The notes under the pieces were generated by a model. It saw only the letters and a list, made by a program, of their open reading frames with translations, made no database searches and was not told the origin of the DNA. A stretch of DNA of 64,000 nucleotides from the NCBI GenBank assembly GCA_045631105.1, contig JAZQTZ010000052.1, forward strand, positions 532 through 64,531. The letters are read 5' to 3'. This stretch comes from Acutalibacteraceae bacterium. GTDB taxonomy: Bacteria; Bacillota; Clostridia; Oscillospirales; Acutalibacteraceae. The number at the start of each line of letters is the position of its first letter. Position 1 is the stretch's first letter. Made by a program: the position numbers and the translations under genes. This document shows, one piece after another, positions 1 through 64,000 of the stretch.

Positions 1-359
1 AGATGTCCGCCTGCAGAAAAACCGATTGATGCGATTTTTTCTTTGTCAACGCCCCATTCTTCGGCATTCTCGTGGATAATTTTCATAGCCTCATTTACAT
101 CTGCCATAGGCATTGAAAAATCATATCCATCCTTTGCGGAACCGACGGTATAGCGAAGCACAAACGCCGCATATCCCTTTGCAAGAAAAGCAAATGCGAT
201 GGGTTCTGCCTCACGGTCGGAACACATACCGTAGCCGCCGCCGGGAATGACAAGCACACCGGGTCTTATCTTCATTCTGGGCATCTCGGGCGATGCATCG
301 GGAATATATACGGTAAGATTTGCTTTTTCGTTTGTTAATTCTATTTTAAATGTTTTCAT
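1..359 (-). CDS. Alpha/beta hydrolase (esterase/lipase family), 3' end truncated by window edge
   Basis: Manual translation from ATG at 359 (RBS AGAGGTG): MKTFKIELTNEKANLTVYIP...VLVIPGGGY...IASIGFSAGGH. Has the oxyanion PGGGY motif and the GxSxG nucleophile motif. Absent from the ORF track because it is truncated. Confidence 0.85.
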   Translation of the reverse strand, partial: MKTFKIELTNEKANLTVYIPDASPEMPRMKIRPGVLVIPGGGYGMCSDREAEPIAFAFLAKGYAAFVLRYTVGSAKDGYDFSMPMADVNEAMKIIHENAEEWGVDKEKIASIGFSAGGH

Positions 360-360
360 G

Positions 361-1035
361 TTACACCTCTTTAGGTTTGTTCATGGGACATACTTTCATA
401 CATATTCCGCAAACCGAACCTCTGCCGATATGCTGAAACTGTTTTTTCATATACTGACTGCAAGCCTCGGGGTCAAAAATTTCTTCACGGGGAGTTGCAG
501 GAGTCCAGTCTCCGCCTTTGATTGCATTGGCAGGGCAAGCCTTGACACAGATATCGCATCCCGTACAAACACTTTTGGCAAGAGTGTTGTCACAGTCAAA
601 CGGACAGTCTGTAAAAATCGTTCCGAGACGGACATAACTGCCGTATTCATTATGAAGAAACAGAGAATTTCTTCCGATTGAGCCGAGCCCTGCAAGGCAG
701 GCTCCTTTTTTATGGGAATATCTCGCTCTGTAATTCCAGCCGTCTTTATTTATGCTCTGCGAAGCGGCAACGGTTATATATTTATAACCCTTTCTCTGAA
801 GAAACATCCCTGCCTGCAAAAGCATCGAGTCAATAAATGCATTGACATTGCGGTAATGATTGAAATATGTATGGGTAGGCTCATCTTCGATTTCATCGAT
901 AATTTCTTCCGAAAGACGTGCAACAATGCTCACGCCGTAAGGCAGATTTTCCTCGCCGTCCGAAACCTTGAAGAAACCGACATCGGCAACACCTTTTTCA
1001 AGGAGAAACGCCTTTAATTCTTCCTGAATGCTCAT
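361..1035 (-). CDS. 4Fe-4S dicluster protein, epoxyqueuosine reductase (QueG)-like
   Basis: CxxCxxCxxxCP, C-terminal CGICMKVCP and the AGLGSIGRNSL...YGSYVRLG motif of the QueG-like/reductive dehalogenase superfamily. Start moved to MSIQ, which overlaps the prmA stop. Confidence 0.75.
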   Translation of the reverse strand: MSIQEELKAFLLEKGVADVGFFKVSDGEENLPYGVSIVARLSEEIIDEIEDEPTHTYFNHYRNVNAFIDSMLLQAGMFLQRKGYKYITVAASQSINKDGWNYRARYSHKKGACLAGLGSIGRNSLFLHNEYGSYVRLGTIFTDCPFDCDNTLAKSVCTGCDICVKACPANAIKGGDWTPATPREEIFDPEACSQYMKKQFQHIGRGSVCGICMKVCPMNKPKEV

Positions 1036-1961
1036 CGTTTCGCCGCCTTTGCTTCGAAGCAGAGCCAACCGCCGCTTTCATGGCGTGCAATAACCTCGAG
1101 TCCGTTTTCAGCGAATGCAGCAAGAACATCCTCTTCTCGGGGAACAATAATACCCGAAGTGATGAAAACTGCATCGGGATTCATGAAATCCTTGACATTC
1201 TTGCAAAGACCGATGATTATATCCGCAACAATATTTGCGGCAATGATATCGAATTTTCCTGTTACCTTATCGGTTGTTGAACCCTTGAGAACAGTAAATT
1301 TCGGCTCATCAAAGCCGTTTGTTATGCCGTTTTCTTTTGCGGTTTTAACTGCAAGAGCATCGATATCAACACCAACTGCGCTGTCTGCACCGAGAAGAAG
1401 AGATGCAACGGAAAGAATACCGCTTCCGCATCCCACGTCGAGAACAGTTTTGCCGGGATATGCATATTTTTCAAGCGTTTCAAGGCAAAGTCGGGTTGTG
1501 TCATGAGTTCCCGAACCGAATGCAAGACCGGGTTCAAGATGAAGAACTGCTCTGCCCATAGCATCATATTCATCCTCCCAGATGGGGCGGATGAGAAGCC
1601 TTTCGCCAATCGGCATGGGCTTGAAATATTTCTTCCAGTTATTCTCCCAGTCGGAGTTTTTGCAGATAACCTCATCAATTTCGCAATCGATACCCTCTGC
1701 AACATATCTTTCTTTGAGGAAAGAAACCGCTTCGGCAGGATTTTCTTCGGGAGAAACATAAACATGAACTATGCCCTTGCTTCTGTCTTTTGCAAGCAGA
1801 TCCTCATCAATAAGGTCTATTCTTGCAATTTCCCATGCTTCCTGCTCAAGGGTGCGGTAGTCTTCAATATAAATTCCGTAGGGAACAACCATGGAGGCTA
1901 TATCCCCTGCTTTGTCAACCTCATCGGCGTTGACTGTTATTTTAATTTCTGTCCAATCCAT
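1032..1961 (-). CDS. prmA: Ribosomal protein L11 methyltransferase
   Basis: WENNWKKYF, LEPGLAFGSGTHDTT, VLDVGCGSGILS and ANI motifs. Confidence 0.95.
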   Translation of the reverse strand: MDWTEIKITVNADEVDKAGDIASMVVPYGIYIEDYRTLEQEAWEIARIDLIDEDLLAKDRSKGIVHVYVSPEENPAEAVSFLKERYVAEGIDCEIDEVICKNSDWENNWKKYFKPMPIGERLLIRPIWEDEYDAMGRAVLHLEPGLAFGSGTHDTTRLCLETLEKYAYPGKTVLDVGCGSGILSVASLLLGADSAVGVDIDALAVKTAKENGITNGFDEPKFTVLKGSTTDKVTGKFDIIAANIVADIIIGLCKNVKDFMNPDAVFITSGIIVPREEDVLAAFAENGLEVIARHESGGWLCFEAKAAKR

Positions 1962-1973
1962 TTTATTCTCCGA

Positions 1974-3002
1974 TTAATATTTATTATGTACATCTTCTGC
2001 AAAGCAAAGACAGTCCTTGACCTCAATAACAGTTCCGTCATCGAGAATTGCTTTGCCACTCATTCTGCCGAAAACCTGATGCTGGTCGGTAATGATAACC
2101 TTGACATCGATTTTTGCGGCGCGGTCAATAATGGGAACGAATTCCATTTCAAATCTGCCGTCGCTTGATGTGAATGTCCAGGGGTCGGTATATCCGCTTT
2201 CGGGAATGTTGAATGTTACATCGTCAAGCTTATGGCATTTTCCGTCATAGAAAAGCATATTTTCGCTTGCGGCTGTTGTGTCACCGAAGCCGTAGCCGAT
2301 ATTGAAACCGAACGCATGGCCGTCGATATCCATGTTACCTGAGCCCCAGTACCATGTGTTATCGTAAGTCCAGACGCCTCTGCCCCAGTCAAGAGTACCG
2401 AAATCGGTTGAGGGGTCAAAAACATATTCCTTGCCGTCAAAAACAGCCTTTCCGCTAGCTCTCATGCAGTTGATTTTCTGATTATAATAGAAAGCTGTTT
2501 TCTTTTCTTTCCAGGGAGTTGCGATAACCATTGTGTCCATATCGGGCTGGTCAAGAGTGATATCACAATAAAAATCCTTGCCGTCGCAGAATTTTTTGAA
2601 GTTGCAAACTATTCTTCTCTTACCTTCAGTTACCTGAAATTCCATATCAAGACGCTTATCGTGATAAACGGTATCACCTTTTGTGCTGGTTGAAGGAAGC
2701 TTGAATTTACCCATAGGAAGCGCATTGAGAATTGTTTCTGTATGTTCCCAGGGTTTTGAAAAATCAAGAAGGGTTGCAGACTGCAAACCGATATATCCGT
2801 CATCGGAAATTGTGAACGCAACGCCGAAATTATTCTTTTCGGAAATAACGAGATAATAATCCCATTCCTTGATTCTGAATTTCGGAGCTTTGATTGCATT
2901 GCGGTCATACACCTGATAAAGCTGTTTTGACCAGCCGGGTTCTCTGAGGCTTCCGTCCTCCTTAAGCAAAGGCTGAACCTTGGTTACTTCATGGTTTCTC
3001 AT
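1974..3002 (-). CDS. DUF2804 family protein
   Basis: RIKEWDYY, LDWGRGVWTY..WYW and QHQVFG motifs as I recall them for DUF2804. Confidence 0.75.
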   Translation of the reverse strand: MRNHEVTKVQPLLKEDGSLREPGWSKQLYQVYDRNAIKAPKFRIKEWDYYLVISEKNNFGVAFTISDDGYIGLQSATLLDFSKPWEHTETILNALPMGKFKLPSTSTKGDTVYHDKRLDMEFQVTEGKRRIVCNFKKFCDGKDFYCDITLDQPDMDTMVIATPWKEKKTAFYYNQKINCMRASGKAVFDGKEYVFDPSTDFGTLDWGRGVWTYDNTWYWGSGNMDIDGHAFGFNIGYGFGDTTAASENMLFYDGKCHKLDDVTFNIPESGYTDPWTFTSSDGRFEMEFVPIIDRAAKIDVKVIITDQHQVFGRMSGKAILDDGTVIEVKDCLCFAEDVHNKY

Positions 3003-3016
3003 GCATAGTCCTCCTT

Positions 3017-4000
3017 TTATTCACTCATTAATTCCACGTCGCCGATGTAAGCTCTGCCGTGGTTATAAAGATTTCTGTTTTCGAGCGCCCACTGTCTGGG
3101 AGTGAATGCGCCTTCTTCAACGGCATCGACTGCCTGACGCATTTCATAAAGACGGGCATCCATTAAGTCGAGCTCGGAAAGAAGCTCTGCTTCGATAAAC
3201 ATCGGAAGCTTTGCCGCACCGAATTCCGGAGTGCCGTGGTGGGAAATGAGCATATGCTCAACAAGGGTGAGCGTTTCGTCGGAAATTCCGAGATTTCTGC
3301 CTATTCTGTCAATATTTATCGCACCCATAACAAGGTGGCCGAGAAGATTACCTTTTGTTGTATACTCACTTGCGATACCTGTTGAAGAAACATCAATTTC
3401 TTCCATTTTGGCAACATCGTGAAGAATTGCGCCCGTGCAGAGAAGGTCGTAATTAACAAATTTATAAATTTTGCAAACGCTTTCCGCAAGTCTTAAAATC
3501 GAGAGGGTATGCATAAGCAGACCGCTTCTTACCGCATGGTGAAGATTCTTTGCTGCAGGCCAGAAGAGAATTCTTTCTCTGTATTCCTCAATAACGGCAA
3601 AAACAAGTTTTTTGAGTTCTTCATCCTTGAATGACTCAACGATTTTTTCAACCTCAGCAAGCATGACATCACCCGTAAGGCAAGCTGAGGGAACATAGTC
3701 CTCAATCATAACGTTATCCTCGGGCAAAACCTGACGGATGCGTTCAACTCTGAACTGCATTGTGTCGTTGAAAGGAACATAAGAGCCTCTCACCTTAACA
3801 AAATCAGACTTGTTATATTGATTAGTCGGCGATTCTTTATAGTCCCAGAGCTTTGCGCTGATTTCACCGCTGTTATCGGCAAGAATAAAATCAAGATAGG
3901 GAACGCCCTTTGCAGTAAGCTTTTTTTCAACCGATTTTATCAGGCAGAAACCTTCGTGAGTTCCTGCTCCTCCGACGGGAGTAAAATTCATATATATCAT
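3017..4000 (-). CDS. yhaM: 3'-5' exoribonuclease YhaM (OB fold + HD domain)
   Basis: N-terminal OB fold (GVPYLDFILADNSGEISAKLWD), PAAKNLHHA, LHDVAK and SHHG motifs. Confidence 0.9.
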   Translation of the reverse strand: MIYMNFTPVGGAGTHEGFCLIKSVEKKLTAKGVPYLDFILADNSGEISAKLWDYKESPTNQYNKSDFVKVRGSYVPFNDTMQFRVERIRQVLPEDNVMIEDYVPSACLTGDVMLAEVEKIVESFKDEELKKLVFAVIEEYRERILFWPAAKNLHHAVRSGLLMHTLSILRLAESVCKIYKFVNYDLLCTGAILHDVAKMEEIDVSSTGIASEYTTKGNLLGHLVMGAINIDRIGRNLGISDETLTLVEHMLISHHGTPEFGAAKLPMFIEAELLSELDLMDARLYEMRQAVDAVEEGAFTPRQWALENRNLYNHGRAYIGDVELMSE

Positions 4001-4088
4001 CCTTTCGGGTAATATTTTTAATTATAATCATTGTATCATATATTTATTTAAAACACAAACTCAAATTTTGTTAATTTCGATATTTTTA

Positions 4089-4116
4089 TTGACAAAATCA
4101 CAGCAAGTATTATAAT
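4089..4116 (+). promoter_or_regulatory. SigA promoter for FMN riboswitch-ribU
   Basis: TTGACA (4089-4094) N16 TATAAT (4111-4116). Confidence 0.8.
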
Positions 4117-4129
4117 AAAATCAATAACA

Positions 4130-4240
4130 GTTCTCGGGGCGGGGTGAAATTCCCCACCGGTGGTATAGTCCACGAACTACTTTCAAGTAGCTGATGCGGT
4201 GAAACTCCGCAACCGACGGTAAAGTCCGGATGAAAGAGAA
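4130..4240 (+). ncRNA. FMN riboswitch (RFN element)
   Basis: TTCTCGGGGCGGGGTGAAATTCCCCACCGGTGGTA...CCGACGGTAAAGTCCGGATGAAAGAGAA matches the RFN consensus and lies upstream of an ECF S-component. Confidence 0.97.
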
Positions 4241-4262
4241 TGCTGATAAACCAAGCATTTCG

Positions 4263-4287
4263 CCCTGCATTTTTGCAGGGTTTTTTG
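4263..4287 (+). terminator. Riboswitch expression-platform terminator
   Basis: CCCTGC-N6-GCAGGG followed by TTTTTTG, between the aptamer and ribU. Confidence 0.85.
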
Positions 4288-4333
4288 TTTGTTTCGGCAT
4301 CTCCGTGCAGAGCTTTAAAAAGGAGATAAAAAC

Positions 4334-4903
4334 ATGAAAAACAACCAACAAAAAGTTATCAAAACCGCCATAATGGCAATGCTTACGGCGCTTTCGATAG
4401 TGTCGCTCTATGTTGTCAGATTCCCGCTGATACCTGCCGCACCTTTCCTTGAATATGACGCCGCAGACATTCCCGTTCTTATCGGTTCAATGCTTCTCGG
4501 ACCCGTTTCGGGCATTGTTGTTCTTCTTGCAGTTTGCATCATTCAGGCAATAACCGTCAGCGCATCAAGCGGAATCATAGGATTTTTTATGCATTTCATT
4601 GCTTCAACGGTGCTCATTCTCACAGCGGCGTGCATTTATAAGAAAAAGAAAACAACCGCAAGCCTTGTTGCAGGTCTTGTTATCGGTTCAATCGCAATGA
4701 CAATTGTTATGATTCCTCTCAACCTCATTTTCACGGGAATTTTCATGGGTGCAGGCACTCAGACTGTTGTCGGCATGCTTATCCCTGCAATCATTCCGTT
4801 CAATCTTCTCAAGGCCGGCATAAACTCTGCCGTAACCTTTGCGGTATTTCTTCCGATTTCAAAGGTTCTCAAAAAATATGTCAAGGATGCAGATAAAGAA
4901 TGA
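4334..4903 (+). CDS. ribU: Riboflavin ECF transporter S component
   Basis: Hydrophobic 189 aa with FPLIPAAPFLEYD..D.P and IIPFNLLK motifs, under an FMN riboswitch. Confidence 0.9.
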   Translation: MKNNQQKVIKTAIMAMLTALSIVSLYVVRFPLIPAAPFLEYDAADIPVLIGSMLLGPVSGIVVLLAVCIIQAITVSASSGIIGFFMHFIASTVLILTAACIYKKKKTTASLVAGLVIGSIAMTIVMIPLNLIFTGIFMGAGTQTVVGMLIPAIIPFNLLKAGINSAVTFAVFLPISKVLKKYVKDADKE

Positions 4904-5373
4904 TAGTTCACCCTATTCCCCCGTTATTTGACGAAAACTCAAAAACGCTCATTCTCGGTTCATTTCCGTCAGTCAAATCAAGAGAAGCCGCATTTTTCTA
5001 TGGTCATCCGCAGAACAGATTCTGGTCGGTTCTTGCAACAATTTACGGAGTTGAGAAACCGAAGAGCGTTGAAGAAAAGAAAAAACTTGTTCTTGAAAAC
5101 AACCTGGCTTTGTGGGATGTTATCGCTTCATGTGAAATAGTGGGAAGCTCCGACAGTTCGATATCCGACGTTACCGCAAATGACCTGAGTATTATCATCA
5201 ACAACAGCAAGGTTGAACGCATTTTTGTCAACGGAAAGACGGCTGAAAAATATTATAATAAATACACCTATCCGAAAACAGGAATAAAGGCGGTATGCCT
5301 CCCATCAACAAGCCCTGCAAATGCAGCATGGAGTCTTGAAAAACTTTCCGAAGCATGGAAAATCATAAAATAA
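4900..5373 (+). CDS. DNA-deoxyinosine (hypoxanthine) glycosylase, UDG superfamily
   Basis: LILGSFPSVKS, YGHPQNRFW, LWDV and LPSTSPANA motifs. Confidence 0.9.
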   Translation: MIVHPIPPLFDENSKTLILGSFPSVKSREAAFFYGHPQNRFWSVLATIYGVEKPKSVEEKKKLVLENNLALWDVIASCEIVGSSDSSISDVTANDLSIIINNSKVERIFVNGKTAEKYYNKYTYPKTGIKAVCLPSTSPANAAWSLEKLSEAWKIIK

Positions 5374-5401
5374 AGCGGTGCAAATATCTGCACCGCTTTT
5401 T
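5372..5401 (+). terminator. Intrinsic terminator after ribU-glycosylase
   Basis: AAAGCGGTGCA-N6-TGCACCGCTTTTT. Confidence 0.85.
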
Positions 5402-5472
5402 ATAATCCGAATATACTGATAGCAGAAGGACAGGCAAATTTGAAATTTTTTGCTCCCCGATTTCAAATCTGC

Positions 5473-5502
5473 GTTTATTTTGCCTGCCACATGCCAAAAA
5501 TA
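5473..5502 (+). promoter_or_regulatory. Putative SigF/SigG-type promoter upstream of mazF
   Basis: GTTTA-N15-GCCAAAAATA, compared with the B. subtilis SigF consensus GYWTA-N15-GGnnAnAnTW (one mismatch). Confidence 0.45.
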
Positions 5503-5542
5503 GTTGTGAAAGTTAAACTTTGCATTTTCGGAGAGTGATTAC

Positions 5543-5896
5543 ATGACCGTTAAACGGGGAGAAATTTATTATGCAGACCTGAGTCCCGTCATAGGCTCAG
5601 AACAAGGAGGCACAAGACCTGTTCTGATTGTTCAGAACGATGTCGGCAACAAATTCAGTCCGACGGTTATCGCCGCCGCAATAACAAGCCAACGATTCAA
5701 AACAAGTCTGCCGACACACATAAGAGTCAATGCCGACGGTTGCGGACTTGCCAAAGATTCGATTGTTTTGCTCGAACAGGTACGTACTCTCGATAAAAAA
5801 AGATTGAGAGAAAAAATGGGAATTCTTGATGAAACCGATATGGTGAGAGTGGACAGAGCTTTATCGGTGAGTCTGGGGATAGGTGCAACCGAATAA
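5543..5896 (+). CDS. mazF: PemK/MazF family endoribonuclease (NdoA/EndoA-like)
   Basis: KRGEIYYADLSPVIGSEQGGTRPVLIVQNDVGNKFSPTVIAAAIT...DSIVLLEQVRTLDK, close to B. subtilis NdoA. Confidence 0.95.
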   Translation: MTVKRGEIYYADLSPVIGSEQGGTRPVLIVQNDVGNKFSPTVIAAAITSQRFKTSLPTHIRVNADGCGLAKDSIVLLEQVRTLDKKRLREKMGILDETDMVRVDRALSVSLGIGATE

Positions 5897-5901
5897 CAAA
5901 A

Positions 5902-5936
5902 AAGACTTGCACGGGCAAACAGCCTATGCAAGTCTT
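5902..5936. terminator. Bidirectional terminator between mazF and pduL
   Basis: AAGACTTGCA...TGCAAGTCTT inverted repeat between convergent genes. Confidence 0.7.
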
Positions 5937-5948
5937 AATTTTTATAAA

Positions 5949-6521
5949 TTAAAGGATTTCACCCATCATGCCGGGAACTGCACCAGCAGCATTTGATTCG
6001 TCTGTATCAATGTGCATAGCAAGAGCAAAGTTGGGGTTAACTCTTACAACAACGTCATCAAAAACAAGCTTTCTGCCATCGGATTCAACCTTAACGCAAA
6101 CAATCTGCTTATCCTCAAGACCGTATTTTTCAGCATCTGCAGGAGTTGCATGAATATGTCTCTTTGCGGAGATAACGCCGCATTCGATTTCAACTTCACC
6201 CTTGGGTCCTACGAGCTTGCACTTACCGCTTTCTGCGATATCTCCGCTTTCACGAACGGGAGCCTTAACGCCGATTGAACGAGCATCTGTGAGTGAAAGC
6301 TCAACCTGGGTTGAGGGACGAACGGGTCCAAGAATTGAAACTGCGGGGAAGCTGCCTTTTTCGCCTACAACTGCTACTCTTTCTTCGCAAGCGAACTGAC
6401 CGGGCTGTGAGAGGTCTTTTTTGTGGGTAAGTTCATAACCTTCGCCGAAAAGAATATCGAGATCTGCACGGCTTACATGAACGTGACGGGCTGAAGTTTC
6501 AACAAGAACTTCCTTTTTCAT
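5949..6521 (-). CDS. pduL: Phosphate propanoyltransferase / phosphotransacylase PduL
   Basis: SARHVH, LSQPGQFA, KRHIH and MHIDTDE motifs. Confidence 0.95.
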   Translation of the reverse strand: MKKEVLVETSARHVHVSRADLDILFGEGYELTHKKDLSQPGQFACEERVAVVGEKGSFPAVSILGPVRPSTQVELSLTDARSIGVKAPVRESGDIAESGKCKLVGPKGEVEIECGVISAKRHIHATPADAEKYGLEDKQIVCVKVESDGRKLVFDDVVVRVNPNFALAMHIDTDESNAAGAVPGMMGEIL

Positions 6522-6596
6522 AATTAATCACCTTTATTTCAAGAATTTTTTAACAGAATAATGGTGACCGCATAAATACGGTCACCAAAAATCAAA

Positions 6597-7502
6597 TTAC
6601 CAGTTGATTGTGTAATCGTTCTCTGTTGAGAAGGGAAGAACAACGTCTGTATCACCGAGAGGGATATAGAGGGTCCAGTAAAGCATATAGTTAGCTGAAA
6701 GAACGTTGCCTGTTGCAGCGTCAACTGTTACCTTAACTGTACTTGCAGGGTAAGCTGTTGCAACTGTACCAACGCTGAACATGCTCTTAACAACACCGGG
6801 AATATAAGCGTCGATAATACCGGGAAGAACAGCGTTGAAAGCCTTGGGAGCATGGCCTGAACCGTGCTTATAGCTTTCTGAACGGGGATCGTCCTTTGTT
6901 GTGATTGTGATTATGTATTTGCCGTTGTTTTCTTTGATTGTTGCTGACTTAACGTCTGCAGCTGTGAGCTTGCTTGCATATGTTTCATTTTCAACAGGGA
7001 AGAAAGCATTCTTATCTTCAGCTGTTGACCATGTAACGTTCTTCTTGCTTTCGTCTTCGCCCATGTTATCCTTGATAAGGCTCTGGCCGATTGAGTCAAG
7101 AGCCTTGGGGATACCTGTGATTTCGCCTGCAACTGCATGCTTCATGTAGTTGGAATGGATGCTCTTTGACTTTGACTTTGCATTGTTGATAGCTGTGTTG
7201 TAATAAGCAACGATTTCTTCTGTGCCCTGAGGTATAGCGTTTGCAGCTTCTGTTGTTTCAGCAGTTGTTGTTTCGTCTGCAACTGTTGTGTCTTCAACTG
7301 CAGCTGTGGTATCTTCGATAGCTGCTGTTGTGTCTTCGATTGCAGCAGTGGTATCTTCGATAGCTGCTGTTGTGTCTTCTTCAATAGCTGCTGTTGTGTC
7401 TGCGGGAACGGTTGTTGTTTCGTCTTCTGTTTTGCCGCCGCATGCAGCGAAAGCAAATACGAAGCTGAGTGCGAGAAGAATTGCAAGAATTTTCTTTGCC
7501 AT
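6597..7502 (-). CDS. Lipoprotein with a Thr/Ala/Glu/Asp-rich repeat linker, function unknown
   Basis: Start MAKK at 7502 (RBS GGAGG), lipobox FAFAAC, (IEDTTAA)n linker, then a globular C-terminal domain. Own promoter TTGCAA-N17-TATACT and own terminator at about 6562-6587. Confidence 0.8.
   Translation of the reverse strand: MAKKILAILLALSFVFAFAACGGKTEDETTTVPADTTAAIEEDTTAAIEDTTAAIEDTTAAIEDTTAAVEDTTVADETTTAETTEAANAIPQGTEEIVAYYNTAINNAKSKSKSIHSNYMKHAVAGEITGIPKALDSIGQSLIKDNMGEDESKKNVTWSTAEDKNAFFPVENETYASKLTAADVKSATIKENNGKYIITITTKDDPRSESYKHGSGHAPKAFNAVLPGIIDAYIPGVVKSMFSVGTVATAYPASTVKVTVDAATGNVLSANYMLYWTLYIPLGDTDVVLPFSTENDYTINW
7287..7400 (-). repeat. Degenerate ~21-bp coding tandem repeat (IEDTTAA x ~5)
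   Basis: Repeats of tcttcgat(a/t)gc(t/a)gc(t/a)gt(t/g)gt on the plus strand. Confidence 0.85.
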
Positions 7503-7719
7503 TGTCTTTTCCTCCAAAATTTTGTTTTTTGATACGCTACAGACAAAATCTGACAGATTACTGCTGTAACGGCGTATGAAATAAGTATAGTATAAAACTA
7601 TTATAATTGCAAGCAAAAAATTGATATATCGGACACATTTTTTGAAGTTTGTCAACATTTCATTAACAACAGGCATAAAAATCCGACCTGCAAAACAAAG
7701 TGCAGGTCGGTACAATTTT

Positions 7720-8688
7720 TTATTTTGCAATGTAGAAAGCTTCGTCAGAAAGCAAATCTTCTCCGACAAATCCAAGGCTTTCGTTAACAAGCATCTTCAT
7801 TTTTTCTCTTTCGGCATAATTGAGGCTGCAGTAATAACTGAGATAAGTCATTGATGTTTCAACATCCGCAAAGAAACCTGCTTCATTCAAATGAATTGAA
7901 CCCGATTCTGCATTGTTGATTATAAAGTTTACGGAAACCTCGTTGAACATTATAAATTCTTCAACAATGTCGGGGTTTGACTCAATATACTCATTTCTTG
8001 CAACAACAACACTGTGAATGGGAAGACTCTTTTTCTGCTCTATCCATTTTCCGGTAAAGTCAATAGCTGTTTTTCTTCCTTCATCAACGGGAAGCTTTGC
8101 TGCGTCAATGCCCGCAAGCATAAGCACATATTTATCCTTACTTGCTATTTCACCCGCAAGTTCATCAACGCTGTTCATTTTCTGAATATCAAGGCTTTCA
8201 TAATCAACGCCGTTATCTTTGATAAGTGTTTCTGTGAAAAGCTGAGTTTCATAGTCATTTTCCAACGTATAGATTGTGTTTTTCTTCAAATCGGAGAAAC
8301 CAGAAATTTCAACACCTTTTGTTATAACATACATCGATGTCAAATTGTTTGAAGCAATAATTTTAACGCCTGCATCGGTCGTGCAAAGCTCTATGGCATT
8401 TGAAAGACCCATTGAAGCAATATCGGCTTTTCCGCTTCTGATCATATCCATAACCTGCTTAACATCATCATAATAAGTAACGTCATAAGCATAGTCCCTG
8501 TCTTTGGCGAGCTTTGAAACGCCGAATCCGCTTACGTCGTTCACCGCAGCAACAACTGTTTTGGTTTCGCGGACGTAGTTTGTTGTTGACGGAGTATCGG
8601 TTATTGTTTCTCCGCCGTTTTCACCGCATGAAGCAAATGATAAGAGCATGAGAACTGCACTTAATAATGCGATAATTCTTTTAGTCAT
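7720..8688 (-). CDS. Substrate-binding lipoprotein, NMT1/SsuA/TauA-like
   Basis: Lipobox LSFASC, 'SGKADIA' and 'VVVARNEYIESNPDIVEEF' segments typical of this family. No permease or ATPase gene adjacent. Confidence 0.7.
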   Translation of the reverse strand: MTKRIIALLSAVLMLLSFASCGENGGETITDTPSTTNYVRETKTVVAAVNDVSGFGVSKLAKDRDYAYDVTYYDDVKQVMDMIRSGKADIASMGLSNAIELCTTDAGVKIIASNNLTSMYVITKGVEISGFSDLKKNTIYTLENDYETQLFTETLIKDNGVDYESLDIQKMNSVDELAGEIASKDKYVLMLAGIDAAKLPVDEGRKTAIDFTGKWIEQKKSLPIHSVVVARNEYIESNPDIVEEFIMFNEVSVNFIINNAESGSIHLNEAGFFADVETSMTYLSYYCSLNYAEREKMKMLVNESLGFVGEDLLSDEAFYIAK

Positions 8689-8729
8689 GTCCCTAACCTC
8701 GTTTCTGTTTTTATACTTGAATTATACAG

Positions 8730-10334
8730 TTATTCCGTTTGATTGTCAACATTTACGCTTTCCAGAAAACCGTTGAGGCATTCTTCAATATCAGCATTTT
8801 CTGCTTTTTTCATAAGATAGTAACGTTTTGAATATTTGTCTGCTGAAGCGGAAATATAACCGTCATAATCAACGGTCATCACAACAGGTTTTGAAAGAGT
8901 CCAGAAATCCCCCTCGCCCTCAAATGCATAATAAACGGCTGTCAGGTCCCAGCTTTCTCTCATATAAGGAGGCTCTTTTCCGCCGATATAATGCTTATAG
9001 CTGTCATAAACGGGATTGTTTTCTTGCTCGCTTCTAAATCCTGTTTTGATTTTTGAACCGATTTCAAATCCTGAGCAAACAATAACATGCTTGAATTTTT
9101 CAAAAACTGTTTTTGCGGCAGCAGGGTCACACTCAATATTGAATTCTTTACCCTTGGGGAATTTGCCCGCCATCGCAACAATTGAATTAACCTTTTTATT
9201 GAACAAATCGGGTTGTTCATTGAGAATTTCTGCTATGTTTGTGAGAGGTCCGACGGAAATAACAGTTACCGAATCATCCTCTGCTTTTTTCAGCACGGAT
9301 TCATAGAAATCAAGTGCGGATTCAACATGAATAGCGCTGTTTTCATATTTGCAATATTTCTTTGTCACGGGTTTATTGTATTTATCGTTATCTTTGAGAA
9401 TCTCGTGCCCCTTATGTTGACCGATTTTTATGTCTTCATATCCGTAATACTCAGCAATTGCACGGACAGCACCGTTGCCGTAAGGATTCGAGGTGCAGTT
9501 TGCAACGCCGAGGATTTTAACCTCATATTTCTTTGCCAGTTCAAACAAAACAGCCAGCGCACCCGCATCATCGCAGTCGGGTCCGATATCGGTATCAAAA
9601 ATAACATATCGGCGGCTGTCTTTAATGGGTTCATAGGGTGATTTACCGTAGTTATCCTCTGATTTTGACATTTTAATTGCATATCTTATAACCCACACAA
9701 TCAAAGCAACGGGAATAAGAATTGCGGCAACAAGAACAATTTTCTGCATGGGGAAATAATCGTAGATTCCGTCGCCGAGAATCGTGAAAAGAATAACTCT
9801 CGGAAGAATTCCTCCGAGCGAAACAAGGAAATACTGAAGAAATTTCATTCTGACCGCACCGAGAAGAAGGCTGACTATATCAATCGGGAAAACAGGCAGA
9901 ACTCTGATAATAAAAATTGCGGAGAGCTTGTTTTTCTCCTGAAGTGCAAGGATTTTTTCGCCGTATTTGTTCTTTTCGAGCTTGTTTTTTACATATGGTC
10001 CGCCCATAATAATGCCGAAAAGATACGAAACGCTTACTTCAATCATTATTCCGACAGCGTTGATAAGTATTGCCCAATGTGACGGAAAACACATTCCGAC
10101 CGCTATATAAATAAGCGAAGCTGGTAACACAAAAGTTACCGATTTGAGAAGATAAACTCCCCAGATAAGACCGACTGCCATAAAAACATTTGAAGCCGAA
10201 TCAACAAGACCTCTTATATCTATGTTCTGCAATTCATCATATTTCCATATTATCAGGGCAATAATAAAAACCGATACCGTTATTCTTGCCGCAAGACCCA
10301 ATGCATGAGATGAGCGAAGAAATTTTTCCTTCAT
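8730..10334 (-). CDS. Fusion of a DedA/VTT (TVP38) membrane domain and an inosine-uridine nucleoside hydrolase-like domain
   Basis: N-terminal ~220 aa: IIRVLPVFPIDIVSLLLGA..F..YF..SLGGILP (VTT). C-terminal: DTDIGPDCDDAGAL, SVGPLTNIA, EFNIECDP and SWD (IU-NH). Confidence 0.85.
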   Translation of the reverse strand: MKEKFLRSSHALGLAARITVSVFIIALIIWKYDELQNIDIRGLVDSASNVFMAVGLIWGVYLLKSVTFVLPASLIYIAVGMCFPSHWAILINAVGIMIEVSVSYLFGIIMGGPYVKNKLEKNKYGEKILALQEKNKLSAIFIIRVLPVFPIDIVSLLLGAVRMKFLQYFLVSLGGILPRVILFTILGDGIYDYFPMQKIVLVAAILIPVALIVWVIRYAIKMSKSEDNYGKSPYEPIKDSRRYVIFDTDIGPDCDDAGALAVLFELAKKYEVKILGVANCTSNPYGNGAVRAIAEYYGYEDIKIGQHKGHEILKDNDKYNKPVTKKYCKYENSAIHVESALDFYESVLKKAEDDSVTVISVGPLTNIAEILNEQPDLFNKKVNSIVAMAGKFPKGKEFNIECDPAAAKTVFEKFKHVIVCSGFEIGSKIKTGFRSEQENNPVYDSYKHYIGGKEPPYMRESWDLTAVYYAFEGEGDFWTLSKPVVMTVDYDGYISASADKYSKRYYLMKKAENADIEECLNGFLESVNVDNQTE

Positions 10335-10508
10335 TTTTACATCCTCCTAAATGCTGCTAATATAATTATAAGATTCTTTTTTCATTTGTAAAGCGAAAAA
10401 GAATATTTTTTTGTAGACAAACAGACTTTATTATGTTATATTTATATTTATCTATGATTTTGATTTTATAATACTGCAAGTATAACCTTCAAAAAGGAGG
10501 GTGTTTCA

Positions 10509-11927
10509 ATGACAGTAAAAGAGAAAATAGAAAGAGCCTCTGCTTCGGTTGCTTTTGACGGGATTTACAAATATGTCAAGAAAAATCCCGAAGAAAACAT
10601 AATCAAGCTTATCGACCTTGCTCAGAAACTCATGGGCGGTGCTTTCCCCGAAAAGAATTTTGATTCCTTCCGTAAAGCTATCAACGACCCTGAAAACGTC
10701 TGGCACACCTTCGCAATGAACATTCTCAACGAATGTGACGGCGGAGTTATCAAGAATATGCTCCTTGCTCTCGGTCTGGGCGCAGGTGTCAACGGCACAA
10801 AAGCGGTCAGAACAAACCGCGAAAAATATAAGTGCAACATTCCTTTTATAATGCTTTTTGACCCGACAAGCGCCTGCAATCTTCGTTGCAAAGGCTGTTG
10901 GTCGGCTGAATACGGTCATAAGTCAAGCCTCACTCTTGATGAAATGAGAAGCATTCTCAGTCAGGGAACCGAGCTCGGAACTCATCTTTATATGCTCACG
11001 GGCGGTGAACCTCTTATCAAGAAAAAAGAGGTTCTCACCCTCTGCCGTGAAAATCCCGACTGCGCATTTCTTGCTTATACAAACGCAACTCTCATCGACC
11101 GTGAACTCTGCGAAGAAATGAAAGAGGTCGGTAACCTTGCTCTCGCTTTAAGCATCGAAGGCACAGAAGAAAGCAACGATGCAAGACGCGGTGACGGCGC
11201 ATACAAAACAACTATTGAAGCAATGGATTTGCTTAAGGAATACGGACTCCTTTACGGCATTTCCGTTTGCTACACAAGTCAGAATATTCCTTATGTTACA
11301 AGCGACGAATTCCTTGACCTCATGGTTAAGAAGGGCGCAAGATTCGGCCTTTATTTCAACTATATGCCCGTCGGTAAGGATGCGATTGTTGATCTCATCC
11401 CCACTCCCGAACAGCGAGTATATATGTACGACTGGCTTCGCAAAGTAAGAAACGGCAAAACAGGTAAGCCCATGTTTATCATGGACTTCCAGAATGACGG
11501 CGAATATGTCGGCGGATGCATCGCAGGCGGAAGAAATTATATCCATATCAATTCCGAAGGCGATATGGAACCTTGCGTTTTCATTCATTATTCAGACTCA
11601 AACATCAGAACACATACTATCCTTGAAGGACTTAAAAATCCTCTTTTCCAGGCATTCTGGCATAACCAGCCGTTCAACGACAACCATTTAAGACCTTGTC
11701 CGATGCTTGAAAATCCGCAATGTCTTCGCAAAATGATTGCAGAAACAGGCGCAAAATCAACCGACCTTATCGAACCAGAAAGCGCAGAAACGCTTTGCTC
11801 GAAATGCGATAAGTTTGCAAACGCATGGGCACCCGTTGCCGAAGAACTCTGGAATTCAAGAAAGCATCCCAATCCCAAAACTCAATATTACCGTGACACT
11901 CCCGAAGGCAAGAAAGGAAATGATTAA
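10509..11927 (+). CDS. Radical SAM protein with SPASM/twitch-type C-terminal Cys motifs
   Basis: CNLRCKGC, LTGGEP, GGCIAGGR..HIN..G..EPCVF and RPCPMLEN motifs. Confidence 0.9.
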   Translation: MTVKEKIERASASVAFDGIYKYVKKNPEENIIKLIDLAQKLMGGAFPEKNFDSFRKAINDPENVWHTFAMNILNECDGGVIKNMLLALGLGAGVNGTKAVRTNREKYKCNIPFIMLFDPTSACNLRCKGCWSAEYGHKSSLTLDEMRSILSQGTELGTHLYMLTGGEPLIKKKEVLTLCRENPDCAFLAYTNATLIDRELCEEMKEVGNLALALSIEGTEESNDARRGDGAYKTTIEAMDLLKEYGLLYGISVCYTSQNIPYVTSDEFLDLMVKKGARFGLYFNYMPVGKDAIVDLIPTPEQRVYMYDWLRKVRNGKTGKPMFIMDFQNDGEYVGGCIAGGRNYIHINSEGDMEPCVFIHYSDSNIRTHTILEGLKNPLFQAFWHNQPFNDNHLRPCPMLENPQCLRKMIAETGAKSTDLIEPESAETLCSKCDKFANAWAPVAEELWNSRKHPNPKTQYYRDTPEGKKGND

Positions 11928-12875
11928 ATGTCGGTAATCAATAAAATAATCGGTTTTGTTCTTCTGATACCCGCACTTCTCGGTCTTTTCTCAAGTGATG
12001 CAAAAGACACCGAAGAAGCTTACCGTGAAAAGGTTTCGGGCATCGCATACGAAAACACAATCGAAACCGCAATACCTCAGACAGACTTATATGATATAAT
12101 CAAAAACCATTTTTCTTCTCCCCTTCCCGAGGGCAAAACAGAAAAGAAAGCAATCGTTATCGGTTATGACGGTTGCCGTGCAGATGCTCTCAGCCTCATG
12201 CCGAAAGCGTTCAGCGGAATTCAGAAAATGGTTGACGAGGGATATCCTCTCAACATTTCTTATTGCGGCGGAGTTAACTATCCTGCAAAAAACACTCAGG
12301 CAACCTCAACCGCTCCCGGCTGGTGTTCAATCCTCACAGGTAAATGGGCGGATGAGCACGGCATCACAGGAAACAGCATAACAAAATCCGTTGAACCAAA
12401 AACTCTGCTTGTTTCACTTGTTGAAGACAAGACAATCGATTCCGCAGCATTTATCACCCGTTGGGACGGACATTTCGTTGCCGACGATTCAACATACAAA
12501 GCAGAAAAAGAATACTGCGAAGAAAAAGGTCTTGATGTTGAATATATCTGCACCGCAGGCGACCTGACAAGCGCAAACGAAACAATCGGCAACATAAAAC
12601 AGGCAGATTGCTCCGACTTTATATTTGCAATTTATGAAGGTCCCGATGCAGCAGGTCACGGCTTCGGTTTTTCAACCAACAGTCCCGTTCAGGAAGCAGG
12701 CTTCGTTATCAATGACATTCTTGCTTACAGCACAATCAACGCAATTGAAAGCAGAGATACCTACGAAAGCGAAGACTGGCTCATCATTCTTACCGCTGAC
12801 CACGGCGGCTACGGCACAGGTCACGGCGGCGATACAATTCAGGAAAGAATGACATTTGTTATCTGCAACAAATAA
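11928..12875 (+). CDS. Alkaline phosphatase superfamily (nucleotide pyrophosphatase/phosphodiesterase-like), N-terminal signal/anchor
   Basis: IGYDGCR, TSTAPGW (nucleophile region), D.AGH and LTADHGG metal motifs. Confidence 0.85.
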   Translation: MSVINKIIGFVLLIPALLGLFSSDAKDTEEAYREKVSGIAYENTIETAIPQTDLYDIIKNHFSSPLPEGKTEKKAIVIGYDGCRADALSLMPKAFSGIQKMVDEGYPLNISYCGGVNYPAKNTQATSTAPGWCSILTGKWADEHGITGNSITKSVEPKTLLVSLVEDKTIDSAAFITRWDGHFVADDSTYKAEKEYCEEKGLDVEYICTAGDLTSANETIGNIKQADCSDFIFAIYEGPDAAGHGFGFSTNSPVQEAGFVINDILAYSTINAIESRDTYESEDWLIILTADHGGYGTGHGGDTIQERMTFVICNK

Positions 12876-12880
12876 AATTA

Positions 12881-12915
12881 AGAACGCTGAGTTTTAAACC
12901 TCAGCGTTCTTTTTT
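12881..12915. terminator. Bidirectional terminator
   Basis: AGAACGCTGAG-N8-CTCAGCGTTCT followed by a T-run. Confidence 0.85.
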
Positions 12916-12916
12916 A

Positions 12917-15325
12917 TTACTTATTCTTTTTTTCAGCCTTCAGTTTTTCGGCATATGCCTTTTCTTCAGCTTCCTTGCGTTCTTTTTCTGCCAGTGCGTC
13001 TGCCATTGCCTGTTCATGACGAAGCTTTGCATCTTCATACATAGCGGCAATTTCATCAAACTTTGCATAATTTTCGCTCTGTGTTATAAGCTTCTTTGCG
13101 TTGATATAGGGCTTTGCAGCTCGGTTATAAACAGAGTTTTCGTTTGTTGCCTTCTTGATTTCGTTTTCAACATTCTTCTGCTCTGCTCTGATTGATTTTA
13201 CATCCTTCATATACTTTTCAACAGAAGACTTATCTTTTTTATCTCTTGCTTCATAGAGCTTTTTATAGGTTGCTTCAAGGTCTTCGGCGAGCTTATCTTC
13301 CTTATCAAAGAGGGTTTCAAATACGCCTAAATCGAATTCCTTTATGCCGTTGGGGAAATATTTCGCCGCAGCTTTCTTTGCATGGACAAAAGCCTTAACT
13401 CTTGAAAGTGCATTCTTTTTGTATGCTTTTTCTTCGGGGGTTGCCGAAGGAAGAGCTTTAACTTCCCTAATTTCAGAAGCATCAAAATTATAAATTGCTT
13501 CGTAGCCTGCGCTTACAGTTTTTCTTGCTTCGTTAAGCTCCATTATACCGTATGAGGTGTTGAAACGGTTCATTTCATCGATAACAAACTTTGAAATTTC
13601 AACATTCTGATTGAATGCAACCGCTTCCTTATATGCCTTTTTAGCGGCTTTCTTTTCTTCTTTGCCCGAAGCATTTCTTTTTGCCGCCTTGAACTCCTTG
13701 AGATTCTTCGGCTGCGCATTTTCAAGTTCGTTTGCTTCTTTGATTATTTCAATTGCTTCAACAAGGTCTTTATCCTTAAGAACACCGTTACCGTAGTCTT
13801 CAAACAATGCACGGATTTTGAGAACCTTGATCATACCCTGCTGCTTAACTTCTGAAAGGTCATAGAAGAAATAGGGAACAACATTCATGAACGCACCGAG
13901 AACGGAAACTACAATCAGAGTTCCGAGAATGCTTATAAATGTTTCTCTGTGATAAAGAACATTATAAACATTTGTCGGGTCAAGAAGCTCGCCCTCCTGA
14001 GCGATAATCTCGGGAAGAAGCTCATTGAGCTTTGTTTCGTTAAAACCGACTTTTTCATAAATTGCGGGAAGAACCGAGCTTGTTGCCATTGTGATGACGC
14101 TGCCGATAAGACCGACTGCAGCAAACATACCGTCGATTCTTTCACCTGTGATATACTGCTGATAGTCACGGATATCACCGTTAAGTGCAGGATTAAGAAT
14201 ATGGGCAAATGAACCAACAAGTGCATTGAACCAAAGGCAAATCATAACAAGCCAAATCATTATATCCATGCCAGCGTATTTAACAACGGGATAAACCGCG
14301 GCGATGAAAATGATGTTGAGTGCATTGGTAAGAATAAGGGTGTTTCTTTTGCCTATCTTCTTGATTGAAAGAGGTGCAAGAAGCATACCCCAAAGGGATG
14401 CGTTACCGTAAATGGTAACAATAAGCGAATATTCGCCGCCTGTACAAGCGTGCTGATAAGAATAGAGCCAGTTGAGAATATTGAGGAATGCGCTTTCAAG
14501 GAATCCGAGCCAACCGGCAAGAGAAATTACCCAGAAATACTTGTTCTTTGCAACTGCACGGACAGCATCAAGGAATTTAATCTGAACAACGTGAGTTTTC
14601 GCCTGAACGATTTTTTCTTCGGTATTAACATAAACAATAACGCTCAGAAGGAAACCGAAGATAAGCACGGGAGGCCAGATATATCTGTAAAGACGAATAT
14701 CATTGAGGTTATTTGTTCCGATAATTGAAGTTGCAAGAAGAGGAATTACCGCATTCGTTATAGTCGGAGCAAATGAATCTGTTACGGATTTGATTGATGA
14801 TACGTTTGCTCTCTCCTGAGTATTGGGAGAAAGAACAACAATATAGTTATCATATGCATCATAAAGGAAATTATAGAAGAACTGGAAACCGATGTTAAAA
14901 AGAAGAACAACGGCACATTTGAGAGCCTGACTGCCCATTTTTTCATAGGGCATCCAGAAATATCCGATTGAAAGAAGAACGGTCGGCAGACCCATGGTTA
15001 AAATATAAGGTCTGTACTTACCCTTTCTGTTTCGGGCATTATCAATTATGTAAGCTCTGAGCATCGTCAGCGGAAAGCTGATGATAACCGCAATAATATA
15101 GATATAGTACATATTCATCGGTTCGATACCGATGGTATTACCGACGAATACGTTTGTTGCAGAAAGCAATACCGCAGCAACGCAAGTGATAATAAACTTA
15201 ACACCTATACCGCCGCCTGCAAGCGATACGATTTCTTTGAAATTCATGTAGTTACCCAGAGGGGGTGTTTTCCAATAGGTTTTAACCTTGGAAAAGCCGT
15301 CTTTTACCATTCCGATGGGACTCAT
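12917..15325 (-). CDS. GPH/MelB-like MFS transporter with a ~310-aa charged helical C-terminal extension
   Basis: IIDNARNRKGKYRPY and DIRDYQQYITGERIDG motifs with about 12 TM segments, then a Lys/Glu/Ala-rich tail. Start MSPIG follows RBS AGGAGG. Confidence 0.8.
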   Translation of the reverse strand: MSPIGMVKDGFSKVKTYWKTPPLGNYMNFKEIVSLAGGGIGVKFIITCVAAVLLSATNVFVGNTIGIEPMNMYYIYIIAVIISFPLTMLRAYIIDNARNRKGKYRPYILTMGLPTVLLSIGYFWMPYEKMGSQALKCAVVLLFNIGFQFFYNFLYDAYDNYIVVLSPNTQERANVSSIKSVTDSFAPTITNAVIPLLATSIIGTNNLNDIRLYRYIWPPVLIFGFLLSVIVYVNTEEKIVQAKTHVVQIKFLDAVRAVAKNKYFWVISLAGWLGFLESAFLNILNWLYSYQHACTGGEYSLIVTIYGNASLWGMLLAPLSIKKIGKRNTLILTNALNIIFIAAVYPVVKYAGMDIMIWLVMICLWFNALVGSFAHILNPALNGDIRDYQQYITGERIDGMFAAVGLIGSVITMATSSVLPAIYEKVGFNETKLNELLPEIIAQEGELLDPTNVYNVLYHRETFISILGTLIVVSVLGAFMNVVPYFFYDLSEVKQQGMIKVLKIRALFEDYGNGVLKDKDLVEAIEIIKEANELENAQPKNLKEFKAAKRNASGKEEKKAAKKAYKEAVAFNQNVEISKFVIDEMNRFNTSYGIMELNEARKTVSAGYEAIYNFDASEIREVKALPSATPEEKAYKKNALSRVKAFVHAKKAAAKYFPNGIKEFDLGVFETLFDKEDKLAEDLEATYKKLYEARDKKDKSSVEKYMKDVKSIRAEQKNVENEIKKATNENSVYNRAAKPYINAKKLITQSENYAKFDEIAAMYEDAKLRHEQAMADALAEKERKEAEEKAYAEKLKAEKKNK

Positions 15326-15495
15326 AATCTTCCTCCTGTCAATTCGCATTATATGTAGTTTATTATATCAAACCAAAAGAAAAAAATCAACATAATAAGA
15401 TGCAATTTGTTCGGAATTCAAATTTCTTTTTATCTTGACTCGGGTTGTTCGTTTTGGTATTATTAATATGTATATTTTATATGGGAGTGATTTAT

Positions 15496-17079
15496 ATGGA
15501 AAACATAAAGCTTGCAATTGAAAATGCTCAGACCGCTCTCGGCATCGAGTTCGGTTCAACAAGAATAAAGGCTGTGCTTATCGGCAAAAACCATGAGCCT
15601 CTCGCTTCGGGAAGCTTTGACTGGGAAAACAGCTATGACAACGGCGTGTGGACTTATCCTCTCGAACAGGTTTGGGAAGGTCTTCGCGGCGCATTCGCAA
15701 AACTTAAGGCAAACGTTTTTGAAAAATACGGCGTCAAACTCACATCTGTCGGCGCTCTCGGTATCAGCGGCATGATGCACGGCTATCTCGCATTTGATAA
15801 AGACGGCAACCTCCTTGCTCCTTTCAGAACATGGAGAAACACCATAACAGCAAAAGCAGCCGAAGATCTCAGCGCACTCTTCGATTTCAACATCCCTCAG
15901 CGCTGGAGCATCGCTCATCTCTATCAGGCAATTCTCAACGGCGAAGAGCATGTCAAGGATGTTGACTATATTGCAACTCTTGCCGCTTATGTTCATTGGA
16001 AACTGACAGGTAACAAAGTAATCGGCGTTGGCGAAGCATCGGGTATGTTCCCCATAGACAGCGAAACAAACGATTACGATAAGAAAATGCTTTCTCTTTT
16101 CTCCGAGAAAGTTTCACAGTTCCCCTGGAACATCGAAGAAATTCTTCCGAAAGTTCTTGTTGCCGGCGAAAACGCAGGCACTCTTACCGAAGAAGGCGCT
16201 CTTCTTCTTGACCCCACAGGCGAATTCAAAGCAGGCATTCCTCTCTGCCCTCCCGAAGGCGATGCAGGCACAGGCATGGTTGCCACAAACTCCGTTGGCG
16301 TAAGAACAGGTAACGTTTCTGCAGGTACATCCATTTTCCTTATGGTTGTTCTTGAAAAGGCACTTTCAAAGCTCTATCCCGAAATTGACATGGTAACAAC
16401 ACCTGCAGGCAAACCCGTTGCGATGGTTCATTGTAACAACTGCTCGGGCGAAATCGATGCATGGGCAGGAATGTTCACATCAATGTGCAAAGCCCTCGGA
16501 ATGGACATCAGCATCTACAAGGTTCTTGACAAGATGTTTGAAAAAGCCCTTGAAGGCGATAAGGACTGCGGCGGTCTTGTTGCTTATAACTACATTTCAG
16601 GCGAAGTTATCACAGGTCTTGACAGCGGCAAACCCATGTTCTTCAGAGGACCCGAAAGCAAATTTACTCTTGAAAACTTTGCAAGAGTTCAGCTTTCATC
16701 TGCTGCGGCAACTCTCAGTATCGGCATGGAAATCCTTGCAGACGAAGACGTTAAGATTGACAGAATCCTCGGACACGGCGGTTATTTCAAGGCTCCCGTT
16801 GCAGGTCAGAAAATCATGGGCGCAGCACTCAACGCTCCCGTTTCGGTTATGAAAACCGCAGGCGAAGGCGGTCCTTGGGGCGTTGCAATCCTTGCTGAAT
16901 ACATGGTAAGCAAGGCAGAAAATGAAGCTCTTGACGAATATCTTGAAAATAAAGTTTTCGCCGGTCAGGATTCAACCGAAATCAGACCCGATGCAGATGA
17001 CATCGAAGGCTTCAAAGCTTTCCTCGAAAACTATAAAAAAGGTCTTGCAGCTGAGAAAGCGGCTGTTGATGCTTTTTGA
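15496..17079 (+). CDS. FGGY carbohydrate kinase (xylulokinase/ribulokinase-like)
   Basis: [26 protein letters not shown] and GNVSAGTS motifs. Confidence 0.9.
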
Positions 17080-17090
17080 ATTAAATAGTA

Positions 17091-17119
17091 TTGACTTTTA
17101 CACTTTAACAAGTTATAAT
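17091..17119 (+). promoter_or_regulatory. SigA promoter of the permease leader
   Basis: TTGACT-N17-TATAAT. Confidence 0.8.
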
Positions 17120-17226
17120 GTTAAAGGTTCGCAATAAGTGGTGGAGTCTGTCATAGAATATTAATATTCTATTTGTTGTGAATTGTTATTTTGTGCGCCA
17201 TACTGTGGCTTTAATCAAAATTTCAG

Positions 17227-17261
17227 GGCAGAATCCGCATTTTACGGATTCTGCCTTTTTT
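17227..17261 (+). terminator. Leader (attenuator) terminator upstream of the permease
   Basis: GGCAGAATCCG-N7-CGGATTCTGCC-TTTTTT, located between the promoter and the start codon. Confidence 0.85.
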
Positions 17262-17294
17262 CGTGCAGACTTAATAAAATACAGGAGAAAAGAT

Positions 17295-18668
17295 ATGAGT
17301 CAGATCACAATCGCAGCCCTGGTTATTTTTGCTGTCACCTATATTTTGATGATGGCATTCCAGAAAATCAGACCCTATGCCGCCGTTGGCGGTGCGTTGG
17401 TATTTATCGCACTCGGTATTGTTCAGGCAGCTAACCCCTCTCTTTTCGGCGAAAATTTCTTTGCCGTTGGCGATTCGGTATATAACTACGGAATCTCTCA
17501 GGCTCTCGGAGAAATCGACTGGAACGTTGTTATGATGATAGCAGGCACAATGGGTACTGTTTATCTCTTCATCGAATCAAAAATGCCTCAACTTATGTCC
17601 GATGTTCTTATTTCGAAAATGCCCAACATGAAATGGGCAATTGTTGCAATGTCACTTTTCGCAGGCATCGTTTCCGCCTTTGTTGATAACGTTGCAACCG
17701 TTCTGATGATTGCACCCGTTGCTCTCGCTTTTTGCAAAAAGCTTAATGTTTCACCTGTTCCCTCAATCATCTGCATTGCAGTTTCTTCAAACCTTCAGGG
17801 TGCTGCAACATTGGTTGGCGACACAACATCAATCCTTCTTGCAAAACAGGCAAACCTTGACTTCTCTGATTTCTTCGTTGACAGCGGAAAACCCGGTATG
17901 TTCTGGGTTGTTGAGGCAGGAGCTCTTGTCAGCGCGATTATTATTCTTTTCATGTTCAGAAAAGAAACAACAGAAATCAGTTTCAACAGCAGAACAAAGG
18001 TCGAGGATAAATTCCCCACTTTTCTTCTTCTCGGAACCGTTGTTGCTCTTATCGCCGTTTCATTCATTCCTTATAAAGACGGCGCTGCTCCCGGTCAGTT
18101 CTACAAACCCGACATAACAAACGGCATCATCTGTATCGCTTTCTTTGCAATCGGCATTCTCCGTGAGCTTCTCATAAAGAAAAACACAGAGATTGTTAAA
18201 CAGGCATTCAAGGAAATTGACTACTACACAATCGTTCTTCTCGTTGGTCTTTTTGTTGTTATCGGCGGTGTTAAAAGCGCAGGCGTTATCGATGTTATCG
18301 GTTCTGCAATTGCAAAACTCGGTTCAGGCTCGCCTTTCATCGTGTTCACAATTATTGTTTGGATGTCCGTTATTCTTTCAGCGTTTATCGACAACATCCC
18401 CTACACCGCAACAATGCTTTCCATCGTTCCTGTTATCGCAATGGATATCGGTGTTGAACCCAAGCTCCTTTATTACGGTCTGCTTTGCGGCGCAACCCTT
18501 GGCGGAAACCTTACACCCATCGGTGCAAGCGCAAACATTGCAGGTATCGGTATTCTCCGCAAGGAAGGTCATCTTGTCAAAGCATCAACCTTTATGAAAT
18601 ACGGCATTCCCTTCACCCTTGCGGCGGTTATTACGGGATATATTCTTCTCTGGACAATCTGGGGATAA
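17295..18668 (+). CDS. ArsB/NhaD/SLC13-type (IT superfamily) ion/anion permease
   Basis: SAFVDNV, SNLQGAATLVGD, SAFIDNIP and LGGNLTPIGASAN motifs. Start MSQI follows RBS AGGAG. Confidence 0.85.
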   Translation: MSQITIAALVIFAVTYILMMAFQKIRPYAAVGGALVFIALGIVQAANPSLFGENFFAVGDSVYNYGISQALGEIDWNVVMMIAGTMGTVYLFIESKMPQLMSDVLISKMPNMKWAIVAMSLFAGIVSAFVDNVATVLMIAPVALAFCKKLNVSPVPSIICIAVSSNLQGAATLVGDTTSILLAKQANLDFSDFFVDSGKPGMFWVVEAGALVSAIIILFMFRKETTEISFNSRTKVEDKFPTFLLLGTVVALIAVSFIPYKDGAAPGQFYKPDITNGIICIAFFAIGILRELLIKKNTEIVKQAFKEIDYYTIVLLVGLFVVIGGVKSAGVIDVIGSAIAKLGSGSPFIVFTIIVWMSVILSAFIDNIPYTATMLSIVPVIAMDIGVEPKLLYYGLLCGATLGGNLTPIGASANIAGIGILRKEGHLVKASTFMKYGIPFTLAAVITGYILLWTIWG

Positions 18669-18788
18669 AACATTCAAGAGCAGGCAATTGCCTGCTCTTT
18701 TTTCTTGACAATATCGCTATTCAATAAAGGCAATAAATAAAAACAAAAATCCCGCATCCGAAGATGCGGGATAATTTTTATACAATTA

Positions 18789-20045
18789 TTAGTTGTCCTT
18801 ACCCTTGATTATGTCGTTAATCATGATATAGAACTGATCATCCTCAAAACCGTTATCATTAGCCTTGGGAGCTTCTGCTTCGGGAGCTTCCTTAACTTCG
18901 TTTACTGCTGAACCGAAGTGGGGAATGCTGGGAGTGCCTGCAGGAGCTGCAGGGGCTGCAGGAGCTGCTGCCTTGGGTGCTGCTGCGGGTTCTGCAGGAG
19001 CTACGGGAGCTGCAGGAGCCTTATTTACTGCTGCAAAGAAAGGATTTGAGGGAGCTGCAGATGCTGCTGCGGGAGCAGTCTGCTGGGGCTTTGAATCAAA
19101 GCCTGTTGCGATAACTGTAATAACCATTTCATCGTCAAGGTCAGGATCAAATGCGATACCCCATGTGATATTTGCATCTTCATGAGCCTTAGCGGTGATG
19201 ATTTCTGCTGCATTTTCAACATCTTCGAGGTCAACGTCGTCAGAAGCTGTGATGCTGATAATAACGCCCTTTGCACCTGCGATTGATGTTTCGAGGAGAG
19301 GACTGGAAACGGCTGCATTTGCTGCTGTTTCTGCCTTGTCCTTGCCCTTTGCTCTGCCAACGCCCATGTGAGCATAGCCGGCATCCTTCATAACGCTTGT
19401 TACGTCAGCAAAGTCAAGGTTGATGAATCCGGGAACTTTGATGAGCTCGGAAATGCTCTTAACGCCCTGAAGAAGAACTTCGTCTGCCTCTGCAAAAGCT
19501 TCAGCGATAGTCTTCTTTCTGTCATCAATAGCACGAAGTCTGTCGTTGGGAATAACGATAAGGCTGTCAACATTCTCTGCAAGCTTTGCGATACCATCCT
19601 GAGCAAGGAGCATTCTTCTGCGACCTTCAAATTTGAAGGGCTTTGTTACAACGCCGATGGTAAGGCAGCCCATATCTTTTGCAACCTGAGCAATTACGGG
19701 AGCTGCACCTGTTCCTGTGCCGCCGCCCATACCGGTTGTGATGAATACCATATCTGTGCCCTTAAGAGCATCAGCGATGGAATCTTTGCTTTCTTCTGCG
19801 GCTTTTGCGCCGATTTCAGGCTTACCGCCTGCACCCTGACCGTGAGTTGATTTTTCACCAATCTGGATTTTGTGAGTAGCCTTGGAGTGAACAAGAACCT
19901 GCTTATCTGTGTTGACAGCGATGAATTCTGCACCGAGAACGCCTGAAGTTATCATTCTGTTAACTGCGTTACCGCCGCCGCCACCGACACCGATTACCTT
20001 TATCTGAACCGCACTCTCAAATTCGTTATCAATTTCAAATGCCAT
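18789..20045 (-). CDS. ftsZ: Cell division protein FtsZ
   Basis: [20 protein letters not shown] and INLDFADV motifs. Confidence 0.98.
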
Positions 20046-20184
20046 TTGGTATGACCCCCTATATTTTTATTTTTCCTTATAATACTGAATTATATTACCA
20101 TGTATTTGGTAAAAAAACAAGAATAATTTTTAAATTTAATGTTTTTTTTACATTTTATATATATATTTCTGATTATTTTGCTTT

Positions 20185-21150
20185 TTATTCCTCGTTTTCC
20201 TTGTTTTCCGAGGCATTTTTATCCTTGTTTTCTGCGTTTTCTTTCTCTGATTTTTTGGGTTTATGCTTTTCTATATATTCCATTATTTCGGGAATATCTT
20301 TCATATCGGAAGGATTGAAAACCGCCTCTGACACAACAGTCAGATTAACCGCACCGAACTGGAACGGATCAATATTATTTTCGCTGTTGATAACCTTGTT
20401 TCCGAGCGAAAGTTTTGAAGCAAGTTCGGAACTGTTGCCGAGTTTGAGAACGATTCTTTCCTGATAAATAAGATAGATATCATTTCTCTTGGAAACATTG
20501 ATAAGGTTTATATTCTTCGCTTCATTTTCTTTGAGTGCACCTGTGATTTCAAGAAGAAGCTTAAGACTTTCGTCAACAATCTCGCCTTTCTTTTCTCCAT
20601 CTTCAGGTGTTTCAAAAACAACAGTTTCGCCTATCTCCGCCTTATAGGGTACTGCTCCGATTATAAGCGTTATATCAGCAGGCTGTTCGCCCGTAACCTC
20701 AAGCACCTTGAGATTGCTGTCTGTCAGCGCATAAAGACCGTTTGTCATTCCGACGGCGAAAGCTTTTTCAGTTGAATCGCATCTTATGATTATTCCGTCT
20801 GGAAGTTTTTTTGTTATCTTTACATCGTGAGTATAAGGCAAGAGTTTTTCAATATTTTCCGCCGCTTCATCAAGATCTGCAAACAAAAGATTCTTTCCCT
20901 TAACAATACCGCTTGCCGAAATAATCTGTTCGGTGGTATATATACCTACGCCCTCAACGGTGAATGTCTTCACTCTGAAAAGAGTCAATATCAATACCGG
21001 GCTTATAATCAGGCTTATTGCCAGCAAAAATCCGATAACAACAATTGCTATGCGGAAATTTCTTTTTCTCTTATTCCTCTTTATTCTTATTGCTCTTTCT
21101 TCGGGCGTCAATCTCTGCGCCGGTACTCTCTGGTTATTTTCTGTGTTCAT
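20185..21150 (-). CDS. ftsQ: Cell division protein FtsQ/DivIB
   Basis: Basic N-terminus, single TM, POTRA-like segment, and position in the dcw cluster. Confidence 0.85.
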   Translation of the reverse strand: MNTENNQRVPAQRLTPEERAIRIKRNKRKRNFRIAIVVIGFLLAISLIISPVLILTLFRVKTFTVEGVGIYTTEQIISASGIVKGKNLLFADLDEAAENIEKLLPYTHDVKITKKLPDGIIIRCDSTEKAFAVGMTNGLYALTDSNLKVLEVTGEQPADITLIIGAVPYKAEIGETVVFETPEDGEKKGEIVDESLKLLLEITGALKENEAKNINLINVSKRNDIYLIYQERIVLKLGNSSELASKLSLGNKVINSENNIDPFQFGAVNLTVVSEAVFNPSDMKDIPEIMEYIEKHKPKKSEKENAENKDKNASENKENEE

Positions 21151-21166
21151 TGTTATCCCGCCATTT

Positions 21167-22420
21167 TCATTCTCTTTTTATTTCTGCACCAATCAGGGAA
21201 AGACTTGTTTCAAAAGCCTCGCATCCCCTGTCAACATGATGAATTTCATCCACAAATGTTTTTCCTTCCGCTCCGAGAGCGGCAACAATCAAGGCGCATC
21301 CTCCGCGCAAATCGCTCGATGAAACATCGGCGGCACAAAGTTTTTCAACACCCTCAACAACAGCTATCCTGCCGTCCTCAACCCTTATATCCGCACCCAT
21401 TTTTATAAGTTCGGGTACGTGTCTGAATCTGTTTTCAAATATTTTTTCGCTTATAATGCTTGTTCCGTTTGCTTTGGTAAGCATTGCCATTATTATTGCC
21501 TGCGAATCCGTCGGAAATCCCGGATACGGCATTGTTCCGAGAGATTTGACTCTCGAAAGTCTTTCGGGAGCTTTTATTATAAGTTCGCTTTTTTTGACGG
21601 ATATTTCGCACCCTGCCGTTTCAAAAACAGGGATAACAGGAACAAGATGATCTCTGCACACGCCGTTGACGGACACTTTTCCGCCTGCCGATGCAACACA
21701 AGCCATAAAAGTTGAAGCAACAATTCTGTCAGGGATAATCGTATGCTCCGTTGAATGCAGCTTTTTGCACGGTTTTATCCTTATAACGCTCTGCCCTGCT
21801 CCGTAAATTTCCGCACCGCATGATTTCAGAAACTCTGCAAGGTCAATGATTTCGGGTTCTCTTGCAGCATTTGTAATTACCATTTCGCCTTTTGCACCCA
21901 TTGATGCAAGCATAATATTTTCCGTTGCGCCTACGCTCGGAAATGCAAGAGTAATATTTTCACTCCGAAGATTATCCGTTGCGCATTCAAGCAAACCGCC
22001 TGTCTCATTAATAAAAACATTCATTTTTCTCAAGGCGGAAAGGTGCAGATCTATTGGACGGAGTCCTATTTCGCATCCTCCTGGTGAGGAAACACAGGCG
22101 GCTCCGAATCTTGCAAGCAATGCACCGAGAAAAACAATCGACGAGCGCATTTCACGCATGAGCTTTCCGGGAATATAAAATCGGTTCGCGCCCGTTGCAT
22201 CAACAATAACAGTATGCCCCTCACGTTTTGTTTTGCATCCGATATATTCAAGTATTTTCAACGCCGCCGACACATCGGTGATATCGGGGCAGTTATGTAT
22301 AACGCTTATTCCGTCAACAATAACGCAAGCGGAAAGAATAGGCAAAGCGCTGTTTTTTGAACCTTGCAAGTCAACTTTTCCGCTGAGTTTTCTTCCGCCG
22401 TTTATAATCAATTTTTCCAT
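21167..22420 (-). CDS. murA: UDP-N-acetylglucosamine 1-carboxyvinyltransferase
   Basis: GSKNSALP, PGGCEIGLRPIDLH, PYPGFPTD and DLRGG motifs. A SigE-like promoter (TCACGTT-N14-AATAAAAT) lies just upstream. Confidence 0.95.
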   Translation of the reverse strand: MEKLIINGGRKLSGKVDLQGSKNSALPILSACVIVDGISVIHNCPDITDVSAALKILEYIGCKTKREGHTVIVDATGANRFYIPGKLMREMRSSIVFLGALLARFGAACVSSPGGCEIGLRPIDLHLSALRKMNVFINETGGLLECATDNLRSENITLAFPSVGATENIMLASMGAKGEMVITNAAREPEIIDLAEFLKSCGAEIYGAGQSVIRIKPCKKLHSTEHTIIPDRIVASTFMACVASAGGKVSVNGVCRDHLVPVIPVFETAGCEISVKKSELIIKAPERLSRVKSLGTMPYPGFPTDSQAIIMAMLTKANGTSIISEKIFENRFRHVPELIKMGADIRVEDGRIAVVEGVEKLCAADVSSSDLRGGCALIVAALGAEGKTFVDEIHHVDRGCEAFETSLSLIGAEIKRE

Positions 22421-22474
22421 TGCCCACACTCCTTGCTATGTCTACATTTTATTCAAGGAATGTGAGAAACGTGA

Positions 22475-23602
22475 TTATTTTACTATTTCGCAGAGAGTGT
22501 CATATATTCTTGCCGTTGCATCAATAACAGCCATATCTCTTGCGCACTTGCCGATTTTTTCAAGCTTTGTTCTGTTTCCGATGAGTTCATTCACCTTTGC
22601 GGTGATTGATTCTGCATTAAGGTCTTTTTCTTCAAGAATAACCGCCGCACCGTTTTCAACGAGAGCCATCGCGTTGTGATACTGGTGATTTTCGGTTACA
22701 TAAGGTGAAGGAATAAGAATCGAAGGTTTGCCGAGCGCCTGAAGTTCACTCAAGGTGCTTGCACCCGAGCGGCCGATAACAAGGTCTGCTGCAGGAAGGC
22801 ACTTCGGAATATCGATATATTCAACAATTCTGATATGAGGATTAGCCGCAAGGTCAACACCTTTTTCAACAAGACCACGCTTGAAATCCTCGCTGTTTTT
22901 GCCCGTTGCATGGAGAAATACGCAATCGTTATCCTTATACTTATTGAGAATAAGACTCATAACCGCATCATTAACGGGTTTTGCGCCGAGACTGCCTCCC
23001 ATTGAAAGAATGAGAGGTTTATCATCGGTAAGACCGAGCTCTGCACGGGCAAAATCTCTGTCGCCCTTAAGGATATCGCCTCTTATGGGAAGACCTGTAA
23101 GAACACAGGGATTTTTTGATTTTATATATTTTTCAGCCTGAACAGCGGTAAGCATAACTCTGTCAACCTTACCTGCAAGAGCTTTGTTTGTCACTCCGGG
23201 GAAGGCATTTTGTTCATGAACAGCAGTAGGAATTCCCATTTTTGCCGCCATGCGCAGAACAGGTCCGCTGACATATCCTCCAAAACCGATTACAAGGTCA
23301 GGCTTGAAATCTTTTATGATTTTCTTTGCCTGCGATGAGGATTTGAGCAGCTTCAGAAGAGTTCCGATATTATGCTTTATTGCTGTGAAAGAAAAGCTGC
23401 GCCAGAAGCCGCTGATTTCAATTGTGCGAAGCTCATATCCCGCTTCGGGAACAAGCCTTGCTTCCATTTTATCTGCAGTTCCGACAAAAACTATTTCTGC
23501 CGAAGGATTTTTTTCTTTTATGTAACCCGCAGTACCGAGAGCAGGATTTATATGACCTCCGGTACCGCCTGTTGCGATAAGAATTCTTTTATTATCAAAC
23601 AT
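22475..23602 (-). CDS. murG: MurG glycosyltransferase
   Basis: GGTGGHINP, HEQN, GGSLGA and HQYHNA motifs. Confidence 0.97.
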   Translation of the reverse strand: MFDNKRILIATGGTGGHINPALGTAGYIKEKNPSAEIVFVGTADKMEARLVPEAGYELRTIEISGFWRSFSFTAIKHNIGTLLKLLKSSSQAKKIIKDFKPDLVIGFGGYVSGPVLRMAAKMGIPTAVHEQNAFPGVTNKALAGKVDRVMLTAVQAEKYIKSKNPCVLTGLPIRGDILKGDRDFARAELGLTDDKPLILSMGGSLGAKPVNDAVMSLILNKYKDNDCVFLHATGKNSEDFKRGLVEKGVDLAANPHIRIVEYIDIPKCLPAADLVIGRSGASTLSELQALGKPSILIPSPYVTENHQYHNAMALVENGAAVILEEKDLNAESITAKVNELIGNRTKLEKIGKCARDMAVIDATARIYDTLCEIVK

Positions 23603-24861
23603 TATTTTGTCTTCCTTTCGCTGTTTCTTGAAACTGCAAGCACCATACCCATTTCGATGAGAAGCATAACAAGAGATGTTCCGCCGTAGCTGAAAAACGG
23701 GAGGCTTATGCCTGTGTTGGGAACGGTGGAAGTAACAACCGCTATATTAAGAGCCGCCTGCAAACCAACCTGAAAGCTTATTCCCATTGCAAGCATTGCT
23801 TCAAATCTGCTTCTTGCACGAAGACCTATTATAAAACCTCTTCCAACAAGAAGAATGAAAAGAAGGATTATAAGAATTGCTCTTAAAAATCCGAGTTCTT
23901 CGCATACAACCGCAAAAACAAAGTCATTCTGAGGTTCGGGGATATACATATGCTTCTGTTTTGAATTTCCGAAACCGAGACCGAAAAGTCCGCCCGAACC
24001 GATGGCATAAAGCGACTGAAGGCTCTGCCATCCCGAGCCTGACATTTCATCTTTTGTCAGTTCTTCTCCCGTGAGAAGCTTGAGCCATATACCGATTCTT
24101 GCACTCGCATAACCTTCAAGAAATTTATCGGCATTAAGAACAAACCATATTCCCACGATAAGAACAAGTGCACCGATTCCGGCATAGAAATACCAGGGTA
24201 TTTTCACTCCGCCGAAATACATTGTTGCAATTCCGATTCCGAAAGTAAGCAAAGTTCCCGAAACGTGGTTTTCTTTATAGATGAGAATACATACAAGACC
24301 GATAATCAGGATATAAGGAGCCATCATCCACGCAGTTTTTTCAACGAGTTTATGATATCTTTCCATGCTGAATGCAATAAACATCACTATTGCAAGCTTT
24401 GCTATTTCCGATGGCTGAAACGTTCCGACAATCGGCACGGCAATCCAGCGTTTAAACTGTTCTTTTCCGGGAATAACCGCAGGATTGATGAGAACATAAA
24501 TAAGCAAAGCCAATGAAACAAGAAAAATAAATGTTGAAGCACCTCTGAAAACATCGGTGTTTATGCGTGAAACAACAAGCATCAGCGTAAGCCCCAATGC
24601 GGCGTACAAGAGCTGATTTTTTACATAAAAATACGGATCAAACTTTGCGTCTGCATCATACCACGCATTGACGTAGCTTGCCGAAAACATCATGATTATG
24701 CCTATTGTAAGAATCGTGATAACAAGGGCTAAAAATGTTATATCCATCGGACCTTTTGAAAACAAATCTTTTATTTTCTTTTTGCCCGAAAAAATATCTC
24801 TCAGGATGTAAAATATTCCGAAATGAGCCAGAATCTCATTTTTGAGATTTACTTTATCCAA
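23602..24861 (-). CDS. ftsW: SEDS family peptidoglycan polymerase FtsW/SpoVE
   Basis: FQPSEIAK, IGSGGLFG, PEPQNDF and LPFFSYGGTS motifs. Confidence 0.93.
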   Translation of the reverse strand: MDKVNLKNEILAHFGIFYILRDIFSGKKKIKDLFSKGPMDITFLALVITILTIGIIMMFSASYVNAWYDADAKFDPYFYVKNQLLYAALGLTLMLVVSRINTDVFRGASTFIFLVSLALLIYVLINPAVIPGKEQFKRWIAVPIVGTFQPSEIAKLAIVMFIAFSMERYHKLVEKTAWMMAPYILIIGLVCILIYKENHVSGTLLTFGIGIATMYFGGVKIPWYFYAGIGALVLIVGIWFVLNADKFLEGYASARIGIWLKLLTGEELTKDEMSGSGWQSLQSLYAIGSGGLFGLGFGNSKQKHMYIPEPQNDFVFAVVCEELGFLRAILIILLFILLVGRGFIIGLRARSRFEAMLAMGISFQVGLQAALNIAVVTSTVPNTGISLPFFSYGGTSLVMLLIEMGMVLAVSRNSERKTK

Positions 24862-24879
24862 AATTCCCTCTCCTCTCTA

Positions 24880-25039
24880 TAAAGTGGCAGAAGTAATCCG
24901 AACCATGTTTTTATCGGATGATTTCCGCCTTTTCTTTGTTAAAATACTCGCAAATCCTGATGCCTTTCAATCCCGAAACGCCGAAAAGCGTTGAAAAGAC
25001 TTGCTTTCAGGCATAGTTTGGATTGCTCACGTCACTCTA
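24880..25039 (-). mobile_element. Degenerate, internally deleted copy of the MITE at 62072-62349
   Basis: The reverse complement shares GAAAGC.AG.CTTTTCA.CGCTTTTCGG.GTTTCG, GAAAGGC.TCAG and GGATTTGCGAGTATTTTAAC with the 62-kb element. Imperfect 24-bp terminal inverted repeats. Confidence 0.75.
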
Positions 25040-26060
25040 ATAATACATATCCTCCGAAACACATAACAGCAACTGCGACAACTCCTCCGATAATATTGAC
25101 CGCAGTAAAGATCAAGGTTATTTTATTATCGCTCCAACCGCAGCATCCGAGATGATGCTGTAAAGGTGCGCTTTTTCTGAAAAGGTTCTTGCCTGTCTTT
25201 TTGTGGTAAGCAACCCTTATGAAATCCGATGAACCGATAACAAAATACGAAACGCCCGACAAAATCAATATAAGCGGACATCCCGTTGCATATGAAATCG
25301 CAACAAGCATTCCTGCGAGAAACATTGTTCCCGTTTTTCCCTCGAGGATTTTTGCGGGATGCTTGTTCCATAAAAGAAATCCGACGCATGAACCTGCAAG
25401 CGCCGCAGACATCGCGGAAAAGCCGAAAAGACCTTTGAAGGCGGCAACCACGCCGAGCGAAACCGCCGCCGTAAAGGTCATGCTGCCGCATAATCCGTCA
25501 ACCCCATCCGTTATATTGACGGCATTAACCGCGGCATAAATCAGTAAGAATCCGATAATCCAGTAAAAAAATCCCGGTTCAACATTTCCGTAAAACGGAA
25601 CAAACATATAGGGCATACCGTTCATCCCCATATAAAGCCCCGTAAGATATGCAAGAATCACGAAAAACTGCATAACCGTTTTCTGCTTTACGGTGAGACC
25701 GATGTTCCTGCTTGTTTTGATTTTATAATAATCATCCGTTAAACCGATAAGAGCAAAAGACAGCGCCATGAAAAGTCCGCTCCAGAATTTTGTGTGCATT
25801 TCACGAGCAATAAGACTTCCCGATGAAACAATGTCACCGCCCGATAATTTATCAGTTGCAACCGCAATAACAACAGCCGATACCGTTCCGATTGCAAGCA
25901 ATATTCCGCCCATTAACGGAGCGGGTTGTTTTTTCTCAAATGCAGGGTATGACCTTCCGAATTCAATCTTTCCGAGCCACGGCACAAGACTGAAACCCAT
26001 TATGAAAGTTACGGCAATACCTGCTATGCCCGAAACGGCAATTATTGCGAGAGGACTCAT
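25032..26060 (-). CDS. mraY: MraY-like phospho-MurNAc-pentapeptide transferase with substituted catalytic motifs
   Basis: dcw position after murF, with P.MGG, GLTDDY.K and NAVNITDGVDGL motifs. FMGD is replaced by LEGK and HHH by QHH. Confidence 0.85.
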   Translation of the reverse strand: MSPLAIIAVSGIAGIAVTFIMGFSLVPWLGKIEFGRSYPAFEKKQPAPLMGGILLAIGTVSAVVIAVATDKLSGGDIVSSGSLIAREMHTKFWSGLFMALSFALIGLTDDYYKIKTSRNIGLTVKQKTVMQFFVILAYLTGLYMGMNGMPYMFVPFYGNVEPGFFYWIIGFLLIYAAVNAVNITDGVDGLCGSMTFTAAVSLGVVAAFKGLFGFSAMSAALAGSCVGFLLWNKHPAKILEGKTGTMFLAGMLVAISYATGCPLILILSGVSYFVIGSSDFIRVAYHKKTGKNLFRKSAPLQHHLGCCGWSDNKITLIFTAVNIIGGVVAVAVMCFGGYVLLE

Positions 26061-27418
26061 TTGTCGAGAGCCTCATACACGGCAAAAATAACATCTTCGA
26101 GCTTCATTCCTCTGCTCGCTTTAAAGAGAACTGCATCGCCTTCTCTGAGATATGAGATAAGCTCATCCGAAAGCTTTTTCTTATCATCAAAACTCTTTAC
26201 GCAGGGAACATTTCCGTCGGCCGCACCCTTTGCAGTCTGCAATGAGCGTTCACCGTAAGTAAACACGGCGTCAACACCGTTTTCAGCAGCTTTTTCGCCG
26301 ACACCGTAATGTGCGGATTCGCTGACTTCACCGAGTTCAAGCATATCTCCGATAACAGCGATTTTTCTCTTTGCATTCATGCTTCCGAGAACAGCAAGAG
26401 CCGCCGCCTGCGAATCGGGACTTGCATTATAACAGTCTTCGATAAAAGTCATTCCGCCTTTTTTATTGATTCTCTGGCGCATACCTGCAGGCACATAATT
26501 TTTCAATGCTTCAAAACCTTCAAGAGGTTCTATACCGAAAAACGAACCTGCAGCAACCGCTGCAAGAGCATTGTAAACATTGTGACGGCCCGGGAAAGGC
26601 AGGCTCACCCTGCCCGAACCGCCATTGTTGAAACCGACAGTCAACTCGGTCTCATCTTCTTTGGAGGTTATTTCAATTGCCTTAAACATTGATTTTTCGT
26701 TATTGATACCGTAATAAGTCACTGGGTGCGTATCCTGACATACGGTGATAAGCATATCGTCATCGGCATTGAGAATAAGCGGAGCATCAGCTTTCATTCC
26801 ATGAAGAATTTCAAGCTTTGCTTTTAATATTCCTTCTCTTGAGCCGAGCTTTTCAATATGCGAAACTCCGATATTACTTATTATCGCAATATCGGGTTTT
26901 ACGGCTTTGGTCATTCTTGAAATTTCCTCAAAGCCGCTCATTCCCATTTCGATAACCGCCGCCTCGTGGCTCTTTTCAAGCCTGAAAAGAGTAAGAGGAA
27001 CGCCGATTTCGTTATTGAGATTGCCCTCGTTTTTGAGAGTGTTATATTTTGAGGACATAACCGCATGGGTCATTTCCTTTGTTGTTGTTTTTCCCACACT
27101 TCCCGTTATACCGATAACAGGAATATTGAAAAGGCTTCTGTAATATCCTGCAAGGTCAAGAAGCGCCTGACGGGTGCTTTCAACAAGAATCTGATTTTCT
27201 CCGAGACCGCAGTCTTTTTCGCAGACAACAGCCTTTGCACCGCTTTCAATCGCTTTTGCGGCAAAATCATGGCCGTCAAAGTTTTCACCCTTAATGGCAA
27301 TAAAAAGACTGCCCTCGGTTATTTTTCTTGTGTCGGTGCATACGCAGTCAAATTTTCCCTCAAGATTTGTTGAGGAACTGACTGCCGCCGCAGCCTCTTT
27401 GAATGTTAAGGGTAACAT
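26057..27418 (-). CDS. murF: UDP-MurNAc-tripeptide-D-Ala-D-Ala ligase
   Basis: GITGSVGKTTTKE, NLNNEIGVP, DCYNASPDS and KASRGM motifs. Confidence 0.97.
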   Translation of the reverse strand: MLPLTFKEAAAAVSSSTNLEGKFDCVCTDTRKITEGSLFIAIKGENFDGHDFAAKAIESGAKAVVCEKDCGLGENQILVESTRQALLDLAGYYRSLFNIPVIGITGSVGKTTTKEMTHAVMSSKYNTLKNEGNLNNEIGVPLTLFRLEKSHEAAVIEMGMSGFEEISRMTKAVKPDIAIISNIGVSHIEKLGSREGILKAKLEILHGMKADAPLILNADDDMLITVCQDTHPVTYYGINNEKSMFKAIEITSKEDETELTVGFNNGGSGRVSLPFPGRHNVYNALAAVAAGSFFGIEPLEGFEALKNYVPAGMRQRINKKGGMTFIEDCYNASPDSQAAALAVLGSMNAKRKIAVIGDMLELGEVSESAHYGVGEKAAENGVDAVFTYGERSLQTAKGAADGNVPCVKSFDDKKKLSDELISYLREGDAVLFKASRGMKLEDVIFAVYEALDK

Positions 27419-27431
27419 TTACTCACGCCTT

Positions 27432-28859
27432 TCAGGAAAGAATCTGAGCAACTACTTCTCGCTCATCAAAATGAATTTTTCCGCTTGCAAGAATCTGATA
27501 AGTTTCCTGACCCTTGCCTGCAAGCACAACGACATCGCCTGCATTAGCCGCATCAAGCGCCTTTTTGATTGCATCCTTGCGGTCGCTGTCAACAATAACT
27601 TTTGCACCGCCTTTGCCGATGCCTGCCGTTATATCTTTGATAATTGTTTCAGGGTCTTCGCTTCTGGGATTATCGGACGTTATAACAACAACATCCGAAA
27701 GTCTTACGGCAATTTCTCCCATAATGGGACGCTTTGTTTTATCTCTGTCACCGCCGCAACCGAAAAGGCAGATAACCTTTCCTTCGGTTATTTCACGGAC
27801 ACAGTTAAGAACATTTTCAAGTCCGTCGGGGGTGTGAGCATAGTCGATAAGAATTGTGTAAGGTACATCGGCAGGAACAACTTCCATTCTGCCCGGCACG
27901 CCGGTGCAAAGCGTAAGCGCATCAAGAACAGCTCTGAAATCCATGCCCATTTCTATAAGGCAGACCGCCGCACCCATCGAGTTATAAACCGAAAACTTAC
28001 CGGGAACCGCAAACTTGACTCTGCCGATGTTTTCGTTGCATACAAGCTCATATTTAACGCCCGATGAAGCTATGCGGATATTCTTTGCGGAATAATCGCA
28101 TTTGTCGTTATTAACAGAGAATGTAACTTTTCTGCAATCAAGACCGTCGGTCATAAATGCCGCGCTTTCATCGTCGATATTCATAACCGCAAGCGATGAA
28201 TTCTCAAAAAGCTTGCGTTTTGCAGCCATATAATTTTCAAAACTGCCGTGATAATCAAGATGGTCCTGAGTAAGATTTGTGAATATTGCAGCTTCGAAAT
28301 GAATGCCGTCAACTCTGTGCTGATCAAGCGCCTGAGAAGAAACCTCCATTACGCAGTATTCGCACTCTGCTTTCACCATTTCATCAAAAAGTCCGAAAAG
28401 CTCATAGCAATCGGGTGTTGTCAAAGCAGCAGGATATTCTTTATCGCCGACGATATTTTTAACCGTACCGATAAGACCTGTCTTGTGACCCATACCGTCA
28501 AGAATCGATTTGAGAATAAAGCACGATGTTGTTTTTCCGTTTGTGCCCGTAACACCGATTATCTTAAGCTTTCTCTCGGGATGACCGTAAAAAGCCGCGC
28601 AGATATAAGCATAAGCGCTTCTTGTGTTTTCAACAAGAATCTGTCTTTCAAGCCCGAGGTCTTTCTGAACAACAACTGCCGCCGCACCCTTTTCAAGTGC
28701 TTCCGCCGCTTTTGTGTGTCCGTCAAAATGTTTTCCCTCGATGCAAATAAAAATGCAGCCTTCGCTTACCTTTGCTGAATTATCGGTTATAAATGTAACC
28801 TCTCTCTCCCCGAAGCTTATGCTTTTCCCCAATTCCGCTGCAATCAAATCAAGCTTCAT
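27432..28859 (-). CDS. murE: UDP-MurNAc-dipeptide-meso-DAP ligase
   Basis: GVTGTNGKTT, TNLTQDHLDYH, DYAHTPD and DNPR (DAP-type) motifs. Confidence 0.97.
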   Translation of the reverse strand: MKLDLIAAELGKSISFGEREVTFITDNSAKVSEGCIFICIEGKHFDGHTKAAEALEKGAAAVVVQKDLGLERQILVENTRSAYAYICAAFYGHPERKLKIIGVTGTNGKTTSCFILKSILDGMGHKTGLIGTVKNIVGDKEYPAALTTPDCYELFGLFDEMVKAECEYCVMEVSSQALDQHRVDGIHFEAAIFTNLTQDHLDYHGSFENYMAAKRKLFENSSLAVMNIDDESAAFMTDGLDCRKVTFSVNNDKCDYSAKNIRIASSGVKYELVCNENIGRVKFAVPGKFSVYNSMGAAVCLIEMGMDFRAVLDALTLCTGVPGRMEVVPADVPYTILIDYAHTPDGLENVLNCVREITEGKVICLFGCGGDRDKTKRPIMGEIAVRLSDVVVITSDNPRSEDPETIIKDITAGIGKGGAKVIVDSDRKDAIKKALDAANAGDVVVLAGKGQETYQILASGKIHFDEREVVAQILS

Positions 28860-28887
28860 CTTCTGTCCTCCTTGTTGCAGGATTCTG

Positions 28888-31185
28888 TTATCCTGCGTAA
28901 TCGTTTACGTCCGTATTGGACTTGAAGTAGACGGTTATTGTTTTACCGTATTCCACCTCTGCTCCGGGTTCTTCGCTCTGGTCATAGGAAACAAGCTCTC
29001 CCGTATTCAAAGCATTACCCGAAATCTTGATATTTAAACCTGCCGCAAGGGCATATTTATTCGCCTGAGAAACCGTCATTTGTCTGAGATCCGGAACGGT
29101 TGCTGTCAGTCTTTCGGCATCGTTTTCCGTATACAGCACAACTATACCGTTTTTGGGCATTGTCTGCTGATATGCAGGCATCTGGGCGGTAACGATTTCG
29201 CCGTTACCGACGGTTTTAACTTCGTAGCCCTCTTGTCTGAGCGCCGCTCTTGCTTCGCCGATTGTTTTTCCGATAAGATTCGGAGCAGTAACATCAAGCG
29301 TTGCAAGTTCTTTTTCGGTATACTGTCTTTCAACATTGAGATATTCAAGTGTTTTTTCGATAACCTGCGCAGCAACGGGCGCACAGTTCTGACCGCCGTT
29401 AATCTGTCCGACAGGTTCGTCAACAAGAATGAGAATCGCAACTTTCGCATCATTTGCAGGCGCAAAACATCCGAACGAAGAAACATATTTGCCCTTATGG
29501 CCGAGTTTCTGGGATGTTCCTGTTTTGCCTGCAACTCTGTATCCCGAAACGAAAGCATTTTTACCTGTACCCTTTGAAACAACAGCTTCCATCATTTCGG
29601 CAACCGTCTGAGCGGTTTTTTCGGAAACAACCTGTCTTCTGACAACAGGTTCGGTTTCTTTTATAACATTTCCGTTTTCGTCAAGCTGTTTTGCGATAAG
29701 ATAGGGTTTCATTAGTTTTCCGCCGTTTGCGATTGCGCTGATAGCGGTAACCATCTGTATGGGTGTAACCTGGAACGACTGTCCGAAAGATGAACTTGAA
29801 AGTTCAACGATACCCATTTCCTCAAGCGGATGGTAGGTTACGCCGGGAACCGGAGTGCTTTCGGCAGGAAGGTCAATTCCTGTTTTTTCGGTAAATCCGA
29901 ATGCTTCGAAATATTCATAAAACTTTTCCGCACCAAGCTTCTGTCCTATTTTGATGAAGAACGGGTTACAGGAATTCATAAGTCCCTGCTGAAAATCCTG
30001 TGTTCCGTGACCGGTTCGTTTATGGCACTTAATAGTCCAGTCAGAAACCTGAATTTTACCCGTACATGTATGCGTTGTTTCGAGATTTGCAACGTTTTCT
30101 TCAAGACATGCCGCTGCAGTAACGATTTTGAAAACCGAACCAGGTTCATAGCTGTCGCTGACTATAAAGTTTCTCCATCTTGAATAAAGAAGTGCGTTGC
30201 GTTCCTTTGTTTTCTCTGCGGAATCTTCAAATGCTTCGAGAGCCTGCGTTTCCGCTTCCGTAAGACTCTGCGGATTGTTAAGGTCATAATTCGGCATGGA
30301 AGCCATCGCAAGAATTGCACCTGTGTTGACATCCATAACTATTCCGTATGCGCCCGCACCCTTTGAGTCGATATATGCCTGTTCAAGAGAATCTTCGAGA
30401 TATCTCTGAATAACCTCATCTATCGTCAGCACAAGTCCTGTGCCTCTGGTTGCATCATAATATGTTTCAAACTCCTGCTTCATAACGTCGCTTCTGCCGT
30501 TCTGAGCAGTAATTATTCTTCCCGGTGTACCCGTAAGAATGCTGTCATATTTAAGTTCAATTCCCGATCTTCCGATATCATCCGTACCTGTAAAACCGAT
30601 AACATTGGATGCAAGAGTACCGTAAGGATAATATCTCTTGACATCGGGATCAAGACCGATTGCGGAGCTGTAATAAATATGCTGTTCCTCGTTTTCGAGC
30701 ACGCCGTCATCATTCTTCTTGAAAATGTTATATTCGTAATAACCGTTCATCAATTCGGCAAGCTTTTCTTTTTCTTCAAACTCTATCTGTCTTTTTATAA
30801 CAAGATAAGCATAACCGCTTTTATCAGCTTTTGTTTTTATATCTTCAAATTCAACACCCGTAATTTCAGAAATCTTACGGCAAAGGTCATTTTTGAATTC
30901 TTCGTTTTCAGTCAAGGATTCTGCATTGGGTTTTATATATAATTTCCAGACGGATGCGCTTTTTGCAAGCACTGTTCCGTTAGCATCATAAATAACGCCT
31001 CGCTCTGCAGATATCTCTGTATCATGAAGCTGATTTCTCTCTGCTTTTTCTTTGTATTGTTCACTGTCTATAAGCTGAATTCTCGCAAGATTAGCGGCAG
31101 TTACACCGAAAATACCGACCGACAATGCAAGAAATACTGTCAGCGCTCTCATGAAAAGTCTTCTTTTGGGAGATATTTTATTCAA
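28888..31185 (-). CDS. spoVD: Class B penicillin-binding protein with PASTA domains (SpoVD/FtsI)
   Basis: EPGSVFK, SCN and KTG motifs plus two C-terminal PASTA domains. TTG start follows GGAAAGGA. Confidence 0.85.
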   Translation of the reverse strand: MNKISPKRRLFMRALTVFLALSVGIFGVTAANLARIQLIDSEQYKEKAERNQLHDTEISAERGVIYDANGTVLAKSASVWKLYIKPNAESLTENEEFKNDLCRKISEITGVEFEDIKTKADKSGYAYLVIKRQIEFEEKEKLAELMNGYYEYNIFKKNDDGVLENEEQHIYYSSAIGLDPDVKRYYPYGTLASNVIGFTGTDDIGRSGIELKYDSILTGTPGRIITAQNGRSDVMKQEFETYYDATRGTGLVLTIDEVIQRYLEDSLEQAYIDSKGAGAYGIVMDVNTGAILAMASMPNYDLNNPQSLTEAETQALEAFEDSAEKTKERNALLYSRWRNFIVSDSYEPGSVFKIVTAAACLEENVANLETTHTCTGKIQVSDWTIKCHKRTGHGTQDFQQGLMNSCNPFFIKIGQKLGAEKFYEYFEAFGFTEKTGIDLPAESTPVPGVTYHPLEEMGIVELSSSSFGQSFQVTPIQMVTAISAIANGGKLMKPYLIAKQLDENGNVIKETEPVVRRQVVSEKTAQTVAEMMEAVVSKGTGKNAFVSGYRVAGKTGTSQKLGHKGKYVSSFGCFAPANDAKVAILILVDEPVGQINGGQNCAPVAAQVIEKTLEYLNVERQYTEKELATLDVTAPNLIGKTIGEARAALRQEGYEVKTVGNGEIVTAQMPAYQQTMPKNGIVVLYTENDAERLTATVPDLRQMTVSQANKYALAAGLNIKISGNALNTGELVSYDQSEEPGAEVEYGKTITVYFKSNTDVNDYAG

Positions 31186-31321
31186 GCGGTTTCTTCCTTT
31201 CCAGAAAAATAAATAACGCTGTCCCAAAAACAGCATGCAAAATTCACAATTCCCGATAAACGATGCATCGGAAACGGTTTCTGCGTCCGTAAAATTGAGA
31301 CAGCCTCGACTATAACTCTTT

Positions 31322-31352
31322 AATGTATATGCCGTTGTTCTGCATGCATATG
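31322..31352 (-). promoter_or_regulatory. SigE-like promoter upstream of spoVD/ftsI
   Basis: Minus strand reads ATA-N17-CATATACAT. Confidence 0.5.
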
Positions 31353-31383
31353 CAATCAAGCAGGCAAAACGCCGCCGTTATTT

Positions 31384-31869
31384 TCAGTCGGCTGATTTTA
31401 CCTCTTCTTTCTCAACAGCTTTTCCGCCGGCAACAACTACTTCGTCGCCATCCGTGTTGCCGAAGTAGTGTATCTGATAGCGTTCAAGCTTATGCATACC
31501 CAAAACAGAAACCGCATATTCATCAACTTTATCAAGAGATACCGCCGAATTGAGCTGCATCACAAGTCTTGTGTTTTCGCTCTTAGCTTCTTTAATCTTG
31601 GTTGCCCAATTTTCAGCATCTCTCTCAAGCATTACCAACGAAATCTTTGAGAAAAGAACCGAGCCGAAAAGCAGAATAAGAATTGCTGAAACAACAAAAA
31701 GCTTTATCGCACGAGAAGCAGAGGCAACCGACTCATAACGAACCTTGGAAGCTCGCTGCGTTTTTTCTTGAACAGGTCTTTCTCTTTCAGGTTCCTGAAT
31801 CTCAGGTTTCAACGCCGGTAAATCATAAAACGATAAATCCAACGCTTCGCTGCGATTATAGTCTGTCAT
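31384..31869 (-). CDS. ftsL: Cell division protein FtsL-like
   Basis: Single TM, coiled coil, 'A...LGM' motif, located between rsmH and the PBP. Confidence 0.75.
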   Translation of the reverse strand: MTDYNRSEALDLSFYDLPALKPEIQEPERERPVQEKTQRASKVRYESVASASRAIKLFVVSAILILLFGSVLFSKISLVMLERDAENWATKIKEAKSENTRLVMQLNSAVSLDKVDEYAVSVLGMHKLERYQIHYFGNTDGDEVVVAGGKAVEKEEVKSAD

Positions 31870-31912
31870 CCTCTGTCACTCCTTTCATAAAGTCTGATAA
31901 ATCAAATAGGTT

Positions 31913-32851
31913 TTAAACGATTTTTTCAGCCGAGCGCAACTTTGCACTGCGGCTTCTGTTATTATCCGAAACTTCACCTGAACTCGGTGAAACAGCTTTC
32001 AGAACCTTTGCTCGCGGTGAATTGCCGCAAACACAAACAGGGAAATTTTTCGGACAAGTGCATCCCTTCGCAAACTCCGCAAACTGTTTTTTAACCGTTC
32101 TGTCTTCAAGTGAATGGAAGGTTATTATGCTGAGTCTGCCGTTTTTATTCAGACAGTCAAACATATCCTCGATAGCCGTATCAAGTCCGTTCAACTCGTT
32201 ATTCACAAAAATTCTTATAGCCTGAAATGTTCGGCGGGCGGGATGTCCGTCTCTTTTTGCCGCCGCTGGCATTGCCGATTTTATTATTTCCGAAAGTTCA
32301 AAAGTTGTTTCAATCGGCTTTGTTTCTCTTGCTTTAACAATCGCTCTTGCTATTGACGGAGCGAATTTTTCTTCGCCGTATTCATAGATAATCTTTTTCA
32401 GTTCATCCTGAGATAAAGTGTTCACCGCCTGCGCAGCACTCATCCCGTCAAGACTCATCCTCATATCAAGAGGAGCGTCATGATGAAAAGAAAAGCCTCT
32501 TGAAGGTTCGTCAAGCTGATAAGAGCTGACTCCGAGGTCGGCAAGTATTCCGTCAACCCCGTTTATGTCAAGAGAAGCAAGAATGTTTTTTATATTGAAG
32601 AAATTATCGTGAACCAGAGTTACGCATTCAAACGGAGCAAGTCTTTCTTTAAGAGTTGCTATCGCCTGAGGGTCTCTGTCTATGGCAATCAGCCGTCCGC
32701 CGTCAAGACGTTTGGCAATCGCAGTTGAATGACCGCCGCCACCCGATGTGCAATCAACGTAAATTCCGTCGGGCTTTATGTTTAGCGAATCGATGCTTTC
32801 TTCAAAAAGAACAGGAATATGTCTGAATTCGGGGATTTTGTTTTCACTCAT
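31913..32851 (-). CDS. rsmH: 16S rRNA m4C1402 methyltransferase
   Basis: [28 protein letters not shown] and RSRSAKLR motifs. Confidence 0.97.
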
Positions 32852-32865
32852 AGCTTTATCCCCTA

Positions 32866-33300
32866 TCAGTTATAGTCCATGACGCTGAGATCAAAACTTG
32901 CTTCATTATAAGCCGAAGTGGTTTCAACCCATGCATCATAGTTCCAGAGTTCAACTCTGTTCATAATACCGACAACATAAACATCCTCAAGGAGATTTGC
33001 ATATTCCTTAAATTCATCGCCGATAGTAATTCTTCCCGATTTATCAACCGAAGCTTTATCAACTCTGTTTGCAAGCCAACGCTGAGCCGCAATAAGCTGA
33101 GTGCCGGAAAGTTTTGAGGTAAATTTCTCGTTAAATGCCTGCCAGCTGTCTTCCGACATGAGAAGGAGACAGGGTTCTTCATGGATTGATTTGAGAATAT
33201 AGACCGTTGAACCAAGCTTTTCTCTGAACGAAGGAGGTATGGCCATTCTGTTGACCTGATCAAATTTTCTTATTTCTTTTCCACAGGTTGTAAAATCCAT
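32866..33300 (-). CDS. mraZ: Transcriptional regulator MraZ (divergent)
   Basis: Two SpoVT/AbrB-like repeats ([17 protein letters not shown]), RVELW motif, and first position in the dcw cluster. Confidence 0.85.
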
Positions 33301-33345
33301 TTTCCTCCTCCTTTCTGAAACGCTTTTTTCTTTCGAAGAATTAAG

Positions 33346-33385
33346 CAATCCCCTTAACTCTCCAAAACGCCCCTTTATCACCCTT
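33346..33385 (-). promoter_or_regulatory. Four 10-bp-period repeats, probable MraZ operator
   Basis: Minus strand AAGGGTGATA/AAGGGGCGTT/TTGGAGAGTT/AAGGGGATTG, just downstream of the dcw promoter. Confidence 0.7.
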
Positions 33386-33395
33386 AAGTAAACAC

Positions 33396-33424
33396 ATTAT
33401 AGCGTGTAACAATAATAATATCAA
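33396..33424 (-). promoter_or_regulatory. SigA promoter of the dcw cluster
   Basis: TTGATA-N17-TATAAT. Confidence 0.8.
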
Positions 33425-33585
33425 GGGTTTTTTCAAAAAAAATTAAAAAATTTTTGAGTTTTTTTATTTCCGAACAAGAAGATTGAAACCGTCTTGTTTT
33501 TTCGTTGTGCCATGCTCAAAAACCTACCACAAGATGTAGTTTTTTCGTAAAAAAAGACCGTCCGAAATAGAATCGGACGGTCTTT

Positions 33586-34449
33586 TTATGATGTCAGAAC
33601 AAGCATATCTTCAGGGCTGATATCAGGCTGAAGAGCGCAGTTGATTGCAAGAGATGTCAGTTTTGATGCCCTTTCGATCATCAGATCGATTTCTCGGGGT
33701 GTAACCATCATACTTTTTGCTTTGTCGGAAACAGCATCTTCCTTTCCCGTGCAATCCATAATCAGCGTTGCAGCATCAACAACAGTCGGTACTCCGATTG
33801 AAATCACGGGTACACCGATTGTTTTTTCGCTGATTTCCTGCCTTGAATTCCCCACTCCCGAACCCGGAACAATTCCCGTGTTGCACATCTGTATTGTTGT
33901 TCCGAGCCGCTCCGTGTTTCTTGCCGCAAGAGCATCAACGGTTATTACGATATCAGGCTTCAAGGTACGCACTATTCCCTTTATAATTTCTCCGGCTTCC
34001 GCACCTGTTTCTCCCGTAACTCCCGTTGAAACGGCACTTACGCAACGAAGTCCCGAAAGACCTGTTGACTTAAGCAACTCACCCGTTATATGTCTTGTTG
34101 CAAAAATCATTGATGCGCATTTCGGCCCAAGCGCATCGGGCGTTATCTTCATATTCCCGAGCCCGGCAACCAAAACGCTTCCTTTTTCAGGGATTATCCT
34201 CCTGATTTCATCCGATACTGCGCTGAGGCTGTCATCAATAAACTGCGGCTGACTTGCAAAAGGAGCAACCTCAACGGTAACATATCTGCCTATAGGTTTC
34301 CCCACCTTTTTTTCACCCTCGGAATTTATGACATCAATCCTCGTTATTCTTGCATCTTTCTCTTCAAGAGTTTCTATTTTTACTCCCTCAAGGGATTTTT
34401 TATCAATGTTTTCGCATCTTTCAAGTGCAAGATCTGTTCTGAAATTCAT
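33586..34449 (-). CDS. gpr: Germination protease GPR
   Basis: RTDLALE, GLGN..ITPDALGP, DALAAR, IGVPTVVDA and VTPREID motifs. Confidence 0.95.
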   Translation of the reverse strand: MNFRTDLALERCENIDKKSLEGVKIETLEEKDARITRIDVINSEGEKKVGKPIGRYVTVEVAPFASQPQFIDDSLSAVSDEIRRIIPEKGSVLVAGLGNMKITPDALGPKCASMIFATRHITGELLKSTGLSGLRCVSAVSTGVTGETGAEAGEIIKGIVRTLKPDIVITVDALAARNTERLGTTIQMCNTGIVPGSGVGNSRQEISEKTIGVPVISIGVPTVVDAATLIMDCTGKEDAVSDKAKSMMVTPREIDLMIERASKLTSLAINCALQPDISPEDMLVLTS

Positions 34450-34599
34450 ATTTTGAAATTACCTCTTGATTTTTTTCTCAATATTTAGTATTATAAATTG
34501 CAAAAACTTGCAAATCTTTTAAAGATTTTTTAAAAACTTCTTGCAATTACCGAAAAAATGTGTTATTATAATCACCTGTATGAAGAAGGAGGTGTCGTT

Positions 34600-34851
34600 A
34601 TGCCCAATATTAAGTCAGCTAAGAAAAGAGTTATAGTTAACAAGACCAGAGCTGCAAGAAATAAGTCACGCAACACAGCTCTTAAGACTGCTATCAAAAA
34701 GGCTCACGCAGCCGTTGAAGCAAACTCCCCCGAAGCAAATGCACTTGTTAAGGAAGCTATCAAGAAGGTTGATCAGGCTGCGGCTAAGGGTCTTATCCAT
34801 AAGAACAATGCTGCCCACAAGAAATCAGCTCTCGCAAAGCTCGTAAAATAA
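34600..34851 (+). CDS. rpsT: 30S ribosomal protein S20
   Basis: MPNIKSAKKR...KGLIHKNNAAHKKS. Confidence 0.98.
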   Translation: MPNIKSAKKRVIVNKTRAARNKSRNTALKTAIKKAHAAVEANSPEANALVKEAIKKVDQAAAKGLIHKNNAAHKKSALAKLVK

Positions 34852-34988
34852 GTTGCTTTCAAAATTTCAAAATTTTACTGAATGACCGTGGTTGTAAATT
34901 TTTTATGACCACGGTTATTAAGTTGTTGACATTCAATGACAATTAAGATATAATTTCTATTGTAATATTTATTTCGGAGGTATATCCC

Positions 34989-35141
34989 ATGAAGAAGGTT
35001 CTCAAAGTAGTAGGCATTATCCTCGCTGTTGCAGGCGTTGCAGCAGGCATTTATTTCGCTGTTAAAAAGTTCCTCGACAAGAAGAACCAGACAGCTGACC
35101 TCGAAGAAAACTACGTTTCCTGCTCATGCTGTGAAGCATAA
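34989..35141 (+). CDS. Small 50-aa single-TM protein with C-terminal CSCC (not in the ORF track)
   Basis: MKKVLKVVGIILAVAGVAAGIYFAVKKFLDKKNQTADLEENYVSCSCCEA. TTGACA(34926)-N17-TATAAT promoter, GGAGG RBS and a terminator hairpin at about 35154-35178. Confidence 0.85.
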   Translation: MKKVLKVVGIILAVAGVAAGIYFAVKKFLDKKNQTADLEENYVSCSCCEA

Positions 35142-35264
35142 CTGAAAAAATTCCCCCGTCATAACGACGGGGATTTTTCGTTTTTTAAGATTTTCTTAAT
35201 TTGCATCTGTTTTCATTGACAAACGCTGAAAATAGTCTATTATTTAATTGATGAGCCAACCGAA

Positions 35265-35630
35265 TTATTTTTCTTTCGGTTTTGCAACGAATGACGCTAT
35301 CAGTCCGCAAAGCACGGCAGCGGTTATCCCTCCTGATGAAGCAGTCAGAGCACCTGTAATAATTCCTCTTATACCCTGCTCTTTTATTGCAGATTCAACT
35401 CCCCTCGCCATGAGATAACCAAATCCCGTCAAAGGAACCGTTGCTCCTGCGCCTGCCCATTCAACAACAGGCTCATAAACCCCGATTGCAGTTAAGAAAA
35501 CACCCGCCGCAACAAATATAACAAGAATTCTCCCGGGAGTAAGTTTTGTTATGTCAATAAGAATCTGCCCTATGAGGCATATTCCGCCGCCAACAGCAAA
35601 CGCTTTTATTAAATCGGTTAATATTTCCAT
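35265..35630 (-). CDS. spoVAE: Stage V sporulation protein AE (SpoVAC/AEb family)
   Basis: KAFAVGGGICLIGQILID.TKLTP and AGAGATVPLTGFG motifs. Confidence 0.92.
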   Translation of the reverse strand: MEILTDLIKAFAVGGGICLIGQILIDITKLTPGRILVIFVAAGVFLTAIGVYEPVVEWAGAGATVPLTGFGYLMARGVESAIKEQGIRGIITGALTASSGGITAAVLCGLIASFVAKPKEK

Positions 35631-35784
35631 TGCACCAACCCGTTTCTTTTTTTTATATTATCAGCAAAGTTTTTGGATATATTCCCGATTTTTCGATTTT
35701 GGTATTGACAAAACAAACAAATATCAATAAAATTTATATTGTAGTTTCTCAGGGGGAACAAACATAATTTAAAGGAGAATTGAA

Positions 35785-36012
35785 ATGGTATTTGAAAATC
35801 TCAAAAAAATCATCAGCGAACAGCTCGAAGTTGATCAGAGCATCATTTCCGAATCATCAACAATAACAGGCGACCTTGGCGCAGACAGCCTTGACCTTGT
35901 TGACCTCGCAATGTCAATCGAAGATGAATTCGACATTGAACTTTCCGATGAAGCTCTCGACAAAATCAAGAATGTTGGCGACCTCGTTGCATACATCGAA
36001 GAAAAAATCTAA
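35785..36012 (+). CDS. acpP: Acyl carrier protein
   Basis: DLGADSLDLV motif, acidic 75 aa. Confidence 0.95.
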   Translation: MVFENLKKIISEQLEVDQSIISESSTITGDLGADSLDLVDLAMSIEDEFDIELSDEALDKIKNVGDLVAYIEEKI

Positions 36013-36086
36013 TCAGAAAAAACCGCAGTTCATCTGCGGTTTTCTTTTTTGACAGTTTTGATTTATTATGATAAAATATCACCGAG

Positions 36087-37211
36087 GTGTTCAATATGAT
36101 AATAAAAAACGCATTGGTTTACGGAAAAGATTTTAGCCCGGAAATTTCCGATATAGTAATTGAGAACGGAAAAATTATTTCTGTTAATAAAACCGATAAA
36201 GACGGTCTTGATTTTTCAGGCTGTGTTGTTTTGCCCGGATTTATTGATATTCATATCCACGGATGCAACATGGCAGATGCCACCGACGGCAAACCCGAAT
36301 CCGCAGGAGAAATGAGCAAATGGCTCGCCAAAAACGGAATAACATCCTTCTGCCCGACAACAATGACTCTCGGCATTGAAATGCTCAAAAAATGTTTCGG
36401 ATACATTGCTGAAACAATGGGTAAAGAAGAAGGTGCATATATACACGGCATAAACATGGAAGGTCCTTTCATCGCTCCTGAAAAAAAGGGAGCTCAGGCG
36501 GCAGAACATATTCTTGAACCTGACTTCGAAATTTTCAGCGAACTTAATTCAATCTGTCCTGTTAAGGTTGTTGACATTGCACCCGAAAGACCAACCTCTT
36601 TTGAATTCATTGAAAAAGCCAAAAACATTTGCACAATTTCAGCCGCACATACTACTGCGGATTATGAAACAGGCAAAAAAGCAATTGATGCAGGGATAAC
36701 TCATGCAACGCATCTCTATAATGCAATGAACGGTCTGACATCAAGAGAGGCGGGTATGGTCGGCGCTGTTCTCGACAGCGATAATGTTAATGCCGAAATG
36801 ATTTGTGACGGAATTCACATCTGCCCCGCAACATTGAGAATCACATTCAAAGCACTCGGTGAAGACCGCACGGTTGTTATCAGCGATGCAATGATGGCCG
36901 CAGGCCTTGATGACGGTGAATACACACTCGGCGGTCAGAAGGTTATCAAAAAAGATGGAGCTGCAAGACTTATCGACGGAACTCTTGCCGGAAGCAGCAC
37001 CAATCTCTTCGATGAATTCAAAAATCTTATTGCATTCGGAATCCCGCTTAAACAAGCTATAAAATCTGTCACAATCAACCCTGCAAAGGCGATCGGAGTT
37101 GATAATATAACAGGCAGCATTGAAGAAGGCAAGAATGCCGATCTTCTCATTTTATCTGATGATTTTTCAGAAATAAAAGCTGTATTTGTTAAAGGAAAAC
37201 GTATAATATAA
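36087..37211 (+). CDS. nagA: N-acetylglucosamine-6-phosphate deacetylase
   Basis: PGFIDIHIHG, EGPF, THLYNAM, DGIH and LAGS motifs. Confidence 0.95.
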   Translation: MFNMIIKNALVYGKDFSPEISDIVIENGKIISVNKTDKDGLDFSGCVVLPGFIDIHIHGCNMADATDGKPESAGEMSKWLAKNGITSFCPTTMTLGIEMLKKCFGYIAETMGKEEGAYIHGINMEGPFIAPEKKGAQAAEHILEPDFEIFSELNSICPVKVVDIAPERPTSFEFIEKAKNICTISAAHTTADYETGKKAIDAGITHATHLYNAMNGLTSREAGMVGAVLDSDNVNAEMICDGIHICPATLRITFKALGEDRTVVISDAMMAAGLDDGEYTLGGQKVIKKDGAARLIDGTLAGSSTNLFDEFKNLIAFGIPLKQAIKSVTINPAKAIGVDNITGSIEEGKNADLLILSDDFSEIKAVFVKGKRII

Positions 37212-37289
37212 TGTAATATGAAATATAACTTGCAAATAATATAATATATTATATTAACATGTCATAAATACACAATGAATATATACAGA

Positions 37290-37335
37290 CAAGTAAAAAG
37301 GCTTTACAGCAAAACGCTGTAAAGCCTTTTACTTG
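37290..37335. terminator. Long hairpin after nagA
   Basis: CAAGTAAAAAGGCTTTACAGC-AAAAC-GCTGTAAAGCCTTTTACTTG. Confidence 0.75.
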
Positions 37336-37339
37336 CACA

Positions 37340-37486
37340 TGTGGATAACTCCGTGGAAAAAGTGAATAACTCGATGTTTTATTTCTAATTTGACATTATA
37401 CACGTAAAGTTATTCACTTTACGATGCGTTTTGTTGACAAACAGGAACATTTTTATGCTGTATATACCGCATAAAAATGTGGATAA
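37340..37486. promoter_or_regulatory. DnaA-box cluster (candidate oriC or DnaA titration locus)
   Basis: Against TTATNCACA: two perfect boxes (37340, 37478), three with one mismatch (37361, 37396, 37410) and two with two mismatches (37352, 37432). Confidence 0.75.
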
Positions 37487-37690
37487 CTTATGCAAGTTTT
37501 AAGTTCAGAACTTGCATTTCTTGTTTTAACATGATTTTTGTGCAGCAGACATATTGCATTTTAATGATATTCAACCAAAGGATTTTTCACCTTAAATCAA
37601 ATAATTCAAAGCAAGAAAAAGCCCCCAACATCAGATGATGTCGGGGGCAGATTTTATTTAGTTGCCATTTATTTCGGATTAATCAGAAAC

Positions 37691-40600
37691 TCAGGAAACA
37701 ACTGTTGTGCTGTGTGTCTTCTGGTTAATCTTTGAAACGAATGTGTAGTGGTTAACGATGCCGTCGATATCGTCAGGGTCTACGAAACCGTCGTGGTTAA
37801 CGTCAGCAGCTTCGAACTTTGCAGCGCTGCCGAAATCATCCTGAGTAAGAGCACCGTCGCTTGTCATCAATGCAATTTCAAGGTGGGATACGTCAGTACC
37901 GTCAACTCTTGTATCGCCGTTGATATCACCGTAAACAACTGCGTAATATCTGAATCTTTCTCTGTTTTCAACTGTACCGATGTAATAAGCACCTGTACCA
38001 ACGCCACGGCCTGAACCTGTGATGGTAACCTTAGTACCTGAAGCTTCGTCTTCTCTCATACCAACAACCTGGATAAGATCCATAACTGCGCCAACGCCTT
38101 CTTCAAGGCCGAAGACCTGACCTGTGATACGAGCTGAAGCTGAGTTGGTAATAACTGTTCCAACAAGATTGTTGCCTGCTGTGTCAATGTTTGACTTAAG
38201 GTCGGGATTGGTGAGATAGTTGAGCTTGTAGATAGCCTGATAGAGAGCTGCTGCCATGTCGTCTACTTCAGACTGACCTTCACAGTCGATGGGTGATTGG
38301 CCATCTGCATAAAGTTCCTCGGAGTCGCCGAGAACGGCTACCATGATATCCCACTGACCGTCATCCATGTTGTAACCAACATTTTTGTCATATGAAAGAG
38401 GATCATCGATAATTGCATTTGCAAGTTCCATATAAGCTTCGAGCTGTGTCCAATCTGCAGGACCGGTATAAGGAACAAGTTTATAATAAGCATCAATGAG
38501 ACCGTAGAATGCTTCTGATGCCATTGACTGAGTAAGTTCATCACTTGCAAGAAGCGAGTTTGCAGATGCTTCGATCAATGAAACAGCAAAGTCATAGGCG
38601 ATTCTGAATTTTTCATAGGATGTTGTTGTGTAAACTCTTGTTGTTCTAAGAGCACCTGTTGCATCAACACCGTTGTAATTAAGGTTACGACCGGCTGTAC
38701 CTTTATATGCGCTTGCGAAGGTGTTCTTTGCCCATTCAAGCATTGTTGTGTTAATAGCCTTGGATCTGTTCTTTTCAGCTTCTTCATGACGGTAGGAGAT
38801 AAGGTCCATATGGTCATAGAGAGTTTCTCTGTTGTCATAAAGAGCCTTGATATAATCACAGTATGACTTCTGAATCTGAATATTAACTTCTTCAGCGTAT
38901 GTCATTTCTGCGTCGCCGCCTAATAAGGGATATTTAGCCTTAATAGCGGTGCTTTCAGCTATTGTCATGGGAATTGACGATGCGCCGTTTACAAGAGCGT
39001 TACTTGTGTCGATATAAGCGAATCTGGGACGGTAGAGAGCGTAGTCTACTGCACCATATTCGGAATTCTCAATTGCCTTGTATGTGAGATTCTTTGACAT
39101 GAGCCATGCAGCGATTGTGTTGAGATGACCAACTGAGAGGTCTTCCCACTGATAAGCGCCGTTATAAATGAGGTTGCCATCTGCATCTCTGCCGTCAGGA
39201 ATAATATCAAACTGGAGGCAATCGAAATCAGGTGTTGAGGCAAGAGCGAGTCTTACGATTGTTTCAACTTCTTCTCTTGAGAACTCAACGTCATATCTTT
39301 CGTCAGCGCCCATTTCAAGAGCAATTGCAAGCTGATCATAGTTTGCCTCGTTCATTTCAGCCATATTGATTGTGTTGGTGTAACGAGTCGGACCGCCTGT
39401 TGCGCCCCAACCGCTTTCTGTTGCGCCGAAGTAATAGTCTGTATATGTGTAAGAAGTTGATGCGGTTGTGTAGAAGGGATACATTGAACCGGGGATGCCG
39501 GGTGTACCGTCGGCATAGTTTGTTACTGCGCCGTTTGCATCGGTGATATCGGTTGCTGTAACAATACCGTCATTATTTGTATCAAGCTTTCCGAGGTTAT
39601 AAAGCTGAGATTCAACTGAATGCATGAACCAATCATGATATGCACTTGAAAGATCGTTTTCAGCAAAGCCATGATAGGATGAAACAAAGCTGTCTGCATC
39701 CTTAAGTACATCGCCTGCGCCTGTGTAGAAATAACCTGCTGCGCCTAAATCTTCATAGTTAAGGAATCGGAACTGATCCTGTTCATAGCTTATGAAGGGG
39801 TTAGATGCTGTTCTGTTTGTAATATTTGAGAATCTGAAATCAGTAAATTCTGAATAACTACCGTATTCATCTGATTTAGCTGTCTCTGTTAAAGCGGTTT
39901 CAAGATATGACCATCTTCTCCAGATGTTATAAGCATAAACTGCTTCTTCTGTTGCTGTTGCTTCAGTTACAACAACTTCTTCAAGATATGTGTTTTTGAA
40001 GCTTTCTACAACTGCGTCAGCCTCTGCCTTTGAAGCATATGAACCGTAAACTACGTTGTTTGTTGTGATGATAAGATCGTATGCAGTACCTTCAGCATTT
40101 CTCTTGATTGAGAACTCACCGTTTACGATACCTTCAGCAGTTTCAAGGTCTGTCATTCCTTCAACGATGATAGATGCGTTAACGTTATCTGAAAGCATTG
40201 AAACATAGTTTTCAAGATCTTCAATCTTATAAACCTTCATTGTTGTTTCAAGCATGCCATCTTCCTTGAATGAACGTATATAGTCCATGTTTGCAAGGAG
40301 GGGAAGAGCTGTTGAAAGAAGCTCAAACTTATACTTGTTGAGGAGTTCAAGAAGTCTTGAAAGGAAGGTGGGAAGCGAACCGCTTGTTGAAGCGTTACCG
40401 CTTGAATCACGGCAGGAAAGAAGATCGCCGAGAGTCTGAACGCTTGTGTGACCGCCGCCTGAAAGAACGTTGGTTCTTGTGGGGATAAGTACGCTTTCAC
40501 CGTTGAACACGAGAGCGAGAACACGGTCGATAACTCTCATGATAACTGTAAGAGGAGGCTGGTTAAGTTCGCCGTTTGTATAGTCCGTGTTAACCGAAAG

Positions 40601-43039
40601 AAGGTCAAGGATACCGATAAGGTCGAACTCGATGAGGTTGTTGAGAAGCCAGCCATTAATCATCTTGGCTGAACCATTGATATCGGGAAGCCATGATGTG
40701 GGGATAAGTGAGAAGAGAGTTGCATCGAGAAGGTCATAGATAGCGTCAATCTTCTGAACACCCTGTGATGTATACTGTTCAACGTCATCCCTGAATGTAA
40801 GGGTTGAAACGTCTGAATATACGGTTGAGATAAGGTTGTTGAAGTTTGAAGTCCAAAGACCGGGATATTCGCCTGTTTCACCGTAAACACCGTTACCGTT
40901 TGTATCGTAACCGACAAGAACGGGCATATACTGGTCGAGAGCCCATGTTATGAACTGAGTAACAAATTTCTCGAAGGTTGTGTCTGTGCTGAGAACAGCG
41001 GACTTATTGAGCATAAGAACGTTGTTGAGATAAGCTGCAAGATAGGAGCAGCCGATGTCAAGAGCACCGCTGGGGATTGTAACGTCTTCTGTGCCGATAA
41101 CGTTACCGCTCATATCCTTATGAGAAATTCTCTTGATTGAGGTGTAAGGAATGGGATCGATTTCATTGTTGTTACCGTCAACAACAACGCCGATACCGCC
41201 TGCCTGCTGAAGTTCATGATATGCATCAAGTCTTTCATAGTAGTTATTCTGGGGAAGAGCCTGAGATGCGAGACCTGCCATTGCATAAGCAAGAACAGAG
41301 GGAATATCGTTTGCCCATTCAGGGAAATAGCAACCGTCGATGAAATCGTTGAGAGCCATCTTGATAACAGTCGCATAAACTTTATCTGTTTCAACAACAT
41401 AATTGGGACGGATAAAGTCGGGGTTAGCGTATTTTTCGCCATCCTTATCGGAGATGTTAACGGGCATGTCGTTTGCAACATAGTTATAAGCTGTTGCTTT
41501 TGTTACACCGCCAATTTCTTCATACTGAGTTGCATAAAGGATATCGCCTGTTTCATAGGTGATATATGTCTGGTCAACTGCTGCTTCGTCATCAGCTGCA
41601 ACGAGAGTCTTGGGATTGGTATCTGCATAGTACCAGATAGCTGTGAGCTCGTCGCCTTTGAAACCGAGGTGAGCTGAATCAGCGAAAAGACCAAAGCTGG
41701 GAAGCATGTTAACGAGAAGACGAATAACGTCATTAAGGAGTGACATAAGGTTATCCTGAAGGTGGATTCCCTGATAGTCGATAAGGATGAAGGTGTCGAG
41801 ACCGCCCTTATTGAAGAGCCAGTCAAGCATTGCTTCAATCTTAAGGAGAGGATATGTGTTCTGTTCTTCTGTGTAAACGGGTTCGGGAGCACCGTTCTGA
41901 ACAAGGAGAGATTCAACAAGACCGATAATCATTGTGAACATCTGGTCTGTGAGGATTTCGGGATCGCCGTAAGGCTGATCTTCTGTTATTTCAACGTCAA
42001 GTGCATCGCAAAGAACTTCTGTGAGCATGGGAACTACCATGCCGTCAAGGAGAGCTCTGATAACGTTGTTGATGAGCTGATAGAAGCTCATGGTATGTGC
42101 TTCGGGAACGCCGTCAAGGTCATGGTCAGCCATGATGGAAACGCCTGTGAGAGATGCGCCGCCGGGCTGAGCTGCAAGGGATTCACCAAAGAGAGGTTCG
42201 AAGTTTGCACCGAGAAGTGAGTTTGCACCTTCTTCTACTGTCATGCCTGTACCGGTGATAAGAGCCCAGTCAACAAGCTTCTGAACACCCGCATCAAATG
42301 TTGCCTTATCAACAGCAGTTACTGTGTCGTCAATGAGCATACCGTAAAGCATTGTCATGAGAGCGTTGTCAACGTTGTGAACGGTATCTCCGCCTGTGTA
42401 GCCTGTGAGGTCGGTAAGAAGGTCATCAAAAACGCCCTCGAGGAGTGAACCGTAGTTGAAAGTACCGGAAATGATACCTGCAAGAAGGTTTCTCTGGTTT
42501 GAAATCCAGTCAATGAGCATTTCAAGAACCTTAGCGTCACTTACTTTAGATCTTGTTCTGTCCCAATGGAAGCCGTTCTTGTTAAGACCTTTTTCAGAGT
42601 CAACAAGGTCACCGAGAACAGTAATAACGTCAGCTAAACCAACAATCCAGTTATCATCGAGACAGTTAAGAACAGCGTCAAGGGTTCTGATAACACCGTC
42701 AACGCTTCTCAGGTCGAGAACACCTTTAGCGTTACCTGAACTTTCGAGTTCATCGTCAAGGTCAAGAAGCGCGTTACTTGTGAAAATGTTGATACCGATG
42801 TCAACCATTTCGTTCAACTGGTCACAAGTTATGGTCATGTTTGCATCTGCAAGCATACCGTCAAGCATGTCAAGGAGCCAACCTGCGCCCTGCTCATAGT
42901 TGAGGTAGTACTTAGCACGGGATTTTGACGGGGCAAGGTAGTTATTGGAGTCAGTGAATGCATAAACATTTACGCATGCAGCCGAAAGCACCATAACAAA
43001 AGCCATAAGAACCGCCAAGAGTCTTTTTGCCTTTTTCAT
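37691..43039 (-). CDS. Very large (~1780 aa) acidic secreted protein with C-terminal dockerin domain, S-layer/surface protein candidate
   Basis: Signal peptide MKKAKRLLAVLMAFVMVLSAACVNVYA and a duplicated dockerin Ca-loop (YGDINGDTRVDGTDVS...AADVNHDGFVDPDDI). Confidence 0.8.
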   Translation of the reverse strand: MKKAKRLLAVLMAFVMVLSAACVNVYAFTDSNNYLAPSKSRAKYYLNYEQGAGWLLDMLDGMLADANMTITCDQLNEMVDIGINIFTSNALLDLDDELESSGNAKGVLDLRSVDGVIRTLDAVLNCLDDNWIVGLADVITVLGDLVDSEKGLNKNGFHWDRTRSKVSDAKVLEMLIDWISNQRNLLAGIISGTFNYGSLLEGVFDDLLTDLTGYTGGDTVHNVDNALMTMLYGMLIDDTVTAVDKATFDAGVQKLVDWALITGTGMTVEEGANSLLGANFEPLFGESLAAQPGGASLTGVSIMADHDLDGVPEAHTMSFYQLINNVIRALLDGMVVPMLTEVLCDALDVEITEDQPYGDPEILTDQMFTMIIGLVESLLVQNGAPEPVYTEEQNTYPLLKIEAMLDWLFNKGGLDTFILIDYQGIHLQDNLMSLLNDVIRLLVNMLPSFGLFADSAHLGFKGDELTAIWYYADTNPKTLVAADDEAAVDQTYITYETGDILYATQYEEIGGVTKATAYNYVANDMPVNISDKDGEKYANPDFIRPNYVVETDKVYATVIKMALNDFIDGCYFPEWANDIPSVLAYAMAGLASQALPQNNYYERLDAYHELQQAGGIGVVVDGNNNEIDPIPYTSIKRISHKDMSGNVIGTEDVTIPSGALDIGCSYLAAYLNNVLMLNKSAVLSTDTTFEKFVTQFITWALDQYMPVLVGYDTNGNGVYGETGEYPGLWTSNFNNLISTVYSDVSTLTFRDDVEQYTSQGVQKIDAIYDLLDATLFSLIPTSWLPDINGSAKMINGWLLNNLIEFDLIGILDLLSVNTDYTNGELNQPPLTVIMRVIDRVLALVFNGESVLIPTRTNVLSGGGHTSVQTLGDLLSCRDSSGNASTSGSLPTFLSRLLELLNKYKFELLSTALPLLANMDYIRSFKEDGMLETTMKVYKIEDLENYVSMLSDNVNASIIVEGMTDLETAEGIVNGEFSIKRNAEGTAYDLIITTNNVVYGSYASKAEADAVVESFKNTYLEEVVVTEATATEEAVYAYNIWRRWSYLETALTETAKSDEYGSYSEFTDFRFSNITNRTASNPFISYEQDQFRFLNYEDLGAAGYFYTGAGDVLKDADSFVSSYHGFAENDLSSAYHDWFMHSVESQLYNLGKLDTNNDGIVTATDITDANGAVTNYADGTPGIPGSMYPFYTTASTSYTYTDYYFGATESGWGATGGPTRYTNTINMAEMNEANYDQLAIALEMGADERYDVEFSREEVETIVRLALASTPDFDCLQFDIIPDGRDADGNLIYNGAYQWEDLSVGHLNTIAAWLMSKNLTYKAIENSEYGAVDYALYRPRFAYIDTSNALVNGASSIPMTIAESTAIKAKYPLLGGDAEMTYAEEVNIQIQKSYCDYIKALYDNRETLYDHMDLISYRHEEAEKNRSKAINTTMLEWAKNTFASAYKGTAGRNLNYNGVDATGALRTTRVYTTTSYEKFRIAYDFAVSLIEASANSLLASDELTQSMASEAFYGLIDAYYKLVPYTGPADWTQLEAYMELANAIIDDPLSYDKNVGYNMDDGQWDIMVAVLGDSEELYADGQSPIDCEGQSEVDDMAAALYQAIYKLNYLTNPDLKSNIDTAGNNLVGTVITNSASARITGQVFGLEEGVGAVMDLIQVVGMREDEASGTKVTITGSGRGVGTGAYYIGTVENRERFRYYAVVYGDINGDTRVDGTDVSHLEIALMTSDGALTQDDFGSAAKFEAADVNHDGFVDPDDIDGIVNHYTFVSKINQKTHSTTVVS

Positions 43040-43383
43040 ATTTGCACCTCCATTTTTGATAGGCGTTTTCACGCCCGAAGCCCTTGCAAGAGGCTTCTTG
43101 AAACAGGCATTCTTATAATGCCTTAATTTACAATAGTTACTCTATAAGGGAGTTGTTGCATTCCTCATGCAAAATTTTAAATATTTTTTAAACATTTTAT
43201 GAACAGATTATGAACACGACAGCTTTTTGTTTATGTTTAACAAAGGATTTTAATCTGTTTTGGCGATAATTAACAACTGTTTTTCGAACACATGTTCTGT
43301 CAGAATTTATGAATTCTCATGATCGGTCAGCCATACAATATTTGTTTACTGTTCTGAATTATAACAAAAAAGCAGACAATCCA

Positions 43384-44037
43384 TTATGAATTGTCTGCTT
43401 TTTCAAGCATATTTACAAGCTCAGAAAGATCATTTATAAGGGGTTTTTCTGAGTTCTTCAGACGTTCGGGATGCTCGTGTCCTGAGGTCAAAAGTATACA
43501 ATCTGCGCCGAGAATGTCCGCCATTTCAGCATCATGCTGAAGGTCTCCGATAACAAGAATTTCTTCTTTTGAGGCTTTATTTTTGGTTAAATAATCCTTT
43601 GCTCGTTCGATTTTTGAGCCTGCAAAATAGTCTCCTGCGCCCAAAATTGCATCAAAATAATCCGAAACACCGTATTTTTTTGCATTCATACAAAGCTGTT
43701 CATTATTTGAAGATGAAACAATAACCTGCTTTGCACCGTTTTCAGCGAAAAATTCAAGAGCTTCAATCGCTCCGTCGGTAAGTCCCACATCTCTGAGATG
43801 GCGGAGATACCCCTCATTATATTGTTTTATTATAATATTGTAGTCTTCTTTTTCCATATCAAAGACTTTTTCATAAAATCTGATGATGGGTACACCGATG
43901 CATTCTTTATAATAATCAATTTCAATCGGCTCTCTGCCCCTCAAAGCAAGCATATCGTTTACACTTGCCAGGGATGCACCGATATCATTGAGCAGCGTTC
44001 CGTTCCAATCCCATATTATGAACTTATATTTCAACAT
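43384..44037 (-). CDS. HAD family hydrolase (phosphoglycolate phosphatase-like)
   Basis: IIWDWNGTLLND, VSSS, K and IGDLQHD motifs. Start MLKY follows AAAGGAGG. Confidence 0.9.
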   Translation of the reverse strand: MLKYKFIIWDWNGTLLNDIGASLASVNDMLALRGREPIEIDYYKECIGVPIIRFYEKVFDMEKEDYNIIIKQYNEGYLRHLRDVGLTDGAIEALEFFAENGAKQVIVSSSNNEQLCMNAKKYGVSDYFDAILGAGDYFAGSKIERAKDYLTKNKASKEEILVIGDLQHDAEMADILGADCILLTSGHEHPERLKNSEKPLINDLSELVNMLEKADNS

Positions 44038-44094
44038 TTCGCCTCCTTTATTGATATCCGACACCAAATATGGTATACTATCAAAGGTGATTAT

Positions 44095-44409
44095 ATGAAT
44101 ACTTTTGAGAAAATATATGATGCTGTAAAGAAAATTCCAAGGGGAAAAGTATGCACCTACGGTCAGATAGCCGCCATGGCTGGCAATCCGAGATGGTCGA
44201 GAGTTGTCGGTTATGCTCTGCACGTCAATCCCGAGCCGGGCACTATCCCCTGCCACCGTGTTGTTACAAGAAACGGCGAAGTTTCAAAGGCGTTTGCTTT
44301 CGGAGGCGAGAATATGCAGAGAATTCTGCTTTCCGAAGAAGGGATTGAATTCCTTGATGACGGCAGAATTGATTTAAGCCGATACTTCTGGAACGGTGAC
44401 ACAATATAA
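44095..44409 (+). CDS. MGMT family methylated-DNA-protein-cysteine methyltransferase, C-terminal domain only
   Basis: IPRGKVCTYGQIA, RVVG.AL and PCHRV motifs. Confidence 0.9.
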   Translation: MNTFEKIYDAVKKIPRGKVCTYGQIAAMAGNPRWSRVVGYALHVNPEPGTIPCHRVVTRNGEVSKAFAFGGENMQRILLSEEGIEFLDDGRIDLSRYFWNGDTI

Positions 44410-44423
44410 TGTATATTATAATA

Positions 44424-44924
44424 TTATCCTAATAATTTATCCTGCAATTCAATGATTTCAAGAAGTTCTTCGCTGACTTCTTTCATATATTCAAGAATCT
44501 TTTCATCCTGAGCAAGATATCGGGCAGTCTTTCTGACTTCCTTGATGAACGAAGGGTCAAGAGGTTCTTTTTTTGCCGCAAGGGGGCACATATTAGCACG
44601 GGGGTCATAGATAACCTCAAAATTCAGCTTGCCGTCAAACTCATAAACAAGAGGAAAGAGCGGAAAAATTCTGCAAGCAAGCGGTCTTTCGGCTCTGTTG
44701 CACTCTCCCGAGCAGACTACCATAGGATAACCGTAGTTTCCTTCGGTTTCACAGACCTCAAAACCTTCTTTTCCCGCAAAGAGCTCCTCCTCACCAGGGT
44801 AAAGCCACATGCCTTTACAGTCACCGCGACAGCAAAGACCATCGCAAAGTCTTCCGCAGTTATAAAATCCGAGGGGTGTTTTGTGGTAAAGACGCTCATA
44901 TGCGCCAAGAATTATATTTTTCAT
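44424..44924 (-). CDS. Cys-cluster protein (YkgJ/CxxxCxxxCC-like)
   Basis: CGRLCDGLCC and RPLACRIFP motifs. Confidence 0.65.
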   Translation of the reverse strand: MKNIILGAYERLYHKTPLGFYNCGRLCDGLCCRGDCKGMWLYPGEEELFAGKEGFEVCETEGNYGYPMVVCSGECNRAERPLACRIFPLFPLVYEFDGKLNFEVIYDPRANMCPLAAKKEPLDPSFIKEVRKTARYLAQDEKILEYMKEVSEELLEIIELQDKLLG

Positions 44925-46585
44925 AAAGTCAGTATCCTTTCAACAAATGCCTGAAGCGAAAAATCACATAATGTTCTGGGATGGCGAAGATATTTCCCAA
45001 GAATTTCCGCAGTTTTTGCTTTGTTTTCATCGGAATTATCATTAAAAATCGAAAGCGATAATTTCAATAAATCAAGTGCGATTTTCTGTTTCTCAAGCCA
45101 CGGTGCAAGTTCTGAAACCATAGAATTATCAATGGTTTCAAGAGTTGAACAACATTTATCAAGAGCTTCGATATATTTGACAACAGTTGCAACCGCACCT
45201 GAAATATCATCCGAGAAAAACTGCTGCTGCGCAAGATTTAGCGTTTCATTAAGCATGGGCGAATTTTCAACCTTAAGACATGAGGTGAGAAGGTTATCAA
45301 GGAGGGGCATAAACAGCTCTTTTTCTTCTCCGAGGATGATTTCACACGCCTTTTGCCACGAGTCAAATCCGTCATATGAAACAGGGTTCCAAAGATAGTC
45401 ACAGACAGTGAGTAAAGGTATTCTGCTTGACAGAGTATACTCCATTGTGTTGGAAACAACACCTCTTGAATAGCGGTACAAATCGCTTTCTCTGCCGTTC
45501 AGATAGCCGATATGCATCTCATTATACATCTCTGCATCGTTAACGGGGAAGTTATCCCAATAAAGCGGAGGTCTGTTGGTTGCATTTTCAAAAATGACTG
45601 CCTCACGCACCGTTATTTCCTGCGAACAGATATTTTTACCCGTCCAGAAAATATCAATATCGCCCGAAATTCCTTGACCGAGCTTTGAAATATAATATTC
45701 ATCTCCCCTGCCATGATACTGCAAAGGGCAAACGGTAAGTGTGCAGTTTTTATCTTTTTCTTTAAGGAAATTGCGGAATTTATCTGAAAGAACAATATGA
45801 GCATTGACTGCCTCGCCGTCAAAAGCCTCTTTATCTTCCTCAAACCAAAGATCTTCGGGAATATCATCGACAAGAAGTCCGAAATTACGTATTCCGATGT
45901 TGTAAAGTTGTTCAGCTTTACAAGTGAGCTTATCAAAATCTTCGTCCGATGAGTATTTCATGCTGAGTCCTGGAGCGATACAGTAATGAAAACTGACGAA
46001 TTTCTCCTTGCAGAGCGATGCAAGTTCGGAAAGCGCAGAAAGTTCGCTTTCGGGATAAAGCTCCGACCATTTATCACGGTGATAAGGGTCATCTTTCGGG
46101 GCATAATAATATGTGTTCATACCGTAAAACGACATGAGTTCAAGCATCATTCTGCGATTTTCATGAGTCCAGGGTTTGCCGTAAAACCCTTCTATAAAGC
46201 CGCGAACGGCGAATAAGGGATAGTCTGTTACAACACCGACAAAGAATTTTTTATCGGTTATCATCTGAACAATTCTGTTGACCGCTCTGAAAAGTCCTTC
46301 ACGGCAAGATACTGTTAAAGTTAAGTTAAGTCCGTTTTCGGATTTTTCAGATGTGATTATATACTTTTCGCCTGTCAGTCTTCTTGCTTCATCGATATAT
46401 TCAAGCTGACGGGTATTTTCTTTTTTGATGTTTATGTAAAGCTTGTTGCCTTTACATTCTTTGTCGGTATAAGAATCAAGTATGCCAAGTGCATAATCGC
46501 TGTCAAAACCATTTATCTCGATTTCAGAGGGTGAAAAATCAATCCAACCAATGATTTCGGGTTTCTGAAAAGCAGGATAAATCAT
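44921..46585 (-). CDS. GH84 beta-N-acetylglucosaminidase (O-GlcNAcase-like), no signal peptide
   Basis: RGFIEGFYGKPW, YAPKDDPYHR, catalytic DD (LLVDDI) and WDNFPVND motifs. Confidence 0.92.
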   Translation of the reverse strand: MIYPAFQKPEIIGWIDFSPSEIEINGFDSDYALGILDSYTDKECKGNKLYINIKKENTRQLEYIDEARRLTGEKYIITSEKSENGLNLTLTVSCREGLFRAVNRIVQMITDKKFFVGVVTDYPLFAVRGFIEGFYGKPWTHENRRMMLELMSFYGMNTYYYAPKDDPYHRDKWSELYPESELSALSELASLCKEKFVSFHYCIAPGLSMKYSSDEDFDKLTCKAEQLYNIGIRNFGLLVDDIPEDLWFEEDKEAFDGEAVNAHIVLSDKFRNFLKEKDKNCTLTVCPLQYHGRGDEYYISKLGQGISGDIDIFWTGKNICSQEITVREAVIFENATNRPPLYWDNFPVNDAEMYNEMHIGYLNGRESDLYRYSRGVVSNTMEYTLSSRIPLLTVCDYLWNPVSYDGFDSWQKACEIILGEEKELFMPLLDNLLTSCLKVENSPMLNETLNLAQQQFFSDDISGAVATVVKYIEALDKCCSTLETIDNSMVSELAPWLEKQKIALDLLKLSLSIFNDNSDENKAKTAEILGKYLRHPRTLCDFSLQAFVERILTL

Positions 46586-47319
46586 AAAGACTTAATCTCC
46601 TTCTTATATTTTTCGATGTAGGCATTATTGATTTCATCGCCGCCGTCAACATTACTACTCGAGAAAACATCGGGAATATAGCCGTCGGCAATCATAAGCT
46701 CAACAGCTCTTGCTTCAATTGCATTGAGAATTGCCGCACCTGCAGCAGTTGAGGTCGGAGCAACATTTCTGTTAATTTCCTTAACTTCGATTGATGCGTC
46801 ACCGTAGCAACCGCAATTATCGATAACTATATCGGCAACTTCAAACAGTCTTTTGCCGCTTGAATGTCTTGATGCACCTTTCATGGTATGCTCCATATTG
46901 GTGATAACAACAGTCTTCACGCCTTTTTCCTTTGCAATAATAGCAAGGTCAATAGCAACACCGTTTCTGCCTGAATTTGAAAAAAGGAAAAGAATATCTT
47001 TATCGGTTATTGAATGGTGGCTGAAAAGAATTTCCCCGTAACCTTCAAGACGCTCGAGCTCTGTGCTTTTTGATGCGCTTTCGTGGAGCATAAGGGATGA
47101 TTCAAGAATGGGATTGACATTCACAAGTCCGCCCGCACGGTAAAAAATCTCTTCTGCAAGCATATGGGAATGACCCGTTCCGAAAGTATGTATTCTTCCG
47201 CCGTTTTTAAGCGTGTCCGCAACGGCTCTTGATGCGGCTTCTATGCTGTTATATTGCTCCGTGATTATGCGTTCAAGTATATTTTGTAAGTTTTTGAAAT
47301 ATTCAACTGCCTTTGACAT
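46582..47319 (-). CDS. SIS-domain sugar isomerase-like protein
   Basis: FGTGHSHMLAEE.FYRAGGL and SNSGRN motifs. Confidence 0.88.
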   Translation of the reverse strand: MSKAVEYFKNLQNILERIITEQYNSIEAASRAVADTLKNGGRIHTFGTGHSHMLAEEIFYRAGGLVNVNPILESSLMLHESASKSTELERLEGYGEILFSHHSITDKDILFLFSNSGRNGVAIDLAIIAKEKGVKTVVITNMEHTMKGASRHSSGKRLFEVADIVIDNCGCYGDASIEVKEINRNVAPTSTAAGAAILNAIEARAVELMIADGYIPDVFSSSNVDGGDEINNAYIEKYKKEIKSL

Positions 47320-47446
47320 AATTACCTCCGCAGCATTTTTATTTTATTCTAATATTTATTCCCGCAAATATCAAGTTTTTTTGAAAATATCTTTATTTTC
47401 ATTACCTTATATGATATAATTTGTTATTAACAGGAAGGTGTAACTA

Positions 47447-48880
47447 ATGAAAAGACAAAGCGGAATTTTAATGCATATCTCATCGCTTTACGGCGATTAT
47501 TCAATCGGCACTTTCGGTAAAAACGCAAAAGAATTCATCGATTTCCTCGTTGAAAACGGTTTTTCCGTGTGGCAGGTTTTACCGTTTACCGTTACGGATG
47601 AATATAATTCACCCTATAAATCATTCTCTGCTTTCGGTGGAAATCCTTATTTTATTGACCCCGAAAAGCTTTATAACGACGGTCTTATCAGCGCAGAAGA
47701 TTTAAGAAACTGCAAGCAGGGAACTCCTTATTCATGCGAATTTGAAAGACTCGGAAAAGAACGCATGAATCTTTTGAAAAAAGCATATAAGAACTCAAAA
47801 AATCATGATGCGGTTCGTGAATTTATAGCTTCACACCCGAGAATTGAAGCATTCTGCCGTTTTATGACATTGAGAGAACAAAACGGTCTTAAAACTTGGC
47901 AGGAATGGGAATCTGACGAAATCACGGATTACGAACTGCTCGGCACATGGCAATTCATACAGTATGAATTTTTCACTCAATGGGCAGAAATCAAGGCTTA
48001 TGCAAATTCAAAGGGTGTCAGCATAATCGGTGACATTCCCATTTATGTTTCGGACGACAGCTGTGACGTCTGGGAAAACAAACATCTTTTTGATGTTGAC
48101 GAAAAGGGTTATCCGACACTTGTTGCGGGCGTTCCGCCTGATTATTTTGCAGAAGACGGTCAGCTCTGGGGCAATCCCCTCTATAATTGGGATGAAATGA
48201 AAAAAGACGGCTTCAGATGGTGGAAAGAAAGAATCGACCATTCGCTTGAAATGTTTGACGGCGTAAGAATTGACCATTTCAGAGCAATTGAAGCATATTG
48301 GGCGGTTGAAGCAACTGAAAAAACTGCAAAAAACGGCAAATGGATAAAAGGACCCGGCATGGATTTTGTCAATGCAATAAAAGAGGGTCACGACGATAAG
48401 CTCATCATTGCAGAGGACCTCGGAGATATAACCGATGAAGTGCGTGCACTCGTTGAAGAAAGCGGTTTTCCCGGCATGAGAGTTTTCCAGTTCGGTTTCC
48501 TCGATGACGGAAACAGCATTCATATGCCCCATAACTATATCAAAAATTCGGTTGCATATTCGGGCACACACGATAACAACACAATTTTCGGTTTCCTTTG
48601 GGAAAGCGACGAAAACACTCGCAGAAGAGCGCTTGATTACTGCGGATTTTCGGGCGGCGACTGGGGCGGTGCAAGTCCGTTGTTCCTGAGAGCAATTTTT
48701 GCAAGCGTCAGCGACCTTGCAATCATTCCGATTCAGGATTTTCTGATGTACGGTTCAGACACAAGGATCAACACTCCCGGCGTTGCAAAAGGTAACTGGA
48801 GCTACAGAGTTACAAAAGAACAGCTCGACAATGCAAACAAGGAATTTTTCAGATCACTCAACAGAATTTATAAAAGGTAA
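47447..48880 (+). CDS. malQ: 4-alpha-glucanotransferase (GH77)
   Basis: GDIPIYV, GQLWGNPLY, RIDHF, IAEDLG and GTHDN motifs. Confidence 0.97.
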   Translation: MKRQSGILMHISSLYGDYSIGTFGKNAKEFIDFLVENGFSVWQVLPFTVTDEYNSPYKSFSAFGGNPYFIDPEKLYNDGLISAEDLRNCKQGTPYSCEFERLGKERMNLLKKAYKNSKNHDAVREFIASHPRIEAFCRFMTLREQNGLKTWQEWESDEITDYELLGTWQFIQYEFFTQWAEIKAYANSKGVSIIGDIPIYVSDDSCDVWENKHLFDVDEKGYPTLVAGVPPDYFAEDGQLWGNPLYNWDEMKKDGFRWWKERIDHSLEMFDGVRIDHFRAIEAYWAVEATEKTAKNGKWIKGPGMDFVNAIKEGHDDKLIIAEDLGDITDEVRALVEESGFPGMRVFQFGFLDDGNSIHMPHNYIKNSVAYSGTHDNNTIFGFLWESDENTRRRALDYCGFSGGDWGGASPLFLRAIFASVSDLAIIPIQDFLMYGSDTRINTPGVAKGNWSYRVTKEQLDNANKEFFRSLNRIYKR

Positions 48881-48890
48881 GGTTACGAAG

Positions 48891-50153
48891 TTGAAAGAGT
48901 TTTTTAGTATAAGCGAAAAAATCAGGGTTGCAAGCGATGCGGCTCTTGAAAAAGCAAAGAAAAAGTTCGGAGAAATCGAAGATATAACGGAATATAACCA
49001 GCAGAAAGTTCTTTCTGCATTTATCGAAAACAGAGTCAGCGAAACGGATTTCGCAGGCTCAACGGGTTACGGCTACGGCGACACAGGCAGAGATAAGCTC
49101 GACAGAATTTATGCCGATGTTTTCGGTGCTGAGGATGCGATAGTGCGTCATTCGTTCACCTGCGGCACTCACACCCTTGCTGTTGCCCTTTTCGGCGTTT
49201 TGCGTCCCGGTGACACAATGCTCTGCGTTACCGGAACGCCCTATGATACAATTCACAGCGTTATCGGTCTGAGCGGAAACGGAATGGGTTCGCTCAAAGA
49301 TTTCGGAGTAAGCTATGCTCAGGTTGACCTCGATAAAAACGGCAGACCAGACCTTGAAGCGATTGAAAAGGCTCTTGAAATGAACCCGAAAATGGTTTAT
49401 ATCCAGCGTTCAAGAGGTTACTCTCTCCGTCCGAGCATTTCGGTTGACGAAATCGGTGAGATCTGCGCTCTTGTTCATGCAAAAAGCGATGCGGTTGTTA
49501 TGGTTGACAACTGCTACGGCGAATTTGTTGAGAAAAAAGAACCCACCGAGGTTGGCGCAGACCTTATGGCCGGTTCACTCATAAAAAATGCAGGCGGCTC
49601 GATTGCAAGAACGGGCGGCTACATAGCAGGCAGAAGCGACCTTGTTGAGCTTTGTGCATACAGAGCAACAACTCCGGGTCTCGGAAAAGAGGTCGGATGC
49701 ACTCTCGGAGAAAACAGAAATATGTTCATGGGTGTTTTCCACGCACCCCATGTTGTCGGCGAAGCGTTAAAATCGGCTGTTTATGCGGCGGCGCTCTTTG
49801 AGAATTTCGGTTTTGACGTTACACCGTCAAGCGACGAAAGCAGACACGATATCATTCAGGCTCTCTGCCTTGAAAATTCCGACAGACTTGTTGAATTCTG
49901 CAGAGGAATCCAGAGCGGAGCTCCCGTTGATTCTTATGTTTCACCCGAACCCTGGGATATGCCGGGTTACGACAGCAAGGTTATCATGGCGGCTGGTGCG
50001 TTTATTCTCGGTTCGTCAATCGAACTTTCAGCAGATGCCCCTCTGCGTGAACCCTTTGCGGTATGGATGCAAGGAGGAATTAACTTCCATTCGGCAAAAA
50101 CCGCAATCATGCTTGCGGCGGAAAGACTTTATCAGGGAGGTCTTCTCAAATGA
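48891..50153 (+). CDS. Methionine gamma-lyase family PLP protein (YnbB/aluminium-resistance family)
   Basis: TGYGYGD.GR, GTHTL, IQRSRGY, DNCYGEF and AGSLIKN motifs. TTG start. Confidence 0.9.
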   Translation: MKEFFSISEKIRVASDAALEKAKKKFGEIEDITEYNQQKVLSAFIENRVSETDFAGSTGYGYGDTGRDKLDRIYADVFGAEDAIVRHSFTCGTHTLAVALFGVLRPGDTMLCVTGTPYDTIHSVIGLSGNGMGSLKDFGVSYAQVDLDKNGRPDLEAIEKALEMNPKMVYIQRSRGYSLRPSISVDEIGEICALVHAKSDAVVMVDNCYGEFVEKKEPTEVGADLMAGSLIKNAGGSIARTGGYIAGRSDLVELCAYRATTPGLGKEVGCTLGENRNMFMGVFHAPHVVGEALKSAVYAAALFENFGFDVTPSSDESRHDIIQALCLENSDRLVEFCRGIQSGAPVDSYVSPEPWDMPGYDSKVIMAAGAFILGSSIELSADAPLREPFAVWMQGGINFHSAKTAIMLAAERLYQGGLLK

Positions 50154-50833
50154 AATATGACGGCATAACCCGTGAGTCGCTTTTTCTTCTTGCGGATAAC
50201 CGTTTCAGAGATTCAAAGGCATATTATGAAGAGCATAAGGAAGCGATAAAAAGCGGCGTTACTATTCCCATGCGTCAGATTGCGGGAATTATCGGCGAAG
50301 AGCTTGTTTCCATCGACCCTCTTATGAATACCATTCCGACCAAAATGGTTTCAAGAGTAAGAAGAGATACGAGATACACAAAGGATAAATCCCTTTACCG
50401 TGAGAATATGTGGATAATGTTCATGCGCCCGAAACGAGAATGGGTCGGATATCCTTGCATGTGGTTTGAGGTGACTCCCCGAGATTATTCCCTCGGTGTC
50501 GGTTTTTACGGAGATGAAGCAGGGCTTCTTGAAGCGTACAGAAAGGCTCTTCGTGAAAGACCCAAGGAATTCAAGGAAGCTGCAGACAAATGCATAAAAT
50601 GCGGCTCCGTTTTCTTCAAAAGACAATATAAAAGACCATTCCCCGGTTGTCCTGAAGGTCTTGAAGAATTTTATAATGCAAAGGATGTTGGTTTCATCTC
50701 TTTTTCGGGAGATGTTGATGACCTGAAAGATGAAAGAATTATTGAAATAATCAGAGGATATTATCAGGCATATATCCCGATGTATAAATTTTTGCTCAGC
50801 GTTTCCGATGAATATTTTTCCAAGGAGGAATAA
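50150..50833 (+). CDS. DUF2461 family protein
   Basis: SRVRRDTRYTKDKSLYR motif. Confidence 0.8.
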   Translation: MKYDGITRESLFLLADNRFRDSKAYYEEHKEAIKSGVTIPMRQIAGIIGEELVSIDPLMNTIPTKMVSRVRRDTRYTKDKSLYRENMWIMFMRPKREWVGYPCMWFEVTPRDYSLGVGFYGDEAGLLEAYRKALRERPKEFKEAADKCIKCGSVFFKRQYKRPFPGCPEGLEEFYNAKDVGFISFSGDVDDLKDERIIEIIRGYYQAYIPMYKFLLSVSDEYFSKEE

Positions 50834-50835
50834 CC

Positions 50836-52344
50836 GTGGATTATTCAAAATTCAAAAGCGGAAGTGACATCAGAGGCTATGCACTCGGCGACGAAACCAA
50901 TCCCCTTTTCATGAGTGACGAAATGGTTATGAGGGCAAGCTTCGGTTTTCTTTCATGGCTGAAAAACAAAACAGGCAAAGAAAATCCTTGCGTTTCGGTC
51001 GGTCATGACAGCCGTCTTTCGGCAGAGAGAATAAAGAATGCCGTTATCAAAGCTCTTGTTTCAAACGGCGCAAAGGTTATCGACTGCTCACTTGCGTCAA
51101 CCCCTGCGATGTTCATGACAACGGTTGAACTCGGCTGTGACGGCGCCGTGCAGATTACTGCAAGCCATCATCCGAAAGACAGAAACGGTCTTAAGTTTTT
51201 CACTCGTGAAGGCGGTCTTGACGGCTCGGATATCGCAGAAATCCTTGATATTGCAGGCAAAACCGAAACTCCTCTCGGCAACGAAAACGGCGAAGTTGTT
51301 CCTTGCAATTTCATGAAGCGATATTCTGAAATTCTCCGTGAAATGATAATAAATGGTGTTAACAACGGCGAAAAACCTCTTAACGGAATGAAAATCGTTG
51401 TTGATGCAGGCAATGGAGTCGGCGGTTTCTATGCTTATGATGTTCTTGCACCTCTCGGTGCGGATATTAACGGAAGCGTTTTCCTTGACCCCGACGGAAA
51501 TTTCCCCAACCATGCACCAAACCCCGAAAACGCAGAAGCCATGGAAAGCATTTCAAATGCGGTCAAGGATTCAGGTGCTGATTTCGGCGTTATATTCGAT
51601 ACCGATGTTGATAGAGCAGGTTGCGTAGGCAAGGGCGGTTTTGAAATCAACAGAAACCGACTTGTTGCGCTCGCTTCAAAGGTTGCTCTCGATTCTTGCA
51701 AAGGCGGTACGATTGTTACCGACAGCGTAACTTCCGACGGCCTTGCAGAGTTTATTGCAGAAAACGGCGGTGTTCATCTCCGTTTTAAAAGAGGCTACAG
51801 AAACGTTATCAACAAACAGATTGAGCTTGAAGAAAACGGCGTAAAATGTCCTCTTGCAATGGAAACTTCGGGACATGCGGCATTTGCTGAAAACTATTAT
51901 CTCGATGACGGCGCATATCTTATAACCAAACTGATTATCGAGGCGGCATCCCTTGCAAAAGAAGGAAAAACGCTCGGCGATCTGATTACAAATCTTCGTG
52001 AGCCCATCGAAGAAAAAGAAATGCGTTTCAAGATTCTCTGCGACGATTTCAGACCCGAGGGTGAGAAGATAATTTCGCTTTTCGAAGATGCTGCAAAGAT
52101 CAGCGGCAATTGGTCTGCTGCGAATGATAATCACGAGGGAATCAGAATCAACGCCGATAAAGATAACGGCAACGGTTGGTTCTTACTTCGATTGAGCGTT
52201 CATGACCCGATAATTGTTCTCAACGCGGAGAGCGATGAAAACGATGGTATCATGAAAATGGCAAAAGATATTTACGGCATTATTTCAACTGCCGAAAGCC
52301 TTGATATGCTTGATATTTCGGCGTTGACAAATTATATAGGATAA
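50836..52344 (+). CDS. Phosphomannomutase/phosphoglucomutase
   Basis: SGSDIRG, TASH, FDTDVDR and ETSGH motifs. Confidence 0.92.
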   Translation: MDYSKFKSGSDIRGYALGDETNPLFMSDEMVMRASFGFLSWLKNKTGKENPCVSVGHDSRLSAERIKNAVIKALVSNGAKVIDCSLASTPAMFMTTVELGCDGAVQITASHHPKDRNGLKFFTREGGLDGSDIAEILDIAGKTETPLGNENGEVVPCNFMKRYSEILREMIINGVNNGEKPLNGMKIVVDAGNGVGGFYAYDVLAPLGADINGSVFLDPDGNFPNHAPNPENAEAMESISNAVKDSGADFGVIFDTDVDRAGCVGKGGFEINRNRLVALASKVALDSCKGGTIVTDSVTSDGLAEFIAENGGVHLRFKRGYRNVINKQIELEENGVKCPLAMETSGHAAFAENYYLDDGAYLITKLIIEAASLAKEGKTLGDLITNLREPIEEKEMRFKILCDDFRPEGEKIISLFEDAAKISGNWSAANDNHEGIRINADKDNGNGWFLLRLSVHDPIIVLNAESDENDGIMKMAKDIYGIISTAESLDMLDISALTNYIG

Positions 52345-52357
52345 GGAGAAAATAAAA

Positions 52358-53251
52358 ATGATTGATAAAATCATCAGTGGCTTTTTTGCAATTATCACTG
52401 CAATACTTTCACTTTTTTACACCCCGACACCTGTTACGCAGGTTAACCCCGCAACAATTCCCGAAGCCGCAAAATCTCAGGCTGTTACCGTTATGAGCTA
52501 TAATGTCTGGATTGGCGGCTCGGGCGAAAAATCTCCCGAAAACAGAACTGATGAAATCGTTTCAAACATCAGAAAATATAACCCCGATTCATTCGGCCTT
52601 CAGGAAGCGGATGAAGGCTGGATGGAAAGACTTCCCGCAGAGCTTACCGATTATGCATATGTCGGCATAGGCAGAAATTCAAACAAGGGCGGCGGTGAAG
52701 CAAGCCCCGTTTTCTATAAGAAAGATAAATATGAACTTCTCGATTCGGGCACTTTCTGGCTTTCAAAAACTCCCGAAAAAGCTTCAAGAAGCTGGGATGC
52801 AATGTTCAAGAGAGTCTGCACTTATGCTATTCTCAAAAACAAGGAAACAGGTTTTACATATGCGCATTTCAACGCTCATTTTGACCATATGGGTGTTATC
52901 GCAAGGAACGAATCCGTTGCTGTTGTTTCAAAGAAAATCGCTGAAATTGCGCCGAATATTCCCGTTGTTTTCTCAGGTGACTTCAATGACGAAGAAGGCG
53001 GAGATGCATATAACAGAGTTATTGAAAGCGGATTCAAAGACACAAAATATGTTGCAGTTACAACAGACAGCGGCATCACCTATCACGGCTATTCCGAGCT
53101 TGTTGAAAAATCAAAGCCCATTGACTATATCTTTGTGAATGACTTTGTATCGGAAGTTAAATATTATAAAGTTGATGACGAAAAAATCAACGGCATTTAC
53201 ACTTCTGACCATCATCCCGTAATTTCAGAACTTACTCTCATTAATGGTTAA
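52358..53251 (+). CDS. Endonuclease/exonuclease/phosphatase (EEP) family protein 1, N-terminal anchor
   Basis: SYNV, GLQE, FWLS, GDFN, IDYIF and SDHHP motifs. Confidence 0.9.
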   Translation: MIDKIISGFFAIITAILSLFYTPTPVTQVNPATIPEAAKSQAVTVMSYNVWIGGSGEKSPENRTDEIVSNIRKYNPDSFGLQEADEGWMERLPAELTDYAYVGIGRNSNKGGGEASPVFYKKDKYELLDSGTFWLSKTPEKASRSWDAMFKRVCTYAILKNKETGFTYAHFNAHFDHMGVIARNESVAVVSKKIAEIAPNIPVVFSGDFNDEEGGDAYNRVIESGFKDTKYVAVTTDSGITYHGYSELVEKSKPIDYIFVNDFVSEVKYYKVDDEKINGIYTSDHHPVISELTLING

Positions 53252-53263
53252 GGAGGATTTATA

Positions 53264-54181
53264 ATGTTATTCAAATTCTGTCAGATATTCGTCAGCATTA
53301 TTATGGCGATAGCTTCTTTATTCACAACAACCCCGCCTGTTCAGACAGAACCTGTAGGAATAAACATAAACCCCAATCCCATTGCCGAAGCCGAATCATA
53401 TCAGGATATCAAAACAATGTCGTTCAATGTTAAAATCAGCGGCGAAGGTCTTCAGTCAAATGATTTAAGACTTCCCCGTACCGTTAAAATGATTGAAAAG
53501 CATTCTCCCGACTCATTAGGCGTTCAGGAAGCGGATAAGTGGTGGACCGATTCTCTTGAAGAAGCTCTTCCTCAGTATGCAAGGGTCGGAACATACAGAG
53601 ATGACGGCATTTCTCTCGGCGAATCCTGCTCAATTTTCTATCTGAAAGATAAATATGAGCTTGTTGATTCAGGCAATTTCTGGCTTTCCGAAACTCCTGA
53701 CACTCCCTCCTGGGGTTGGGACACCGCCTGCCCAAGAATCGTTACATATGCAATCCTCAGATGCAAGGAAAGCGGCTTCGTTTATGCGCATTTCAACACT
53801 CATTTTGACCATGTAGGCAAAGTTGCACAATCAGAATCCGTACCTCTTCTGGCTTCAAGAATTGCTGCAATCGCCCCTGATATTCCAGTTATTCTGACAG
53901 GTGATTTCAATGTAAGCGAGGGTTCGGAAATATATAACAAACTCGTTTCGTGCGGTCTGAAAGACACAAAATTCATGGCTGAAAAATACGATGACTGCGC
54001 AACATATCATGACTATAATCCCTTTGTTTTCAACACAAAACCCATTGACTATATTTTTGTTAACGGATATTGCTCATCGGTCAAATCAAGCAAAGTTGAC
54101 TCGAATATGATTGACCTTATTTATCCCTCAGACCATTTCCCCATAATCATTGAACTTACACTTTTTAACGGAGGTAAATAA
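53264..54181 (+). CDS. EEP family protein 2, N-terminal anchor
   Basis: SFNV, GVQE, GDFN, IDYIF and SDHFP motifs. Confidence 0.9.
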   Translation: MLFKFCQIFVSIIMAIASLFTTTPPVQTEPVGININPNPIAEAESYQDIKTMSFNVKISGEGLQSNDLRLPRTVKMIEKHSPDSLGVQEADKWWTDSLEEALPQYARVGTYRDDGISLGESCSIFYLKDKYELVDSGNFWLSETPDTPSWGWDTACPRIVTYAILRCKESGFVYAHFNTHFDHVGKVAQSESVPLLASRIAAIAPDIPVILTGDFNVSEGSEIYNKLVSCGLKDTKFMAEKYDDCATYHDYNPFVFNTKPIDYIFVNGYCSSVKSSKVDSNMIDLIYPSDHFPIIIELTLFNGGK

Positions 54182-54182
54182 A

Positions 54183-54941
54183 ATGTACAGGGTTTTAACC
54201 TTTAATCTTCTTTGCGGAGGCAGAAAACACAGAAAATGGTATAAAAGAGCTCCCCTTGTTTATAAGGTTATACGTGAAGCAAATCCCGATTCATTCGGTG
54301 TTCAGGAAGCTCATTGGTCATGGATGAAAAAGCTTGCAAAAAATCTTCCCGAATATGCTTATGTCGGCGTCGGCAGAGATGACGGCAAGAAAAGAGGCGA
54401 ATTCTCGGCTGTTTTCTACAAGAAAGATAAATTCACTGCGAGCGACAGCGGTAATTTCTGGCTTTCCGAAACTCCCGATAAGCCTTCAAAGGGCTGGGAT
54501 GCTGCCTGCATAAGAGTTGCAACATATGTTAAACTTACCGATAAGGAAACAGGCAAATCCTATGTCCATTTCAACACTCACCTTGACCATGTCGGCATTC
54601 AGGCGCAGATTAACGGAGTTAAGATGATTCAGGAAAAAGCGGCTTCATTCGGTGGCGTTCCCGTTGTCTGCACAGGCGACTTCAATGTTTATCAGGATTC
54701 CGAATGCTACAACACTATGGTATCCGCAAACATGAAGGATGCAAGAAAGCTTGCTCCCGAAACCGACGATTGCCTTACATACCACGGTTTCAGACCCGAT
54801 GAAATCAAGGCGATAATCGACTTCGTTTTTGTTGATGAAGCAACGGTTAAACCCGTTAAATTCAAGGTTATCGACAAAATGATTAAAGGCGAATACTATT
54901 CAGACCACTATGCCGCTTATGCGGATATTGAACTGAAATAA
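54183..54941 (+). CDS. EEP family protein 3, cytoplasmic
   Basis: TFNL, GVQE, GDFN and SDHY motifs. Start MYRV follows GGAGG, no signal peptide. Confidence 0.9.
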   Translation: MYRVLTFNLLCGGRKHRKWYKRAPLVYKVIREANPDSFGVQEAHWSWMKKLAKNLPEYAYVGVGRDDGKKRGEFSAVFYKKDKFTASDSGNFWLSETPDKPSKGWDAACIRVATYVKLTDKETGKSYVHFNTHLDHVGIQAQINGVKMIQEKAASFGGVPVVCTGDFNVYQDSECYNTMVSANMKDARKLAPETDDCLTYHGFRPDEIKAIIDFVFVDEATVKPVKFKVIDKMIKGEYYSDHYAAYADIELK

Positions 54942-55048
54942 AACGTGTAATATTTTCTTGAAAAATGTAACACTTCCGACCTTGTTTGTTGACAAAAAAA
55001 TTCCGAAATGTTAGAATTTTGTTATATCATGCGAAAGGGGAACTATTA

Positions 55049-56290
55049 ATGAATTTACAGAAAATCATTGACCAAAAAGACAGCGCCGCAAAATATATGG
55101 TTAAAGAAATTACTCATGTTATCAAAAAATGCGGCAAAAGAGACCCCGGTTCAGAGGGCGAAAAGAAATCCTGCGAATATATGGCAAAGGTTCTTGAAAA
55201 GAACTGCGGCTGTGAGGATGTTAAAATTGAGAGCTATGAGGTTGCTCCCCGTGCTTTCTACGGCTATCTCTATTTTACTGTAACATTCGCCATTCTCGGT
55301 GAACTTCTTTTTCCGTTTGCGCCCATAATCTCAATTCCGCTCATCATTGCCGGTTTTGCAATCGTTCTTCTTGAATTCGGTCTTTACAAAAAAGTCATTG
55401 ACCCTCTCTTCCCCAAGAAAACAAGCCATAATGTTACTGCAATCAAAAAGTGCAAGGGTGAAGTAAAGAGAAGAATCATCTTCAACGGTCACCCCGACGC
55501 AACATGGGAATGGCCTGTTAACTACGCACTTGGCGGCATAGGCTTTGAAGGCCATGCAGGTATTGTTATCGTTACTGCACTTTTCTATCTTATTCTCTCC
55601 ATTATTTATGTTGTTAAAAACGGTATAACATTCGGTATGCCCGATACCTCCGACACCCTTGTTAAGATAGGTCTTTGGGGACTTGTAACACTCCCGCTTT
55701 CAATCGGACTCTATTTTATGGTAAACTACCGCAGAGTTGTTGACGGTGCAAATGATAACCTCACAGGCTGCTATATGGGTATTGCAATCCTTAAATATCT
55801 CAAGGATGAGGGTATCGAACTTGAAAACACCGAAATCGGCGTTATTCTCACCGGTTCTGAAGAAATCGGTCTCAGAGGTTCAAAGGCATGGGTAGAAATG
55901 CACAAGGATGAATTCAAGGATGTTCCCACATTCATTTATGCTTACGACACAATCAACGACCCCAAGTATCTTATGTCAAACTACTATGACCTCAACGGTA
56001 CAGTAAGAAGCGACAAAGACTGCGCTGACCTCTTTATGGAAGCTGCAAAAGCAGTAGGCGTTCCCTGCAAGAAGGGCGGCGTGCCTCCCATGGGTGGTGC
56101 GGTTGATGCTGCAGCATTCACACAGGGCGGTTTCAGAGCTGCGGGCGTTACAGGTCTTAACCATAAGCTTGAACGTTATTACCACACAAGACTTGACACA
56201 TACACCAACATGAACGAGAAAGGCATTGCAAACTGCTTTGCAGCAAGCGTTAAGATGCTTGAAATGTTCGACGAAGGCGCAAAACAATAA
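55049..56290 (+). CDS. Membrane-embedded M28/M20 family metallopeptidase
   Basis: GHPD, GANDN..G, GSEEIGLRGS and YYHTRLD motifs with internal TM segments. Confidence 0.85.
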   Translation: MNLQKIIDQKDSAAKYMVKEITHVIKKCGKRDPGSEGEKKSCEYMAKVLEKNCGCEDVKIESYEVAPRAFYGYLYFTVTFAILGELLFPFAPIISIPLIIAGFAIVLLEFGLYKKVIDPLFPKKTSHNVTAIKKCKGEVKRRIIFNGHPDATWEWPVNYALGGIGFEGHAGIVIVTALFYLILSIIYVVKNGITFGMPDTSDTLVKIGLWGLVTLPLSIGLYFMVNYRRVVDGANDNLTGCYMGIAILKYLKDEGIELENTEIGVILTGSEEIGLRGSKAWVEMHKDEFKDVPTFIYAYDTINDPKYLMSNYYDLNGTVRSDKDCADLFMEAAKAVGVPCKKGGVPPMGGAVDAAAFTQGGFRAAGVTGLNHKLERYYHTRLDTYTNMNEKGIANCFAASVKMLEMFDEGAKQ

Positions 56291-56405
56291 AATAAATTTG
56301 GGCAAGGATAACAAATCCTTGCCCTTTCTTTTTATGTTTTCAACAATTGAAAAAGTTTTTTATAATATGATATAATTACAGTATATTATATCGGGAGATG
56401 AAACT

Positions 56406-57908
56406 ATGAAAATTGCCCAAAAAATAATCTCGCTTCTCCTCGCAGGAACAATGGTGTTCGGTGCTTCCCCTGTTTTTGCATCGGACTCAGCACAAAAAAA
56501 CTATATAATTGATAATCCCTATGAGGGCATCAACTGGGATGAATGGGAAGACTACAAAACCCAGCTTCATTGCCACACAACAGCAAGCGACGGTTTTCTT
56601 ACCATTGACGAATTCTGCAAGATGCACTACGCTCTTGATTTTGAAATTGTTGCCCTCACAGACCACGGCACAATCAACAAGGGCTGGAATGTTGAACCTG
56701 AAACCGTACCTCTTATGCGTTTCATAAAGAAGGAACGTACAAAGATGGCGGATATTATCCCCATCCCCGAGGATGAATATCAGGCATATATCAACGGCAC
56801 ACATCCCGAAAGAAGCTTTGTTACATCTGCAGGCGACACCCTCACAAGAACAACTGAGAACGGTATGCTTGACGTTCCCAAGGGAATCGAACTCAACATG
56901 GCAACTCCCGTTGCAGACTGCCATCTCACAGGCTATTGGTCGGATTACGGTCAGGGTCTTGCAGGCGTTTTCGGTGACTACGAAACTCCTTCAAAGGGAG
57001 TTAAGGAAGCGGGCGGAATTTCCTTCCTTTCCCATGTAGGCGAATATGTTTATACCGATAAGGATTCAGAAAAATATGTAGGTCAGAAGGTTGACGAATA
57101 TTACGTCAACAAGTTCGCAAAGATTTTTATTGATAATGCAGGTTCATCACTCGGAACGGGTATCAACAGCGCGACCGATGCTCATACACGTTGCGACCGC
57201 ATACTTTATGACCAGATTCTTCAGAAAACCATCCCCTACGGCGTTGTACCCTGGGGAAATACATTTGCAGATTCACATAACGAAACAGCAATCAACGATG
57301 CTTACACAATGAGCTGGATGCCTGAACATACGCTTGAAGCATTCCGCAATTGCCTTGAAAAAGGTCAGTTCTTCTCAATTTCCCATTTCTCCAACGGCGT
57401 TGAACTTAACGGCATGGAAGAAATGCCGGGCTTCGTTGAACAGGATGTTTATGACACAAAAGCTTACTGGCTCGACAATACTCCTCAGGTTAAGAGAATG
57501 AGCGTTGACCAGGATGCAGACACAATTACCGTTGAAGGCATCAACGCAAACATCATCACATGGGTTTCAAACGGCGAAGTTATCAAGAGAGAAAGCATCG
57601 AAAACGGCACTGCAACTCTCGATCTCCACAACGACGAATTTCTTGCAGAGCCTTATATGTATGTCAGATTCTATCTTTCGGGCGATAACGGCATCTGCTA
57701 TTCACAGCCCCTCGTTCTCAACGTTGAAGGCGAAGAATTCGAAAAGGTTGACATTCCCGAAACTCACGATATCTCAACATTCCTCAGAGGTCTTGTAACG
57801 GTTGTTGACGTTGCATTCTTCAGACTCAATCCGTTTATCTGGATACTCAAATATTTCGGTCTCGGATATAATCCGATAACCTTTGACAGACTTTTCAATC
57901 CGTTTTAA
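56406..57908 (+). CDS. Secreted PHP-domain metallohydrolase
   Basis: Signal peptide ending VFA, LHCHTTASDG, LTDH and DSH motifs. Confidence 0.8.
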   Translation: MKIAQKIISLLLAGTMVFGASPVFASDSAQKNYIIDNPYEGINWDEWEDYKTQLHCHTTASDGFLTIDEFCKMHYALDFEIVALTDHGTINKGWNVEPETVPLMRFIKKERTKMADIIPIPEDEYQAYINGTHPERSFVTSAGDTLTRTTENGMLDVPKGIELNMATPVADCHLTGYWSDYGQGLAGVFGDYETPSKGVKEAGGISFLSHVGEYVYTDKDSEKYVGQKVDEYYVNKFAKIFIDNAGSSLGTGINSATDAHTRCDRILYDQILQKTIPYGVVPWGNTFADSHNETAINDAYTMSWMPEHTLEAFRNCLEKGQFFSISHFSNGVELNGMEEMPGFVEQDVYDTKAYWLDNTPQVKRMSVDQDADTITVEGINANIITWVSNGEVIKRESIENGTATLDLHNDEFLAEPYMYVRFYLSGDNGICYSQPLVLNVEGEEFEKVDIPETHDISTFLRGLVTVVDVAFFRLNPFIWILKYFGLGYNPITFDRLFNPF

Positions 57909-57951
57909 AATAATTAATCCCACCTGATTTCAGGTGGGATTTTTTTATGCT

Positions 57952-59223
57952 TTATATATTCTCTCTGTACTTCTTTCTTGCATATCTGAAAATAATATAT
58001 GCAATGCAAATCAATGCGAAAATTCCGATATAGAGCGCATACTTCTGCGCCTCGGGAGTCATTTCTTCGCCGTTATCGATTGATGCATCTTCACCGCCGA
58101 AGAAAAGTGCAGAATTGCCTGTGCCGGACGGAACGTGGTTTTTAACATCGTCCCAGAGTGTACTCATAAGAGCAAGAATCTCGGGTTTGAGATTAAGGAA
58201 AAGCTGTGTCTTGAACTGACCGTCGGCAGGATAAAGAATTTCATCCTCGTAGAATGAATATTCAGGGTTGGTGTAAACACCCGTATGAGGGCTTGCATAG
58301 CAGATATATTCGGCATTTGCAAGAGCAACCTCGGGTTCAAGAAGGAAATTGATATAAAGCTCTGCTGCAAGTTTATTCTTTGAGCCTTTGAGGATGCAAG
58401 CGCCGTCAACAAAGAAGTTTACGCCTTCTTCGGGATATACAAACGCAAGGTCAGGATTATTCTCCTGCATTGAAAGGAAATCTCCTGCATAATAGGGTGC
58501 AAAAGCAGCTTCGCCCGATTCCATTTTAAGGAAAACTTCGTCGTTTACATATGCGGGTGAAACACTCTTCTGTTCCTTGAGAAGCTCTGCGGCAATTCTC
58601 CATGAAGCGGGAGATTCGTTGTTATAGTCCATTCCGAGAACGCTCTGTGCAATCGCAAAAGCATCGCGGGGATTGTTGAACATGAGGATACTGTTGGAAT
58701 AATTTTTATCCCAGAGTGAAGTCCAGCTTGTGGGAGCTTCTTCAACCATTGCCGTGTTATAGATAAGACCAACCATACCAACCGTATAGGGCACGGAATA
58801 GGCATTTTCAGGGTCATGAGCAAGGTTTTTATACTTTTCGGGGATATATTTATAGTTCGGAATATTCGAAAAATCGAGAGGCTGAAGCATATCTTCGGCG
58901 ATCATTCTCTGAATCATATAATCCGAAGGAATAACGATATCATAGGAAACTCCGCCGCCTTTAAGCTTTGAATACATAACCTCGTTGTTGTCATAGGTTT
59001 CATAAACAACTTCGATACCGTATTTTTCTTCAAAAGCCGCATTTACGTTAAGCGAATCATCGACACCGTCGGAAATATATTCACCCCAGTTATAAACATA
59101 GAGGGTTGTGCCTCTGAGGGCATCTATCTCACTCTGCTCCGCCGCAAATGCAAACGAACACGGAACAAGAGCTATAATCAGCGCAAGAAGCGCTGAAACT
59201 ATTCTGTTTTTCAAATTTATCAC
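57952..59223 (-). CDS. potD: Spermidine/putrescine ABC substrate-binding protein
   Basis: LYVYNWGEYI, YDIVIPSDYM and YSVPY motifs, plus a C-terminal TM. Confidence 0.92.
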   Translation of the reverse strand: MINLKNRIVSALLALIIALVPCSFAFAAEQSEIDALRGTTLYVYNWGEYISDGVDDSLNVNAAFEEKYGIEVVYETYDNNEVMYSKLKGGGVSYDIVIPSDYMIQRMIAEDMLQPLDFSNIPNYKYIPEKYKNLAHDPENAYSVPYTVGMVGLIYNTAMVEEAPTSWTSLWDKNYSNSILMFNNPRDAFAIAQSVLGMDYNNESPASWRIAAELLKEQKSVSPAYVNDEVFLKMESGEAAFAPYYAGDFLSMQENNPDLAFVYPEEGVNFFVDGACILKGSKNKLAAELYINFLLEPEVALANAEYICYASPHTGVYTNPEYSFYEDEILYPADGQFKTQLFLNLKPEILALMSTLWDDVKNHVPSGTGNSALFFGGEDASIDNGEEMTPEAQKYALYIGIFALICIAYIIFRYARKKYRENI

Positions 59224-59238
59224 TCCTTTGAGTAATAA

Positions 59239-60042
59239 TTACTTCTTCTTTGATTTTTCATCGCTCTTCTGCTGTGCGATATTATAAAGAATAAGGAGCA
59301 GAAGAATGCTGACAAATATCAAAGCGGAAAGCGCATACATATCGGGTTTTACCCTCTTCTTTGTCATTGAGAAAATCGCAATGGGAAGAGTCTGGAAGCC
59401 CGGTCCGCCGGTGAAATAGCTGATAATAAAGTCATCCAGCGAAAGAGTAAACGCCATAATCATGCCTGTTATAATACCCGGCATAATCGAAGGAAGAACA
59501 ACCTTGAAGAATGCCGATGCAGGCTTACATCCAAGGTCCTGTGCAGCTTCAGCAAGATTTCTGTCGGTCTGGCGAAGCTTGGGAAGAACGGTAAGAATAA
59601 CATAAGGCAGATTGAATGTGACGTGAGCGATAAGCAATGTTCCGAATCCGAGAACAGCATCAATATTGACAAGTCTGCCGACAAAAACAAAAAGGAGCAT
59701 CATTGAAATACCCGTTACGATTTCGGGATTCATCATGGGGATATTGGTTACCGCCATAATACCTGAACGGGGAATGCCTTTTTTGAATTTATCGATTCCC
59801 ACCGCTGCGGCAGTTCCGAGAACCGTTGCAATAACGGACGAACTGACTGCAAGGATAAGAGTATTATAAAGCGCTCTGAGGGTTGCTTCATCCTCAAAGA
59901 GAACTTTATACCAATCAAGCGAAAAGCCTGAAAAAACGCTTGTGCTGCTCGATGAATTGAATGAAAAAACAATCATTACAATAATCGGAGCATAGAGGAA
60001 TGTGAATACGAGAGCGGCATATACCTTTGAAGCAATTTTCAT
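59239..60042 (-). CDS. potC: Spermidine/putrescine ABC permease
   Basis: FLYAPI, EAAQDLG and FTLSLDDF motifs. Confidence 0.93.
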   Translation of the reverse strand: MKIASKVYAALVFTFLYAPIIVMIVFSFNSSSSTSVFSGFSLDWYKVLFEDEATLRALYNTLILAVSSSVIATVLGTAAAVGIDKFKKGIPRSGIMAVTNIPMMNPEIVTGISMMLLFVFVGRLVNIDAVLGFGTLLIAHVTFNLPYVILTVLPKLRQTDRNLAEAAQDLGCKPASAFFKVVLPSIMPGIITGMIMAFTLSLDDFIISYFTGGPGFQTLPIAIFSMTKKRVKPDMYALSALIFVSILLLLILYNIAQQKSDEKSKKK

Positions 60043-60863
60043 ATAACCATGCCCTCCTCGTCACCCGAAAAGCGGTTCATAACCGCCATACAGATAAGAA
60101 TAAGCACCATGAGAACAAGTGAAAGCGATGCGCCGAGATTATAGTTATATGACTGCTGAAACTGTCTTTCGATAACGTCGCCGATAAGGTCAAATGAACC
60201 GCCGCCGAGCTTCTGTGAAATATAGAATGTGCTGACGGAAGGAACGAATACCATGGTGATACCCGAAACAATACCGGGCATACTCATGGGAATAATGCAT
60301 TTTCTGATAACGGTGAGTCTGTTTCCGCCGAGGTCCTGACAGGCTTCAACCATGCTGTAGTCAAGCTTTGCCATAACAGAATAAATCGGCATAATCATAT
60401 AGGGCAGGAAATTATAAACCATACCCAATATAACGGCGCCCTCGGTGTTAATCATATGTATCGGGTCAATTCCGAGTTTTCCGAGAAAGCTGTTAATGAT
60501 ACCCGTATCCTGAAGAAGAGCCATCCATGAATATGTTCTGATAAGAAAGCTCATCCACATCGGGAGCATAACAAGCATAACGAGGGTCCGCTGAACTTTT
60601 TCGGTTTTCTGCGAAATGATATAGGCAAGAGGGAATGCAATGATAAGACAGATTATCGTCGCAACTATTCCGAACCATATCGAACGCAGAAAAGTCGGAA
60701 CATATTTTCCGAGAGCTTCAATGTTTTCAAAAGTAAAAACTCCCGAAGCATCAGTAAATGAATAATAAACAACAAAAATCAGCGGAGCAACTATGAAAAG
60801 AACCGACCAGACGATATAAGGAGAAGCAATAAGCTTTGTTGCAAAAGAAGAACGGTTGTTCAT
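60039..60863 (-). CDS. potB: Spermidine/putrescine ABC permease
   Basis: [14 protein letters not shown] and [12 protein letters not shown] motifs. Confidence 0.93.
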
Positions 60864-61984
60864 TCCTCAACCTCCTCCTCTGCATTGGAAAGCTCGTCGA
60901 ATTCTTCGCTGAATGAGCTGTAATCACCGTAAATACCCGAATATTCGGATTTTTTCATGATGTGAATTGCATCGGGTTCGATGAAAAGACCGATTTTTGC
61001 GCCCTCGGGCTGATAATCGGTTGTCTGAATCATCCACTTGAAACCGCCGATATCAACGATGATTTCAAAGTGAACGCCCTTGAACGTTACGGATGTTACT
61101 ACACCGCAGAGCATTCCTTTTTCGGGTTCAACAACGTCAACGTCTTCGGGACGGACAACAACGTCAACTGCCTCGTTTTTGCCGAATCCCTTATCAAGGC
61201 ATTCAAAACGATGACCAGAGAAATCAACAAGGCAGTCATCAATCATAACGCCGTCAAGAATATTACTTTCGCCGATAAAGTCAGCAACAAAAGCATTCTT
61301 GGGTTCATTATAGATATCAAGAGGAGTTCCTATCTGCTGAATAACGCCGCCGTCCATAACAACGATTGTGTCAGACATTGAAAGAGCTTCCTCCTGGTCA
61401 TGGGTAACGTAAATAAAGGTTATGCCGAGTCTCTGCTGAATTTTTTTCAGTTCAACCTGCATATCCTTACGGAGTTTGAGGTCAAGAGCGCCGAGAGGTT
61501 CGTCAAGAAGAAGAACTCTGGGTTTTACTGCAAGAGCTCTTGCGATTGCAACTCTCTGCTGCTGACCGCCTGAAAGCGAATTTATGTTACGTTTATTAAA
61601 GCCCGTCAGGTTAACCAGAGCGAGCATTTCTTCAACGGTTTCTTTAATCTGCTTTTCGGGAACTTTCTTTATTCTCAGACCGAAAGCAACGTTTTCATAA
61701 ACGTTAAGGTGCGGAAAAAGGGCATAACGCTGAAAAATAGTGTTAACCTGCCTTTTGTGAGGAGGAACACCATTAATTTTTTTGCCTTCAAAAATGACCT
61801 CACCTTCGTCGGGTTCGATAAATCCCGCAATTATCCTGAGCGTGGTAGTTTTACCGCAGCCCGAAGGACCAAGAAACGTTATAAACTCCTTGTCACGAAT
61901 GTAGAGGTTGAGATTCTTAAGCACCTGATTATTCCCGAAAGTTACGGAAATGTTTTTTAAATCGATTATCGCATTTTTCTTCAA
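60860..61984 (-). CDS. potA: Spermidine/putrescine ABC ATP-binding protein
   Basis: [24 protein letters not shown] and LLLDEP motifs. Confidence 0.95.
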
Positions 61985-62071
61985 TTATGCAGCCCCTCTC
62001 TGCCTTTGCCGGGTTACGTAGTTTCATCAAAAACTGTTACGGCGAAGCGGCCAATAATATCAATAATATAT

Positions 62072-62349
62072 TAGGGTAACAAGCATAGTCCGAATCTGCC
62101 CGAAAGCGAGCCTTTTCAGCGCTTTTCGGGGTTTCGTATTAGAAAGGCGTCAGCCTATCGTCATCCTCAACCACCAAAAATCATCTGAAAATCCTTCGAT
62201 TTCGGGTCGAAGATTTTTTGTCGAGAGGATTTTCGGATAATTCAAGGCAAAAACGGAGCAAATCCTTGACGGATTTGCGAGTATTTTAACGAAGAAGTAA
62301 CGAAAATAATCCGACAAAAAACACGATTCGGATTATGCTCGTTACCCTA
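62072..62349. mobile_element. MITE, 278 bp, 25-bp terminal inverted repeats, TA at both ends
   Basis: Left TAGGGTAACAAGCATAGTCCGAATC. Reverse complement of the right end TAGGGTAACGAGCATAATCCGAATC (2 mismatches). No long ORF, internal hairpins. Confidence 0.85.
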
Positions 62350-62355
62350 CTATAA

Positions 62356-62384
62356 AATATAGTGCAAAATATCGCAAATGTCAA
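62356..62384 (-). promoter_or_regulatory. SigA promoter for potABCD
   Basis: TTGACA-N17-TATATT on the minus strand, directly abutting the MITE. Confidence 0.75.
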
Positions 62385-62521
62385 CAATTTTTTTGAGAAA
62401 TTCACGATAAATCCATTGCTGTTCAAAGCTTATAAATATTTTTCTTTGATTTACTCTTAAATACTCGTTTTTACTCCGTTTTGCTTGCTTTTTTGTTTTA
62501 ATAATTTTTTTGAAATTCTGC

Positions 62522-62551
62522 GGTAAATTATCCCGTTTTCAGGCAATACTT
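62522..62551 (+). promoter_or_regulatory. SigF/SigG-type promoter of sigG
   Basis: GGTAA-N15-GGCAATACTT. Confidence 0.55.
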
Positions 62552-62583
62552 TAACTGTCAACAAAATTTATCGGGGTGATTAT

Positions 62584-63360
62584 TTGCAGTTCAACAAGGT
62601 TGAAATATGCGGAATCAACACAGCAAAGCTGAAAGTTCTTAAGGAAAGTGAAAAAATCGAACTCCTCAAAAAGGCAAGAACGGGAGATAAGAATGCAAGA
62701 GATGAACTTGTGACAGGTAATCTGAGGCTTGTTCTGAGCGTCATTCAGAGATTTGCAAACAGGGGTGAAAATCCCGATGACCTTTTCCAGGTCGGATGCA
62801 TCGGACTGATAAAGGCGATAGATAACTTTGATTTAAGCCTGGATGTCAGATTCAGCACCTATGCCTGTCCGATGATAATCGGCGAAGTGAGACGCCATCT
62901 GAGGGATAATAATCCCATAAGAGTCAGCCGTTCTGTCAGGGATACGGCATATCATGCTATGCAGGTCAGGGAAAGGCTTATAAATGAGCTTGAACGCGAC
63001 CCAACTCCCGAAGAAATCGCAAAAGAACTCGGCATAGACAAAGAAAGCGTTGTTATTGCGCTTGATGCCATAGTCGAACCCGTTTCGCTCAACGAACCCG
63101 TTTATTCCGACGGAGGCGACACGATTTATGTTATGGACCAGATAGGCGACACCGAAACTGACGAAAACTGGCTCGAGGAAATTCTCCTTCGTCAAGCAAT
63201 TAAAAATCTGAGCGCAAGAGAGAAAAAAATCCTCCATCTGCGCTTTATGCTCGGTAAAACACAGATGGAAGTTGCCGATGAAATCGGGATATCCCAGGCG
63301 CAGGTTTCGAGACTTGAGAAAGGTGCAATCAAACGCATCAAGGACAATAACAAAGCATAA
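62584..63360 (+). CDS. sigG: Forespore sigma factor SigG
   Basis: NKVEICGINTAKL, GNLRLVLSVIQRF, DDLFQVGCIGLIKA and QMEVADEIGISQAQVSRLEK motifs. Confidence 0.97.
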   Translation: MQFNKVEICGINTAKLKVLKESEKIELLKKARTGDKNARDELVTGNLRLVLSVIQRFANRGENPDDLFQVGCIGLIKAIDNFDLSLDVRFSTYACPMIIGEVRRHLRDNNPIRVSRSVRDTAYHAMQVRERLINELERDPTPEEIAKELGIDKESVVIALDAIVEPVSLNEPVYSDGGDTIYVMDQIGDTETDENWLEEILLRQAIKNLSAREKKILHLRFMLGKTQMEVADEIGISQAQVSRLEKGAIKRIKDNNKA

Positions 63361-63387
63361 AAAGGCGGTCAGATGACCGCCTTTTTC

Positions 63388-64000
63388 TTATTTTTCAACT
63401 ACATATGTTGCATAAGCAAGCATTTCGCCTCTGAGGAAATCAACCGCATTGAAAACGATTTTATCCTCATAAACAGTTACTATCATACCCTCGGAAGAAC
63501 GCATATAATGTTCGGTTGTATCGGCGAGATTTGCCTTTGTTCTTCTGGGTGAAGAAACGCTTGAAAGATGAACCATCGTTGCATATTCACCGTTATAATC
63601 CGCAATGTTGAGGTTGGGATTGAGTTCCTGCATATCATATGCCCAATGGGAATGACCGTTGAAATAAACAACATTTTCGTATTTATCCATCATTTCTCTG
63701 AAACGCACCTCATCGGGGCATCCGCTTGTGAAAGCAAGGTCATAGTGGTGTCCCTTGTTGTTGATAAGGTTGCCCTCACCCATCTTGGGTTCTTCACCCT
63801 CAACGGGATTATTGAGGAAAGTGTGGAAGAAAAGATAAACGGTTTTATCCTTATAGGTTTCAAGCTGCATTTCAAGCCAGTTGAGCTGGTCATCAGTCAG
63901 AATGCGGCTTTCGGGTCTGTTATAATCCCATTCATACTGTGAAAGAAAAATAAATGCATCTCCGTTCACGCTGTCGGGCGCATAAACAAAATCAAGTCCG
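63388..64000 (-). CDS. Calcineurin-like metallophosphoesterase, 5' end outside window
   Basis: QLNWLE..L, FFH and YFNGHSH motifs. Confidence 0.8.
   Translation of the reverse strand, partial: GLDFVYAPDSVNGDAFIFLSQYEWDYNRPESRILTDDQLNWLEMQLETYKDKTVYLFFHTFLNNPVEGEEPKMGEGNLINNKGHHYDLAFTSGCPDEVRFREMMDKYENVVYFNGHSHWAYDMQELNPNLNIADYNGEYATMVHLSSVSSPRRTKANLADTTEHYMRSSEGMIVTVYEDKIVFNAVDFLRGEMLAYATYVVEK

Follow-up and report, generated by a model that had tools for sequence, protein, structure and literature searches.

The dcw cluster of the window

The window, i.e. the whole 64,000-nucleotide stretch of DNA analysed here, carries a dcw cluster with the gene order mraZ-rsmH-ftsL-spoVD-murE-murF-mraY-spoVE/ftsW-murG-murA-ftsQ-ftsZ. 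On the minus strand, the central part of the cluster comprises the spoVD/ftsI gene for a class B PBP (28888..31359), whose listed open reading frame starts too early and whose true start is likely near 31185-31150, followed by murE (27432..28859), murF (26057..27418), mraY (25032..26060), the spoVE/ftsW gene for a SEDS protein (23602..24861), murG (22475..23602) and a murA gene (21167..22429), referred to here as dcw murA. The genes murE, spoVE/ftsW and murG were assigned by family profile scores, and murE, murF, murG and murA of the window are all above their family cut-offs. The stop of murF overlaps the start of mraY.

The gap between mraY and spoVE (24862-25031) has a length of 170 bp, is palindromic and is longer than in most relatives. 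It matches both ends of a repeated element of which the genome contains about seven other copies, with about 175-190 further bases between the two ends. A sigma-70 scan of this gap gave results at chance level. In genomes G007, G011 and G023 (loci L095, L096 and L103), murF is located outside the dcw cluster and murE abuts mraY; no close murF was found in these three genomes using the murF of the window as the query.

The earlier note had also reported murD as missing. The gene is indeed absent from the dcw cluster, but it is present on contig C8 of the same genome, with a score above the TIGR01087 cut-off. The dcw loci examined in the genus and in the order-level outgroups G045, G050 and G389 have no room for murD between murF/mraY and ftsW/spoVE. 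Because these relatives also lack it at this position, its absence from the cluster is ordinary, and murD loss was rejected as part of the case concerning mraY.

Degenerate catalytic motifs in the dcw MraY

The product of the dcw mraY gene (MraY1, protein P0001) is a pseudo-enzyme candidate of 342 amino acids, with an intact frame and the full MraY fold. Its translation reads GLTDDY, NAVNITDGVDGL, PAKILEGK, GSSDFIR, APLQHH and SYPAFEKKQPAPLMGG at the MraY motifs. The intact frame, the Asp to Lys and His to Gln replacements and the codon positions, as claimed in the earlier note, were all confirmed by translation and alignment. In the alignment to solved MraYs, Lys242 (codon 25335..25337, minus strand) occupies the position of the FMGD Asp, i.e. 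the Mg2+-binding Asp (Aquifex D265), and the sequence QHH (25152..25160, minus strand) replaces HHH, with Q301 (codon 25160-25158) at the position of the first His (H324), which is itself required for MraY activity. According to the available text of PMC6606608, D117, D118 and D265 are critical in MraY and D265 is an essential Mg2+ ligand; the HHH motif is described as conserved, and D117 is assigned to C55-P binding, in the accessible part of PMC5039524.

The comparison with MraY proteins (TIGR00445, PF00953; structures 5jnq, 4j72, 8g01 and 9zno) reveals both descent and departure. MraY1 shares with them the position between murF and spoVE, the 10-TM fold, the DD pair (D109 and D110, equal to Aquifex D117 and D118; 25731..25736, minus strand), which was assigned by alignment to MraY structures and by conservation, the NxxN.TDGxDG motif, and the equivalents of N255 and H326. 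It differs from them in the replacement of D265 by Lys and of H324 by Gln, in the altered F262 and Q305 equivalents (Leu and Arg, respectively), and in the eroded cytoplasmic loop A (25911..25973, minus strand). The latter is shortened, as the earlier note had described for the first loop, and evolves with an omega (dN/dS) of 0.33 versus 0.006-0.023 in canonical copies. The loss of the ExxSVxxQ segment, also proposed there, holds for the E to I and Q to R changes but not for the remainder, the genus norm being EGxSDVxQ. The TIGR00445 score of MraY1 is 148.7 bits, under the curated cut-off of 192.05. The predicted structure has a pLDDT of 86.6, with low confidence confined to loop A and loop E, and its TM-score against MraY structure entries is 0.73-0.82.

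MraY1 is therefore an MraY by descent, dcw orthology and fold, and should not be classified among the active MraY enzymes, because only the DD part of the DDD triad (D117, D118, D265) is retained, loop E reads QHH instead of HHH, and the family score is too low. From the loss of the Mg2+-binding Asp, we predict that MraY1 is catalytically dead.

The replacements are fixed in the clade of the window. Among 39 protein clusters, which are 62-94% identical to MraY1 (mean identity 72%) and 339-346 amino acids long, 36 have K and three have R at position 242, Q301 is invariant and H303 is likewise fixed, with positions 239-240 varying freely next to the fixed K/R242. An assembly error as the source of the MraY1 substitutions was thus ruled out.

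A second MraY encoded elsewhere in the genome

The suggestion that a further MraY-family gene exists elsewhere in the genome proved right, and MraY1 is not the only MraY of the cell. MraY2 (P0002) is encoded by a stand-alone gene on another contig (G000:C23:42641-43618; L002:1489-2469), and is a protein of 326 amino acids that is about 26% identical to MraY1 and retains DD, NxxNxxDGxDG, MGD and PLHDH. The corresponding motifs are YLDD, NATNCSDGIDG, MMGD and PLHDH. In all 30 aligned MraY2 copies of the genus, YLDD, MMGD or LMGD, and PLHDH are retained, so that the DDD residues and the first loop E His are all present. MraY2 scores 74.6 bits on the mraY model, below the TIGR00445 cut-off, versus 59.1 bits on WecA. 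Although it shares the superfamily PF00953 with the WecA/TagO-type PNPT transferases, it can be distinguished from them by the higher score on mraY, by PDB matches to MraY chains only, and by being the sole family member beside murF, murE and murG. ESM Atlas look-ups with MraY2 gave no result.

In five of five near-complete relatives (98-100%) without a dcw copy, MraY2 is the sole PF00953 gene, and a murF match was obtained in four of these five, genome G026 giving none. It is also the sole TIGR00445 match in 11 of the 12 other Clostridia that carry it. In another genus, g33, exactly one TIGR00445 match was detected in each of 11 genomes, and the one that was aligned (G389) is of the MraY2 type. 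Near-complete genomes with a degenerate dcw copy have just two PF00953 genes, MraY1 and MraY2, in five of five cases, with no third copy. MraY2 evolves with an omega of 0.07-0.11. Since it is the sole MraY-family gene in near-complete relatives that keep murF where tested, MraY2 likely makes lipid I, as judged from gene content.

MraY2 is a distant, patchily distributed family and not a duplicate of MraY1. It occurs in 12 of 348 other Clostridia and in none of eight other genomes of the family (two genomes were not scored), and it was not found in the plasmids or in the viral contigs searched. This patchy distribution is what points to horizontal acquisition. In family f71, MraY2 adjoins an argS-like gene. 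The MraY2 proteins of G024, G107, G098 and G105 (L042, L382, L383 and L385) are 87-88% identical to that of the window genome, and those of their tree neighbours G004 and G031 only 76-78%. Sequence comparison suggests that mraY2 may also have been transferred within the genus.

Repeated degeneration of the dcw copy within the genus

The genus survey comprised 132 genomes; the assembly of the window genome (G000) is 78% complete. A dcw mraY was detected in 104 genomes, MraY2 in 98 and spoIVA in 96. These counts exclude a partial additional mraY copy in G131 and a canonical one in G017, and two genomes without a match (G142 and G146) were deduced from the tallies. Seventy of the dcw copies are canonical, 33 are degenerate, and one (G083) is canonical at the Asp and frameshifted near the C-terminus. 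The split is bimodal, with changes at 0-2 of 120 near-invariant sites in the canonical copies and at 11-66 in the degenerate ones. The degenerate copies are 338-346 amino acids long in 31 of 33 genomes, the remaining two being cut by a contig end (G029) and by a run of N (G135).

MraY2 is present in 32 of the 33 degenerate genomes, the exception being a genome that is 79% complete. In total, 27 genomes have a dcw copy and no MraY2 hit, and in 26 of them, all except this one, the copy is canonical. On a murE-murF-spoVE-murG tree (FastTree, outgroup G045), the degenerate copies form at least eight separate lineages, each with canonical sisters, and all are located within the MraY2-bearing part of the tree. 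Degeneration of the dcw copy thus occurs only in lineages carrying MraY2. Redundancy alone does not trigger it, because 44 genomes keep MraY2 together with a canonical, strongly constrained MraY1. A metagenome scan gave no close relative. Among 160 loci examined, 154 were canonical, four had the D with HHS, and two belonged to the clade of the window; degeneration was not seen outside the genus in this 160-locus sample.

The Asp242 equivalent is lost in all 33 degenerate genomes, including those of the youngest lineage, in which 11 of the 120 sites have changed. The pattern of replaced and retained residues bears on whether MraY1 could be an altered enzyme, which would perform a metal-independent or different-substrate reaction on C55-P or C55-PP by means of DD, Asp185, Lys242 and His303. 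All full-length degenerate copies keep D110, H303 (33 of 33 genomes), T69, D70 and W167, and most keep D109; moreover, basic pocket residues were gained convergently, with Asp to Lys in two lineages and HHH to HRH in four. These retained and gained residues would fit such a reaction. On the other hand, the Asp has been replaced by K, R, N, E or S depending on the lineage, one lineage has also lost D109 and the TDGxDG motif, and D265 is described as essential for Mg2+ binding in the text available from PMC6606608. We regard an altered enzyme as improbable.

Selection acting on MraY1

In six degenerate clades, the omega of MraY1 is 0.15-0.23, versus 0.05-0.10 in canonical clades, and omega = 1 was rejected in all six degenerate clades tested (2dL 49-765). 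Our own GY94 code agreed with iqtree2 on the one case compared (0.173). The degenerate lineages G086 and G109/G130, with one or two genomes, gave no within-clade omega. No relaxation is seen in murE, murF, spoVE and murG of these degenerate genomes. In the clade of the window, whose 10 genomes span a synonymous tree length of 4.3, no stop was observed, and neutrality would predict about 190.

These data answer the alternative left by the earlier note, in which MraY1 was either decaying or repurposed: plain decay is rejected by the dN/dS of 0.15-0.23 and the lack of stops, and repurposing is favoured. The frames are intact and dN/dS is well under 1, as expected from purifying selection on a protein that has lost an essential catalytic residue. 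A plain pseudogene, an assembly error or a decoy for nucleoside inhibitors of MraY is very improbable and largely refuted already. The 78% completeness of the G000 assembly and the single frameshifted copy among 104 would speak for the first two, but the same substitutions are present in 39 of 39 clade proteins, all of 339-346 amino acids, and omega = 1 is rejected. Erosion of the uridine pocket and of loop E argues against the decoy role, which had been proposed from the sequence of the window. It is the residues of the inhibitor pocket (F262, Q305, the H324/H325 equivalents and loop A) that have been lost or are variable.

The constraint is unevenly distributed over the protein. The cytoplasmic face has an omega of 0.24 in degenerate versus 0.02 in canonical copies, the TM helices 0.17 versus 0.08-0.10, and the outer hairpin 0.084 versus 0.09-0.12. 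Selection was therefore released mainly on the cytoplasmic UDP-MurNAc-pentapeptide face, and the membrane core and the outer face stay constrained. A scaffold role with MurF and MurG, suggested in the earlier note, is accordingly less favoured, the cytoplasmic face being the released one. In the clade of the window, the most constrained stretch consists of TM4, the outer beta-hairpin and the start of TM5 (residues 126-170; 25551..25685, minus strand), with an omega of 0.058. By lineage, the omega of these residues is 0.058 and 0.084 in two and about 0.2 in three, and the best-kept non-cytoplasmic region differs between degenerate lineages. The dimer helices TM1, TM7 and TM10 were not singled out in the pooled omega fit. 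No positive selection was detected on the stem branches, where omega is 0.37 on the cytoplasmic face, as estimated with a coarse confidence grid.

Association with sporulation

The gene spoIVA is present in 30 of the 33 degenerate genomes; spo0A was found in each of the four degenerate genomes tested, but not in the control from the deletion clade, and spoIIE was found in two of two tested. The window genome has spoIVA, gpr and spoVAE, and spo0A was not found over the cut-off in its 78% complete assembly. Among the 28 genomes without a dcw mraY, 25 are also without spoIVA, and the other three have no dcw locus at all in the assembly. In the clade in which the gene is deleted, mraY1 and dcw murA are cleanly gone and murF abuts ftsW in 12 of 12 loci read. 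The loss of mraY1 within the genus corresponds to one clade and one event. The dcw murA gene is also deleted in G035, which has no spoIVA and a canonical mraY1. Because of its deletion both in the deletion clade and in G035, dcw murA looks like a sporulation-linked MurA paralog.

Upstream of spoVD, a sigma-E-like promoter motif, GCATATG-N-CATATA, was found in the window (31323..31353, minus strand; 0 of 100 shuffles) and at 12 other loci, and at no deletion-clade locus. The motif resembles the sigma-E consensus, and it would drive spoVD-murE-murF-mraY1-spoVE-murG-murA in the mother cell. The pattern is not enriched genome-wide (5 hits versus 1-4 in shuffles). A conserved hairpin with the arms GCTGTCTCAA and TTGGGACAGC is located directly after the motif (31215-31305); its counterpart in the deletion clade is smaller and terminator-like, and in some genomes T runs follow it. 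The deletion clade (L074-L083, L433 and L434), which lacks spoIVA, and spo0A and spoIIE where tested, retains the dcw SEDS and class B PBP genes, whereas dcw SEDS genes are usually lost by non-spore formers; these proteins are more diverged, with 35-50% identity to those of the window.

The deletion in the spoIVA-less clade, together with the conserved sigma-E-like promoter, suggests a sporulation role for MraY1. The presence and loss pattern in spore formers holds within the genus as one loss event and fails for g33: none of its 11 genomes has a dcw mraY, and G389, which belongs to another family, has kept spoIVA, spoIIE and dcw murA with mraY cleanly deleted. Sporulation genes can thus persist without a dcw mraY. 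Taken together, we see the chances that MraY1 is tied to sporulation as evenly balanced.

The deletions also bear on the idea that MraY1 is a useless but trapped gene, i.e. one that is translationally coupled in an essential operon, where frameshifts would be polar and misfolding harmful, and that persists until a clean deletion occurs. The observed losses are indeed clean deletions with no remnants, and g33 has lost mraY completely and kept its sporulation genes. Many of the residues common to all degenerate copies are Gly and Pro, and the number of invariant sites lost rises with the age of the lineage (from 11 to 66 of 120). Against this explanation, omega is 0.15-0.23 over long trees and falls to 0.058 on TM4 and the hairpin in the clade of the window, all 39 proteins share the new polar residues K/R242 and Q301 while 239-240 vary freely, and none of the spoIVA-positive genomes of the genus in which the dcw locus is assembled showed a deletion of mraY1. 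We consider a trapped gene unlikely, and MraY1 is quite probably a selected pseudo-enzyme of some kind.

A non-catalytic role in vegetative growth, in which MraY1 would act as a heterodimer partner or feedback regulator of MraY2 or as a carrier-lipid buffer, would turn the link to sporulation into a one-clade coincidence. It would agree with the degeneration being found only where MraY2 is present and with a sporulation correlation that rests on one loss event; in addition, growth requires murE, murF and murG, which belong to the same operon. The deletion clade, g33 and 11 of 12 other Clostridia nevertheless appear to rely on MraY2 alone, and both the co-deletion with dcw murA and the promoter motif argue against a vegetative role, which we judge to be rather unlikely.

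A possible function of MraY1 and its significance

The reading that we prefer, and to which we give an even chance, is that a dead MraY1 has been kept for a non-catalytic job in spore-cortex synthesis while MraY2 makes lipid I. The proposed course of events would start with the second, divergent MraY family outside the cluster, in whose carriers alone the dcw copy degenerates. MraY2 would supply lipid I, as suggested by gene content, and constraint would have been released on the substrate face of MraY1, with the membrane core and the outer face still held. MraY1 would then be made together with SpoVD, SpoVE and MurG from the sigma-E-like promoter. More speculatively, it might serve as a membrane partner that holds a carrier lipid (C55-P or flipped lipid II) at the cortex machinery by means of the retained dimer cavity, the outer hairpin and the DD/Lys/His pocket, with Lys242 in place of the lost Mg2+; alternatively, within the same cortex-related reading, it might steady the SpoVD-SpoVE-MurG assembly. 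Both the outer dimer cavity and the D117 equivalent survive in MraY1, and a lipid II site in the outer dimer interface or cavity of MraY is proposed in the accessible text of PMC10914600. A complex prediction of MraY1 with SpoVE gave a score of 0.00 and the verdict 'no answer', and was not counted as evidence.

A similar case is that of C. difficile, in which the dcw genes spoVD and spoVE are sporulation-specific and were seemingly freed from a growth role, as far as described in the available part of PMC10693644. There, SpoVD and SpoVE stay active enzymes or regulators, whereas the catalysis of MraY1 is predicted to be lost and a foreign-type paralog would cover for it. According to the text at hand from PMC12548448, mraY belongs to the essential set in C. 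difficile. The recurrent MraY pseudo-enzyme candidate with a substitute enzyme is real. The combination of lost catalytic residues, retained fold and purifying selection, and a Lys in the metal site is known from pseudo-enzymes such as pseudokinases, from which MraY1 differs in that its degeneration arose repeatedly within one genus. No MraY/PNPT pseudo-enzyme and no such two-MraY case was found in the literature searched (mostly open-access main texts), and none is described in the available portions of PMC8136486, PMC6878958, PMC12548448 and PMC7438776; MraY copy numbers may be given in the supplements of PMC10693644 and PMC8136486.

The MraY2 family, which escapes the standard mraY model, provides the sole MraY of several Clostridia lineages, and its pocket (HDH or HDE for HHH, and a different loop A) is not characterised in the literature searched. 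MraY, which serves as an antibiotic target, is essential and occurs almost universally as a single copy. Because catalysis cannot be removed, it is difficult to test whether MraY also has a structural or lipid-handling role, and the genus offers natural separation-of-function alleles in at least eight lineages, with active-type sisters as controls. A broader reading, which we offer as possible though tentative, is that MraY hides a second, non-catalytic spore-wall function wherever the enzyme is essential, that the foreign-type MraY2 uncoupled both jobs, and that at least eight lineages made the dcw copy a dedicated cortex subunit that holds the carrier lipid or acts as a scaffold. If this is true, MraY1 would represent the first MraY/PNPT pseudo-enzyme family.

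Other features of the window

A MazF/PemK-family toxin gene is located at 5543-5896, with no adjacent antitoxin open reading frame among those of at least 100 amino acids. At 8730-10334, a single open reading frame encodes a VTT/DedA membrane domain and a nucleoside hydrolase domain, which may represent a genuine fusion or two genes read through as one. The region 37691-43072 encodes a 1793-amino-acid protein whose sole recognised domain is a C-terminal dockerin-type domain.
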